From Buchnera aphidicola (Meitanaphis elongallis) (GTDB lineage Bacteria > Pseudomonadota > Gammaproteobacteria > Enterobacterales > Enterobacteriaceae): a DNA stretch of 64,000 nt. The first letter of the stretch is position 1; the number at the start of each line of letters is the position of its first letter. Of this stretch, positions 1 through 64,000 are shown in pieces. The notes under the pieces were generated by a model. That model did no database searches, was not told the origin of the DNA, and was given only the letters and a program-made list of their open reading frames with translations. The position numbers were made by a program, and so were the translations under genes. The stretch spans positions 105,233-169,232 of the forward strand of contig CP140033.1 in the NCBI GenBank assembly GCA_039830015.1, in the 5' to 3' direction.

Positions 1-1
1 T

Positions 2-268
2 TTAAATCGTTGTTGGTTGGTAAGTCAATTACAACTATTGAACGAGTGTGTGGATTATATTTTTTCTAGTGTTGCTAATTATATTTTAGTTCGTTTTTAC
101 AATTCTAAAGAAGTATTTAATGCATTATTAGAACGAGGAATTATTGTTAGAGATCAAAATGATAAATTAAATTTAAAGAATTGTATAAGAATATCTGTAG
201 GAACAAGCAAAGAATGTTTAGAAATCGTTCATGTAATTCGAAAAATCAATCATTTCTTTGTTAATTAA
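2..268 (+). CDS. hisC: histidinol-phosphate aminotransferase, 3' fragment (gene begins upstream of window)
   Basis: The frame is open from the window edge. The tail NYILVRFYNSKEVFNALLERGIIVRDQN...CIRISVGT aligns with the E. coli HisC C-terminus (NYILARF...GIILRDQN...CLRITVGT). It is followed directly by hisBHAFI. Confidence 0.9.
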   Translation, partial: LNRCWLVSQLQLLNECVDYIFSSVANYILVRFYNSKEVFNALLERGIIVRDQNDKLNLKNCIRISVGTSKECLEIVHVIRKINHFFVN

Positions 269-277
269 GGAGATGAT

Positions 278-1345
278 ATGAGTACAAATGTTTTATTTAT
301 TGATCGTGATGGAACATTAATTTCAGAACCTACTGAAAATTTCCAAGTGGATAATATAAACAAATTAGTTTTTGAAAAAAATGTTATTTCAACTTTAATT
401 GCATTGAGAAATTTTGGTTATACTTTCGTTATGATAACTAATCAAGATGGATTAGGTTCTAAAAAGTTTCCGTTAGCTTCTTTTTCTGTGCCTCATCAGT
501 TCATGATAAGTGTTTTTTTTTCTCAGGGTATAGTATTTAAAGATATTTTGATTTGTCCACATGAAGAAAGTCATAATTGTAATTGTCGTAAACCCAAGGT
601 AGGAATGGTAAAACATTGGTTGCGAGGAGATAGGTTAAATAAAAATAACAGTTATGTTATTGGTGATCGTTATTCTGATATGGAATTAGCACGGAATATG
701 GGATTATCAGGATTACACTATGGTAAAAATGGATGTACATGGGATACTATAAAAAGTCAATTAACGAAAAGAAATAGATATGCATGTGTTGTACGAAATA
801 CGAAAGAAACAAGAGTTAGAATAGAAGTATGGTTAGATAAGGAAGGTAATAATTTAATTAATACTAAATTACATTTTTTTGATCATATGTTAGACCAGAT
901 AGCTGTTCATAGTAAGATTAGAATGAAGATAATTTCTGATGGTGATGTTAACATTGATGATCATCATACAATAGAAGACGTTGGAATTGTGTTAGGAGAA
1001 GCATTAAATCGAGCACTAGGGAGTAAAATAGGTTTAAATAGGTTTGGATTTGTTTTACCAATGGATGATAGTGTTGGATATTGTTTATTAGATATTTCCG
1101 GTCGTCCTTTTTTAAAATTTAAATCGTGTTTTAAATTTCAATATTTAGGGGATATAAGCACTGAAATGGTAGAACATTTTTTTAGGTCATTAGCTCTTTC
1201 TATGAAAGTTACTTTACATCTAAAAAGTATAGGAGAAAATGATCATCATTGTGTTGAAAGTTTATTTAAGGCGTTTGGAAGAGCTTTAAGACAAGCTATT
1301 TACGTTAGCGGAATGGTTTTACCTAGTTCAAAGGGATTATTATAA
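278..1345 (+). CDS. hisB: bifunctional histidinol-phosphatase / imidazoleglycerol-phosphate dehydratase
   Basis: 355 aa. It has an N-terminal HAD phosphatase motif (FIDRDGTLI) and C-terminal dehydratase motifs ([35 protein letters not shown]). A GGAG Shine-Dalgarno sits upstream, and the stop overlaps the hisH start as TAATG. Confidence 0.96.
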
Positions 1346-1935
1346 TGCGCATTATTATTATAAATACCGGTTGTTCTAATTTATTTTCTATAAAATATGC
1401 TATTTGTAAACTGGGATATAGTCCGGAAATTAGTGTTTCTAAAGAGGATATATTAAGTTCAGATAAAATATTGTTGCCTGGTGTGGGAACAGCACATACA
1501 GTAATAAATAAGTTAAAACAACTAAATTTATTAGATCTTCTTAATACATGCAAGCAGCCATTATTAGGAATTTGTCTAGGAATGCAATTGTTTTCTTCTT
1601 TTAGTAGTGAATCAAAAGGTGTAAATATGTTAAATATTATTAATATACCTGTCCATCTTTTAGATTCTGGTTGTCTTCCTCTTCCTCATAATGGATGGAA
1701 TAATGTAGAAATATGTAAAGAGAATATATTATTTAAAAATATTGAAAATAATTCTAAGTTTTATTTTTTGCATAGTTATGCTTTTCATATTAACGAATAT
1801 ACTGTAGCGAAAACATTATATAATATTTATTTTAGCGCTGTTATACAGAAAAATAATTTTTTTGGAGTTCAATTTCATCCAGAAAAATCTGGAGAATTAG
1901 GTTTGAAATTATTGAAAAATTTTTTGGAGATATAA
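1345..1935 (+). CDS. hisH: imidazole glycerol phosphate synthase, glutamine amidotransferase subunit
   Basis: 196 aa with class-I amidotransferase signatures ([16 protein letters not shown]). Its position in the his operon fits. Confidence 0.95.
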
Positions 1936-1937
1936 TA

Positions 1938-2675
1938 TTGATTATACCATCTATAGATTTAATTAATGGAAAAATTGTAAGATTATATCAAGGAAAGAAA
2001 AATTTCCAAACTTTTTATGAAGATTGCATAGATGATGTTTTATCTGATTATCATTCGCACGGAGCTACTATTATACATTTGGTAGACCTTGATGGAGCGT
2101 TTGATCCTAAGAAAAAACAAACTCATATTATCAAAGCTTTATTGTCTGATTCTAACTTTAATTTACAAGTCGGAGGAGGAATAAGAGATTATGAAGATAT
2201 AGAATTGTTGCTTTCATTGGGTGTTAAAAGAATAGTAATTGGATCTTCAGCTATATACACTCCAAATAGAGTAATTGATTGGTTAAAGGAATATGGAAGC
2301 GATACTATTGTATTAGCTTTAGATCTAAGAATTACGTGTGGAAAACATAAAGAAGTTATGGTTGATGCTTGGAAGAATGTTTCTGGAATTAGTTTGGAAA
2401 AATTGATAAACAAGTTTTCTCCTTTAGGCTTAAAACATGTATTGTGCACTGATGTGTCTAAAGATGGAACATTGTTAGGTCCTAATGTAGATTTATATAA
2501 AGATCTTGTTACTTCTTACAATCATATTTGCTTTCAATCTTCTGGTGGAGTAGGATCTTTAAGTGATATAATGTCTATTAAGAAATCTGGAGTTAAAGAT
2601 GTGATTATAGGGCGGGCATTATTAGAAAAAAAATTTAGTTTAATAGAGGCTATTAAATGTTGGCAAAACGGATAA
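1938..2675 (+). CDS. hisA: ProFAR isomerase
   Basis: 245 aa beginning [16 protein letters not shown] (E. coli HisA begins MIIPALDLIDGTVVRL). The start appears to be TTG at 1938, 2 nt after the hisH stop. Confidence 0.95.
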
Positions 2676-3433
2676 TTCCATGTTTGGACGTTAGATCTGG
2701 ATTAGTAGTAAAAGGAGTTCAATTTAAAAATCATAAGATAGTTGGAGATATAATTCCATTAGCACAATATTATACTGATCAAGGAGCAGACGAATTAGTT
2801 TTTTATGATATTAATGCCTCTTTTACTAATACATTATTGGATAAAAAATGGATCACAAAGATAGCAGAAGTAATAAATATTCCGTTTTGCGTAGCAGGGG
2901 GAATTAAAAATATAAATGATGTGAAGAACATTTTATCGTTTGGTGCAGATAAAATTTCTATTAATTCTCCAGCGTTGTCAGATCCGGATTTAATTAGTCG
3001 TATTGCTGACAATTATGGTACACAATGTGTAGTTGTAGGAATAGATTCGTGGTTTGATAAAACAGATAGTAGTTATCAAGTGTATCAATATACTGGAAAC
3101 GAAAAAACAACGGTAAAAACGAAATGGCATACTTTAGAATGGATAAAAAAAGTACAAGATTTAGGGGCTGGAGAAATAGTATTAAATGTCATGAATGAAG
3201 ATGGTATGTGCAATGGATATGATCTTAAGCAATTAAAACAAGTACGGGATATATGTCATGTTCCATTAGTTGCTTCTGGCGGTGCAGGAGAATTACAACA
3301 CTTTTATGATGTTTTTGAAAAAGCTGAAGTAGATGGTGCATTAGCAGCTTCTGTATTTCATGAGAATAAAATAAGTATAAAAATTCTTAAAAGCTTTTTA
3401 ATTGAAAAAGGTTTGGAAATTAGAAAATGTTAG
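2657..3433 (+). CDS. hisF: imidazole glycerol phosphate synthase, cyclase subunit
   Basis: 258 aa with the canonical HisF N-terminus [12 protein letters not shown]. It overlaps hisA by 19 nt. Confidence 0.96.
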
Positions 3434-4056
3434 AAAAAATAAATGTTCATGATATAAATTGGAAAAAAGTTGATAATATGGTTCCTGTTATTATTCAACA
3501 CAACGTATCTGGTGAAGTTTTAATGCATGGAATGATGAATCAAGAAGCATTTTTAGTCACTCAAAAAAAAAATTATGTTACTTTTTATTCACGTACAAAA
3601 CAAAGATTATGGACTAAAGGAGAGACGTCTGGAAACTATTTAAAAGTAGTAAGTGTAACTCTTGATTGTGATAAAGATGTATTATTGTTTTTAGTAATTC
3701 CTAAGGGTAATACGTGTCATTTAGATAACATAAGTTGTTTCAAGTCAGTGTATTCGGATTCAACTTTTTTTTATTATTTAGAAAATTTTTTAAAATCTAG
3801 AAAAGTACATTTTTCTAAAAATTCTTATACTTCTCGTTTACATAGTACAGGAATTAATAGAATATCTCAAAAAGTAGCTGAAGAAGCTATAGAGACAGCT
3901 ATTGCAGCTGTAACTAAAAATAAAAATGAATTTGTTAATGAAGCTACTGATTTGGTTTATCATTTGTTAGTATTATTACATCATTACGATTTAGATTTTA
4001 ATACAGTGGTCGTTAATTTAAAAAAAAGACGAAATTTGCAGTTTAATAAACCATAA
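3427..4056 (+). CDS. hisI: bifunctional phosphoribosyl-AMP cyclohydrolase / phosphoribosyl-ATP pyrophosphatase
   Basis: 209 aa. [20 protein letters not shown] and [10 protein letters not shown] match the two halves of E. coli HisIE. It overlaps hisF by 7 nt. Confidence 0.95.
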
Positions 4057-4148
4057 TTAGTGAATTTGCTATGAGTTTCAATATTTTTATATTGCAATGT
4101 ATGTTTTTGTAACATATATATTAAACTTTGAAGAAAATAGGAAGTACG

Positions 4149-5561
4149 ATGAAAAAAAATCAAGTTGGTGTTGTAGGAATGGCAGTAATGGGTCGTAATT
4201 TAGCTTTAAATATAGCGCGTAATGAGTATTCTGTGTCAGTATTTAATCGATCATCTGAAGTTACTAATAAATTTTTTGCAGACAACGTTAACAAAAATAT
4301 ATTTCCTTATTTTTCGATTAAAGAGTTTGTTCTCTCTTTAAAAATTCCTAGATGTATTTTTTTAATGATTAGATCTGGAACAGCTATTGATACAATAATT
4401 ACATCAATAAAAAGATATTTAGATAAAGGAGATATTATTATTGATGGAGGTAACACTTTTTATAAAGATACTATGCGCCGAAATAATGAGTTATTCAAGG
4501 ATGGATTTAATTTGATAGGAGCGGGTATTTCAGGAGGAGAAGAAGGTGCATTGTATGGTCCTGCTATTATGCCTGGAGGTCAAAGAGAGGTTTATGATTT
4601 TATTGCTCCTATATTAAATAAAATTTCTGCTCAATTTGAAGGAAATCCATGTGTGAGTTATATTGGAACGGATGGTTCAGGACATTATGTAAAGATGGTT
4701 CATAATGGGATTGAATATAGTGATATGCAGCTAATAGCAGAATCTTATTTTTTAATGAAGAATTTATTACAAATGGATAATAAGGAATTGTCTGATGTAT
4801 TTTTTGAATGGAATCAAGGTGAATTAAATAGTTATTTAATGTCTATTACTGGAGATATTTTGATTAAAAAGGATGAAAATAATAATTATATTTTAGATTA
4901 TGTTTTAGATGAGGCTAGTAATAAAGGAACAGGAACATGGACTACTAAAAGTGCATTAGATCTTAATGAACCTTTGTCCTTAATAACTGAATCAGTGTTT
5001 TTTCGTTATTTATCTTCATTAAAGTCACAACGTGTGTTGGCATCAAAAGTGTTGTTTGGACCGAAGCGTTGTAGTAATGTGTCATTTAATAAATTTGATT
5101 TAACTGAAAAAATACGACAAGCGCTGTATTTAGGAAAAGTTATATCTTATGCTCAAGGATTTTCGCAATTAAATAGTGCTTCTAAGAAGTATAATTGGAA
5201 TTTACAATGTTCGGAAATAGCCAGAATATTTCAATCTGGATGTATTATTCGTGCGAAATTTTTGAAGTATATTAGTCAAGAATATTTAACGAATAAATAT
5301 GTTTCAAACTTATTGTTAACTTCTTATTTCAAAAACATTGCTAATGAGTATCAAAGTTCCTTGCGATATGTTGTATCTGCTGCTATTAAATGTGGGCTTC
5401 CTGTACCTGCATTATCTTCGGCAATCGCATATTTTGATTGTTATCGATCTTCTTTTCTTCCTGCAAATTTGATTCAGGCACAAAGAGATTATTTTGGAGC
5501 ACATATGTATAAAAGAATTAATGATTCTGGTTTGTTTCATACTAATTGGAAAAAAAATTAA
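4149..5561 (+). CDS. gnd: 6-phosphogluconate dehydrogenase (decarboxylating)
   Basis: I placed the start at ATG 4149, giving [22 protein letters not shown] (E. coli Gnd begins [22 protein letters not shown]). The ORF-track start at 4128 is an upstream TTG extension. Confidence 0.95.
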
Positions 5562-5939
5562 TTTTTTTATAAAGAATAAGACAGGATAACAATCTTAACG
5601 TTTTATATTTAATTATAACGAATAGTACATATTTTAAGTATGTCTTAAGTTTATTTTTTATTTTTAAAGTTTTATTGTTTTTCTATAAATAATTTTTAGA
5701 TTGCATTTTTGATTTATTTTGTAAAAATATTTTACTGAGATGTTAATAAATTTTAGTTCTTATTAATATAGAAAATACACGTCGTATATTCTACAATATA
5801 AAGATTTACATAAAATAGTGATTTCATATAGAACTAAACAAAATTACTTTAATATTTTTATATTATTCTTATGTAATATTGTTGAGTGTTTTATGATTAT
5901 TGCTATTATATAATGAAACAATATTATAGGTTGGCGTTA

Positions 5940-6521
5940 ATGAGATTGAGCGATAGAGATATTGAATTATGGTTGCGAAGAAAAAAATTGATTGTTATAC
6001 CTACCCCATGTAAAAAGTTAATTCATGGAGTAACTATTGATATTTGTTTGGGTAATGAATTTTATACTTTTTGTGATAATCAAAATAAATGTATTGATTT
6101 AAGTAAATCGAAAAGCGAAATATCACTAATGTTACGAGAGATTATGCATGAAAAAAAATTTGTGTCTCATGGTGAAAAGTTTTTTTTAAATCCTGGGTCA
6201 TTAGTGTTAGCAGTCACTTTTGAAAAAGTGATTCTACCAAATAATTTAGTAGGTTGGATAGATGGTCGTTCTTCTTTAGCACGACTTGGATTAATGATTC
6301 ATGCTACTTCACATCGTATAGATCCAGGCTGGAGTGGTAACATTGTTTTAGAGTGTTTTAATTCTAGCAATATCGTATTATCATTATGTCCGGGAATGTT
6401 AATAGCTGCTTTAAGTTTTGAAACATTATCTAGTCCATCTTTAAGACCATATAATATTAGAAAAAATGCTAAATATTTTGATCAAAATGGAGTGATATTG
6501 AGTAAAATATATAAAGATTAA
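5940..6521 (+). CDS. dcd: dCTP deaminase
   Basis: I placed the start at ATG 5940, giving MRLSDRDIELW (E. coli Dcd begins MRLCDRDIEAW) and a 193-aa product as in E. coli. GWIDGRSSLARLGLMIHATSHRIDPGWSG is conserved. Confidence 0.95.
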   Translation: MRLSDRDIELWLRRKKLIVIPTPCKKLIHGVTIDICLGNEFYTFCDNQNKCIDLSKSKSEISLMLREIMHEKKFVSHGEKFFLNPGSLVLAVTFEKVILPNNLVGWIDGRSSLARLGLMIHATSHRIDPGWSGNIVLECFNSSNIVLSLCPGMLIAALSFETLSSPSLRPYNIRKNAKYFDQNGVILSKIYKD

Positions 6522-6744
6522 GTAAATTTTTTAATATTACGAGCATTTTCTTTATATTTAGAGATATTTCATTATTGTGTATTAGAAAAGTAAAGCGCAT
6601 ATATGAAAACAAAATGGGTTATTATGATAATTATTTTATGTATGTATTATTATGTATGATATTTTAAATGTGTTATTTCACGTGTATCACATAAGGTGAT
6701 ATTTATTTCAATGTTGAGTTTAAATTGAAAGTTAACATTTTACT

Positions 6745-8370
6745 ATGAACAAAAAAATTTTAGTTACTTGTGCTTTTCCATATGCTAATGGCCCAATTCA
6801 TATTGGACATATTTTAGAACATATTCAAGCTGATATTTGGGTTAGATATAATAAAATGAGGGGTAATAAAGTATGGTTTATTTGTGCAGATGATGCTCAT
6901 GGTACTCCGATTATGTTGAAATCTAAACAATTGGGGATTAATCCTGAGCAGTTAATAATTTCTATGCGAAATGAGCATATTAGAGATCTTTTAAGATTTA
7001 ATATAAATTATGATAATTATTATTCTACACATAGTACGGAGAATCTATTTTTTTTAAAAAAAATATATTATCGTTTAAAAATTAAAGGGTTAATTAAAAA
7101 AAAAATTATATCTCAATTTTTTGATTATCGATACAACATGTTTTTACCAGATCGATTTGTAAAAGGTTCATGTCCTATTTGTTCAGCACATAATCAATAT
7201 GGTGATCATTGTGAACAGTGTGGAAGGGCATATTCTGCTGTTGAATTAATTAATCCAAGGTCCGTTTTATCTGGAGTCGAGCCTGTATTAAAAGATTCAT
7301 TACACTTATTTTTTGATTTGCCTTATTTTAGTTCTATGTTAAGATCTTGGATTACTTCTGGAGTATTAGAACAGTCTGTAGTTAACAAGATTATGGAATG
7401 GTTTAAAACAGGTTTGAAAGACTGGGATATTTCAAGAGATGGGCCTTATTTTGGATTTAATATACCTGGTTTTTCAGATAAATATTTTTATGTTTGGTTG
7501 GATGCTCCTATTGGATATATTAGTACTTTTCAAAACTTATGCAATAAAACAAAAAATTTAATTTTTGATGAATTTTGGAAGATAGGAACAAATAGTGAAT
7601 TATATCATTTTATTGGAAAAGATATTATATATTTTCATAGTTTGTTTTGGCCAGCGATATTAGAAGGAAGTAATTTTAGAAAACCTACTAAAATTTTTGT
7701 TCATGGTCATGTAACTATTAATGGATGTAAACTTTCTAAATCTAGAGGATCTTCTATATCAGTAGATGATTGGCTCAAGAATTTAGATTCAGATAGCTTA
7801 AGGTACTATTACGCTACTAAAATTTCGTCTAATGTTAAAGATATTGAAATAAATAGAGATAGTTTTGTAAACACATTCAATTCTGATATTGTTAATAAGG
7901 TTATTAATTTAGCATCAAGAATTTCTTATTTTTTATCTGATCAATTTAATTGTCGTTTATCAAAAAGAATTGATGATCAATCTTTATATAACTTATTTGT
8001 TAGTAGTACTCAAAAGATAGAATTATTGTTAGAACAGAGTGAATTTAGTGCGGCTATTATTGTTATTATGGAATGTGCAGATATGGCTAATAAGTATATT
8101 GATAAAAAAAAACCATGGACAATGGTCAAAGATTGTTACAAACGTAGTAATCTTCATAATGTATGTACAATGGGAATAAATTGTTTTAGAATATTAATGA
8201 CTTGGCTGAAACCTATTATGCCTGATTTAGCCAAAAAAGTTGAGTTGTTTTTAAATATGAAATTAGTTTGGAATGAAATTTATATCCCTCTTTTAAATCA
8301 TGAAATTTCTGTTTTCAAACCATTAAATAAAAGAATTAAAAAGTCACAATTAAATTTTTTATTTATTTAA
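6745..8370 (+). CDS. metG: methionyl-tRNA synthetase, short form lacking the C-terminal appended domain
   Basis: 541 aa with the class-I HIGH motif (PIHIGHILE), the KMSKS variant KLSKSRG and the zinc-knuckle cysteines CPICSA...CEQCG. It ends about 135 aa short of the 677-aa E. coli enzyme. Confidence 0.95.
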   Translation: MNKKILVTCAFPYANGPIHIGHILEHIQADIWVRYNKMRGNKVWFICADDAHGTPIMLKSKQLGINPEQLIISMRNEHIRDLLRFNINYDNYYSTHSTENLFFLKKIYYRLKIKGLIKKKIISQFFDYRYNMFLPDRFVKGSCPICSAHNQYGDHCEQCGRAYSAVELINPRSVLSGVEPVLKDSLHLFFDLPYFSSMLRSWITSGVLEQSVVNKIMEWFKTGLKDWDISRDGPYFGFNIPGFSDKYFYVWLDAPIGYISTFQNLCNKTKNLIFDEFWKIGTNSELYHFIGKDIIYFHSLFWPAILEGSNFRKPTKIFVHGHVTINGCKLSKSRGSSISVDDWLKNLDSDSLRYYYATKISSNVKDIEINRDSFVNTFNSDIVNKVINLASRISYFLSDQFNCRLSKRIDDQSLYNLFVSSTQKIELLLEQSEFSAAIIVIMECADMANKYIDKKKPWTMVKDCYKRSNLHNVCTMGINCFRILMTWLKPIMPDLAKKVELFLNMKLVWNEIYIPLLNHEISVFKPLNKRIKKSQLNFLFI

Positions 8371-8493
8371 TAAATGATATTAAATGGATGATATAGTTTA
8401 CGTAAAATTTGTGTTGTTTGTATAAATTTCACAATATTTTTTACGCAAAGATAGTAATAATTATGTGTTGTGTGTAATACGATTGATGTTACT

Positions 8494-9789
8494 TCATCCG
8501 ATCCATGATAATTTCCATTTTCGTTTATTTTTGATACAATTATTTTCAGGAATAGCAAATACGCCTAGTGCGCTAATTAATTTATGGTTATAAAACAACA
8601 AAGGAATGTTATTTCTATTCCAAGGAGGAATTCCATGGTCCTTCCATATTTGTTTGATTGGTTTTCTTTTTGTGTTTCCTTGAATTAAAATTTTTCCTGA
8701 AGCTTGAAAACGAATGTTTATTAATTCATTATCTTGAGGATAAGGTAATTGAGTTCCATATTCGCTTTGGATAATATATCCTAAATTATTAGGTAGCTGT
8801 AAGCTTTTTGAAGTTCGGTGCCACATAATAATCAAACTTTTTATACAAGGTAATATATTTGTTAAATATAAATTATTTCTGTATCGTTTTATTTCATAGT
8901 CATTAATTTTTATTAGTGCTTTAGAATCGGATTTAGATAGGATTATTTCGTAATATATATTTTTTATGATTTTATATGAAGGTATAACACGATTGTTAAG
9001 TTTAATCCATGTTCTGAGTAAAGAATTTCGGATTTCTGGTTTTATGTTCTTAAAGTTTCTAATGTCTAAAATAGAATTAGATATAAGGTATTTTTTAAGT
9101 GTTTTTTTTAAAACAGGATCGAGTATTTTTTTTTCTTGTTGTAAAATAAACGCGCTGTGTGCGCATTTTTTTATAAAACTTGGCCATCTTGCTGTGAATA
9201 ATGGTAGTATTTTATTTCTTATAAAATTTCTTTCATAAGTTATATTGTAATTACTATCATCTTTAATCCAGTTAATATTATTTTTTTCCATCCAAGATTG
9301 TATTTCAGATCTAGTAATGTTTAATAATGGTCTAATAAGTGTGTTTTGGTTGAATAATTTACTATTACATAACATTCCACTTAATCCTGTAATTCCACTA
9401 CCTCTCTTTAAAGCTAATAAAATAGTTTCACATTGATCATTTAAATTATGTGCTACTAAAATTGTTTCTTTTGGTAATGCTTCATTATGTAATATTCTAT
9501 AACGTATTAATCTAGCAGCTGCTTCTATCCCTATTTTTTTCTTATCTATTAGAGCTGTTTTTATAACTAAAGAAATATTGTATTTTTTGCACACTTTTTT
9601 ACAGTGTTCACTCCATATGTTTGCGTTTTTGTTTATTTGATGATTTATATGAATAGCTCGAAATTTTAATTCAGGTTTAATTTTTTTAATTTTTAATAAT
9701 TGATGCAATAAAAAAGTAGAATCTAAACCTCCGCTATATGCTAGTAAAAAAGAAGAACTTGGTGATTTTTCTATATATTTTATAATCAT
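8494..9789 (-). CDS. tilS: tRNA(Ile)-lysidine synthase
   Basis: 431 aa with the PP-loop motif AYSGGLDST near the N-terminus. Its size equals E. coli TilS (MesJ). Confidence 0.9.
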   Translation of the reverse strand: MIIKYIEKSPSSSFLLAYSGGLDSTFLLHQLLKIKKIKPELKFRAIHINHQINKNANIWSEHCKKVCKKYNISLVIKTALIDKKKIGIEAAARLIRYRILHNEALPKETILVAHNLNDQCETILLALKRGSGITGLSGMLCNSKLFNQNTLIRPLLNITRSEIQSWMEKNNINWIKDDSNYNITYERNFIRNKILPLFTARWPSFIKKCAHSAFILQQEKKILDPVLKKTLKKYLISNSILDIRNFKNIKPEIRNSLLRTWIKLNNRVIPSYKIIKNIYYEIILSKSDSKALIKINDYEIKRYRNNLYLTNILPCIKSLIIMWHRTSKSLQLPNNLGYIIQSEYGTQLPYPQDNELINIRFQASGKILIQGNTKRKPIKQIWKDHGIPPWNRNNIPLLFYNHKLISALGVFAIPENNCIKNKRKWKLSWIG

Positions 9790-9850
9790 ATGCGAAAATA
9801 GTATTGTAACGATAGTAATGGATAAGTGAAAATTATATTTAAATCTTTAG

Positions 9851-9924
9851 TGTGTCCGAGTGGAATTGAACCACTGACCTCTACCTTGTCATGGTAGTAC
9901 TCTAACCAACTGAGCTACGGACAC
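9851..9924 (-). tRNA. tRNA-Val (anticodon GAC); 3' CCA not encoded
   Basis: The reverse complement folds by hand into a cloverleaf: GTGTCCG TA GCTC AGTTGGTTA GAGT A CTACC ATGACAA GGTAG AGGTC AGTGG TTCAATT CCACT CGGACAC A. It is close to E. coli valV. The discriminator A is followed by CTA, not CCA. Confidence 0.93.
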
Positions 9925-10007
9925 AATAAAATACAACATGTATATAGTATTATATACAACTTTTTTATTTGCAATAAAATAATTACTAAATAGCATATTT
10001 TTATGTT

Positions 10008-11354
10008 TTAATTAGTACGCAACAATAATATTCTACGCAAAGTCATTAGAGATGCTGTTATTAGTGCAACGAAAATTCCAATCCAAAATCCAAATGCCCC
10101 CATTTTTGGAACTATTGTATCGGTTAGTGCAAGTAAGTAACCAATGGGAAAACCAATGATCCAATAAGATATACACGTAATAATAAAAATTGTGTGAGTG
10201 TCTTTGTAACTTCTTAAAATTCCGTTTCCTATAATTTGAAAGAAGTCGAAAATTTGGTATGTGGCAGCAACTAACATTATTTTTTCTGTTTGTTTTATAA
10301 CGTCATTATCTGTGGTATACAAAGAGATTATTTTATGATAAAACAAGGAGATAAGTATAGATATTATAGTGGCTAAAACAAATCCTATAGTTTGTGATGA
10401 TATGATAACAGTAGAAATTTTATTTAAATCGTTTTTTCCTAAGTAGAATCCAATGCGGATAGTAGCTGCGGTTCCTATTGACAAAGGAAGAATAAAAATG
10501 AATGAACTAATATTTAAAACAATTTGATGTGCTATAATTTGGGATATGTTTAAAGAGGCTATTAGTAATGTAATTAATGTGAATAATGTAACTTCAAAGA
10601 ACAATGATAGAGCAATAGGTAATCCTATTTTCAATAAGTTCCAGATAATGTATAAATTAGGATAATATTGGTTATTTGTGTAGCGACAAGGTATATTATG
10701 AATTGAGAAATCATTTTTAGTGATTATTTTCATAGAAAAGAACATAAACCAATATACAATGATAGTTGAAAAAGCGCACCCTGTACTGCTAAAATTAAAC
10801 AATAGTAATTGTTTATATAATAACATATAGTTTATTATTACGTTTAGAATAAGCCCCATGAGTCCTACTATCATGGCTGGTTTAGGTCTAAGAAATCCTT
10901 CACATTGATTTTGTATTACTTGAAAATATAGATATCCAGGAGTACTCCACAACAAAGTTTTGATATAGGCAATACTTTTTTTTTCTACTATTGGATCCAC
11001 TTCGCTTATGATGTTAATTATGTAATGAACATTCCATAGGATAATCATTATAACTATAGAAACAAATGTAGCTAACCAATATGCATTTACGATTTGTTTT
11101 AAAATTGTCTCTTTTTTTCCTGATCCATTTATATATGATATAATAGGTACTAAAGATAATAACAACCCATGTCCAAACAGAATAATGGGGTACCAAATTG
11201 ATATTCCAATTGATATGGCAGCTATATCAGTATTATTTAAAGATCCAACCATAAAACTATTGATTAGTCCCATACCAATTTGAGATATTTGAGCTAACAT
11301 AATAGGAATAGTAATTTTTAATAGAGTTTTTATTTCTTTTAGATGTTCTTTCAT
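10008..11354 (-). CDS. norM: MATE-family multidrug/sodium efflux transporter (YdhE/NorM/MdtK-like)
   Basis: 448 aa, highly hydrophobic with about 12 predicted helices. The size and the position next to tRNA-Val(GAC) and ribE match the E. coli ribC-mdtK-valV neighbourhood. Confidence 0.8.
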   Translation of the reverse strand: MKEHLKEIKTLLKITIPIMLAQISQIGMGLINSFMVGSLNNTDIAAISIGISIWYPIILFGHGLLLSLVPIISYINGSGKKETILKQIVNAYWLATFVSIVIMIILWNVHYIINIISEVDPIVEKKSIAYIKTLLWSTPGYLYFQVIQNQCEGFLRPKPAMIVGLMGLILNVIINYMLLYKQLLLFNFSSTGCAFSTIIVYWFMFFSMKIITKNDFSIHNIPCRYTNNQYYPNLYIIWNLLKIGLPIALSLFFEVTLFTLITLLIASLNISQIIAHQIVLNISSFIFILPLSIGTAATIRIGFYLGKNDLNKISTVIISSQTIGFVLATIISILISLFYHKIISLYTTDNDVIKQTEKIMLVAATYQIFDFFQIIGNGILRSYKDTHTIFIITCISYWIIGFPIGYLLALTDTIVPKMGAFGFWIGIFVALITASLMTLRRILLLRTN

Positions 11355-11624
11355 TCCTAGCCTTTTACGACATAATTTATTTTATGTTGCATAAATTTAA
11401 AATATGTAGTTTTATATTATTTTATAATTTTTATGTTACAGAAAATAACATTTTTCTATATTGGAGTGTATTCAAATTTTTTTGATCTTTTATATTTATA
11501 ATCAATCTGAGATATTTTATTTAAAGAAAGAATTAATTTTTTTAGACTACTAATGAAGATCTTTTATAGTTTTTTGTGTTATTTTATAAAATTTTCTATA
11601 TGATTTTTTATATTAGGTTATTTT

Positions 11625-12230
11625 ATGTTTACCGGAATTGTTCGAGATGTTGCAAAAATAGTATGGATAAAAAAATATGAAAGTTTTTTTCAGTGGATTA
11701 TAGAGTTGTATAATATTGACACGAAAACCTTGTTACCTGGATCATCTATATCGTGTAATGGATGCTGTTTAACTGTTAAGTCTGTTGTAGATAGTAGTGT
11801 TAGTGTGGACATTATTCAAGAAACTTTACGGTGTACAAATTTAGGATATCTTAATAGAGGACATTACATTAATATTGAAAGGTCTGTAACATTTGGAGAA
11901 GAAATTGGAGGGCATTTAGTTTCTGGACATATTTTAATGACTGCAAAAATATGTAAAATTAAAATATGTAATCATAATTTTCAATTATGGATTGAGTTAG
12001 ATGATCTTTATTGTATGAAGTATATTTTTTGTAAAGGATTTATATGCATTGATGGTGTTAGTTTGACGGTTGGTATTGTTAAGAAAAACGTATTTTGCGT
12101 ATTTTTAGTTCCAGAAACGATATCTAATACTACTATGAAAGATAAAATTGTAGGTGACTTGGTTAATGTAGAAATAGATTATTTTACTAAGATTACTGTA
12201 GATAGTGTAGAACGATTATTAGGAATTTAA
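11625..12230 (+). CDS. ribE: riboflavin synthase (alpha chain)
   Basis: 201 aa with the canonical N-terminus MFTGIV and the internal repeat (GDLVNVE near the C-terminus). This gene is called ribC in E. coli K-12 nomenclature. Confidence 0.92.
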   Translation: MFTGIVRDVAKIVWIKKYESFFQWIIELYNIDTKTLLPGSSISCNGCCLTVKSVVDSSVSVDIIQETLRCTNLGYLNRGHYINIERSVTFGEEIGGHLVSGHILMTAKICKIKICNHNFQLWIELDDLYCMKYIFCKGFICIDGVSLTVGIVKKNVFCVFLVPETISNTTMKDKIVGDLVNVEIDYFTKITVDSVERLLGI

Positions 12231-12453
12231 TACGTACAATAGTAAATTAATGCATAGAATTTATTTAGGACATACAATTTTATCTTATTTTAAATTTTTT
12301 AGTTATATAAGTTATTTATATTGCAATACTGAAAATTTATAAAAAATAATATTTTTAGCTGCTAATAATTTAATCTTAAATAGATTTAGAATTGTTCATA
12401 TTTTGATTGCACAAACATTGTTGATAGTAACCAATTAATGTAAATAGTAGGGT

Positions 12454-13053
12454 ATGAGTATGTACGGTGGATTATTTTTCATTTGTTTTAAGTAATATAT
12501 TAGTACACAATTTAATTTTAGCACAATTTTGGGATTGTGTCTTTTTCATGGACTTCTTCAAAGTTTAGTTCTACAGTGAGTTTAAAGATGTACTACTTTT
12601 TTTTTGGTAATAACATGTGTTTTTTATTCTATCGTGGGTAGTTAATTCTTGTACATTAGTTTCGTTTAATTTGACGTGTCTTGGAGTTATGACGTATATG
12701 TTGATTGTTTCTGTGAGTGTACAGATCATTGAAATATTAATAAAAAAATTTTAGTCCTATCTTATATAGATTATTAGGTATATGTTTTCTTTTAATTACT
12801 AGTAATTGTTCAGTATTGGCTTATTCCTTTATTAAATGCGTATTCTGATTTTGATCTTTTAGGATCTTTTTTATATGAATGTTTTTCTTCTTTGGGATTT
12901 TTTAGTATTAGTTATCTTTTTTTAATAAGAGAACATTCACTTTTATCTGACGTTTCTGTTCCTTTTCGAGGTAGTTTTATTTTATTAATTACTGCTAGCT
13001 TAATATCTATATCTTTTGTGGGTTTTAATGATTTAGTAGGTATAAATATATGA
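12454..13053 (+). pseudogene. rnfA: rnfA (rsxA) relic, multiple in-frame stops and frameshifts
   Basis: It opens MSMYGGLFFICFK* (stop at codon 14). The relic ILGLCLFHG at about 12526-12552 matches RsxA FLGLCPFMG. The tail PFRGSFILLITASLISISFVGFNDLVGINI* at 12961-13053 matches [30 protein letters not shown]. The span of about 200 codons equals intact size. Confidence 0.85.
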
Positions 13054-13562
13054 TTTTTATTTTACGTTTTTTCTTTTTCTGGTGTTTTGAGTATTATTTT
13101 AGGGTTATTAATGAATTATGTAGTGTACAGATGTGATATAAGGATTTTAATCTTATTGTAGAATGGAATTGATGTACTATTACTATAAACGTAGTGTACG
13201 CAATGTCATTATCCTGGATGTTATGCTTTTATGCCGATGCAAGTAGTTAATAATAATGAAAGTATAGACAAAAGTGCATTCCTGGTGGTAATGAAGTTGT
13301 TTCAAAGATTGTAGATTTTTTAAGTAAGAGTGAACTAAAATGTAGTGTTTGAGTGTTTCTAAGGATGTATATTTTTAGATAGTAATTATTGATGAAGAGA
13401 ATTGTGTTGTTTGTTCAAAATGCAGATTGATTTTTTCTATCGATACTTGTAGTGGAATTGTATAATTTTATGTATATGGTTTGGTTGTTATCTAATATGC
13501 GTGCTGGTTGTGGTTTATGTATGCCTTTGTATCATCCTACTCACTGCATTGAAGAAAAATGA
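13050..13562 (+). pseudogene. rnfB: rnfB (rsxB) relic
   Basis: It has an ATGA overlap with the rnfA relic. *CTQCHYPGCYAFMPMQ at 13192-13242 matches RsxB QCGQCGYPGCRPYAEAI, with a TAG in place of the Gln codon. The tail RAGCGLCMPLYHPTHCIEEK* at 13500-13562 matches CTGCNLCVDPCPTHCISL with cluster cysteines lost. The frame changes between these blocks. Confidence 0.82.
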
Positions 13563-13645
13563 TATTATCTTGTAATTATGTTGAATAATTTTTTAAGTAA
13601 ATATTTATTTAGGTGTTTTAGTATTGTTTTGACTTGTTTGAGAGT

Positions 13646-15216
13646 ATGCTTTTTATATTAGAAAAATGATTTTATGAAAAAAAATCAAATAATTTTTATG
13701 GAGGAATAAGTTGTATATCTATGGAGAGAAATAAATTATCGTTTTAGTTGAATCGTGTATTCCTTTCAAAAATTTCACTATTTTAGTAGATGACATAATG
13801 TTTAAAAAAGAGATTTTAGTTAATATAGGACAAATAGTACTTGTGTGGTCAAGTTTTAGTATTTAGGCTATAAACATGTAGCTCCAATATATTCTTATAT
13901 CTAGATTAATTATAGAAATTTCATATAAGGAGTTTTAATTTTTTTTTAAATAAATGTTTTGGTGTTGTTAATATAAGATCTGACGGAAAGGATAAATAAA
14001 TTGGTTTCATTTCAATAGATAATTATAAATGTATGAGTTTTGATGAACTGTTCTAAATTATTTATAATATTGAAATAATTGGATTAGGAAGAGTTAGATT
14101 TTATCTTTTAAAAACTAAAATACTTTATTAAAAAGTATGTACTTTAGTAGTAAATGCTGCTGAAAGCGAATTGTATGTTGTTTCGAACGGTTGTTTAATA
14201 CAAAATTTCTCAAAAAATTATACAAGGATGTCAAATTGTTATGTGAATTTTAAAGATTAAATATGTTTTAATTACTATGGAGGAGGATAAAATTTAGTAT
14301 ATGTTATAACAAAAAACAAGAATTAAGATTTTTGATAGGTTTTGAAATATGTAAAATAAAGACAAAGTATTCATTTGGAGGTAGTGGGCAGTTACAGTTA
14401 ATAAAGACATTATTTTAATAAAGAAATTTTTTTGGAAAAAGTTTAATAGGCTTAGGAATAGTTATATTTAATATTTCTACTATTTTTTTAATTAAAAAGT
14501 GATATTGAATAATGAATTTTTAACTGAAAGGATTATAATCCTTATCAGATAGACATTTATTATATCAAAAAATGTTTTAATTTGAATTGGAATTCCTATT
14601 CGTCAATGTGTTAACTAAATTTGGAATTAACATTGAGAATAATAGAATTATTATGGGAAGACCGATATTTGGATTAATAATTGATAATACTAGTTTTTCA
14701 GTTCTAAAAGCTACTAATAGTATTTTATGTTTTTTAGCACTTAGGCGTAACTATAAGTAACTAATTAGAATGTCTTTGCATTTGTTCTACTGTTTGTTCC
14801 ACAAGTAATGTCCTTATGCGTTTGTTTCCAGAATAAATTGTATTTTATAGTCGATCTTGTAATCATAATCAGTTTTAACCATCATATTGCATGAATGAAT
14901 GTATTGAATATGGAGTTTGTGAATAAGTGTGTCTAGTAATATTTCTCTTTTAACTTATTTTAAACGAGAGAAGACACGATTAAATGAAATAAAGTGCAAG
15001 AAAAATAGATCTAAAAATTTAAAAATCGTTTTATCTCATCAATTTAGATTGTGTTCTTCAGGATTAGTAAAAAACGTTTTATATTTTAATCATATCTTAA
15101 ATGAAGAGCTTGATAAATATGTTACTCGTAGTAATATTTTAAAATATACAATGATAGAGAAATGTACTTATATGTGGAAAATGGAATTTGAAGTTTCAAT
15201 TTTAGAGTTGAATTAA
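13646..15216 (+). pseudogene. rnfC: rnfC (rsxC) relic
   Basis: MLFILEK*FYEKKSNNFYGGI from 13646 matches RsxC [41 protein letters not shown] at about 14147-14203 matches IINAAECEPYITADDRLMQ. Both ferredoxin-type Cys motifs are degraded at 14777-14835 and 14900-14935. The 95-aa track ORF 14929..15216 is only the C-terminal tail (SSNISLLTYFKREK, compare PSNIPLVQYFRQEK). Confidence 0.88.
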
Positions 15217-15287
15217 AAAGAAACATTGAATAACTTATTAATATATAACAATATTGTTTGTATATTATATAAATTAATTTTTAATAT

Positions 15288-16340
15288 ATGATTATGGATT
15301 ATCGATATACAAAAGTTAGTGACATCTATGTTTGTAGAAATACTAACAATATAATGTTATTAGTAACATCAGTTATGATAATCAGGTATAATAATAGAAT
15401 GTTATTATTTTACGATAGCAGTGTTAATTCAAATACTATTTTCTAGTATTTTATCGATAATATTTGAGGGGTGTATTTTAAAGTTATGTAAAAAATTTAT
15501 ATATGTGAATTTGATTTTTCTTTGATATTTAGTTGGAATTTTATTAGGACTTAGTTTATCTGCTTTTCTATCGTAGTGGATATCAATCTCAGGTTCATTT
15601 TTTTATTGCAGTAATTAAATAGCTATATGGAAGATTAGAATGTAATATATTTTAATCCTGTTATGTCAGGACATGCAATAACATTATTAACATCATTCCC
15701 TTTTTTAATAGTTAGTTGGCCTTTTCAAAACAGTTTGGTATTGTTCGATGTATTAGATATAAAAGATATTATTTCAGTTGTTTTTAATAGTTTAGAGAAT
15801 TATCATGAATAATGTCAAAATTTGGCGATACATCTGTATTTATGATTCAAGTCACTCCTTTAGAATAAATTAAAATATAAAATAGAAATTGTTTAATAGA
15901 AATGTTATTGTTTTTACTTTTTCTTTAGATAATATAATTATTTGTTTTTATTGGATATTAATTAATTTTAGTTTTTTGATAGAAGGAATTTTTTTTATTA
16001 ATGAAGAAAATTGTTTGTTGGAGATTTTTATCTAGTATTTTGCTATCTTTTATTTCTTTCTGTTTCTTAGATTTTTTTATCTTAAACAAACTGATATTTT
16101 TCCATTAATTTAATTATTTCTAGGTAAGTACTATATTAGGAATTTTTTGTTGCTACTGGGTTTTATTACGATTTCAGTTACTAAAATTGGACGTATAATA
16201 TTTGGAGTTTTTATTGGGGTTTTAGTTTGGATTATGCGAACTTTGGAGATTATCTTGATATTATATCATTTTCTATGTTATTTTCTAGTTCTTTTGCCCT
16301 GTTAATAGATTATTATACTAAGTTTAGCATTTATTGGTAA
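15288..16340 (+). pseudogene. rnfD: rnfD (rsxD) relic
   Basis: LVGILLGLSLSAFLS*W at about 15529-15579 matches RsxD LLTGLLLAVSIPPLAPWW. FNPVMSGHAITLLTSFPFLIVSWPF at 15651-15725, in another frame, matches [24 protein letters not shown]. The tail FALLIDYYTKFSIYW* ends at 16340 (compare VPLIDYYTRPRVYG). The span of 351 codons compares with 352 in E. coli. Confidence 0.88.
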
Positions 16341-16344
16341 AATA

Positions 16345-16965
16345 GAAGAATAATCATTTTAAAAAAGAACAATTTGATTACTATATTTTGTTTGTTGTTA
16401 TTGTTACAGAAAGTAGTGTAGTTTCAGTTTACGTATTTACTAAATTTAAAATAATTTCACAAGAAGAAAGTTATCAACAAAAAATTTTAAATGCGATTAT
16501 TTCTGAGAAGTCTTTTAATAATACAAAAATTTTACGTTTTTGTGAGTAATAAATTATTAGGAGATGAGAAAAATCATCGATTTTGGATGATTAAAAAAAT
16601 AATAAATTAAAAGTAATGATTTTTGAAGTAATAGCATCAGATGGATATTTAGGAAATATAAGAGTGATTATTATTTTTAAACAACTAAGAACATAATTTT
16701 AGGTATTTGTATATTAGATCATAACGAAACCCCTGGATCAGGAGATAAAATTGATGTTTGTATTTTAAATCGGATTATTAAATTTTCAGGTATGATGTAG
16801 TTTTGAGATTGAATGATAATAAGTTTTCTTTGAAAAAACATGGAGGTAATATTGATTAATTTACTGGTAACTATTATTACTTCATTAGCAGTAATTAATT
16901 TAATTAAATGTGCTATTAGTTTGGCATTAAGATTTGACATTGAAAGAAGAAACAAGGCTTAAAAT
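16345..16965 (+). pseudogene. rnfG: rnfG (rsxG) relic
   Basis: EVIASDGYLGNIRVIIIF at about 16624-16677 matches RsxG EATAPDGYSGAIQLLVG. HNETPGSGDKIDVCILNRIIKFSG at 16720 onward matches [24 protein letters not shown] and is followed by stops. The boundaries are approximate. Confidence 0.8.
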
Positions 16966-16979
16966 TTTTAATACTGATT

Positions 16980-17680
16980 ATGAATCATTTTATTAAAATT
17001 TTAAATTATGGAATATGGACTAAGAATTTTATTATTAGTATAGTTATTAGGTTTGCTTCCTTATTTTGCCAGTTATAATAAATGTGGTTAATACTTTAGA
17101 ATTAGAGGTATCAAAACATGTATTTTAGTATGTACTAATATAATATCAGTATGTAGATTTTGGATATCGAAAATATTTTTTATGTTCCTATTTATATAAT
17201 GATTATTAGTATGCTGTAGTTAATTACTTCGATTCTTTAGTTCATGTATATTTGTTAAATTTGCGTCGATCTTTAGGTATTTTGTTCTTTTGATTATTAT
17301 TACTTTTGTTATATGTAGTTGATCTGATTTTATGGTTATGTACAGAGTTTCATATTGGTTTCGTTTTTAGATAGATTTTTTAGGATTGGGATCTATTTTA
17401 GTAATTTTTTAGTTGGATTGATTAGAAAAATATTTAGAAATGGAATACTATTTTTTTTAGTTCTGAAAATTTATTTGGGTCTTGGTCTTGTATTTTGTAT
17501 ACAAGAATAATAAGTGTAAAGTATGTTGTATTATTTTTATATCCATTTAGTGCTTTTGTGATTTTAGGGTTTATTTTAGCTGAAATAAATTTTATAAATA
17601 ATAAAATTAGTGTGAGTGATTGTAATTTATGCAAGAACACATGTTTTTTACGTCAAGGAGAAAACAAAAAGATTGAGTGA
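16980..17680 (+). pseudogene. rnfE: rnfE (rsxE) relic
   Basis: MNHFIKILNYGIWTKNFIISIVIRFASLFCQL** from 16980 matches RsxE [32 protein letters not shown]. The tail LYPFSAFVILGFILAEINFINNKI, within track ORF 17495..17680, matches [27 protein letters not shown]. There are many stops in between. Confidence 0.82.
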
Positions 17681-18305
17681 AGATAGATTAAATAAAATTT
17701 TATCAATTTTTTCTAAAGATAATCCTAAACCAAAAATAGAATTAAAATTTTCTTCAAATTTTGAATTGTTGATATCAGTAATATTATCAGCACGATCTAC
17801 TGATCGTATGGTAAATGAAGTTACTAAAAGTTTGTATAGCGTTGCTAATACACCATCTTCTATTTTATTACTTGGTGTTAAGAATTTAAAAAAATATATA
17901 AAAAAATTAGGTTTGTTTAATAAAAAGTCTTCTAATATTATTAAAACTTGTACTATTTTATTACATAAGTATAAAGGAGAAATACCTAACAACATGTTGG
18001 ATTTACAATCTCTACCTGGAGTAGGAAGAAAAACTGCTAATATAGTTTTAAACTGTATTTTTAAAGAAAAAACTATTGCAGTAGATACTCATGTATTTAG
18101 ACTATGTAATAGAATAGGACTTATAAAAGAAAATACAGTTTTCAATACAGAAAAAAAATTACTTAAAATAGTTCCTGAACAGTTTAAATTGAATTTTCAT
18201 AATTGGTTTGTTTTACATGGTCGTTATATATGTATGTCTAGATTTCCTAAGTGTTTTATATGCTCAATTAATCATTTATGCGGATTTAAATACAAGCGTA
18301 TGTAA
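17673..18305 (+). CDS. nth: endonuclease III (DNA glycosylase/AP lyase)
   Basis: The helix-hairpin-helix LPGVGRKTANIVLN and the 4Fe-4S ligands CMSRFPKCFICSINHLC (C-x6-C-x2-C-x5-C) are intact. There is no in-frame ATG. TTG at 17673, preceded by AAGGAG at 17655-17660, gives 210 aa (E. coli has 211). GTG at 17616, the track start, is the alternative. Confidence 0.9.
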   Translation: MSEDRLNKILSIFSKDNPKPKIELKFSSNFELLISVILSARSTDRMVNEVTKSLYSVANTPSSILLLGVKNLKKYIKKLGLFNKKSSNIIKTCTILLHKYKGEIPNNMLDLQSLPGVGRKTANIVLNCIFKEKTIAVDTHVFRLCNRIGLIKENTVFNTEKKLLKIVPEQFKLNFHNWFVLHGRYICMSRFPKCFICSINHLCGFKYKRM

Positions 18306-18622
18306 TACATAATTTAATGATATAGTTTATAGTTTTTTACAATTTAAACTGTATGAATTTTTATTTGATATAATTTTGGATAAAGTAATTACTGTGTGAG
18401 ATGGTATATTTTTTTGAAACGTCATGAAATGAACATGCTATATTACATTTGTTGCTATTTAGTAAAATTTTTAACAGTATGTTATGAGAAATAGTACGTT
18501 AGATTTTTTATTTTAATCGTTATGTATATTTGAATAAGTAGTTAAAATAATAATATAAATTTAGTATTAATAATATTATTTTAACAATTAATATGTTTTA
18601 TATTTAATATAAGGATATTGTT

Positions 18623-19897
18623 ATGTTTAAAATTAATTTAATTCATGAATTTAGACGTAGAAGTTTAATAAAACAAAGTACTAATGAAAAAAAATTAATT
18701 CATGCTATTGAAAACAATAGTATTACTTTGTATTGTGGTTTTGATATTACAGCAGATAGCTTGCATATAGGTCATATTTTGCCGTTATTATGTTTGAAAA
18801 GATTTCAAAATGCTGGTCATAAACCTATTGTTTTAGTAGGAGGTGCAACTAGTTTAATTGGTGATCCAAGTTTTAAAATTTTTGAAAGGAAATTGAATTC
18901 AATAGAATTAATTGATTCTTGGAAACAAAATATTACTAATCAAATTTCTCGTTTTTTAGATTTTGGTCCTGATTTTAATAGTGCAGTAATTGTAAACAAT
19001 TATGAATGGTTTGAAGGTTTGTCTCTATTAAAATTCTTACGTTTGGTAGGAAAGCATTTTTCTGTTAATAAAATGATTGCTCGAGATGCAGTTAAAAAAA
19101 GAATTAGTCGTATAGATACAGGTATTTCATTTACAGAATTTTCTTATAATTTATTGCAAGCTTATGATTTTTCTATTTTGCATGATAGATATAATGTAAC
19201 GTTGCAAATTGGAGGATCGGATCAATGGGGAAATATTATATCAGGAATTGATTTAATTCGCAAATTATATCGAAGTGAAACGTTTGGTTTAACGCTTCCC
19301 CTATTAACTCAGAAAAATGGAACTAAGTTTGGAAAAACAGAAAATAATACAATATGGTTAGATTCATATAAAACTAGTCCTTATAAATTTTATCAATACT
19401 GGATTAATATATCTGATTGTGATGTATATAAATTTTTGAAGTTTTTCACTTTATTAGAGATGTCAGAAATAGATTTAATAAAGTCTCATGCTTCTATTGA
19501 AGAATTAAATAAAGCTAAGTTGTTCTTAGCAGGATATCTTACTAAGATGATACATGGGAAAAGCGGAGAAGAATCAGCTAAACGCATTTCATCGTGTTTA
19601 TTTTATAGGAATTTTCTAGATATGCAAGAATCTGATTTTCTTCAGTTGGAACAAGACAGCATGCCTTCAATTAAAGTATCTGGAATTCGAGATTTGCAAC
19701 AAATATTAGTAGATTCTTGTTTAGCTTGTTCTCGTACTCAAGCTAAAAATATGATTATGTCTAATGCTATTGCTATTAATAATGTTAAGCAAAACAATGC
19801 GACATATGTTTTTTCAAGCAATGATATGTTGTTTAAAAAATATACTTTGTTATCTAGAGGTAAAAAAAATTTTTGCTTAATATGTTGGATAAAATGA
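18623..19897 (+). CDS. tyrS: tyrosyl-tRNA synthetase
   Basis: 424 aa with the HIGH motif (ADSLHIGHILPL), the KMSKS variant KFGKT and the E. coli-like C-terminus LLSRGKKNFCLICW. Confidence 0.96.
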   Translation: MFKINLIHEFRRRSLIKQSTNEKKLIHAIENNSITLYCGFDITADSLHIGHILPLLCLKRFQNAGHKPIVLVGGATSLIGDPSFKIFERKLNSIELIDSWKQNITNQISRFLDFGPDFNSAVIVNNYEWFEGLSLLKFLRLVGKHFSVNKMIARDAVKKRISRIDTGISFTEFSYNLLQAYDFSILHDRYNVTLQIGGSDQWGNIISGIDLIRKLYRSETFGLTLPLLTQKNGTKFGKTENNTIWLDSYKTSPYKFYQYWINISDCDVYKFLKFFTLLEMSEIDLIKSHASIEELNKAKLFLAGYLTKMIHGKSGEESAKRISSCLFYRNFLDMQESDFLQLEQDSMPSIKVSGIRDLQQILVDSCLACSRTQAKNMIMSNAIAINNVKQNNATYVFSSNDMLFKKYTLLSRGKKNFCLICWIK

Positions 19898-19955
19898 ATT
19901 AAATTAATGTAATTAATCATTTTTTAAATTTTTGTTTTAAAGATCAAGTTAGTGA

Positions 19956-20333
19956 TTATATTTCAAAACTTTCACCGCAACCACAAAAGTTTTTTATTTT
20001 ATTGTTATTAAATTTAAATACGTGGTTTATGCCTTCTTTTATAAAATCTATTTTTATTCCATCTAATATAGATAAGTGTTCTGAATGTATTAGTATTAAT
20101 ATATTTTTAGAAGTGAAGCTGATGTCTTTATGATGTATGTTTTCTATTAGTTCCATATAATATTTCATCCCAGCACATCCTGATTTTTTTATTCCTAATC
20201 TAATTCCTATCTTTTTTTCTTGTTTTATCAGTTTATATATTTGTTGTTCTGCCTTATGACTTATTTTAATTCCTTTCTTAGTTTGGTTATATTTTTGTTC
20301 AGAAGATAGTGTAAAATAATCATTTTTGCTCAT
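19956..20333 (-). CDS. sufA: A-type iron-sulfur cluster carrier (SufA/IscA, HesB family)
   Basis: GIRLGIKKSGCAGMKY...DFIKEGINHVFKFNN...CGCGESFEI shows the three conserved cysteines and close similarity to E. coli IscA and SufA. It is divergent from ydiK, as sufA is in E. coli. I placed the start at ATG 20333 (MSKNDY, 125 aa); the track start at 20363 adds 10 aa. Confidence 0.85.
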   Translation of the reverse strand: MSKNDYFTLSSEQKYNQTKKGIKISHKAEQQIYKLIKQEKKIGIRLGIKKSGCAGMKYYMELIENIHHKDISFTSKNILILIHSEHLSILDGIKIDFIKEGINHVFKFNNNKIKNFCGCGESFEI

Positions 20334-20721
20334 TTTTATTCCTGTGTGAATAATATTAAACATATTTTATGTTTAGTACAAAAGAAGCGGTGCGGTTTAA
20401 GGTTTGGTATAAGATTATTTTAAGAGACATGATAACATTTAAATATTATCATATACAAATAAAACTTGTATATAAACATATGATGTTAAACAAGTATAAT
20501 TAAAAGTTTTATCTTTTAAAAAATAAAATATTTAAATTTCTATAAATTTTTGATAATAATATACGTTGATTTTAAAAATATTATTGTATTTATGATGACT
20601 TTACAAATTTTTGTTGTAGAGTATATTATGATTCAATATTTTTTAATTGTATTTTTTTTCGATTTATATAATATTATTGATATATATAATAATTAAGGAA
20701 ATATAAAGGTATAATATTTAT

Positions 20722-21840
20722 ATGCAAAATAAACGAGAAAGTATGGATTTTCTGCAAGCTATTTTTTCTCTAATATTTATTATTTTTATGATATTTTCTA
20801 GTTTATGGATTATGCGTCCATTTTTTTTAGGATTTGCTTGGGCTAGCATGGTAGTAATAGCTACTTGGCCTATATTTTTAAAATTGCAGTTTTTGTTTTG
20901 TGGAAGTCGAGCATGTGCTGTGATAACAATGATTATTATTTTACTATTAATTTTTATCATTCCTATTGTTTTTTTAGTAAATGGTCTGATCGATAATAGT
21001 GCATCAGTAATTAGTTGGTTAAATTCGGACAATGTAAAATTTCCTGATCTTTATTGGTTGCGAGATGTTCCTATTGTTGGGATTAAGTTGTTTGCTAGTT
21101 ATAGAAGGTTATTGGAAGAAGGTGGTTTTGAATTAATTACTAAAATTCAACCATATATGGGAAAAACAACTGAATTTTTTATGATTCAAGTAGGTCATTT
21201 TGGACGTTTTATTATTCATTTAGTTTTAATGCTAATTTTTAGTTCTTTATTATACTGGAACGGTGAAAAAATGAGAAATATTATCAGACATTTTGCTGTT
21301 CGTTTAGGTTCACGTTCTGGAGACTCAGTAGTGTCGTTGGCTGGACAAGCAGTTAGAGCAGTAGCTTTAGGAGTAGTTGTAACTGCATTAGTTCAAGGCA
21401 TTTTAGGGGGAATAGGATTGGTTGTTTCTGGGATTCCGTATGCTTCGTTATTAATGATGCTAATAATCATTTTTTGCTTAATCCAATTAGGTCCTTTGCC
21501 TGTATTAATTCCTGCAACTATGTGGTTATATTGGAGTAGTAATACTACTTGGGGTACAGTATTGTTAATTTGGAGTTGTATAGTATGTGTATTGGATCAT
21601 ATACTACGTCCTATTCTCATACGTATTGGAGCGGATTTTCCGACTGTATTAATTTTGTTGGGAGTTATAGGAGGTTTAATTGCATTTGGTATGATTGGTT
21701 TATTTATTGGTCCAATAGTATTGGTAATATCGTATCGTCTTATTTTATCGTGGATGGAAGAAATACCAGCTCCAGGCACTTTTTCGAAAGACTCAATAAA
21801 ACGTTTTTTATTAAAAGATAAGATTAAAAAAAAATATTAG
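20722..21840 (+). CDS. ydiK: AI-2E/PerM-family (UPF0118) inner membrane protein YdiK
   Basis: 372 aa and collinear with E. coli YdiK. RAVALGVVVTALVQGILGGIGL and LIAFGMIGLFIGP are nearly identical to the E. coli sequence. Confidence 0.9.
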   Translation: MQNKRESMDFLQAIFSLIFIIFMIFSSLWIMRPFFLGFAWASMVVIATWPIFLKLQFLFCGSRACAVITMIIILLLIFIIPIVFLVNGLIDNSASVISWLNSDNVKFPDLYWLRDVPIVGIKLFASYRRLLEEGGFELITKIQPYMGKTTEFFMIQVGHFGRFIIHLVLMLIFSSLLYWNGEKMRNIIRHFAVRLGSRSGDSVVSLAGQAVRAVALGVVVTALVQGILGGIGLVVSGIPYASLLMMLIIIFCLIQLGPLPVLIPATMWLYWSSNTTWGTVLLIWSCIVCVLDHILRPILIRIGADFPTVLILLGVIGGLIAFGMIGLFIGPIVLVISYRLILSWMEEIPAPGTFSKDSIKRFLLKDKIKKKY

Positions 21841-22446
21841 TAAATGTTTATTTAGAATTATTTACGTTTATTTTTACTAATATTGATTTGTATAGGAATA
21901 TAAAATTATTTAAGCATTTTAATAGTTTTTATATATCGTGTTGTTTACTCTTGATGTATCGGGTGTAGTATGTACATACAATTTTATTAATAGTAACTTA
22001 TGATGCAATTTATTAATAAGATTAATGTTTTTATTACGAATTTATAGTATTCCATTAAGTATAGTGTTAAGATTTTTTTGTATTAGTTTTTAAGATATGT
22101 TTTAAGGATAAGTAGTATATTATGTTTTTAAAAATTTTATGATAATCGTAGTATAGTTTTTGAAGTGTGTTAATCATTTCGTAAAAAACATATGTGTGTT
22201 TATTTTTATAGGATATGGCAAATAAATCTAATTTACGTTTTTAATATGCATGTAATAATTTTACTGTTATTTGTCAATAATAAATTAGTGCTGTTCATTA
22301 GAATTTTAGATGTTATAAAAATTTGAAATGATATTAAGTATTTCATTTTTGTAGCGTGTTTTTGCTTTAATGGTTATAATTGATTTATTGTGATATTGAT
22401 AATAAATTTATTATATTATAGTATAAGAACGTATTTAGAGAAAAAC

Positions 22447-23493
22447 ATGAAAAAAACAGATGAGTTAAGAACAATACGAATTGATCCATTAATTACTCCA
22501 TTTGAATTAGCAAAACGTTATCCTATTACTTCTTCTATTATGGATACTGTCATTACAGCTAGAAAAAATATAGCTAATATCATGACAGGAATGGATTCAC
22601 GTTTATTAGTAGTAATAGGACCTTGTTCGGTTCATGATCCTTTAGCTGCAGTAGAGTATGCAAGAAGATTAAATGAATTGCGTAAACGATATTCTTCTCG
22701 TCTCGAAATTGTAATGCGTACTTATTTCGAAAAACCGCGTACTGTAGTAGGATGGAAAGGACTAATTTCAGATCCAGATTTAAACGGTAGTTTTCGTGTT
22801 AATCATGGTTTATCTATTGCGAGAAAATTACTTTTGGATATTAATGCGTTGGGATTACCAGCTGCAACTGAATTTTTGGATATAGTAATTGGACAATTTA
22901 TAGCAGATTTAATTAGTTGGGGCGCGATAGGAGCACGAACTACTGAAAGTCAAATCCATCGTGAAATGGCATCTGCATTGTCTTGTCCAGTAGGGTTTAA
23001 GAATGGAACTGATGGAAATATACGTATTGCAATAGATGCTATTCGTGCTGCTAGTGTTAAACATTTATTTTTAGCACCTGATAAACATGGGAAAATGACT
23101 ATTAATCATACTAGTGGAAATCCATTTGGACACGTCATTATGCGTGGAGGACAGTCTCCAAATTATCATGCTAAAGATATAGATTTAACTGTGAGATATT
23201 TACAAGAATTTAATCTTTTAGAATATTTAATGATTGATTTTAGTCATGGAAATTGTTTAAAACAACACCGGCGTCAATGCGATGTTGGGGAATCTATAGC
23301 TAAGCAAATAAGAGATGGTTCTACAGCTATATTTGGTGTTATGATTGAAAGTTTTATAGAAGAAGGTTCTCAGAAAGTAGTTGATAGTAAGCCGTTAACT
23401 TATGGGAAATCAATAACGGATCCTTGTTTGGGATGGAATGATAGTATATATCTTATTAAAAAATTAGCGGATGCTGTAAATAGTCGATTTTAA
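22447..23493 (+). CDS. aroH: 3-deoxy-7-phosphoheptulonate (DAHP) synthase, AroH-like
   Basis: I placed the start at ATG 22447, giving MKKTDELRTIRIDPLITP (E. coli AroH begins MNRTDELRTARIESLVTP) and 348 aa. There are long identical runs, such as IVMRTYFEKPRTVVGWKGLISDPDLNGS. Confidence 0.95.
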   Translation: MKKTDELRTIRIDPLITPFELAKRYPITSSIMDTVITARKNIANIMTGMDSRLLVVIGPCSVHDPLAAVEYARRLNELRKRYSSRLEIVMRTYFEKPRTVVGWKGLISDPDLNGSFRVNHGLSIARKLLLDINALGLPAATEFLDIVIGQFIADLISWGAIGARTTESQIHREMASALSCPVGFKNGTDGNIRIAIDAIRAASVKHLFLAPDKHGKMTINHTSGNPFGHVIMRGGQSPNYHAKDIDLTVRYLQEFNLLEYLMIDFSHGNCLKQHRRQCDVGESIAKQIRDGSTAIFGVMIESFIEEGSQKVVDSKPLTYGKSITDPCLGWNDSIYLIKKLADAVNSRF

Positions 23494-23499
23494 TCATGT

Positions 23500-23535
23500 G
23501 ATACCAGTCTTAAACTTTTAACTGGTATCTTTTAT
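23500..23535 (+). terminator. rho-independent terminator after aroH
   Basis: A perfect 9-bp stem pairs GATACCAGT (23500-23508) with ACTGGTATC (23521-23529). The loop is 12 nt and TTTTAT follows. Confidence 0.75.
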
Positions 23536-23681
23536 ATATAATTATATTTTTTGATTAATTAATTTTTAAAATTTATATTTTATATGAATATATTCGTTGT
23601 TTATGTTCTTTAATTTTAATGTGTTATGTTTTATTTTGTAATAAATGAAATAAATAAAGTTTTTGAAGTTAAGGATGTGAG

Positions 23682-25610
23682 ATGCCTGTTATTACGTTGT
23701 TCGATGGACGTAAATTCATATATAAAAATGCTATTTCAATATTGGATATTGTGAAAAACATTTCACCTAGTTTAGTAAAACATTGCTGTTTTGGATATGT
23801 TAATGGAATTAGTATAAGTAAACATGCTATCTTAGATTATGACGCTAATATTAGGATCATTTATGATAACGATATAATTTTTTTAAACATTATTCGTAAT
23901 ACTTGTGCTTGTATTGTTGGATATGCTGCAAAAGAGTTGTGGCCAAATTCAAAGATAGCCAACAATTCTATCACAGAAAATGGTTTTTATTGTGATATAG
24001 ACGTAGATTTTGTGTTTAAAGATGCAGATTTGTGTTTATTAGAAGCTAATATGTTAAATATTTTTAAAAGAAAGTATAATATTTATATTGAAACAGTTAC
24101 ATGGAAGAAAGCGTATACTATTTTTTCAGATCATTCTGCAATATATAAATTATTAATTTTGAAAAATGATTTTAATATCGATAAGAATGTTTCTTTATGT
24201 ATTCATCAAGAATATATTGATTTTCAAATTGGAATTCCACTTCCAAATATATCTTTTTGTCGTTATTTTAAATTGCAAAAATTTTCTGGTGTATATTGGA
24301 ATGGGAAAAAAGAAAATAAAGTTTTGCAAAGAATTTATGGAACAATATGGCCTACATCCTATAAATTAAAACAACATTTAGAATATATAAATCAATCTGA
24401 ACGAAGAGATCATAGAAAAATTTCTAAAATTTTGGATTTATATCATATTCAAGAAGAATCTCCGGGTATGATTTTTTGGCATCATAACGGTTTAATTATT
24501 TTTCGAGAATTAAAAAAACTTATACGTGAGAAATTGAAAGAGTATCGATATCAAGAAGTTAAAACACCGTTGATTATGAACAAAAAGGTTTGGAAAGATA
24601 GCGGACATTTAGACAATTATCAGAATTTTATGTTTATGACACGATCGGAAAATAGTGTATATGGAATTAAACCTATGAATTGCCCCGGTCACGTTTATAT
24701 TTTTAATGATACTTTACGTTCTTATCGAGATCTTCCTATTCGTATTTCAGAATTTGGCAGTTGTCATAGAAATGAACCGTCAGGTTCTTTACATGGATTA
24801 ATGAGAATTAGAAATTTTACACAAGATGATGCGCATATTTTTTGTAGAAAGGATCAAATTCGTAGTGAAATCAGTAGTTGTATAAAAATGATTTATGATA
24901 TATATGAAGTTTTTGGTTTTGAAAAAGTTTTTGTAAAGTTATCGACTCGTCCAAAAAATAGGATCGGAAGTGATATAATGTGGGATCAAGCTGAAAGTGA
25001 TCTAGCAATTTCATTAACGGAAAATAACATATCATTTGAATATCAAGCAGGAGAAGGTGCTTTTTATGGACCAAAAATTGAATTATCATTGTTAGATTGT
25101 TTAGGACGAATTTGGCAATGTGCAACTATACAATTAGATTTTTATTTGCCTAAAAATTTAGGATCATTTTATATTGATAATAAAAATTCAAAAAAAGTAC
25201 CAGTGGTAATTCATAGAGCGATATTGGGTTCTATTGAACGTTTTATAGGAATTTTAACTGAGGAATATTCTGGAAATTTTCCAGTATGGTTAGCTCCTAT
25301 TCAGGTTGTTTTAATTAGTATTAATGAACATCATGTTAAATATGTTGAAACATTATTTAACAATTGGTTACGTTTGGGTATACGAGTTAAATTGGATGTG
25401 AGAAATGAAAAGATAGGATTAAAGATTAGAACGTACGTTTTACAGAAAATTCCTTATGTTGTTATTTGTGGTGATAAAGAAATAGTTAGTAATACAATTA
25501 CTGTTAGAACGCGATCTGGAAAAAGTGTTTCAATGGCAAATGTACAGTATTTTATTGAAAAATTAAAAAGAGAAATTATTAATAGAAATTTATATTTATC
25601 GGAGGAATAA
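23682..25610 (+). CDS. thrS: threonyl-tRNA synthetase
   Basis: 642 aa, the same length as E. coli ThrS. It has class-II motifs (FRNEPSGSLHGLMRIRNFTQDDAHIF) and is followed by infC-rpmI-rplT as in E. coli. Confidence 0.96.
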   Translation: MPVITLFDGRKFIYKNAISILDIVKNISPSLVKHCCFGYVNGISISKHAILDYDANIRIIYDNDIIFLNIIRNTCACIVGYAAKELWPNSKIANNSITENGFYCDIDVDFVFKDADLCLLEANMLNIFKRKYNIYIETVTWKKAYTIFSDHSAIYKLLILKNDFNIDKNVSLCIHQEYIDFQIGIPLPNISFCRYFKLQKFSGVYWNGKKENKVLQRIYGTIWPTSYKLKQHLEYINQSERRDHRKISKILDLYHIQEESPGMIFWHHNGLIIFRELKKLIREKLKEYRYQEVKTPLIMNKKVWKDSGHLDNYQNFMFMTRSENSVYGIKPMNCPGHVYIFNDTLRSYRDLPIRISEFGSCHRNEPSGSLHGLMRIRNFTQDDAHIFCRKDQIRSEISSCIKMIYDIYEVFGFEKVFVKLSTRPKNRIGSDIMWDQAESDLAISLTENNISFEYQAGEGAFYGPKIELSLLDCLGRIWQCATIQLDFYLPKNLGSFYIDNKNSKKVPVVIHRAILGSIERFIGILTEEYSGNFPVWLAPIQVVLISINEHHVKYVETLFNNWLRLGIRVKLDVRNEKIGLKIRTYVLQKIPYVVICGDKEIVSNTITVRTRSGKSVSMANVQYFIEKLKREIINRNLYLSEE

Positions 25611-25613
25611 AGT

Positions 25614-26153
25614 ATTAAAGGCGGAAAAAGAATACAAATAACAAAACCAAATCGTATAAATCATGAAATTCGTGCTTTTCAAGTTCGTCTTACTGGTTTT
25701 GATGGAGAACAAATTGGTATTGTTACTTTAAGAGATGCTTTGACAAAAGCTAAGGAAGTGGCAATGGATTTAGTTGAAATTAGTCCTAATGCTGAACCTC
25801 CAGTATGTCGCATTATGAATTATGGAAAATTTTTGTATAAAAAAAGTAAAGCTTTCAAAGAACAAAGAAAAAAACAAAAAATAATTAATGTAAAAGAGAT
25901 AAAATTTCGACCTGGGACTGATGAAAGTGATTATCAAGTTAAGCTACGCAATATAGTTCGTTTCTTAAAGGAAGGACATAAAATAAAAATTACTTTGCGC
26001 TTTCGTGGACGTGAAATGGTGCATCAAAAACTAGGTGTAAAAGTACTCAGTCGTATTAAAGATGATCTAATAGAGTTAGCTTTAATAGAAATATTTCCAT
26101 CTAAAATTGAAGGTCGTCAAATGATTATGGTTTTGGCACCTAAGAAAAGATAA
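25614..26153 (+). CDS. infC: translation initiation factor IF-3, ATT start codon
   Basis: Reading from ATT at 25614 gives [37 protein letters not shown], matching E. coli IF3 [37 protein letters not shown], and 179 aa. The track ORF 25740..26153 begins at an internal TTG (Leu) codon in the same frame, not the true start. A GGAGG sits in the thrS tail at 25601-25605. Confidence 0.93.
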
Positions 26154-26241
26154 AAATTTTATAACGTATTATAATTAGGAAAATAGTCATTATTTATTTT
26201 TCTATTGAATTTCTATGCTAATTTTAAGTTGGAATATGACA

Positions 26242-26439
26242 ATGCCTAGAATTAAAACTTTACGTAGTGCAGCAAAACGTTTCAAAAGAACTGCATCTGG
26301 TAAATTTAAACGAAAACAAGCTAACTTGAGACACATTTTGACAAAAAAATCTACTAATCGTAAACGACATTTACGCTCAAAAGTTATTGTATCTAAGGGA
26401 GATAGCAGTAAGGTACGCTTATTTTTACCTTATTTGTAA
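26242..26439 (+). CDS. rpmI: 50S ribosomal protein L35
   Basis: I placed the start at ATG 26242, giving [15 protein letters not shown]...NLRHILTKK and 65 aa as in E. coli. The track start at 26215 is an extension. Confidence 0.95.
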
Positions 26440-26478
26440 ATTAAATTTAAATTCGTATTAAGAAAAGGAGAGCATAAT

Positions 26479-26835
26479 ATGGCTCGTGTGAAACGCGGAG
26501 TGGTTGCTCGCGCTCGTCATAAAAAGGTTCTAAAGAATGCTAAAGGTTATTATGGTGCACGGTCAAGAACATATAGATCAGCTTGTCAAGCTGTGATTAA
26601 AGCAGGACAATATGCTTATCGTGATCGTCGTCAAAAAAAACGTCAATTTAGAAAATTATGGATTATTCGTATTAATGCTGCAGTACGCAAAAATCAGATA
26701 TCTTATAGTCAATTTATATATGGTCTAAAACAAGCATCGATAAATATTGATCGAAAAATTTTGTCTGAAATTGCAATTTTTGATAGTTATGCTTTTGATT
26801 CATTAGTGCAAACTTCTAAAAGTTTTTTGCAATGA
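26479..26835 (+). CDS. rplT: 50S ribosomal protein L20
   Basis: 118 aa beginning [24 protein letters not shown] Shine-Dalgarno lies upstream. Confidence 0.97.
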
Positions 26836-26845
26836 AAACAAGTGT

Positions 26846-26878
26846 TTAGGAGGAAATGATCGGATCTCTCCTAATTTT
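26846..26878 (+). terminator. terminator-like hairpin after rplT
   Basis: A 7-bp stem pairs TTAGGAG (26846-26852) with CTCCTAA (26868-26874). The loop is 15 nt and TTTT follows. Confidence 0.55.
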
Positions 26879-26975
26879 AAAGAGTATTTAATAAAGAAAA
26901 TAGGTTTTTGTAGAGTAATAAGAGTATTATAGTATAAATTTATGATTCACACTATCTAAAATTATTAGGTAATTT

Positions 26976-27003
26976 AAAAAAGCTTCCAATTTGGAGGCTT
27001 TTT
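26976..27003 (+). terminator. strong terminator-like hairpin 75 nt upstream of pheS (possible relic of the pheST attenuator)
   Basis: AAAAAGCUUCCA (26976-26987) pairs with UGGAGGCUUUUU (26992-27003), with one G.U pair. The GC-containing core is GCUUCC/GGAGGC. An A-run flanks it upstream and TTTTT downstream. Confidence 0.55.
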
Positions 27004-27076
27004 AGCATAGTAAACGTTTTGCTGTTTTAGGGTTTATAGAATTTAATTGTTATTTATAATAGAGTAAGGAAGAATT

Positions 27077-28060
27077 GTGTTTAATTTTTTAACTTCGATA
27101 GAATTAGTGAGATCAGAAATAGAAAAAGTAGAAACATTACAGGAATTAAGTGTTTTGAAGTTAAGATATTTAGGAAAAAAGGGTTATATTGCTTTTGAAA
27201 TGTTTAAATTACGCAATGTATCTTTAGAAAAGAAAAAGAAAATTGGTATTATTCTTAATAAGTTTAAAGATGATTTGAAAATAGAATTTGATAAACATAA
27301 AAAGAAATTGGAAATTTTGTCTAACAATATGTTGTCACAGACAGATTTTATTGATGTATCGTTAGATGGACGTCGTAATAATATTGGTTCTTTACATCCA
27401 ATACATCATATGATCGGAGATATAGAAAATTTTTTTTTAAAATTAGGATTTAAAATTGTCAGAGGGCAAGAAATAGATGATGATTATCATAATTTTGATG
27501 CATTAAATATCTCAAAAAATCATCCAACTAGAACTGATCATGATACTTTTTGGTTCGATTCTAATCGTTTATTGCGGACTCAAACTTCTAATATGCAAAT
27601 TAGATCTATGAAAGAAATGGCACTACCAATAAAAATTGTTGTACCAGGAAAAGTATATAGAAAAGATTATGATAATACTCATACTCCTATGTTTCATCAA
27701 GTTGAGGGATTGGTCATTAATAAAAATGTAAATTTTTCTAATCTGAAATGGATCATTGAATCATTTTTAAATTATTTTTTTTATAAACATGTTAATATTC
27801 GATTTCGACCTTCCTATTTTCCTTTTACGTTTTTATCAACTGAGGTAGATATTTTAGGAGATAATAATAAATGGTTGGAAATATTAGGTTGCGGTATGGT
27901 TCATCCTAATGTGTTAAAAAATGTTAATATTGATTCAGAAATGTATTCTGGTTTTGCTTTTGGTTTAGGAGTAGAGAGAATTGCTATGCTTCGTTATGGT
28001 ATTACAGATATTCGTATTTTTTTTGAAAATGATTTAAAATTTCTTAAACAATTTAAATAA
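27077..28060 (+). CDS. pheS: phenylalanyl-tRNA synthetase alpha subunit
   Basis: 327 aa, the same length as E. coli PheS, with a GTG start preceded by AAGGAAG. The C-terminus GITDIRIFFENDLKFLKQFK is nearly identical to E. coli. Confidence 0.96.
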   Translation: MFNFLTSIELVRSEIEKVETLQELSVLKLRYLGKKGYIAFEMFKLRNVSLEKKKKIGIILNKFKDDLKIEFDKHKKKLEILSNNMLSQTDFIDVSLDGRRNNIGSLHPIHHMIGDIENFFLKLGFKIVRGQEIDDDYHNFDALNISKNHPTRTDHDTFWFDSNRLLRTQTSNMQIRSMKEMALPIKIVVPGKVYRKDYDNTHTPMFHQVEGLVINKNVNFSNLKWIIESFLNYFFYKHVNIRFRPSYFPFTFLSTEVDILGDNNKWLEILGCGMVHPNVLKNVNIDSEMYSGFAFGLGVERIAMLRYGITDIRIFFENDLKFLKQFK

Positions 28061-28076
28061 GGTGAGTATGTAAGTA

Positions 28077-30482
28077 ATGGAATTTAGTGAAAAATGGTTA
28101 CGAGAATGGGTGAATCTTCCTGATATCAGTATATATTCATTATGTGATCAAATTACGAAATTAGGAATAGAAGTAGAAAAGATTACTAACGTTTCCAGTA
28201 TATGTACTGATTTAATTGTAGGAGAAATAATTGAATGTTCTGAACATGATAGTTTTATTAAACTACTATTAGTAAAGGTTCACGTTGGTAATAATGAATA
28301 TATTAATGTTATATCAAGAAATGTAAATTTTATTCTAGGTATGAAAGTAGTTGTAGCGACTAAAAATTCTAAATTGTTTAATTATGAATTTATTAATTTT
28401 ATAAAATGGAAAGGAATAGAATATAATGGAATTATTTGTTTTTGTGAAGACATTGGAATAATGAATTTTGATAAGGACATTATTACACTACCAATGTATG
28501 CTACTGCAGGTTCTGATGTAAGTAAATATTTGTCTTTAGATGATAATATTATTAAAATTAGTAGTACTCCTAATCGATCAGATGCATTGAGCATATTAGG
28601 TATAGCGCGAGATCTTGCAGCATGGAATAATATGGTTTTACCATGTTTAAAAAGATATTCAAATTTAATAGACAGTTCAAAAAAATTGGAGATATCGATT
28701 AATATTCCAGATATATGTTTTCGTTTTTTTGGAAGAATTATAAGCAATATTAATGCAAAAAAAAACACTCCTTTTTGGATGTTAGAAAGACTTAGACGTT
28801 CTTCTATAGAGTCTTCTAACATTGTTGTTAATATCATTAATTATATATTAATAGAATTAGGACAACCGTTGTATATTATTGATTTAAATAGTATTTCTAG
28901 TAGGATTTTTATAAGACGATCTTGTAAAGGTGAAAGTTTTGTAGATCATAATAATGAAAGTGTTTTTATTGATGATGATGTAATAGTTGTTTCGGATAAA
29001 AAAAAGATATTGGCATTAGGTGGACATGTTAATTCTTATGTTTCTCAAATAAATGAGAATTCAAAAGATTTGTTTTTAGGGTGTGGATCTTATAATAATT
29101 TTGATATTTTTAATAGATCTTTTAAATATGGATGCAAAAATATTTTTACAGAACGTTATGACAGAGGAATCGATTTCAGTATTCAATATGAAGTTATGGA
29201 ATATGCTACTTATTTAATTTTAAAGTTATGTCATGGTGAGGTAAGTGATATTGTAACAAAAGTTAGAAATAAAGGAATGTTTGATAAAAAAATTATTAAA
29301 TTGTATCGAAAAAAATTGTATAATATTGTTGGATATGTGATTAGTGATAAATTAGTAGTGTTTAATTTGAAAAAACTAGGTTTCGAAATAATGGAAAATG
29401 ATCAGTATTGGTCAATCATATCTCCTAGTTGGAGATTTGATATTAGTATTGAAGAAGATATTATTAGCGAATTATTACGTATTATAGGATATAATAATGT
29501 TGTTTCTGTTCCTATGCCAATGCGTTCTAACGTATTACATGATGATAGAGTATATACTTCACTAAACAGGGCTAAGCTTTTTTTGGTTGATAGAGGATAT
29601 CATGAAGTAATTACTTATGGATTTGTTGATCCTGATTTTCAAAAGTTGTTATTTCCTAATGTTGTGCCTTTGCGTTTATCTAATCCTATTTCTAAGGAAA
29701 TGTCATCTATGAGGGTATCTTTATGGATGGGTTTATTGTCGAGTGTTATTTATAATCAAAATAGACAAGAGAACCGTTTGCGTTTATTTGAAAGTGGATT
29801 ATGTTTTGTACAGAATTCAACAGAAAATTTAGGGATAAAACAGGTTCTATGTTTATCTGGAATACTAAGTGGATATAATAATGAACTTCATTGGGATGTA
29901 TTAGATAGAGAAGTTGATTTCTATGATTTAAAAGGTGATGTAGAATCTATTATGGATTTATTGGGAAAATTACATTTAGTAACATTTAAAAAAATTAATG
30001 CATCAGGATTGCATTTAGGTCAAAGTGTTTCTATTTGTTACAAAAATAAAATGGTTGGTACTATAGGCACTATAAACCCTAGTTTAGAAAAAATATTAAA
30101 TTTGAAATATAAAACGGTTATTTTTGAGTTGATATGGAGCGATATAGCTTCTTCGTTTACTTATTCAAAAGTTCGAGATATTTCTGTATATCCTAGGAGT
30201 ACAAGAGATATTTCTATAATTGTAAAAGAAGCTATTTCTGCAGGAGATATTATTATTGAATGTAAAAAATTTTCTTTTGGAAAAGTTATTGCAGTACATT
30301 TGTTTGATATCTTTCGTGGAAATACGATAGGTATTGGAAAAAAGAGTTTAGCATTACGTTTTACCTTTGAAAATAGAGAGAGGACTTTGACAGAACCAGA
30401 AATTTCAGAAATTCTAAAAAAATGTATTAAAATGTTGGAATTAAAGTTTGATGCAGTATTAAGACATAAGTTTGTACATTAA
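28077..30482 (+). CDS. pheT: phenylalanyl-tRNA synthetase beta subunit
   Basis: 801 aa beginning MEFSEKWLREWVNL (E. coli PheT begins MKFSELWLREWVNP). It immediately follows pheS. Confidence 0.95.
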   Translation: MEFSEKWLREWVNLPDISIYSLCDQITKLGIEVEKITNVSSICTDLIVGEIIECSEHDSFIKLLLVKVHVGNNEYINVISRNVNFILGMKVVVATKNSKLFNYEFINFIKWKGIEYNGIICFCEDIGIMNFDKDIITLPMYATAGSDVSKYLSLDDNIIKISSTPNRSDALSILGIARDLAAWNNMVLPCLKRYSNLIDSSKKLEISINIPDICFRFFGRIISNINAKKNTPFWMLERLRRSSIESSNIVVNIINYILIELGQPLYIIDLNSISSRIFIRRSCKGESFVDHNNESVFIDDDVIVVSDKKKILALGGHVNSYVSQINENSKDLFLGCGSYNNFDIFNRSFKYGCKNIFTERYDRGIDFSIQYEVMEYATYLILKLCHGEVSDIVTKVRNKGMFDKKIIKLYRKKLYNIVGYVISDKLVVFNLKKLGFEIMENDQYWSIISPSWRFDISIEEDIISELLRIIGYNNVVSVPMPMRSNVLHDDRVYTSLNRAKLFLVDRGYHEVITYGFVDPDFQKLLFPNVVPLRLSNPISKEMSSMRVSLWMGLLSSVIYNQNRQENRLRLFESGLCFVQNSTENLGIKQVLCLSGILSGYNNELHWDVLDREVDFYDLKGDVESIMDLLGKLHLVTFKKINASGLHLGQSVSICYKNKMVGTIGTINPSLEKILNLKYKTVIFELIWSDIASSFTYSKVRDISVYPRSTRDISIIVKEAISAGDIIIECKKFSFGKVIAVHLFDIFRGNTIGIGKKSLALRFTFENRERTLTEPEISEILKKCIKMLELKFDAVLRHKFVH

Positions 30483-30832
30483 GTTAGAAGTTTTTAATAG
30501 TTTAAAAATATTAATAGCTTTTAAATATTAATAGATTTATTATTAAAATTTTAATGTATTGAATAAAATATTTTTAAAATTGATGTAAATAATTTTAGAT
30601 ATTTATGTAACTATTTTATAAAATTTTTATATAAATTAACATTTTAGTTTAGGTTTAGTTTTTATGATTTCAGGTCAATTGTATTTTTTATAGTTATAAT
30701 AGTTTTATTCAAATTTTACGTATAATTAATAGTTATTTTTTATAAATATGTACGTATTTTATTAGAATTGATGTGTTATGTTTAGTTTAAAGATGTTTTT
30801 ATTACTAGAATCGTAATATGGAGTAAGATCTC

Positions 30833-31165
30833 GTGAACTTTTTAATATCTGAAGTATTTGCTGCGAGTAGTAGTATTCAGCAAAATAGTATATATTCGTT
30901 ATTATTTATGGTCTTATTTTTTTTGTCAGCTTTTTATTTTGTGATCTTTCGTCCTCAAAAGAAAAGAGCTAATGAACATAAGGCGTTAATTAGATCTTTA
31001 TCTAAAGGTGATGAAGTACTGACTACTAGTGGTTTTGTAGGCAAAGTAAAGAGAATTACTAAAATAGGATATGTTTTATTGGAGTTGAACAACAATATTG
31101 AAGTATTGATAAAGAACGATTATATTTCACTAATTTTACCGAAGAATACTCTGAAAAATATTTAG
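30833..31165 (+). CDS. yajC: preprotein translocase accessory subunit YajC
   Basis: 110 aa with a GTG start. FRPQKKRANEHKALIRSLSKGDEVLTTSGFVGKV matches E. coli LRPQQKRTKEHKKLMDSIAKGDEVLTNGGLVGRV. Confidence 0.93.
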   Translation: MNFLISEVFAASSSIQQNSIYSLLFMVLFFLSAFYFVIFRPQKKRANEHKALIRSLSKGDEVLTTSGFVGKVKRITKIGYVLLELNNNIEVLIKNDYISLILPKNTLKNI

Positions 31166-31202
31166 TGTTGTTAAAATTATGTATAAAAGGAATTTTTAAT
31201 AT

Positions 31203-33056
31203 ATGTTCACTCGTCTTATGTTATTTAAATTATTTACAATGGTAATTATATTATTGTTAGGATTAATTTATGCGTATCCTAGTTTATGTAATAATACTTT
31301 GTCGATAGAGATACATTATAAAGAAGATGACGATAACATGTTTAAAAAATATGAGTTAAATTTGTTTAATATTTTAAAAGATAAAAAGATTAATTATGTT
31401 GCTTTACGGATTAAAAAAAGAAGTATATTTTTATATTTTGACCGGATAGATAAGCAATTAAAAACATTTGAAGAATTAAAAAAAATATTATTAGATAAAA
31501 AGAATACAATTTCTCTCTCTCTTAATACAGATTATCCTAAATTATTTAAGATCTTTGGTGCTAAACCTATGCGTTTAGGGTTAGATTTGCAAGGTGGAAC
31601 TCATTTTTTGTTAAAAGTAGATACTAGCTATATATTAAACAAGTATCAATCTAATATAGTGAAGTATTTTGAGCAGTATATGTCTAAAAATAATTATGTA
31701 GATATAAATATTAAAAAAATAAAAAATTATGGTATACAACTTGATTCTAAAAATATTTTTATATTAGACAAAATACAACATGAAACTGTTTTACCGCGTT
31801 CTCATTTAATTTTTTTTCGCGATTCCAAAAACGTATTGCGTGTCAATTATAGTAATGAATATAAAAAATCTATAATTCAATTAGCCATTGAAAAGAACAT
31901 ATATATATTAAAGAATCGTATATACCAATTAGGTATTGCAGAACCTGTGATTCAGCAACAAAATTCTAATTGTATTATTGTAGAATTGCCTGGGTTTAAA
32001 GATAGTGCTCAAGTAAAAGAGATTCTTAGTACTAATGCAACAATAGAATTTCATTTAGTTGATACTCGACAAGATGTTGGTTCTATTAAAAATAATAATG
32101 TCCCACGTGGTTTTAAATTATATCGGATTAATAGGTTTAATTCAATATTATTGTATAACAATGCGTTTATTACAGGAGAACATATCATAGATTCTAATTA
32201 TGTAATGAATGATTTTAATCGAGTTGAAGTTAATGTTAAATTAGATCGTTTTGGTGGTAATATTATGTCTAATTTTACTAGACAAAATATAGGAGAATAT
32301 ATAGCTATATTATTCGTAGAATATGTCAAGGATAAAATGACATTTGATAGTAAAAATATATTGTTAAAAAAGAAAGAAAGTATTATTAATATAGCTAGAA
32401 TTAATTCAATTTTAGATAATTCATTTTCTATTGTCGGAATACACGATATCTCTGAAGCAAAAAAATTGTCTATTTTGCTCAAAACAGGATCTTTTATAGC
32501 TCCTGTAATGATTGTAGAAGAAAACATTATTGGCCCTTCTATTGGAAAAGAAAACGTAAAAAGTGGGATATTAAGTTGTATAGTAAGTATTGTTTTGTGT
32601 ATATTAATAATGATATTACGTTATAAAAAGTCTGGAGTGATTATTTCTATTGCGTTGATTGCTAATTTATTGTTGATCATTGCAATAATGTCTATACTAC
32701 CAGGAATAGTATTAACTATGCCAGGAATAGCTAGTATATTACTAACATTAGCGTGTTCTATTGATGCTAACGTATTAATTAATGAACGTATAAGAGAGGA
32801 AATAAATAATCATTTATGTATACGTGAGGCAGTTCGTAAAGGTTATCTTCAAGCGTATTTTAGTATACTTGATGCGAATGTAGCTATGTTAATTATATCT
32901 ATAGTTTTGTATATTTTTGGTACGGATATCATAAGAAATTTTGCTATAACTACTATAGTAGGGATTTTTACTTCGCTTTTTAGTTCTTTATTTATTACTC
33001 GTACTATAATTCAAACGTTTTATCCTAAAAATAAAATTAATAATTTTTCTGTATAG
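31203..33056 (+). CDS. secD: protein translocase subunit SecD
   Basis: 617 aa. It has an N-terminal transmembrane helix, a large periplasmic domain and a C-terminal 5-helix block, and lies in the order yajC-secD-secF. Confidence 0.93.
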   Translation: MFTRLMLFKLFTMVIILLLGLIYAYPSLCNNTLSIEIHYKEDDDNMFKKYELNLFNILKDKKINYVALRIKKRSIFLYFDRIDKQLKTFEELKKILLDKKNTISLSLNTDYPKLFKIFGAKPMRLGLDLQGGTHFLLKVDTSYILNKYQSNIVKYFEQYMSKNNYVDINIKKIKNYGIQLDSKNIFILDKIQHETVLPRSHLIFFRDSKNVLRVNYSNEYKKSIIQLAIEKNIYILKNRIYQLGIAEPVIQQQNSNCIIVELPGFKDSAQVKEILSTNATIEFHLVDTRQDVGSIKNNNVPRGFKLYRINRFNSILLYNNAFITGEHIIDSNYVMNDFNRVEVNVKLDRFGGNIMSNFTRQNIGEYIAILFVEYVKDKMTFDSKNILLKKKESIINIARINSILDNSFSIVGIHDISEAKKLSILLKTGSFIAPVMIVEENIIGPSIGKENVKSGILSCIVSIVLCILIMILRYKKSGVIISIALIANLLLIIAIMSILPGIVLTMPGIASILLTLACSIDANVLINERIREEINNHLCIREAVRKGYLQAYFSILDANVAMLIISIVLYIFGTDIIRNFAITTIVGIFTSLFSSLFITRTIIQTFYPKNKINNFSV

Positions 33057-33066
33057 GGATGAATTT

Positions 33067-33999
33067 GTGTCTTATGTATATAATATAAATGTATTGAATG
33101 AAAAAAAAACGATTTACGACTTTATGAGTTTTAATAATGTTTCTTTTTGTATATCAATGATATGTGTATTACTTTCAATAATTAGTATTTCGATGTTAGG
33201 ATTCAATTGGAATATTGATTTTACTGGTGGTTTTCTAGTTAAAGTACATTGCAATATGATGATAGAAGTTGACAAAATAATTAATGCTTTTAAAGGTATG
33301 GGAATAAGGAACGTTCAAGTAAATTATTTTGGAGGAATTAATGACGTTATTGTGCGTGTTCCTGATTTATTTACTTTATCTATTTTAGATTTTTCTCATA
33401 AAGTTATTTTAGCTTTTCATAAGTGCTTGATGTTTAAATCTGAAATCACTTCTATTGAATATGTCGGTCCTAGTGCAGATAATGATTTGTTAAACATGTT
33501 TTTTTGTTCCTTATTTTTAGCTTTGTTGTTTATTTCTATTTATATTATTTTTAGATTTTCATGGAATTTGTCTATTGGAATTATACTTTCATTGTTTCAT
33601 GATTTATTGTTGACCTTGGGTTGTATTTCTGTTTTTAGGATAGAAGTTAGTCCTATTATTATAGTTTCTTTATTATCTATTGTAGGATATTCTTTAAATG
33701 ATAGTATTGTAGTATCAGATCGTATTCGTGAAAATACTGTTAAATTTAAAGATTTATTATTTGTTGATATTTTAAATTTTTCTTTAACTCAAGTATATAG
33801 TAGAACATTAATGACTTCAGCTACTACATTTTCAGTAGCAGCAATATTGTATTATTTTGGAAATGAAATTATTAAAAATTTTTCTTTGACTATGATGATT
33901 GGTATATTTGTTGGAACATTGTCTTCTATTTATATTTCTTCATCATTTTCACTTCAATTTTTCGAAATGATAAATGGAAAACAAAATCGTAATACTTAA
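33067..33999 (+). CDS. secF: protein translocase subunit SecF
   Basis: 310 aa with a GTG start. YDFMSFNN...GFNWNIDFTGG matches E. coli YDFMRWDY...GFNWGLDFTGG. Confidence 0.93.
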   Translation: MSYVYNINVLNEKKTIYDFMSFNNVSFCISMICVLLSIISISMLGFNWNIDFTGGFLVKVHCNMMIEVDKIINAFKGMGIRNVQVNYFGGINDVIVRVPDLFTLSILDFSHKVILAFHKCLMFKSEITSIEYVGPSADNDLLNMFFCSLFLALLFISIYIIFRFSWNLSIGIILSLFHDLLLTLGCISVFRIEVSPIIIVSLLSIVGYSLNDSIVVSDRIRENTVKFKDLLFVDILNFSLTQVYSRTLMTSATTFSVAAILYYFGNEIIKNFSLTMMIGIFVGTLSSIYISSSFSLQFFEMINGKQNRNT

Positions 34000-34001
34000 A
34001 T

Positions 34002-36074
34002 TTAACATAAATACGAAAAATCAGTAATTTTTAGAAATAAATTTTGTATATTTTTTAATATAGTTAATCTATTAATTTTAATAGATATATTTTTATCTTT
34101 TATTTTAATTTTTTTAAAAAAATTGTAAACTGGTTCATTTAAATTATATAGTTCGAATAGTATAGATTTATAGTCTCTTTTTAAATAAAAATTTTGTATT
34201 TTTTTCTCTATATATTTTAGTAATGAAACTGTATTTTGCTCTTCTATTTCTGTTAGAAATGCATCATTTATTCTATCGTATAATATTTCTTTAGATGATG
34301 TTAGTATATTGGATATACGTTTATAAAGTATAATTAGTGATTTAAAAATGTTGGAATTGTACATGTTAGTAATAGTTTGTATACGGAGATCTAAATCAAT
34401 TAAGTTTGTAATATCGCATGCTAGTACAGATTTTATTATAGAAGAGTTATATTTTTGTTTCACATATATGAAATAAAGTTTTTCCAAAATGAACTTTTTT
34501 AATGTTTGTATTATATTATTACGTTCGTTTATAAAGTTATACGTATTTAGTGATTTTTTTAGTAGTTTTAATAAATCAATTGATATTTTTTTTGTTAAAA
34601 TAATTCGAATTATTCCAATAGCTAATCTTCTTAAAGAAAATGGATCTTTATCTCCAGAAGTAGAATTTTTTTTAATGATAAATAATCCTACTAACGTATC
34701 TACTTTGTCTACTAATGATAAAGAATAAGCGATAGAATTTGATGGAATAATATCTTTAGAAAATTTGGGAGAATAGTGTTTTTTTATAGCTTTTGCTACG
34801 TTTTTTGGTTCTCCATCATATAAAGCATAGTACATGCCTATTGTTCCTTGCATTTCAGGAAATTCAAATACCATATCAGTTATTAAATCACATTTACATA
34901 AATGTGTCGCTCGGAGACAGTCATTTAGATTAGCCTTAGTAAATTGTGTTATCCAAGAAATTAATTTTTTCATTCTATTTACTTTTTCATAAAGGGATCC
35001 TAAAGAGTTCTGAAAAATAACTTTTTTTAATAATGGTTGATATTCATTTAATGATATCTTTCGATCTTTTTTGAAAAAAAATTGGGCATCAAAAAATCTA
35101 GAATTTAATATTTTTTTGTTTCCAACGATAATATTTTTGGGACATGTTGATTCAATGTTGGAGATGACAATAAAATTGTTTGTAAGTTTTTTACTGTTTA
35201 AATCGTATACAGCAAAATGTTTTTGTTGGTTTTCTATAATATATATTAATATTTCATGTGGTAGGTTAAGAAATTTTTCGTCAAAATTTGATAAAAGCAT
35301 AACAGGCCATTCTACTAATGAAGTTATTTCTTCTAATAATGAATCTTTTATGTTTAGGTATCCTCCAATAGAATCAACGATTTTTTGAGATTCTTTTATA
35401 ATTTTATTTTTTCGAACAGTGTAATCAGCAATAACTTTTCCATGTTGCAATAATATTTTTGGATATGTATTTGCATGAGGAATGTTAATTATATTTTTTT
35501 TCATAAATATATGTCCAAAAAGTAATCTATTAGTCTGTAATCCTAATATTTTTTTTTGTATTAAATTTTTGTCTAATAACATTATTATATTTCGAATTGG
35601 TCTAGAAAATTGCGCATTGTTTGTATTCCATTTCATAGAATTAGGAATAGAAATGTTTTTAATAGAAGAAATAGATGTTTCTGCTAGTATTTGTTCAATG
35701 GTCTGACTTTCAATGAAGTGTTCGTAACATAACCATTCTCTTGTTTTCTCTTGTATACGAAATGTTTGATTTATTTCAATTTTTAGTTTTTTCATCCAGC
35801 ATTGGGTAGCTTGAGTTAAATTTCCTAAATGATCAAATGCTTTTGGAATAGAAGGTCCTTTGTATCTTTTTTTATGTTTTTTTATTGTTATGTGTACTTT
35901 CTCTATTTTTATAGCTATTCGTCTTGGTGTAGCAAACCATAATATTTCATCATATTTTACACGATGTTTGACTAATTCGGCTATTACGTTATTTTTCCAA
36001 GACTCAGCTATAGTTCGTAGTGACTTCGCAGGTAGTTCTTCAGTTCCAATTTCTATCAAAAATGTTTTATTCAT
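34002..36074 (-). CDS. glyS: glycyl-tRNA synthetase beta subunit
   Basis: 690 aa beginning MNKTFLIEIGTEELPAK (E. coli GlyS has FLVEIGTEELPPK). It lies downstream of glyQ on the same strand. Confidence 0.95.
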   Translation of the reverse strand: MNKTFLIEIGTEELPAKSLRTIAESWKNNVIAELVKHRVKYDEILWFATPRRIAIKIEKVHITIKKHKKRYKGPSIPKAFDHLGNLTQATQCWMKKLKIEINQTFRIQEKTREWLCYEHFIESQTIEQILAETSISSIKNISIPNSMKWNTNNAQFSRPIRNIIMLLDKNLIQKKILGLQTNRLLFGHIFMKKNIINIPHANTYPKILLQHGKVIADYTVRKNKIIKESQKIVDSIGGYLNIKDSLLEEITSLVEWPVMLLSNFDEKFLNLPHEILIYIIENQQKHFAVYDLNSKKLTNNFIVISNIESTCPKNIIVGNKKILNSRFFDAQFFFKKDRKISLNEYQPLLKKVIFQNSLGSLYEKVNRMKKLISWITQFTKANLNDCLRATHLCKCDLITDMVFEFPEMQGTIGMYYALYDGEPKNVAKAIKKHYSPKFSKDIIPSNSIAYSLSLVDKVDTLVGLFIIKKNSTSGDKDPFSLRRLAIGIIRIILTKKISIDLLKLLKKSLNTYNFINERNNIIQTLKKFILEKLYFIYVKQKYNSSIIKSVLACDITNLIDLDLRIQTITNMYNSNIFKSLIILYKRISNILTSSKEILYDRINDAFLTEIEEQNTVSLLKYIEKKIQNFYLKRDYKSILFELYNLNEPVYNFFKKIKIKDKNISIKINRLTILKNIQNLFLKITDFSYLC

Positions 36075-36117
36075 ATGTAGTTATAGCCTTGTTTAAATTT
36101 TTATATGGAAAGAAAGT

Positions 36118-36987
36118 TTATTTTTTTAGATTATAATATTTTTGAGCGATTCTCTTTATAATAGTACGAATATATAAAATATGTTGTTGACGTTCGGTAA
36201 TAGACAACGTTCTTTTTGCATCTAACAAGTTAAAGTAATGTATTCCGTATAATACATGTTCGTATGCTGGTAGTAGTAAGGGAATGTTTAATGTTATTAT
36301 TTTTTTTGCTTCTCTTATATGTGTTTGGAATAAATTAAAACAAACATCAACATTAGAATATTCAAAATTATAAATAGAATGTTCTAGTTCATTTTTTAGA
36401 AATAAATCTCCATAAGTAACATTTTTGTTATCATTACTCCACACAATATCATATACATTATTTTTTTTTTGTATATGAAGTGCTATTCGTTCTAAGCCGT
36501 ATGTTATTTCAGTAGAGATTGGATCACAGTTAATTCCTCCCATTTGTTGAAAATAAGTAAATTGTGTGATTTCCATACCGTTGATCCATACTTCCCAACC
36601 TTGCCCGCATGCTCCTAATGTTGTATTTTCCCAGTTGTCTTCTATAAAGCGTATATCGTTAGCTTTTAAGTCTATATTTAAAGCTTGTAATGATTTTAAA
36701 TATAAGCTTTGAATATTTTCTGGAGAAGGTTTAATAACTACTTGAAATTGATAATAGTGTTGTAATCTGTTAGGATTTTTTCCGTATCTTCCATCAGATG
36801 GTCTTCTTGATGCTTGAACATATGCAATGGAAGTTGGTTCAGGGCCTATTGCTCCAAAAAACGTTTGATGATGAAAAGTTCCAGCTCCGATAGGAATGTC
36901 TAATGGTTGAATAACTATACAATTTTGATTGTACCAATAGTTTTTTAATTCTAAAATTATTTGAGTGAATGTTGCTAAATGATTCAT
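36118..36987 (-). CDS. glyQ: glycyl-tRNA synthetase alpha subunit
   Basis: 289 aa. [37 protein letters not shown] is typical of the GlyQ N-terminus. Confidence 0.95.
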
Positions 36988-37489
36988 TTTTTACCTAATC
37001 GTGTTATTTAAAGGAAAATAATTTTATGACGGATTGTTTAAAATTTTAATAGAACAATTTTTTGTGATGATAGTAAACTATAAAAGTTTTATGGTTTATA
37101 AATGACACTTATTGTATAAAAGTTAATTTTAAGTAAATTATTAATAAAATAGTGAGATTATAATAAAACAATTATTTTCTGAATCAAAATTTTAAGTTTT
37201 AAATAATTTTATTAATTTTATTTTTAGATAACATAGTAACAAGTTTGTGTGAATGATATATAAAATTATAAAAACGTTTTAAGTACATATATTACTTGTT
37301 TAATATATTTTTAATTTTTAACATTTAGTTTAGATTTTATCAAAATAATATGTGTAAAATAAAATTTTATACATATTATTTTTATATAAATTTGTAGCAT
37401 ATTTTTAATACAAATATTATTGATGTGACTTTTTTAAAAATATTGCTTTGGTTTAAGATGAATGAATGAAATATTATGTAGGAACAATA

Positions 37490-38326
37490 ATGAGATATAT
37501 AGGAACTCATGTTAGTATATTAGGAGGTTTAGATCAAGCAGTTATTAGGGCAAAAAAATTGAAAGCTACTGCTTTTGCATTATTTGTTAATAATCCTTTG
37601 AGGTGGATGAAAGCAGAATTAAAAGATAAGCATATTTTGAAATTTAGATCTGCATGTAGAAATTTTAGTTATCATTCTAAACAAATTTTGCCTCATAGTG
37701 GTTATTTAATAAATTTAGGTCATCCTCTTGATGAATGTTTAAACAAATCTAGATTATCTTTTATTAGTGAAATAATAAGATGTCATAAACTAGGACTAGA
37801 ATTTTTAAATTTTCATCCTGGTAGTCATTTGAACAAAATTACTGAAAAACAGTGTTTAGATAGGATTGCTGATTCTATTAATTTAGCATTAGAAAAAACT
37901 ATTCGAGTAAAGTTAGTAATAGAAAATACAGCTGGACAAGGGACAAATGTAGGTTATTCTTTTGAGCATTTAATGTTTGTTATTGATAGAATAAAAGATA
38001 AAGCTCGTATTGGAGTTTGTTTAGATACATGTCATTTGTTTTCTTCTGGATATGATTTGCGTACAATATCGTCGTGTGAGAAAACTTTTCAGCGTTTTGA
38101 TGATATTATAGGATTTAACTACTTGTGTGGAATGCATTTTAACGATTCTAGAACAGTATTTAATAGTCGTATTGATAGACATCATAATTTAGGTAAAGGA
38201 AATATTGGGAAATTAGCGTTTAATTGGATTGTTAAAAACGTCAATTGCAGAAATTTTCCAATTATATTGGAAACTACAGATAAAACTTTATGGGCACAAG
38301 AAATTGACTGGCTAAAATCTTTATAA
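37490..38326 (+). CDS. nfo: endonuclease IV
   Basis: I placed the start at ATG 37490, giving MRYIGTHVS (E. coli Nfo begins MKYIGAHVS). FLNFHPGSH, VIENTAGQG and RHHNLGKGNIG are conserved. Confidence 0.94.
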   Translation: MRYIGTHVSILGGLDQAVIRAKKLKATAFALFVNNPLRWMKAELKDKHILKFRSACRNFSYHSKQILPHSGYLINLGHPLDECLNKSRLSFISEIIRCHKLGLEFLNFHPGSHLNKITEKQCLDRIADSINLALEKTIRVKLVIENTAGQGTNVGYSFEHLMFVIDRIKDKARIGVCLDTCHLFSSGYDLRTISSCEKTFQRFDDIIGFNYLCGMHFNDSRTVFNSRIDRHHNLGKGNIGKLAFNWIVKNVNCRNFPIILETTDKTLWAQEIDWLKSL

Positions 38327-38447
38327 AGTGTAAGTATGTTTTATAGAAATTTTTATACGAAATATAGAATTTGTAAACATGGTTGTAGATGCAAGAATAT
38401 TGTTTTTATTATTATTTTTTATATTTAACTAAATAAGTCGAAAATAA

Positions 38448-38732
38448 ATGATTACTATTGATGTAATTAAACGTAAAACAGAAGGTAAGAGTGCTAGTCG
38501 TCGTTTGCGTTTACAGAATAAATTTCCTGCTGTGATATATTGTAATACAGGGTCTAATATTTGTATAGAATTGGATCATAATATGATTGCAAACATTGTG
38601 CTAAATCTTGATATTTATCAAGAAGAATTATTTTTTACAATAGATAATGTAAAATATAAAGTGAAAGTAAAGTCAATACAAAGACATGTATTTAAACCAA
38701 AAATTATGCATATGGATTTTTTTCAAATATAA
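38448..38732 (+). CDS. rplY: 50S ribosomal protein L25
   Basis: 94 aa, the same length as E. coli L25. GKSASRRLRLQNKFPAVIY matches GKGASRRLRAANKFPAIIY. Confidence 0.93.
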   Translation: MITIDVIKRKTEGKSASRRLRLQNKFPAVIYCNTGSNICIELDHNMIANIVLNLDIYQEELFFTIDNVKYKVKVKSIQRHVFKPKIMHMDFFQI

Positions 38733-38744
38733 TAACTATACTAA

Positions 38745-38827
38745 ATATCGGCACATAAAATATAATTAATTAAAATATTAATAGTAATATTAGTAATTTA
38801 AAATTTAACACGTTTTTGTGCCGATAT
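38745..38827. repeat. long-range inverted repeat between convergent rplY and yabI
   Basis: ATATCGGCACA (38745-38755) and its exact reverse complement TGTGCCGATAT (38817-38827) flank a 61-nt almost pure-AT loop. Pairing extends by 1 bp outward and by 4 bp inward after one mismatch. Confidence 0.7.
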
Positions 38828-38904
38828 TAAATTAATATTCATAATGTATTAAATTATAACAGTAAATATATGATAGTGAAAATTTGTGGCGATAATAAAG
38901 TTTT

Positions 38905-39654
38905 CTAAAATAGTTTATGAGTTATAATTATTTGTGGATAACGATATAAAATAAGTATATTAATTATCCCGAGTATTAAACTTAATATAGATAAGAATAC
39001 TAAACGTTTCGTACTAAAAAATTTTTTTGTATCAGTGTTATTATTTTTCTTTTCTTTTAATGCCGTCCAAATCAGCCATAAGCTTAACCAAAGCAATATA
39101 ATAATACTAAAGATTAATAATTTAAAATATGGATTATTTTTAATCGATGTAGTAGTGATTGCTATTCCTGTAATAATTCCTGGAAAAAAATATATGGGTG
39201 GCCATAATATGCATCCAAAGATCGTAGAAGAAAAAAATTTTTTTAAAGATAAATTTAACATGCCACAAACCATGGGAATCAATGGTCTAGTAGGTCCTAT
39301 AAATTTTCCTACTAGTATTGTTATAGCAGCGTAGTTGTTTAAAGTGTTCTTTATTTTTTTTAAGATTTGTTGGTTTTTTTTTAATAAATAAAAATTATTT
39401 AAAGTATTTTTAAATTTCCAACCAAGATAATATGAAACTATGTCTCCACATATGCATCCAATAGATCCAGCTGCCCAAGCTGAATAAAAATTTAATATTC
39501 CGTTTCCAATTAATGTGCCTAATGCAGTCATAAGTATAATTCCAGGAAGAAATAAACCTACTAATGCTAAGGATTCTAAAAATGCTACTATTGTTATTAT
39601 AGGCAATAAATAAAAAATAGATTGTGTTATTAAATATAAAAACCAGTTTTCCAT
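38905..39654 (-). CDS. yabI: DedA-family inner membrane protein (YabI-like)
   Basis: 249 aa. VAFLESLALVGLFLPGIILM and GKFIGPTRPLIPMVCGML match E. coli YabI VAFLESLALVGLILPGTVLM and GRFVGPTRPLVPMVAGML. Confidence 0.9.
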   Translation of the reverse strand: MENWFLYLITQSIFYLLPIITIVAFLESLALVGLFLPGIILMTALGTLIGNGILNFYSAWAAGSIGCICGDIVSYYLGWKFKNTLNNFYLLKKNQQILKKIKNTLNNYAAITILVGKFIGPTRPLIPMVCGMLNLSLKKFFSSTIFGCILWPPIYFFPGIITGIAITTTSIKNNPYFKLLIFSIIILLWLSLWLIWTALKEKKNNNTDTKKFFSTKRLVFLSILSLILGIINILILYRYPQIIITHKLF

Positions 39655-40216
39655 ATTTTCTCGTTTATTTTTTATAAAAGATTAAATGATGATAAAACTT
39701 ATTAGAATGTGAATAATGTTTAGAAATCTTAGAAAAGTATTGTATAAATGTTATAATATTTAAGTGATAATTAAGATATTTTTATTGATTAGCATGATTT
39801 CATTGTAAGATTTTTTATGTATTTTATGAATTAATATTGTAATTCTTCATATACTGTAGTTTATATTAATGAAAACATTTTAGAATTTTTAAGTAGCTTT
39901 ATGTATATAATATTATAAAACTATTTATAATCTCAAGCATTTATTATACAAATATTTTTAGTATAGAAAATCAATATTGTATTAAAGTAAAACAATATAA
40001 TTTTATATAAATGTATGATGTTTTTAAAAAATAGGCATTAATAGGTTTTAGTAACAATTATAATAGAACAAACCAATTGATTTACAATATTTTAAAATTA
40101 TGTTAAAATCTAGAGTTCTTTATTTTAATATAAATTAATTATATGTAATTATTTATTATTTATATTTTGTAATGTACAGTATCTTAGAATACAAATAAAT
40201 ATGATTAAGTTAGAGC

Positions 40217-41008
40217 ATGATAAAATATATTGCAAAAAAAAGATTAGGTCAAAATTTTTTAATAGATAGTGATGTTATTAATAATATTATTAGTAGCATT
40301 AATCCTAAAAAAACGGACATAATGATAGAGATTGGATCTGGGTTAGGTGCTTTAACACATTATATTTATAAATTTTTGAATAAATTATTTTTAATAGAGT
40401 ATGATAGTGATTTAGTTGCTCGATTGCGTTTGTCTTATCAAAATATTGATAAGATAACAATTTTTTCGAAAAACGTTTTAGAATTTAATTTTGTACATAT
40501 AGAACAGAAATTTTATGATTCTATACGAATTTTTGGGAATTTACCTTATAATATTTCGGTAGCAATATTATTATATCTTTTTAAATATAACAACATTGTT
40601 GATATGCATTTTATGTTTCAAAAAGAAGTAGCAAATAGATTATTAGCTTCTCCAGGTACAAAAAATTATGGTAGATTGAGCATCATATCTCAATATTTTT
40701 GTAAGATGATACGTTTATTTGATATTAATCCTACATCTTTTAAACCTATTCCCAAAGTTAGTTCTACTTTTTTAAGATTAGTTCCTTATAAAAGTAGGAA
40801 ATATTATGTGAAAAATATAAAGAATTTGAGTAAAGTGACTTCTTTGGCTTTTGGTCAAAGAAGAAAAATTGTAAGACATAGTTTATCTTCATTATTTAGT
40901 GAGAATGTTTTAATTGCTCTTGGTATTGATCCTATGTTGCGTGCTGAAAATATATCGATAATGCAATATTGTAAGTTATCAAATTTTATTGGTTCACAAG
41001 ATGATTAA
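40217..41008 (+). CDS. rsmA: 16S rRNA (adenine1518/1519-N6)-dimethyltransferase
   Basis: 263 aa. It has KKRLGQNFLID, the SAM motif IEIGSGLGALT and GNLPYNIS. apaH follows as in the E. coli ksgA operon. Confidence 0.94.
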   Translation: MIKYIAKKRLGQNFLIDSDVINNIISSINPKKTDIMIEIGSGLGALTHYIYKFLNKLFLIEYDSDLVARLRLSYQNIDKITIFSKNVLEFNFVHIEQKFYDSIRIFGNLPYNISVAILLYLFKYNNIVDMHFMFQKEVANRLLASPGTKNYGRLSIISQYFCKMIRLFDINPTSFKPIPKVSSTFLRLVPYKSRKYYVKNIKNLSKVTSLAFGQRRKIVRHSLSSLFSENVLIALGIDPMLRAENISIMQYCKLSNFIGSQDD

Positions 41009-41066
41009 TAGTTTATAATGATATAGAAATTTTTGTCATAAGATATTTTCGGATAAAACAAAAAAT

Positions 41067-41891
41067 ATGAGTACATATTTTGTTGGTGACGTTCATGGTT
41101 GTTATAACGAATTGATGAAATTATTAGAAAAGGTATCTTTTAATGAAAAATTAGATCATTTGTGGTTAACTGGAGATTTAGTAAATAGGGGACCTAAGTC
41201 TATTGAAGTTATGCGATTTGTTTCTTCTTTAGGCGTGAATGCACACGTAGTTTTAGGTAATCATGATCTTAATTTAATTGCTATTTATGCAAATATAAAA
41301 CATAAAAAATTTAAAAACGATATTATTTCAAATATATTAGATGCTAAAGACATTGATTTTTTAATTAATTGGCTACGACAGCAGCCTATATTGCAGGTAG
41401 ATGAAACGAGAAAGATTATTATGGTTCATGCTGGAGTTCATCCTTTTTGGAGTATTAACACAGCTAGAATTTATGCTAGAAAATTAGAATCTATTTTATG
41501 TAATAGAAATTATGCTGTATTATTTGAGAGTATATTTAACAATAATATTGTAAAATATATTAATAATTCGTTTCAAGAATTAGATTGTTTAAGTTTTAGT
41601 TTGAATGTATTTACAAGAATGAGATATTGTTATTGCGATGGTATGTTGGATATGAAGCATAAACAATCACCTGTTATTAATATGTTTCCTATGTTACCCT
41701 GGTTTGCAATAAAAAATAATAATTTAAAAAATTATTCTATATTTTTTGGTCATTGGGCTTCTTTAAAAAATAATATTACTCCTTCTAAAATTGTTTCTTT
41801 AGATACTGGATGTTGTTGGGGTGGAAAATTGAGTATGTTTTGTTTAGAAGATAACGAATGGTTTTATCAAAAATCTGAGATATGTGTTTGA
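41067..41891 (+). CDS. apaH: bis(5'-nucleosyl)-tetraphosphatase, symmetrical
   Basis: 274 aa with metallophosphatase motifs: MSTYFVGDVHGC, LWLTGDLVNRGP and LGNHD. Confidence 0.94.
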   Translation: MSTYFVGDVHGCYNELMKLLEKVSFNEKLDHLWLTGDLVNRGPKSIEVMRFVSSLGVNAHVVLGNHDLNLIAIYANIKHKKFKNDIISNILDAKDIDFLINWLRQQPILQVDETRKIIMVHAGVHPFWSINTARIYARKLESILCNRNYAVLFESIFNNNIVKYINNSFQELDCLSFSLNVFTRMRYCYCDGMLDMKHKQSPVINMFPMLPWFAIKNNNLKNYSIFFGHWASLKNNITPSKIVSLDTGCCWGGKLSMFCLEDNEWFYQKSEICV

Positions 41892-41906
41892 CAAGAAATC
41901 AATTTT

Positions 41907-42395
41907 TTATTTTTTTATGCGTTCTAAAATCTGAAATTGAAAATGTAAACCATTTTTTTCTATTTTATGTTTTTCTGAAAATATTGTATTCCAATTCATG
42001 TGTCTATATTCTGGAAAATAAGTATCTCCTTTAATATTAATTTTTATTTTTGTTAAATAAAGTTTATTAGCAGAGTATAGCATTTGGGAGTATAATTTAC
42101 CTCCACCAATAATCATTATTTCATTTTTGTTAGTTGCTAATTGAATAGCTTTTTTAATAGAACTTACAAAATGTACATTTTTGTAGCTTTCTATATCTTT
42201 ACGAGTCAATATTATATTTTGTCTCATTGGTAGTTCAGATTTTATGGAATCCCAAGTGAGTCTACCCATAATTACGCTTTTATTTATCGTATGTTTTTTG
42301 AACCATATTAAATCTAATGGTAAATTCCAGGGTATAGAATTATTATTTCCAATTACAAAATTTTCTGATATTGCTGCAATGATACTAATTTTCAT
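41907..42395 (-). CDS. folA: dihydrofolate reductase
   Basis: 162 aa. It begins MKISIIAAISENFVIGNNNSIPW and contains VIMGRLTWDSI and IMIIGGGKLY. Confidence 0.94.
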   Translation of the reverse strand: MKISIIAAISENFVIGNNNSIPWNLPLDLIWFKKHTINKSVIMGRLTWDSIKSELPMRQNIILTRKDIESYKNVHFVSSIKKAIQLATNKNEIMIIGGGKLYSQMLYSANKLYLTKIKINIKGDTYFPEYRHMNWNTIFSEKHKIEKNGLHFQFQILERIKK

Positions 42396-42456
42396 TATTA
42401 ATTTTAATAATTGATGCTAATTAGGTTAGATTAGTTTAAAGTGGAAATATATAAAA

Positions 42457-45400
42457 TTATTTTTTTAGTATTGTTTTGTGTCTTTCTTGTAAAGATATAA
42501 CATTTTTAATAGGACATTCTTTAATAGCCATGATTGTAGCATAAGCTCCGTTTAATGTAGTGTCATAATGCACTTGATACTGTAGTGCACTTTGACAGAT
42601 TGTTTTAAAATCAATAATGTTTTGATCACAATCGTTAGTATTTATGATGTATGTATATTCATTATTTTTTAATCGATCTTGTACGTGAGGTCTTCTTTCA
42701 TGTATTTTGTTAACTGTTCTAACGTTTATTCCATTTTTTTTTAGTGTTTTTGCAGTTCCAAATGTTGCATCTAATTTAAATCCAATTTTTTTAAGTTTTC
42801 GTGCTAAATCTAAGATTTTTATTTTATCGCTATTTTTTACAGAGATTAATACTCTTTTTGATTTTTTTATACTTATTTGTGCTCCTAGCATAGCCTTTGA
42901 AAATGCTTCGGAAAAGTTTTGTCCCATTCCCATAACTTCTCCAGTAGATTTCATTTCTGGTCCAAGTGTTGGTATTGATCCTCGAAATTTGTTAAATGGT
43001 AGTACTACTTCTTTCACTGAACAATAAGATGGGATGATTTCTTGCGTATAACCTTGTTGTAATAAAGTAGTTCCGATCATTACTCTTGCAGCTACTTTTG
43101 CTAATGCTATTCCAGTAGATTTTGAAACAAAAGGGATAGTTCTTGATGCTCTAGGATTTACTTCTAATATATATATTTTTTTGTTTTGTATGGCAAATTG
43201 TATATTCATTAATCCTTTTACAGAAAGTGCAAATGCGAGTTTTTTGACTTGAGATCTAATAACATTTTGAATTTCTATACTTAAAGTATATGCAGGTAAG
43301 GAACAAGCTGAATCTCCGGAATGTATTCCGGCTTGTTCGATATGTTCCATAATACCACCGATTAAAACATTTTTTCCGTCGCAAATAGCGTCTACATCAA
43401 TTTCTATGGCATTGTCTAAGTAATGATCTAACAAAATTGGGTTTTTATTTTTTGATGTTACAGTATTCTTAAAGTAATCTTTTAAATCATTTTCATTGTA
43501 AACTACTTCCATAGCACGTCCACCTAAAACATATGATGGTCTGATCATAATTGGGTATTTAACAATTTTAGATTGTATATAAGCATCTTGTAAATTTGTT
43601 ACAGTAGCATTAGCTGGTTGCATTAAACCTAGATCAGATACAATTTTTTGGAATCTTTTTCTATTTTCCGCTTTATCAATAGAATTTGGACTAGTTCCAA
43701 TAATAGGAATGCCCTCTTTTTCGAATTTTTGTGCAAGTTTTAGAGGTGTTTGACCACCATATTGTATTATAACACCATGAGGTTTTTCTATTTTGATAAT
43801 TTCTAGAGTTGTTTCTAGCGTTATTGGTTCGAAATATAATCTATTAGAAATATCATAGTCAGTTGATACGGTTTCTGGATTACAGTTAATCATGACAGTT
43901 TCAAAGCCATTCTCTCTTAAGGCTAACGATGCGTGGACACAACAATAGTCGAATTCGATACCTTGGCCTATTCTGTTTGGACCTCCTCCTAAAATAATAA
44001 TTTTTTTGTTGTGGTTAATAGGTTTTGATTCACATTCATCTTCCCAAGTAGAGTACATGTAAGCTGTTTCGCTTTTGAATTCTGCTGCACAAGTATCAAT
44101 TCTTTTATATACTGGATGTAAGTTTAAGTTATGTCTAATTTTTCTAATTTTTCTTTCGGAAGTTTTAGTTAGTATAGCAATTCTTAAATCTGAAAATCCT
44201 TTTTTCTTGATTGATTTAAACATAGTATAATTAATATTATCTATTTCTTTTATATTTTTTATACATTTTTCCATTTCTATTAGTTCTTTAATTTGGGCTA
44301 AGAACCACTTATCGATTAATGTTAAGTTGAATACATCATTTATAGACATTCCTAAACGAAATGCGTCTCCAATATACCAAAGTCTATCTGATCCTGCTTC
44401 TCTTAGTTCATAATGAATTTTTTTTATATTATCTGGTGTATTTTTTTTTATTTTTGTATCAAAACCACTTGCTCCAATTTCTAGCCCTACTATAGCTTTT
44501 TGTATAGATTCTTGGAATGTTCTTCCGATTGCCATAACTTCTCCTACAGATTTCATTTGTGTTGTTAATCTGTCATTACATCCTGTAAATTTTTCGAAAT
44601 TGAATCTAGGTATTTTGGTGACTACATAATCCATAGTAGGTTCGAAAGATGCAGTTGCATGCAATCCGATTAAATCGTTATTTAATTCATCTAATGTATA
44701 TCCTACAGCTAATTTTGCTGCAATTTTTGCTATAGGGAAACCAGTGGCTTTAGAAGCAAGTGCAGATGATCGAGATACACGAGGATTCATTTCAATGACA
44801 ATCATCTGCCCGTTTTTAGGATTTATAGCAAATTGAACGTTGGCTCCTCCTGTTTCTACACCAATTTCTCTTAAAATTGATATTGACGCATTTCTCATGT
44901 TTTGGTATTCTTTATCTGTTAAAGTTTGAGCGGGAGAAACAGTTATAGAATCTCCGGTATGTATCCCCATTGGATCCATATTCTCTATGGAACAGATAAT
45001 AATGCAATTGTCTTTTTTATCTCTTACTACTTCCATTTCATATTCTTTCCATCCAATGAGAGATTCGTCAATGATTAATTGTTTAGATGGAGATAGATCT
45101 AATCCTCTTTCACAGATCTCTTTAAATTCTTCGTAGTTATATGCTATTCCACCCCCACTCCCTCCCATAGTAAAAGAGGGACGAATTATTGCTGGAAATC
45201 CTATTGCTTTAATAGCTTTTGATGCTGTTTTTATATTGTTGACAATTATTGATCTTGCAGTGTTTAGTCCTATTTTTTTAATAGATTTTTCAAACAATTT
45301 TCTGTTTTCCGCTTTTTTAATAGCTTCTATAGTAGCACCTATAATTTCTACTTTGAATTGTTCTAGTATTCCATGTATACTAAGATCTAAAATACAGTTT

Positions 45401-45687
45401 AAAGCAGTTTGTCCTCCCATGGTTGGTAGAATAGCGTCTGGTTTTTCTTGTTTTATAATTTTTTTTATGATCTTCCAGTGAATAGGTTCGATATATGTAG
45501 AATCTGCCATATCAGGATCAGTCATAATAGTAGCTGGATTTGAATTTACTAAGATGACTTTATATCCTGATTCTTTTAAAGACTTGCATGCTTGAGCTCC
45601 AGAATAATCAAATTCACATGCTTGCCCAATAATAATTGGTCCAGATCCGAGTATTAGAATAGATTTTATATCGGTACGTTTTGGCAT
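42457..45687 (-). CDS. carB: carbamoyl-phosphate synthase large subunit
   Basis: 1076 aa beginning [30 protein letters not shown], nearly identical to E. coli CarB. The ATP-grasp halves are duplicated. Confidence 0.97.
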
Positions 45688-46859
45688 TTTTCCTCTTTAT
45701 GGTTGATATGATAATTGTGATTTTTTATAAGAGTTATAAATTTGTCAAATAGTAGCATGGAATCGTGAGGACCTGGACTAGCTTCGGGATGTCCTTGGAA
45801 ACTAAATGCATTTTTGTCTATTCTATGTAATCCTTGTATACTTCCATCAAATAGAGAAATGTGTGTAATTCGAATATGTTTTGGAATACTTTTAGGATTT
45901 ACTGTAAAATTATGATTTTGTGAAGTAATCATAACAGTATTAGAGCTTAGTTCTTTTACTGGATGGTTTCCTCCATGGTGTCCAAATTTCATTTTTATTA
46001 TTTGTGCTCCACTAGCTAAAGCTAATAATTGATGTCCTAAGCAAATTCCAAACATCGGAATATTGATTTCTAAAAATTTTTTTATGGCGTTGACAGCGTA
46101 ATTACATGGTCTTGGATCTCCTGGTCCATTAGATAAAAAAATTCCATCGGGCAATAATTTTAAAACTTCTTTAGCTGGAGTTTGTGCAGGTACGATTGTT
46201 AAGTGACATCCTCTTTCTACTAACATTTTTAATATGTTTTGTTTTACTCCAAAATCATATACTACAATATGCAATGTTGGTGTTTTTTGAGTTGATAAAG
46301 TTGTTAAGTGTTTTTGAATATAGGTGTTTTTTTTATTCCATATGTAAGGAAGTTTTGTACTTATTATTTTTGCTAGGTCTATTTTTTTGAAACTATACGA
46401 ACTATGAATTTTTTTTAATATTTTAGGAATACTAAATTTGTTTTTTGTAACTATGCAACCATATTGAGATCCAGAAGTCCTAAGTATTCTTGTTAACTTT
46501 CTTGTATCAATATCTGAAATAGCTATAATTTTATTATTAATTAAATAAGTTGACAAACTTATTTCACTTTTATAATTGCTGGGAATAATAGAGAGATCAC
46601 GAACAATTAATCCTTTTGCATGCACAATTTTGGATTCATAATCATCTTTGTTTATTCCAACGTTACCTATGTGTGGATATGTAAAAGTAATAATTTGATT
46701 TAAATATGATGGATCTGTTAGAATTTCTTGATATCCTGTCATAGATGTATTGAATACAACTTCTCCTAGTGTTTCCCCTGAAACGCCAATTGATTTTCCA
46801 TAAAATATAGTCCCGTCTTTTAGAATTAAAACAGCTTCTGATGATGACGTTGTTGTCAT
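45666..46859 (-). CDS. carA: carbamoyl-phosphate synthase small (glutaminase) subunit
   Basis: I placed the start at ATG 46859 ([17 protein letters not shown]). [20 protein letters not shown] and [15 protein letters not shown] are conserved. The 3' end overlaps the carB start by 22 nt. The track start at 46931 is an extension. Confidence 0.95.
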
Positions 46860-46969
46860 ATTCAAAAATATTCTCCAATAAGAAAACATAACTAGAAATA
46901 TATCTTCTAGTAAATATTTATTTATATTCATAGTTAATACAGATCATTTATTTTATATATAAAATAAAA

Positions 46970-47791
46970 TTATATATTTAGTACATCAAACATGTTGAAT
47001 AATCCTATTTCATTTGTTGACATTAGCCATATTGCGGCTTTTATAGCTCCTTTTGAAAAAATTGATCTATTTGTTGCTTTATGTATAATTTCGATGCGTT
47101 CTCCAAGAGTTGCAAAAATGACTTTATGATCTCCTATTGTATCACCGGCACGTATTGTTGAGAAACCAATTTCATCTTTTTTTCTTTTTCCTATTAATCC
47201 TTTTCTCATATATACAGCTTTCTTTTTGAAGTTCCAGTTCATTTCTTGTGATATTATTTCTCCCATTTTTATAGCTGTTCCGGAAGGAGCATCTTTTTTT
47301 TCACGATGATGTGCTTCGATAATTTCAATGTCAGAATATTGTCCTATAATGGAAGTAGTTTTCTTTAATAAATGTAACATTAAATTAATTCCGATGCTAT
47401 AATTTGGAGAAAAAACAATACCAACTTTTTTTGATAATATTTTGATGGTATTTATGTCTTCTGCGGATAGTCCTGTTGTTCCAATCACAATTTTTTTATT
47501 ATTTAAAGCGCAAATTTTTAAATGTTCTATTGTACTTTTAGGATTGGTAAAATCTATTAGGACATCAAAGTTATTAATTTCTTGTTTTAGAGAATCAGAA
47601 ATAATAACGTTAGTATTGTTTGTTCCTATTACTTTTTTTATGTTTTCTTGAATTGAAGTGTGTTTTTTTTTTACTATAGCAACATTAAGAGAGATGTTGT
47701 TATAGTTGTTTGTACGTATCTCTTTAATTAAGTTTGTTCCCATTTTACCAAGAGCACCGGATATAGCAATCTTAAATGGTTTATTTTGCAT
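46970..47791 (-). CDS. dapB: 4-hydroxy-tetrahydrodipicolinate reductase
   Basis: 273 aa. It has the NAD fold AISGALGKMG and the motif EAHHREKKDAPSGTA. Confidence 0.94.
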   Translation of the reverse strand: MQNKPFKIAISGALGKMGTNLIKEIRTNNYNNISLNVAIVKKKHTSIQENIKKVIGTNNTNVIISDSLKQEINNFDVLIDFTNPKSTIEHLKICALNNKKIVIGTTGLSAEDINTIKILSKKVGIVFSPNYSIGINLMLHLLKKTTSIIGQYSDIEIIEAHHREKKDAPSGTAIKMGEIISQEMNWNFKKKAVYMRKGLIGKRKKDEIGFSTIRAGDTIGDHKVIFATLGERIEIIHKATNRSIFSKGAIKAAIWLMSTNEIGLFNMFDVLNI

Positions 47792-47815
47792 TTTTGTTTC
47801 CTGAGTAATAAAGAA

Positions 47816-48769
47816 TTATTTGTTTTTTCTAATACACTTCAGTTCTTTTGGAATGCGAAATATAATATTTTCACTAATTCCAGTAATTTCTTGTATAGTA
47901 GTGTTTTTGATTGTGCTTAGCTTTTTGATTATTTGTTTTATTATAATGTTTGGAGTGGAAGCTCCAGCTGTTATTCCAATAGACCGAGAATTTTTAATAA
48001 TCCAATCGTTTGTATGAATTTCATTTTTAGAGTCTATTAAAATAGAATGTTTTCCTGTTTTTTTCGCTAATTGGACTAATTGATTAGAATTAGAAGAATA
48101 TCTTGAACCTATTACAATAATAGTGTCAGATATCTTTGATAATTTTTTAACTGCTATTTGACGATTAATGGTTGCATAGCAAACATCTGTTTTTTTTGAA
48201 TTAATAATATTAGGATATTTTTTTTTCAGTGCTGTAATAATAGGATTAATTTTTTCTAAAGATAGTGTAGTTTGAGTCATTAGCATTAATTTATTTGAAT
48301 TTTTAACTTTTAATTTTGACACATCTTTAACTGATTCTATAAGATAAATTTTTCCATGAATGTTATCATATTGCCCTAGTGTTCCTTCGATTTCTGGATG
48401 TTTAGCTGTTCCTATAAGTACAGCTTCAAAGCCTAATTTGCTAGCTTTTGATACTTTTTTATGAACTTTTTCGACTAGTGGACAGGTTGCATCAATTATT
48501 TTTAATTTTCTTTTTATAGCTTTATTTTTTAGATTTTTAGATACTCCATGTGCTGAAAGAATTAGTATTGATCCTTTTGGAATAGAATTAATATGTTCAT
48601 TAAAAATAACACCTCTAGATTTTAAATCATTGATGACGTATGTATTATGTACTATTTCGTGATTGACGTAAATAGGTTTTCCCCAGACTTTTAATGCAGT
48701 ATTAACAATATTGATTGCTCTTTTTACTCCTGCACAAAATCCTCTTGGATTTGCTAAAAAAATATTCAT
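47816..48769 (-). CDS. ispH: 4-hydroxy-3-methylbut-2-enyl diphosphate reductase
   Basis: I placed the start at ATG 48769, giving MNIFLANPRGFCAGVKRAI (E. coli IspH begins MQILLANPRGFCAGVDRAI) and 317 aa. Confidence 0.95.
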   Translation of the reverse strand: MNIFLANPRGFCAGVKRAINIVNTALKVWGKPIYVNHEIVHNTYVINDLKSRGVIFNEHINSIPKGSILILSAHGVSKNLKNKAIKRKLKIIDATCPLVEKVHKKVSKASKLGFEAVLIGTAKHPEIEGTLGQYDNIHGKIYLIESVKDVSKLKVKNSNKLMLMTQTTLSLEKINPIITALKKKYPNIINSKKTDVCYATINRQIAVKKLSKISDTIIVIGSRYSSNSNQLVQLAKKTGKHSILIDSKNEIHTNDWIIKNSRSIGITAGASTPNIIIKQIIKKLSTIKNTTIQEITGISENIIFRIPKELKCIRKNK

Positions 48770-48860
48770 ATGTATGTACAAAATTTTAAGTAAATATTGT
48801 TATTTAATTATTTTATATTTATGTAAAATATATTATGTAAGTGTTAGTATATGTTTTATT

Positions 48861-49346
48861 TCATTTGTTCTTGTAAAGGTGAATGTATATTAGTAGGATG
48901 CTGCCTAAAAAAATACTTATGTCCGCTATATTAAATATAGCAAAATGCCAATTTTTAAAGTGAATATCAATAAAATCTATTACGAAACCAAAACGTAATC
49001 GATCTATTAAGTTCCCGATTGCTCCGCCAATTATTAAAATATAAATGAAATTGTAATATGTTTTATTGCTTGAAATAAAACACATAATCTTCGATATTAT
49101 AATAATAGTTATAAAATTTATAAAATATAAGATATATTTATGTTCTTTGCTAACATTGGAAAAAAGGCTAAATGCTAATCCATAGTTGTGTGTATGAACA
49201 ATGTTTAATGTTGAAGTAATATGTGTAACTTCAAATAATGGAAAATTATTACTTATCCATCTTTTACTTAAAAAATCTAATAGTGTTATTAGAAAAATAC
49301 TATTTAATAAAATTAGTATGTTTAATGGGGTTAGTGATTTTTTCAT
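48861..49346 (-). CDS. lspA: lipoprotein signal peptidase (signal peptidase II)
   Basis: 161 aa, membrane protein. It has the motif [10 protein letters not shown], followed by VIDFIDIH and FNIADISI. The start overlaps the ileS stop as TAATG. Confidence 0.92.
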
Positions 49347-52174
49347 TATAGAAATTTACGTGTTTCACCTGATCCTGAAATATTTAAAATACATCTTTTG
49401 CATATTTTTAAATTTTCGTTAATGTCTTCAATATTAGTAATAATATGCCAACATCGGGTACATTTTCTCCCGTTTATTTTAGAGACGTGTATTTTAAAAT
49501 GTTTGATTAATGCACTTTTTATGGAATGATTGGGAGCAAAAGAATAATTTTTTATTTTAACTTGTGATGTTAAAAATAAAAATTTTAGTTCATTTTTTAA
49601 TAATTTTAGTTTTTCTTTAAGACTATTATCAACATATAGTGTAATTGATGATTCTAGAGAATTACCTAATATTTTGTTTTTCCTAGCGTGATCTAAAGCT
49701 TTATTGATCTCATTTTTAATAATTAGTAATTCATTCCAATATTGGTTGTTCATAATGTAGCTGTCATTTAAGTAAAATAGTTGATCAAACCATTCTTCGG
49801 TAAATATAGATTTGCTTTTTTTTCCTGGTAAGTGATCCCATATTTCATCTGCGGTAAAAGACAGAATAGGTGCTATCCATCTTACAAGTGAATTTAAAAT
49901 AAGATGCATGGCGCTTTGGCCACTTCTTCTCGCAACACTATTGGGTTTTGTTAGATATTGTCTGTCTTTAATTATATCTAAATAAAAAGAACTCATTTCT
50001 ATTGAACAAAAACATGTTATGTGTTTGATTACATCATGGAAGTCATAACTATTATAACTATGGATTATTTTATTTTGAACTTCAAAGGTTTTTCCTATGA
50101 TCCATCGATCTAACATTATCATATTTTTAGAAGATATCATGTCTTGTTCATAATTGAAATCATATAAATTTGCGATAAGAAATCTAGTTGTATTTCGAAT
50201 TTTTCTGTAGATATCTGATGTTTGTTTAAGAATATTATCGGAAATAATAATTTCTTTAAAGTAGTTAGTAGAAGCTATCCATAATCTTAATATATCTGCT
50301 CCTAATTTTTTAATTATATCGTCAGGATGGATAGTATTTCCAATAGATTTGGACATTTTTTTTCCTTCTCTATCTACGATAAATCCATGAGTGATTACTG
50401 TACGATACGGAGGAGTAGCATTAATAGCGGTAGATATTATGAGAGAGGACATAAACCAACCTCGATGTTGATCCGATCCTTCTATGTATAAGTCAGAGAT
50501 ATGATCATGATGGGTAATGTCTTTTTTATACACGTCAGAAAGCATTATAGATCCGGATTCAAACCAAATATCTAAAATGTCTGTTACTTTAACATATTGG
50601 TTTGATTCATTACCCAATAATGTATCTTGATCTAAATCGAACCATGCTTGAATTCCTTTTTCTTTTACACTATTTATGACATGATCGATAATTGAAAATA
50701 GTTTAGGATGTAATTTTCCTGTTTCTTTATGAAAAAAGATAGGAATGGGAACTCCCCATGTTCTTTGTCTAGATATGCACCAATCTGGGCGATGAGATAT
50801 CAAATTAATCATTTTTTCTTTTCCCCAGTTTGGCAGCCATTTAACTTTTTGAATTTGTTTTATACAACTTTTTTTCAAATTGTTATGGTTCATGTCGATA
50901 AACCATTGTTGAGTAGCTCGAGAGATAATAGGTGTTTTATGTCTCCAACAATGTGGATAAGTGTGAGTAAAATTTTCGTATTTTAATAAGGCATTATTAT
51001 TTTTTAACAGTTCAATAATTATTTTTATAGATTTAAAGATATTTATTCCGTTTAATTTAGGATGAACATCAGCTATAAAGTTTCCATTTCCATCAATTGT
51101 TTGTGTTACATTAATTTTATATTTTTTGCTAACTTCATAATCATCGTTTCCAAATTCTGAAGCTATATGTACGGCTCCTGTACCTAATTCTAATGTTGCA
51201 TGTTGTGATAAGATAATTGGGATTTTAATGTTTAAGAATGGATGAATAAATTGTGTATTTTCAAGAAGTTTTCCGGATGTTGTACCTAGAACATTCCATC
51301 GTTTAATTTTGCATTTCTGCATAGTAGTTTGTACTAGTTCTTTTGCTAATATTAATGTTTGCTCTGGTGTTTGTATAAGCTGATAACATAAATTAGGATT
51401 TAATGCAATAGCTCTATTTGCTGGTAAACTCCAAGGTGTAGTAGTCCAGATCACTATATATGGTGTAATGTAATTATTTAAGTTAGTAACATTGAATATT
51501 TTTTTAATAATTTTATTATTAGTAGTTTTAAATTTTACAAAAGTAGAAATAGACGATTTGAGATCGTATTCAACTTCTGCTTCTGCCAATGCTGAACAAC
51601 AACTAATGCACCAATTAACTGGTTTAAAATCTCGATAAATGTAACCAAGTTTAATCATTTTAGCAAAAGTATTCATTATATGTGCTTCGTTTTTAAAATT
51701 CATCGTTAAATATGCATTATTCCAGTCTCCTAATACTCCTAATCTAGTAAATTCTTTTTTTTGATGATTTACTTGAGTATCGGCATATTTTCTACATTGG
51801 TTTCGAAAAGTATTTGTCGTAATGTTATTTATTTCATCTTTTTGGTTCATTTTTTCAATTTTATGTTCAATAGGTAATCCATGGCAATCCCAAGAGGGAG
51901 TATAAGGAGCATCGAATCCCGACATGTTTTTTGATTTAATAATAATATCTTTTAAGATTTTATTTGCTGCATGTCCAATATGAATATTTCCATTAGCATA
52001 TGGAGGACCGTCATGTAAAAAAAATTTTTTTTTATTTTTTTTATTTTTTCTAATGGTATTATAAACGTTATTTTTTTCCCATTTTTTAAGAATTGTTGGT
52101 TCTTTTTCAGATAAGTTACCTTTCATTGAAAAGTTGGTATGAGGTAAATTTAGAGTTGATTTATAATCAGTCAT
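49346..52174 (-). CDS. ileS: isoleucyl-tRNA synthetase
   Basis: 942 aa. It begins [21 protein letters not shown] and has the HIGH motif (NIHIGHAAN), KMSKS, and the C-terminal zinc cysteines CTRCWH...CKRC. Confidence 0.97.
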
Positions 52175-52195
52175 TATTTTCTCTTTTTATGTATT

Positions 52196-53152
52196 TTATT
52201 TGTAATGTGATGTTTTATTAGAATATTTATTAAAGTGTAAGTTTGCTTCATTGACATCACATTTAATTTGTTTTTTTAAATTTTCTATAGAAGAAAAAAA
52301 AATTTCATTTCTTATTTTTTTGATGAAAATAACTTCTATGCGTTTTTTATATAAGTTTATAGAAACGTTTATTAAATGTACTTCGAGCATTTGTTTTATT
52401 CCTAGCATGGTGGGTCGAGTTCCGACGTTTGCTACTCCAAAGAACATTTGTTTTAACGAAAATACGAATACTTTTACTGCGAAAACTCCGCTAATTGGAG
52501 CTTTATTTTTGTATAGAGTTACGTTAGCTGTTGGAAATCCTATTAAAGTTCCATTTTTTTTTCCATGAATAACTCTTCCAGAGATACTAAAAGAACGTCC
52601 GAGTAATTTTTTAGCTAATTTTAAATCGTTGTTTTTTAATGCTATTCTGATAGCTGTGCTGCTTACTTTAATTTGGTTTATTTTAAGTATTTTAGTTGTA
52701 TAGACTTCAAAATTGAAATTTTTTCCCATTTCTTTTAAAAAAGTGATATTGCCTTGTTTTTTTGTTCCAAAACGAAAATTTTCTCCAACAGCTAAAAAGA
52801 AAATATTTAGTTTTTTAACTAATATTTTGGTTACAAAATTCATCGGATTTATTAAAGAAAAATTTTTATTAAAACAAATGCATAATATTATATCAATATC
52901 CCATTGGGATAGGTATTTTATTTTTTCTCGAAATGTCATTATTCGAGTAGGAGGATTTTTTGGATAAAAGAATTCTTTAGGTTGTGGTTCAAATATAATA
53001 ACAGTAGCTGGTTTTTTATGTTCTTCTTTTTTTTTGCAAATTAAGTTAAGTAGTTTTTGATGACCTAAATGTACTCCATCAAAATTTCCTATTGTTAAAA
53101 TACAAGAACGAGTTTTGAACTCAAGATGATTAATGTTTCTTATTAGTTTCAT
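52196..53152 (-). CDS. ribF: bifunctional riboflavin kinase / FMN adenylyltransferase
   Basis: 318 aa. It has LTIGNFDGVHLGHQKLL and GFPTAN, and lies upstream of ileS as in E. coli. Confidence 0.93.
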   Translation of the reverse strand: MKLIRNINHLEFKTRSCILTIGNFDGVHLGHQKLLNLICKKKEEHKKPATVIIFEPQPKEFFYPKNPPTRIMTFREKIKYLSQWDIDIILCICFNKNFSLINPMNFVTKILVKKLNIFFLAVGENFRFGTKKQGNITFLKEMGKNFNFEVYTTKILKINQIKVSSTAIRIALKNNDLKLAKKLLGRSFSISGRVIHGKKNGTLIGFPTANVTLYKNKAPISGVFAVKVFVFSLKQMFFGVANVGTRPTMLGIKQMLEVHLINVSINLYKKRIEVIFIKKIRNEIFFSSIENLKKQIKCDVNEANLHFNKYSNKTSHYK

Positions 53153-53370
53153 AGTAAGTAATATTTTAATAATGAAAGATGGTATAAATTTTTCAGTTAA
53201 ATATAATTTTTATGTCATAAATGATTTTTATAAATTGTATAGAATCCATAGTAGATCATGTTAAAATAACATATAAATATGGTGAGTGTGTGTTTCATTT
53301 GATGATATTATATAGTGTTATGTACATATTTTGAATTATTCTGTTTAAGGTCATATAGGGAGCACATATT

Positions 53371-53634
53371 TTGGCGAATTTAAAGTCATCTAAAAAAAGT
53401 TCTGTAAAATCTGAAAAAATAAGACGTTGTAATTCTAGTAAAAGATCTAGAATCAAAACTTTTATAAAGAAAGTAAATGTTGAAATATTATTAGGAAATA
53501 AAGAAAGGGCACAATTGCAATTTAGTCAGGTTCAATCAATTTTAGATCGATATGCTACTAAAGGTTTAATTCATAAAAATAAAGCAGCAAGACACAAATC
53601 AAATTTAGAACATAAGATTAAATTATTAGCTTAA
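53371..53634 (+). CDS. rpsT: 30S ribosomal protein S20, TTG start
   Basis: 87 aa, beginning (M)ANLKSSKK and ending [24 protein letters not shown], which is nearly identical to E. coli S20. TTG at 53371 is preceded by GGGAG at 53358-53362. Confidence 0.95.
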
Positions 53635-53671
53635 ACATTATAGAAAGATAAAGTAGTAAACGTTCATTTTT

Positions 53672-53710
53672 AAAATTTGCTTCCATAAAAGTTATATAGA
53701 AGCAAATTTT
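53672..53710. terminator. bidirectional terminator between convergent rpsT and dnaJ
   Basis: A perfect 12-bp stem pairs AAAATTTGCTTC (53672-53683) with GAAGCAAATTTT (53699-53710). The loop is 15 nt. A-runs and T-runs lie on both sides, so a U-tract follows on either strand. Confidence 0.7.
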
Positions 53711-53717
53711 TTAAGGT

Positions 53718-54857
53718 TTATTTAGTAAGATCATCAAAGAACCTTTTTACTCCTTCAAAAAATCGTTTTGATTTAGGACTATTTTTTTCTCCTTTAAATC
53801 CATCGAAACTTTCTCCTAATTGGTATAAAAGGTATTTTTGCTGTTCATTAAGATTTACTGGAGTTTCTACGATTATCTTACATAATAAATCTCCTTTTTT
53901 TCTGTTTCTAATAGATTTTACTCCCTTTTCTTTAATTCTAAACAATCTTCCTGATTGTGTTTCTTCTGGAATTTTTAGTTTAACTTTTCCGTCTAATGTT
54001 GGTACTTCGATTTCTCCACCTAAAGCAGCCATAGAAAAATTTATTGGTACTTCACAATATAAATCGTTTTCTTTACGTTCGAAGATAGGATGTTTTTTTA
54101 CTATTATTTGAACATATAAATCTCCGGAAGAAGCTCCATTTTCACCTGCTTCTCCTTCGTTATTCAAACGAATTCGATCGTCTGTGTTTACTCCAGGTGG
54201 AATTTTAACTGATAAAATTTTAGATTTTTCTATTTTTCCATGACCATGACATGTATAGCATGGAAATTGTATTATACTTCCTTTTCCTTGACATTGTGGG
54301 CATGTTTGTTGAACAGTAAAAAATCCTCTTCTTATTTGTATTTGTCCATGTCCGCGACATTTTTGACAATTTTTAGGTTTTGATCCAGATTGAGCTCCAC
54401 TTCCATAACATGATGGACAAGTTTGTAAAGTAGGAATATGAATTTCTTTTGTGGTTCCTCTTACAGCTTCTTCTAGAGTTAAATTCATGTTATAACGTAA
54501 ATCGGACCCTTTAGTAGACCTTTTCGTTCTATTTCCATTAAATATGTCTCCGAATACATCACCAAATATGTCACTAAAATCTGAGCTATTACTAAAATTA
54601 TGAGTAAACGTAGTGTTTCTTGTATTTCCTTGTTCGAATGCAGCATGTCCATATTGATCATATGTTGCTCTTTTTTCTGTATCACTTAAAATTTCGTATG
54701 CTTCTTTAATTTTTTTAAATTTTTCTTCAGATGCTTTGTTTCCTTGATTTCTGTCTGGATGATATTTCATCGCTAGTTTTTTATATGCTTTTTTTATATC
54801 TCGTTCGTCGGATGATTGACTAATTCCTAAAATTTGATAAAGATCTTGTTTTGACAT
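53718..54857 (-). CDS. dnaJ: chaperone DnaJ (Hsp40)
   Basis: I placed the start at ATG 54857, giving [12 protein letters not shown]...YHPDRN (J domain). It has four CxxCxGxG zinc-finger repeats and is 379 aa. The track start at 54929 runs through the intercistronic hairpin. Confidence 0.96.
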
Positions 54858-54895
54858 TCTTACTTTTCCTGGTTGTATAAATCTTAACACGAGCA

Positions 54896-54929
54896 TAATA
54901 AAAATTTTATGCTCGTGTTTTTTATTCAT
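54896..54929 (-). promoter_or_regulatory. perfect 13-bp stem-loop in the dnaK-dnaJ intercistronic spacer
   Basis: AACACGAGCATAA (54896-54908) pairs with TTATGCTCGTGTT (54917-54929) with an 8-nt loop. It lies 24 nt after the dnaK stop and 38 nt before the dnaJ ATG. Confidence 0.6.
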
Positions 54930-54952
54930 TTCTAATTATTTATTAATAAATA

Positions 54953-56863
54953 TTATTTTTTTGGATCTTTTACTTCTTCAAATTCTGCATCTACTACGTT
55001 TTCTTCTGATTTAGAAGAATTTGTATTATTATTAGAATTAGGTTTTGAGTTTGGTGTAGTATTTTCCATTAATTTTGAAGAAAATTTTAATACATTTTGT
55101 ATTTTTTGTTCTATATTGGTCTTATTTTCTTCTTTTAGAGCTTTATCTAATTCATCTAAGGCTATTTTTATATTGTTTTGATCTTCTTTACTCATAGTTT
55201 TTTCTGCATTTTTTAGTTGTTTTTTAGTACTATGAGAGATTTGATCTCCTTGATTTCTTGTTTTGATCAGTTCTTCAAAGTGTTTATCTGATTCAGAGTT
55301 AACTTCTGCATCTGATATCATTTTTTTAATTTCTGTTTCGTTTAGTCCAGATGATGATTTAATGGTAATTTTTTGTTCTTTTCCTGTATTTTTATCTTTT
55401 GCCGATACATGTAATATACCGTCTGCGTCTATATCAAACGTTACTTCAATTTGTGCCATTCCTCTTGGTGCAGGTTGAATACCATCTAAATTGAATTGAC
55501 CTAATGATTTATTGTCTATTGATCTTTTACGCTCTCCTTGAAGTACATGTATTGTTACGGCTGATTGATTATCTTCTGCAGTAGAAAATACTTGGCTATG
55601 TTTTGTTGGAATTGTTGTATTTTTATTAATTAATGTAGTCATTATACCACCCATAGTTTCTATACCTAAGGATAGTGGTGTAACGTCTAATAATAATACA
55701 TCTTTTACTTCTCCGGATAGTACTCCTCCTTGCACTGCTGCACCGACAGCTACAGCTTCGTCTGGATTAACATCTTTTCTTGGTTCTTTTTTAAAGAAAT
55801 CAGCTACTCTTTTTTGAACCATAGGCATTCTTGTTTGCCCACCTACTAAAATAACGTCGTTAATATCCGAAATAGACAATTTTGCATCTTTTAATGCAGT
55901 TTTTAAAGGTTCAATAGATTTAGTTATTAGATCTTCTACTAAAGATTCTAATTTAGATCTAGTTACTTTAATATTTAGATGTTTTGGCCCATTAGAATCT
56001 GCTGTGATATAAGGAAGATTAACATCGGTTTGCTGTGCAGAAGATAATTCAATTTTTGCTTTTTCTGCAGCTTCTTTCAAACGTTGCATAGCTAATGGAT
56101 CATTTCTTAAATCAGTACCTTGATCTTTTTTAAATTCTTCAGATAGATAGTTTATTAATCTACTATCAAAGTCTTCTCCTCCAAGATGAGTGTCTCCATT
56201 TGTAGCTAATACTTCAAAAGTTTTTTCTTTGTCGACATTATCTATTTCTATTATTGAAATATCAAATGTTCCCCCACCTAGATCATATACAGCAATGATT
56301 TTGTTGTTTTTATCTTTGTCTAAGCCGTAAGCTAATGCTGCAGCTGTTGGTTCATTAATAATTCTTTTTACGTCTAATCCTGCAATTCTTCCTGCATCTT
56401 TTGTTGCTTGTCTTTGAGCATCATTGAAATATGCAGGAACTGTGATAACAGCTTCTGTTATTTTTTCTCCTAAATAATCTTCTGCGGTTTTTTTCATTTT
56501 TTTTAATACTTCTGCAGAAATTTGAGGAGGAGCTAATTTTTGTTTTTTAATGTTGATCCATGCATCTCCATTATCAGATTTTATTATTTTATATGGCATT
56601 ATTTTAATATCACGTTGTACTTCTTCATCGGTAAATTTTCTTCCAATCAAACGTTTTATTGCAAATAATGTGTTTTTTGGATTAGTTATGGCTTGACGTT
56701 TAGCAGGTTTTCCTACTAATATTTCTCCATTTTCGGTATATGCTATTATTGATGGTGTTGTTCGGTCACCTTCTGCATTTTCTAATACACGTGTTTTTTT
56801 TCCATCCATAATTGCAATACAAGAATTAGTGGTTCCTAAATCGATACCAATGATTTTACTCAT
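54953..56863 (-). CDS. dnaK: chaperone DnaK (Hsp70)
   Basis: 636 aa, beginning [15 protein letters not shown] and ending [14 protein letters not shown]. It is collinear with E. coli DnaK. Confidence 0.98.
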
Positions 56864-56958
56864 AGTTTTTCCTTATTTAAATATGTAGAAGTGCAACTTA
56901 TTTTATATAGTTTTAAAGTTATTTTAAAATTTTTACAATTGTAATGCTTGATAATAAG

Positions 56959-56989
56959 TAGATGGGGTCAATTTTTTAATCATCAAGGC
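56959..56989 (-). promoter_or_regulatory. sigma32 (RpoH) heat-shock promoter of dnaK
   Basis: The minus strand reads GCCTTGATGA-TTAAAAAATTGA-CCCCATCTA. The -35 CTTGAT and -10 CCCCATCTA are separated by 14 nt, matching the sigma32 consensus CTTGAA-N13-15-CCCCATNTA. It lies about 95 nt upstream of the dnaK ATG, with a T10 tract just upstream of the -35. Confidence 0.8.
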
Positions 56990-57099
56990 TAAAAAAAAAA
57001 CTAGTTTAAAAATGTTTAAAACTTTATTTTAAATAGAAAGTTTCTGGTTTTTAGTTTAGTATATTCGTACTTTAATTGATATACTAAATTGATAAAATT

Positions 57100-57495
57100 A
57101 TGCATCATGTTATAAATGCATTTCATTGTCCTCAACAATGGGCTTTTTTCATATTTTTTTTGGTGGCTTTTTTTATATGTTTGTCTATATTATCATTGAG
57201 CACAGTATTAGGTGGAAAATCGCAATCTAGACATAAACATACGCCGTTTGAATCAGGAATAGATCCTGTTGATAGTGTTTTTCATTTAAATATGTTTATT
57301 AAGTTTTATTTAATTGCAATATATTTTGTATTATTTGATGTTGAAGCGTTGTATTTATATCTTTGGTCGATAAGTATTATTGAATCAGGTTGGATAGGTT
57401 TTATAGAAGTTATGTTTTTTGTTTTTTTTCTTTTATCTGGATTAGTTTATTTAATTCGCTTAAATTCATTAAATTGGAAATCAGAATATTTTTAG
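57100..57495 (+). CDS. nuoA: NADH-quinone oxidoreductase subunit A
   Basis: 131 aa. PFESGIDPV, FDVEALYLYLWS and GLVYLIRL match E. coli NuoA. It is the first gene of the nuo cluster. Confidence 0.93.
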   Translation: MHHVINAFHCPQQWAFFIFFLVAFFICLSILSLSTVLGGKSQSRHKHTPFESGIDPVDSVFHLNMFIKFYLIAIYFVLFDVEALYLYLWSISIIESGWIGFIEVMFFVFFLLSGLVYLIRLNSLNWKSEYF

Positions 57496-57534
57496 GAATA
57501 TTAATATTAAAGCTATTTTGAGGTAATTCATTTT

Positions 57535-58209
57535 ATGAAGTATACATTAACTAGAGTAGATGTTTCAAAAAAAAATAAAGATTATCCTCTTCAGAAGAAA
57601 GAGATTGTGTCTGATCCTCTCAAAAATTATATTCATAAAAATGTTTATATGGGAACAATTAGTAAATGCATTCATAATTTAGTAAATTGGGGCAGAAAAA
57701 ATTCTTTATGGCCCTATAATTTTGGTTTGTCATGCTGTTATGTAGAAATGGTTACTTCGTTTACGTCTATAAATGACGTTTCAAGATTTGGTTCTGAAGT
57801 ATTACGTGCATCTCCTAGACAGGCTGATTTTATGGTTATAGCGGGAACACCATTTATTAAAATGGTTCCAGTTATTCAACGTTTATACGATCAAATGTTA
57901 GAACCAAAATGGGTTATTTCTATGGGTTCCTGTGCTAATTCAGGGGGGATGTATGACGTTTACTCTGTTGTTCAAGGTGTAGATAAATTCCTACCTGTAG
58001 ATGTGTATATTCCTGGTTGTCCTCCTAGACCAGAAGCGTATATAGAAGGATTAATGTTATTACAGAAGTCTATATCTGAAGAGCGTCGTCCATTGTCTTG
58101 GGTGATAGGAGAGCAAGGAGTTTATCGTGCTAATATGCCTTCAGAAAGGAGTCGTCGTAGAAAGAGATATATTTCTATTAAACACCTTCGTTCTCCAGAT
58201 CAAATTTAG
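57535..58209 (+). CDS. nuoB: NADH-quinone oxidoreductase subunit B
   Basis: 224 aa. It has the N2 cluster cysteine motifs [17 protein letters not shown] and IPGCPPRPE. Confidence 0.96.
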
Positions 58210-58313
58210 GGTGTATTATGTTTAAGCTATGTTTTCAAAAATTTTATTATCGTAAATAGTTTATTGTATTGTATTTTTATTAATTTCACACTACGAAAAT
58301 TATTATGTAATTT

Positions 58314-60116
58314 ATGAAAGTAACTATTTCAACTAAGAATGATAATGCGATGAAGCATATTTCTGATGATCATATTAATAGTGATATTGTAGTAGAATTA
58401 TTTGAGTATTTTGGAAGAGACAAGTTTGTTCTTCAGTCTACTTTAATGGGAATTCCTACATTATGGATCGACAGTGATATGTTATTGAAAATTGGTAAAT
58501 TTTTATTAAGTATATATAATCCATATAACATGTTATTTGACCTTCATGGTGTAGATGAAAGATTTCGTACTAATCGTTGTCAATTACCGTTAGCTGACTT
58601 TTCAGTATTTTATCATTTTGTTTCTTTTTCTAGAAATAATGATGTAATATTTAAAATTGCGTTATTTAGTAACAAATTGAATGTAACTACATTAACTGGA
58701 TTATACCCAAACGCTAATTGGTATGAGCGAGAAACATGGGAAATGTTTGGAATAGTTTTTGATGATCATCCGCATTTAACTCGCATTATTATGCCAAAAA
58801 CTTGGAAAGGTCATCCATTACGAAAAGATTATTCTTCTAGGGCAACTGAATTTGATTTTTTTACTTTAAATCAATATAAAGAAGATGCAGAAATGGATGC
58901 ATTAAAATTTAAACCAGAAGAATGGGGAATGAAAAAGCAAGGAAAACATAGTCATTATATGTTTTTAAATTTAGGTCCGAATCATCCTTCTTCACATGGA
59001 GCTTTTCGTATTGTTTTACAGTTAGATGGAGAAAAAATAGTAGATTGTGTTCCAGATATTGGATACCACCATCGTGGTGCAGAAAAAATAGGAGAACGTC
59101 AAACTTGGCATAGTTATATTCCGTATACTGATCGAATTGAATATCTTGGCGGATGTGTTAATGAAATGCCTTACATTTTAGCAGTAGAAAAATTGGCAGG
59201 TATTGTGGTTCCAAAAAAAGTAGAAGTAATTCGCATTATGTTATCAGAATTGTTTAGGATTAATAGCCATTTATTGTATATTTCTACTTTTATTCAAGAT
59301 GTAGGGGCTATGACACCCATATTTTTAGCTTTTACTGATCGTCAAAGAATTTACGATATTATTGAAGCAATTACTGGTTTTCGTATGCATCCAGCGTGGT
59401 TTAGGATTGGAGGGATAGCACATGATTTACCAAAAGGGTGGAATAGGTTATTAGAAAAATTTCTTATATGGATGCCAAATAGATTAACTAAATACATTAA
59501 TACTTCGTTAAAAAACAGTATTTTAATTAGTCGGTCGAAGGGTATAGCAGGATATAATAAGTGTGAAGCATTAAAATGGGGTATTACAGGATCTGGATTA
59601 CGTGCTACTGGTTTAGATTTTGACGTTCGAAAGAAACGACCTTATTCAGGGTATCATAACTTTGAATTTGAGATACCTATAGGAGATGGTCTTAGTGATT
59701 GTTATTCTCGAGTAATGTTGAAAGTAGAAGAGATTTGGCAAAGTCTTCATATTTTAAAACAATGTTTAAATAATATGCCAGAGGGTCCTTTTAAGGCAGA
59801 TCATCCGTTAACTACTCCTCCACTTAAAGAACATATGTTTCAGCACATCGAAACTATGATTACTCATTTTTTACAAGTATCTTGGGGTCCAGTAATACCT
59901 CATAATGAGAGTTTTCAAATGATTGAAGCAACTAAAGGTATTAACAGTTACTATTTAATTAGTGATGGAAGTACTACAAGTTATAGAACTAGAATAAGAA
60001 CGCCTAGTTTTCCTCATTTACAGCAAATACCGTCAGTTATTCGTGGGAGTTTAATATCAGATTTAATAGTTTATTTAGGTAGTATTGATTTTGTTATGTC
60101 TGATGTTGATCGTTAA
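58314..60116 (+). CDS. nuoC: NADH-quinone oxidoreductase fused subunit C/D
   Basis: 600 aa, a fused NuoCD as in E. coli. [14 protein letters not shown] is in the C part, [23 protein letters not shown] is in the D part, and the protein ends [12 protein letters not shown]. Confidence 0.97.
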
Positions 60117-60123
60117 AGTGAAT

Positions 60124-60618
60124 ATGTTAAAAGAAAAATTTCACAACATTTTTATGTTAAGTAATGAAGAAAAAAAAGCAATATTAAAAGAAAAAAATAA
60201 TTATGAAGATTCTCGTGCAAGTTCTATAGAAGCTTTAAAAATAGTACAAAAAAATAGAGGTTGGGTTTCTAAACAAGCTATTTATGCAATTTCTAAAATA
60301 CTTGAAATGTCCGCCAGTGATTTAGAAGAAGTTGCAACGTTTTATAGTCAAATTTTTAGACGACCAGTAGGACGAAATGTGATACGTTATTGCGATAGTG
60401 TAGTATGTTATATGCATGGTTGTGAAAACATTAGGGCTTGTTTAGAGAATAAGTTAAATATTGTTATTGGAGAAACTACAAGGGATTTTCGTTTTACCTT
60501 ATTACCGATATGTTGTTTAGGAAATTGTGATAAAGCTCCTACTTTAATGATTAATGACAATATTTATTCGCGTTTGACTTTAAAAACAGTAGTTGAATTA
60601 TTGGAATTATATCAGTGA
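60124..60618 (+). CDS. nuoE: NADH-quinone oxidoreductase subunit E
   Basis: I placed the start at ATG 60124 (MLKEKF, 164 aa). [15 protein letters not shown], the 2Fe-2S cysteines YCDSVVC and [10 protein letters not shown] are present. The track start at 60085 overlaps the nuoCD tail. Confidence 0.95.
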
Positions 60619-61991
60619 AAAAGATATTGTTAACTTCAGAAACTCATCCATTAACTTGGTGGTTAAATGATAATAAAGGTGTAATATGGATCGAAGAATA
60701 TAAAAAAAAGGGAGGTTATCTTGCTTTTAAAAAAGCAATTGAGACTATTGAACCTAGTAAAATTATAGACATTATAAAATGCTCTGGATTGAAAGGACGT
60801 GGTGGAGCAGGTTTTTCTACAGGAGTGAAGTGGAGCTTAATGTCTCAAAATAATAGTAGTTCTATGCGCTATTTGTTATGTAATGCTGATGAAATGGAGC
60901 CAGGAACGTATAAAGATAAATTTTTAATAGAACGAATTCCTCATCAATTATTAGAAGGAATTTTAATTAGTTCATTAGCTCTAAGAGTTAGAAAAAGTTA
61001 TATCTTTTTAAGATATGAATATGTTAATGCTGAGCGTATTTTAATTAGAGCTATTAATGAAGCAAAAAAACATGGATATATAGGAAACAATGTTTTGCGA
61101 TCTGGTCTAGATTTTGAGATCATTTTACATAGTGGTGCCGGTCGTTATATTTGCGGGGAAGAAACTGCTTTAATTAATTCTTTAGAAGGCAAACGAGCTA
61201 ATCCAAGATTTAAGCCTCCTTTCCCTGCTTTGGTTGGAGTTTGGGGGAAACCTACTTGTGTAAATAACGTAGAGACATTATCTAACGTGCCTTCAATTAT
61301 TTTGCATGGAGTAGAATGGTATAAGAGTTTGTCAAAGAGTGTTGATTCTGGTACTAAAATTATGGGGTTTTCAGGAAAAGTTAAAAATCCTGGATTATGG
61401 GAGTTGCCTTTTGGAACTACAGCACGCGAGATATTGGAAGATTATGCTGGTGGTATGCATGATGGATTAACATTGAAAGCATGGCAGCCAGGTGGAGCGA
61501 GTACAGATTTTTTAACATCTGAACATATTGATGTGCCTATGGATTTTTTTAGTGTGCAGAATGCAGGTAGTCGGTTAGGAACAGCACTTGCTATGGCAAT
61601 AGATAATAACGCAAATATGGTGTCTTTGGTTAGAAATATAGAAGAATTTTTTTCTCGCGAATCATGTGGCTGGTGTACTCCATGTCGTGATGGTTTACCC
61701 TGGATTGTATCTATTTTAAGATCTTTAGAAAGAAAGCAAGGAAGAAAACATGATATTGAAACTTTAGAACAATTATGTCATCAATTAGGTCCTGGAAAAA
61801 CATTTTGTGCACATGCACCTGGAGCTGTTGCGCCATTAAAAAGTGCTATTAAATATTTTCGTATGGAATTTGAATGTGGTGTTGAATTATCATCTGTTAT
61901 TGATGTTAAATTAATAGAGAATGTTTCATCTTATAATGAGATTTTAGATAAAGTTGAGTATGATAATAAATTTAAAAGTAAATATGATTAA
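60615..61991 (+). CDS. nuoF: NADH-quinone oxidoreductase subunit F
   Basis: 458 aa with a GTG start in a GTGA overlap with the nuoE stop. It has the FMN/NADH motifs [13 protein letters not shown] and [19 protein letters not shown], and the N3 cluster motif [12 protein letters not shown]. Confidence 0.96.
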
Positions 61992-62056
61992 ATGTGATAT
62001 ATGTAAATGCTACATTACTTTATAAATATTCTACTAAATGGAAATAAAAATTATTT

Positions 62057-64000
62057 ATGGCTATAATTTTTATAGATAATAACAAATATGATGTTGACAA
62101 TTCGAATAATTTATTACAAGTGTGTTTGTCTCTTGGTTTTGATATACCGTATTTCTGTTGGCATCCAACATTAGGAAGCATTGGTGCTTGTCGTCAGTGT
62201 GTTGTAAAACAATATCATAGTTTTGAAGATAAGGTGGGTAAATTAGTAGTATCTTGTATGACGCCTATTATGAACGGATTAATAGTTTCTATTAATGAAA
62301 GTGAAGCAGTAAATTTTAGGAAAGGAGTTATTGAATTATTAATGACTAATCATCCACATGATTGTCCTGTTTGTGAGGAAGGTGGAAGCTGTCATTTACA
62401 GGATATGACTGTTATGACTAAACATCATGTTCGTCGTTATAGATTTTTGAAAAGAACTCATAAAAATCAATATTTAGGTTCATTTATTAGACATGAGATG
62501 AATCGATGTATTTCTTGTTATAGATGTGTGCGTTATTATAAAGATTATGCTGATGGTACAGATTTTGGAGTTTATGGAATTAGCAATAACATTTATTTTG
62601 GACGTTTAGAAGATGGGCCATTGAATAGTGAATTTTCTGGGAATTTAATAGATATTTGTCCTACTGGAGTTTTTACTGATAAAGTGCAATCGGAAACATA
62701 TGTTAGGAAATGGGATTTACAATATGCACCGAGTATTTGTCAGCATTGTTGCGTAGGATGCAATATTAGTGTAGGAGAAAAATATGGAGAAATATGTAAA
62801 GTAGAAAATCGATATCATGGTAGTATTAATCGTTATTTTTTATGTGATTTAGGTAGATTTAGTTATGGCTATTCTAATTTAGAAGATAGACCTAAACGTT
62901 CTACTTATCGATGTAAAGGTACAAAACATATTTTAAATAGCGTAGAAAATTCTATTGAGTTAGTAGTAAAACGTTTAACTACTGCATCTAAAATAATAGG
63001 AATTGGTTCTAGTCGTGCTAGTTTAGAAAATAACTATGCACTTCAAAAACTAGTTGGAATAGAGAATTTCTCTGTTGGAATGTTACAAAAAGAATTAGAC
63101 TGCACAAAATTAATTATAAAAATTTTAAAAAATAGTGGTATTTATACTCCTACATTACGAGAAATTGAAGATTATGACACTATTCTTGTTTTAGGTGAAG
63201 ATATTACTAATACTTCTCCTATGATAGCTTTATCTATTCGTCAAGCAATAAAAGGGAAATCTAGAAAGGTAGCACTATCTAATAATATTCCAAAATGGCA
63301 TGCATTAGCTACTAAGAATATTTCTCAAAATATAAAAAACAAATTGTTTATTATTAATACTTATAAAACTAAATTAGATGATATCTCTGAAAATAGTTAT
63401 GTATTGACAATTGATGATCAGGTACAATTAGGTTGTGCAATTGCTGATTATATTGATAAGGGTTCTTTTCATGTAAACAATTTAAGCGAAAATTTGATTA
63501 CAATAATGAAAAAAATTGTTTTTTCGTTGCTTTCTTCCAAAAAACCTTTAATTGTTTCAGGTGTTCATTCTAATAGTATTGAATTAATTCAAATTGCACA
63601 TAATATAGCAAGATCTTTAAAAAATGTAGAAAAAAAAGTTGGATTGGTTTTGTTAGTATCTAATTTTAATAGTTTGGGTGTTGGTTTATTGAGTGGAATG
63701 TCACTAGAAAAAGTAGTAAATAATGTTTCGAATAAACAATGTGATTCTTTAATAATTTTAGAAAATGATTTGCATCGTTATTTTTCAAACATTTGTATTG
63801 AAAAATTATTTAGAAATGTTAAAAATGTTATAGTAATGGATCATATTAATACTAATACTATGAAAAAGGGAACAATAGTTTTTCCATCAACTAATATTTT
63901 TGAAAGTTCTGGTACTGTTGTAAATTATGAAGGTCGAGCACAACGTTTTTTCCAGGTGTACGATCCAAAATTTTATGATGGTGATTCGCATGTTTTAGAT
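62057..64000 (+). CDS. nuoG: NADH-quinone oxidoreductase subunit G, 5' part (continues past window end; absent from ORF track)
   Basis: ATG at 62057 opens a frame with no stop through 64000 (648 codons). [53 protein letters not shown] matches E. coli NuoG [71 protein letters not shown] is conserved. Confidence 0.95.
   Translation, partial: [648 protein letters not shown]

Follow-up and report, generated by a model that had tools for sequence, protein, structure and literature searches.

A broken but readable rnfABCDGE operon in the ribE-nth interval of the Meitanaphis elongallis symbiont Buchnera aphidicola

The window analysed is a stretch of 64,000 nucleotides from Buchnera aphidicola (Meitanaphis elongallis) (contig CP140033.1, positions 105,233 to 169,232), the symbiont of a Rhus-gall aphid, and all positions below are counted from the first letter of the window. 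Within it, two intact genes flank a long gap (Table 1). The upstream flank is ribE, whose product is identical to XBC42391.1 of the same symbiont. The downstream flank is nth, which encodes a protein of 210 aa identical to XBC42395.1 and matching E. coli Nth at E = 1.5e-71. The absence of any ORF longer than 95 aa from this gap, noted in the preliminary description, was confirmed on both strands for positions 12231-17615. The longest ORFs are one of 95 aa at 14929-15216 on the + strand and one of 78 aa on the − strand. The gap is also outstanding in the window, where the runner-up, counting only ORFs of 100 aa or more, measures ~0.6 kb.

The rnfABCDGE genes encode a membrane ferredoxin/flavodoxin:NAD+ oxidoreductase complex, known in E. 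coli as Rsx. The order ribE-rnfABCDGE-nth is found in seven other Melaphidina Buchnera, which retain all six rnf ORFs at the same place, and nth directly follows rsxE in E. coli. Lying after ribE and directly upstream of nth, the gap occupies the ancestral rnf position. The spacer between ribE and the rnfA relic was probably the promoter region of the operon at one time; its counterpart in sister genomes spans 133-611 nt, and promoter-like matches within it are not above chance frequency. At the other end, the last in-frame piece of rnfE (17495-17680) terminates at a stop codon, and the rnfE tail overlaps the start of nth, as it does in sister genomes.

Table 1. Features between ribE and nth. 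Pfam and NCBIfam values refer to frameshift-corrected translations; these family-model scores are somewhat circular, because the translations were picked for their resemblance to Rnf proteins, though they are near zero for shuffled controls.
Feature	Position	Strand	State	tblastn E, E. coli query	tblastn E, sister Buchnera query	Pfam (bits)	NCBIfam (E)
ribE (riboflavin synthase alpha)	11625-12230	+	intact upstream flank, 201-aa ORF				
ribE-rnfA spacer	12231-12463	+	GC 0.193, cf. true spacers 0.186				
rnfA pseudogene	12464-13044 aligned, to 13053 annotated	+	6 frameshifts, 0 in-frame stops	3e-21	7e-33	Rnf-Nqr 84 (cut-off 23.8)	RsxA 2e-45
rnfB pseudogene	13057-13585	+	8 frameshifts, 3 in-frame stops	5e-8	2e-21	FeS 36.6	rnfB 3e-32
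rnfC pseudogene	13569-15249	+	21-22 frameshifts, 10-11 in-frame stops	2e-10	5e-72	Complex1_51K 59	RsxC 3e-75
rnfD pseudogene	15294-16350	+	9-13 frameshifts, 5-6 in-frame stops	2e-11	1.5e-43	NQR2_RnfD_RnfE 154	RsxD 2e-62
rnfG pseudogene	16356-16984	+	7-8 frameshifts, 1-2 in-frame stops	1e-6	2e-23	FMN_bind 38	RsxG 3e-41
rnfE pseudogene	16980-17677 aligned, to 17680 annotated	+	8-10 frameshifts, 2-3 in-frame stops	5e-5	5e-24	Rnf-Nqr 67	RsxE 4e-38
nth (endonuclease III)	17673-18305	+	intact downstream flank, TTG start				

Searches with E. coli RsxA-E by tblastn gave colinear chains for all six genes, in the canonical A-B-C-D-G-E order on one strand, and the Rnf proteins of sister Buchnera were matched more strongly. 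The rnfA relic, for example, corresponds to residues 2-193 of RnfA from the F. choui symbiont. For each relic the top NCBIfam model is that of the matching subunit. A frameshift-aware protein-to-DNA alignment, done with a custom script, takes in essentially every codon of the six relics. The full-length, ordered set of relics proposed in the preliminary description is thus recovered by both methods, and all 12 relic peptides that it quoted were located in forward frames of the region. Its span for rnfD (351 codons) agrees with the 351-352 measured; for rnfA, its figure of about 200 codons was too high, the relic covering ~194.

The alignment that the preliminary description had called for yields ~66 frameshifts over the six genes and 22 in-frame stops, itemised by gene in Table 1; the frameshift numbers vary with the alignment penalties, and for rnfD with the reference protein. 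Frameshifts occur in all six genes and stops in five, so that none offers an open frame for a full-length subunit. Intact sister DNA aligned in the same way gave no frameshifts except a few artefacts at gene ends, and shuffled DNA scored at most 46 versus 313-1025 for the real sequence. The residues expected to hold cofactors are also damaged. Both ferredoxin Cys motifs of rnfB are broken (CPVDAI has become FSID in one case), as is the pair of CxxCxxCxxxCP motifs in rnfC, which had already been described as degraded. In rnfG a frameshift splits the segment that reads FTGATIT (TGAT) in M. flavogallis RnfG, which we take to be the FMN-attachment motif from what is known of Rnf and Nqr. The Pfam families Fer4 and RnfC_N, present in the sisters, were undetected in the corrected relic translations. 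On the basis of these lesions, the electron-transfer and ion-translocating activity of Rnf would be excluded.

The damage has not shortened the operon. The block measures 5,202 nt, whereas intact operons of the sisters measure 5,126-5,193 nt, and with in-frame indels included it amounts to 100-101% of the intact length. Of the frameshifting indels, 23 are of −1 nt and 30 of +1 nt, the remaining 13 being of +2 nt or ambiguous; the new stop codons originate from C>T or G>A changes. Inactivation by many indels of 1-2 nt and by stop codons, not by deletion, is therefore upheld, as is the contrast drawn with the clean excision of fkpB, where lspA and ispH lie only 79 nt apart. The compositional decay of the fossil is partial. 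Its GC content at codon positions 1/2/3 is 0.279/0.282/0.156, between the pattern of intact sister rnf genes (~0.31/0.317/0.14) and that of true spacers (0.186 overall).

The same fossil is present in the independently assembled Buchnera of M. microgallis (CP140042.1), which shares 58 of the 66 frameshift sites and 16 of the 22 stops. The two fossils diverge by 0.0276 (~2.7%), a value at the level of the synonymous rate of nine flanking genes (dS 0.027) and not of their nonsynonymous rate (dN 0.0037). By ancestral codon position, the differences are distributed 50:52:31 in the fossil versus 21:6:47 in the genes. Transitions make up 121 of 147 differences between the fossils. The 5.4 kb of fossil contain 21 indel events, which divide 10 to 11 by number and 18 to 19 nt by length, whereas the 9,056 nt of gene sequence contain no indels. 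The flanks themselves are constrained, with mismatches of 1.16% in ribE and 0.47% in nth and no indels in either. Among the first and second codon positions that were once invariant, 16.5% differ between the fossil and the sister consensus. The region thus combines disabling lesions with divergence at the synonymous rate, loss of codon periodicity, tolerance of indels and the absence of conserved sub-blocks, as a neutral pseudogene does. It is concluded, with a probability of about 95%, that rnfABCDGE survives here as a fossil without function that drifts neutrally, and no evidence contradicting this explanation was found.

The alternative that survives best, though improbable, is that some segment of the fossil was retained, or co-opted for another role, as an nth promoter or leader within the rnfE relic, as a small RNA or as a small protein. 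Such a role would help to account for the non-deletion of the block. Since nth abuts or overlaps rnfE in sister genomes and adjoins rsxE in E. coli, it probably relied on rnf transcription. A stretch of 123 nt just upstream of nth (17528-17652) is identical between the two Meitanaphis symbionts and contains a promoter-like match of 9 of 12 positions (17580-17607). This run is, however, shorter than the longest identical run expected by chance; the longest observed between the fossils is 172 nt, versus a simulated mean of 174. A conserved regulatory island was likewise rejected, as the differences are spaced as expected under a uniform model. Promoter-like sites in the fossil number 53 versus 49.9 expected, without enrichment, and a hidden RNA gene was discarded as no Rfam match was obtained at E <= 1. 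The ORF of 95 aa is the C-terminal part of the rnfC relic, and its M. microgallis counterpart is broken by further indels, which argues against a real gene or small protein. In the Buchnera of Tetraneura sorini, 161 nt separate nth from ribE, and nothing of rnf is left between them.

It is most unlikely that the proteins are still made through transcriptional slippage at poly(A/T) tracts. Rescue of homopolymer frameshifts has been documented in Buchnera, according to work cited in PMC3164680. The two Schlechtendalia symbionts both carry one frameshift in an A10 tract of an otherwise intact rnfC, a lesion that could be rescued in this way. A rescued gene of this type would have a single A/T-run frameshift in a constrained ORF, but the Meitanaphis relics have 6-22 frameshifts each, some outside long homopolymers, and slippage is rejected because the lesions are too many and include stops; the lost cofactor ligands, the neutral rate of divergence and the missing codon periodicity also stand against it. 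The reading that an intact operon has been obscured by sequencing or assembly errors, a class of error that can produce the ±1 changes in homopolymers seen in 15 of the 21 indels between the assemblies, is effectively refuted already, because most lesions are common to two assemblies from different host species and 9 kb of flanking genes are free of indels, while substitutions giving rise to stops or removing Cys ligands account for many of the lesions and constraint is gone at first and second codon positions.

A history of neutral decay can be proposed. Rnf would have come under relaxed selection in the ancestor that the symbionts of M. elongallis and M. microgallis share, after its divergence from the M. 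flavogallis and Kaburagia lineage. The six genes would then have gathered indels, chiefly of ±1 nt and from slippage in A/T runs, together with GC-to-AT substitutions that gave rise to stop codons. The original length was presumably kept because small insertions offset small deletions and no large deletion has occurred so far. The nth gene, meanwhile, would have stayed under purifying selection, and must now, presumably, be transcribed either by read-through from upstream of the relics or from a promoter that lies within rnfE.

The shared frameshift sites and stops place the inactivation before the split of M. elongallis and M. microgallis. In units of this split time, the stop-codon clock gives ~4, the indel clock ~7 and the substitution clock 7-12; as the clocks disagree by a factor of ~3, the age is given as a range, roughly 4-12 times the split. 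Measured back from the present, this is roughly between one eighth and one third of the time since the divergence from the M. flavogallis and Kaburagia lineage. The loss had been called relatively recent, which holds only relative to the long history of Buchnera, since the fossil predates the Meitanaphis species split. All six genes are relics here, and seven Melaphidina relatives retain six rnf ORFs. The nuo cluster, said to stay intact, is so for the parts inside the window, nuoA-F and codons 1-647 of nuoG.

The balance of the small indels suggests, as a tentative and rather doubtful possibility, that they carry no deletional bias in this Buchnera lineage. If this held genome-wide, Buchnera would lose DNA only via rare large deletions, and dead operons could be long-lived neutral yardsticks of mutation spectrum and timing. 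A less far-reaching version is that the block may be retained as nth needs transcription to pass through it. The fossil provides 5.2 kb of demonstrably neutral DNA, for which seven relatives supply intact orthologues and M. microgallis a copy ~2.7% diverged; it can therefore serve conveniently as an internal reference for the neutral substitution spectrum. Indel bias and the speed at which pseudogenes decay in a very small genome can be calibrated on it as well.

The fossil is a clear-cut, datable product of ordinary gene decay and represents neither a new type of element nor a new mechanism. Compared with E. coli RsxABCDGE, it shares the gene order and likewise lies immediately before nth, but the complex cannot be made from it. 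It resembles the Buchnera genes with a single poly(A)-tract frameshift, as ±1 nt in an A/T run is its main class of indel; those genes, of which Schlechtendalia rnfC is one by its features, carry one lesion and remain constrained, whereas the relics are heavily damaged and neutral. In the spacer pseudogenes of Buchnera, homopolymer indels and AT-biased substitutions dominate, and the half-life of a pseudogene is ~24 My, with full disintegration in 40-60 My, according to Degnan, Ochman & Moran 2011 (PMC3164680) and two papers citing Gomez-Valero et al. 2004 (PMC7067036, PMC4866557). The rnf fossil is alike in its indel and AT-biased inactivation and in its slow physical removal. For published Buchnera genomes only 4-17 pseudogenes apiece are listed, most of them involving one gene (PMC3164680, Table 1); the fossil differs in uniting six adjacent genes in one block, which makes up ~0.8% of the genome and has not changed in net length. 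Neither "rnf" nor "pseudogene" occurs in the main text of the genome paper (PMC11188193).

Both the loss of rnf and the slow decay of pseudogenes in Buchnera are already documented, and M. elongallis is a new instance. The operon has been scored as deleted in Buchnera-Ua of Uroleucon ambrosiae (PMC3164680) and is absent from Buchnera-Cc of Cinara cedri (PMC3246468). Together with the T. sorini symbiont, these show the same operon to be independently dispensable. The Meitanaphis fossil is a further independent loss, and therefore reinforces the dispensability of Rnf in aphid symbiosis, with at least nuoA-G of complex I retained. In those three symbionts the DNA itself is gone, whereas M. elongallis keeps the whole 5.2 kb in readable form, and the decay stage itself is therefore open to study.

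In a gap at 12231-17672, between the intact ribE and nth genes, the longest ORF on the two strands has 95 aa. Elsewhere in the 64-kb window, neighbouring ORFs of 100 aa or more are never separated by more than about 0.6 kb. Its overall GC content, 0.234, lies between that of the window's true spacers (0.186) and that of its genes. The preliminary description read this gap as a fossil of the six-gene rnfABCDGE operon. This interpretation is supported and the underlying observation confirmed, as frameshift-tolerant protein-to-DNA alignment and tblastn recover six colinear relics on the + strand in the canonical order. All twelve peptides quoted in that description are found where expected, in forward reading frames. 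The E. coli queries RsxA, B, C, D, G and E, taken from NC_000913, give chains of tblastn matches in the order A, B, C, D, G, E (E 3e-21 to 5e-5), and E. coli Nth gives one match (E = 1.5e-71). The Rnf proteins of the sisters, which are other Melaphidina Buchnera with six rnf ORFs, match at 7e-33 (A), 2e-21 (B), 5e-72 (C), 1.5e-43 (D), 2e-23 (G) and 5e-24 (E), and the combined matches cover nearly all residues. The frameshift-corrected translations exceed the Pfam gathering thresholds for Rnf-Nqr, FeS, Complex1_51K, NQR2_RnfD_RnfE, FMN_bind and Rnf-Nqr. For each, the best NCBIfam model is the matching Rsx/Rnf subunit, with nearly the whole profile aligned.

The lesions were counted with a purpose-written dynamic-programming protein-to-DNA aligner that permits frameshifts, using four sister references per gene. 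With the M. flavogallis reference, the fossil totals 66 frameshifts (23 of -1 nt, 30 of +1 nt and 13 of +2 nt or ambiguous) and 22 stops. The relics retain 51-66% amino-acid identity to the sisters; control alignments between sister genera give 59-80%. Intact sister DNA yielded no frameshifts save a few gene-end artefacts, and shuffled DNA scored at most 46 versus 313-1025 for the real sequence. Damage extends to functional motifs, with disrupted Cys clusters in RnfB and RnfC and a frameshift within the RnfG segment that is TGAT in M. flavogallis.

Features of the rnf fossil, its flanking genes and the rnfC frameshift in Schlechtendalia symbionts (L011 and L016, loci of the S. peitan and S. 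chinensis Buchnera)
Feature	Position	Strand	Remarks
ribE	11625-12230		intact, upstream flank
rnfA relic	12464-13044	+	6 frameshifts, 0 in-frame stops
rnfB relic	13057-13585	+	8 frameshifts, 3 in-frame stops
rnfC relic	13569-15249	+	21-22 frameshifts, 10-11 in-frame stops
rnfD relic	15294-16350	+	9-13 frameshifts, 5-6 in-frame stops
rnfG relic	16356-16984	+	7-8 frameshifts, 1-2 in-frame stops
rnfE relic	16980-17677	+	8-10 frameshifts, 2-3 in-frame stops
nth	17673-18305		intact, TTG start, downstream flank
rnfC A10-tract frameshift	L011 about 4205-4217		S. peitan
rnfC A10-tract frameshift	L016 about 4148-4157		S. chinensis

A mechanically called nth ORF begins with GTG at 17616, and the deposited, exactly matching protein begins at the TTG; the upstream extension (17616-17672) is the tail of the rnfE relic in another frame. 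The public annotation of M. microgallis Buchnera places CDSs of 68 aa and 46 aa within the fossil (5996-6202 and 7186-7326 of its locus L010), which by position appear to be fragments of the rnfD and rnfG relics. The accession numbering in M. elongallis (XBC42391 to XBC42395) implies three small CDSs inside the fossil. These probably reflect spurious gene prediction.

The Nth, TyrS and RibE proteins encoded in the window match XBC42395.1, XBC42396.1 and XBC42391.1 of Buchnera aphidicola (Meitanaphis elongallis) exactly. M. microgallis Buchnera (CP140042.1) has the nearest other genome, with 98.2% identity across 16.6 kb. It carries the same fossil: identical stops number 16 of 22, and the two do not differ in length near 58 of the 66 frameshift sites. 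An assembly artefact as the source of the lesions is excluded, since they are common to both symbionts, and inactivation is therefore older than their split. Six rnf ORFs are present between ribE and nth in seven other Melaphidina Buchnera, from Schlechtendalia peitan, S. chinensis, Floraphis choui, Melaphis rhois, Meitanaphis flavogallis, Kaburagia rhusicola ensigallis and Nurudea shiraii. The host phylogeny has M. elongallis as sister to M. flavogallis and Kaburagia (PMC6395032), which places the loss on the M. elongallis / M. microgallis branch.

Comparison with M. microgallis shows the fossil diverging at the neutral rate. Mismatches amount to 2.71% (147/5,424) in the fossil, about 0.85% in intact genes and about 1.5% in true spacers; indel events number 21, 0 (in 9,056 nt) and 4, respectively. 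The corrected divergence of the fossil, 0.0276, equals the dS of nine flanking genes (Nei-Gojobori dS = 0.027, dN = 0.0037, dN/dS = 0.14). By ancestral codon position, differences are distributed 50:52:31 in the fossil and 21:6:47 in genes; the third positions of the fossil, already AT-saturated (GC3 0.156), vary less than the first and second. The differences are evenly spread, with a longest identical run of 172 nt versus a simulated mean of 174. No Rfam family was found in the fossil at E <= 1, and promoter-like sites are not in excess (53 seen, 49.9 +/- 6.5 expected).

Decay has proceeded by small lesions with no net shrinkage. The distance from rnfA start to rnfE end is 5,202 nt, compared with 5,126-5,193 nt in intact operons. 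All 21 indels separating the fossil from its M. microgallis counterpart are of 5 nt or less, and 15 are changes of +/-1 nt (2 nt in one case) in homopolymers. Ten lengthen the window (18 nt in total) and eleven lengthen M. microgallis (19 nt in total). Transitions account for 121 of the 147 substitutions (C/T 71, A/G 50, G/T 15, A/C 9, A/T 1, C/G 1), and all six window-specific stops arose from C>T or G>A. The fossil's GC by ancestral codon position (1/2/3) is 0.279/0.282/0.156, versus about 0.31/0.317/0.14 in intact sister rnf genes, so the shift in composition toward the spacer value is only partial.

The preliminary description set this erosion against a clean excision of fkpB. This agrees with the 79-nt spacer (48782-48860) between lspA (48861-49346) and ispH/lytB (47816-48781), both on the - strand, where fkpB lies in E. 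coli. The nuo cluster, also described as intact, is so for nuoA-F and the first 647 codons of nuoG (57100-64000). The claim for the whole complex I cluster goes beyond the window, because nuoH-N lie past its end.

The age of inactivation can be expressed in split-times, the unit being the divergence of the M. elongallis and M. microgallis symbionts. Of the 2,169 sites at first and second codon positions that do not vary among the sisters, 16.5% differ in the fossil (flanking-gene equivalent 3.2%), and the two Meitanaphis genomes differ from each other at 3.0% of these sites. The first-plus-second-position distance is about 0.25 from fossil to sister and about 0.164 between sister genera. On these substitution figures, inactivation dates back about 7-12 split-times, compared with about 7 from the number of indels and about 4 from the number of stops. 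By the flanking genes, the split from the other genera lies at about 27-30 split-times, so that the operon was inactivated within roughly the final eighth to third of the time the lineage has been independent. The loss, previously termed relatively recent, is so in a relative sense only, at about 4-12 split-times. Judged from published Buchnera substitution rates, the absolute age is probably millions of years. This fits the mean half-life of about 24 My and complete disintegration in 40-60 My given for Buchnera pseudogenes in passages of PMC7067036 and PMC4866557 citing Gomez-Valero et al. 2004.

Among the rnf-bearing relatives, Schlechtendalia rnfC is in two ORFs (64/79 aa and 466/460 aa in S. 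peitan / S. chinensis), split by one A10-tract frameshift at the same codon position, with the rest of the gene intact. Either rnf erosion is just beginning in these symbionts, or transcriptional slippage rescues the gene. RnfE of F. choui (7306-7941 of its locus L012) has 211 aa versus 229-237 aa in other Melaphidina symbionts. Past its stop, alignment to M. flavogallis RnfE extends only with frameshifts, and the C-terminus appears truncated.

The fossil adds one more case of a familiar process, ordinary reductive evolution, here captured at a stage that is informative. The words "rnf" and "pseudogene" are absent from the main text of the genome paper (PMC11188193), where the gene-loss table is by subfamily and no report of the M. 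elongallis case was found. What the fossil offers is a neutral yardstick rather than a new biological mechanism. The rnfABCDGE operon is among the listed major deletions of Buchnera-Ua (PMC3164680) and is absent from Buchnera-Cc (PMC3246468). In the Buchnera of Tetraneura sorini (CP188087.1) the ribE-nth spacing is 161 nt (9819-9979 of its locus L002) and tblastn found no rnf remnant between the two genes, an independent and complete deletion of the operon. In the sisters, the evolutionary rate of rnf is about 1.4 times that of the flanking genes. Constraint on Rnf in Buchnera is thus weak, and its loss is recurrent. In T. sorini Buchnera the rnf DNA is fully gone, whereas in M. elongallis it is still there as a fossil.
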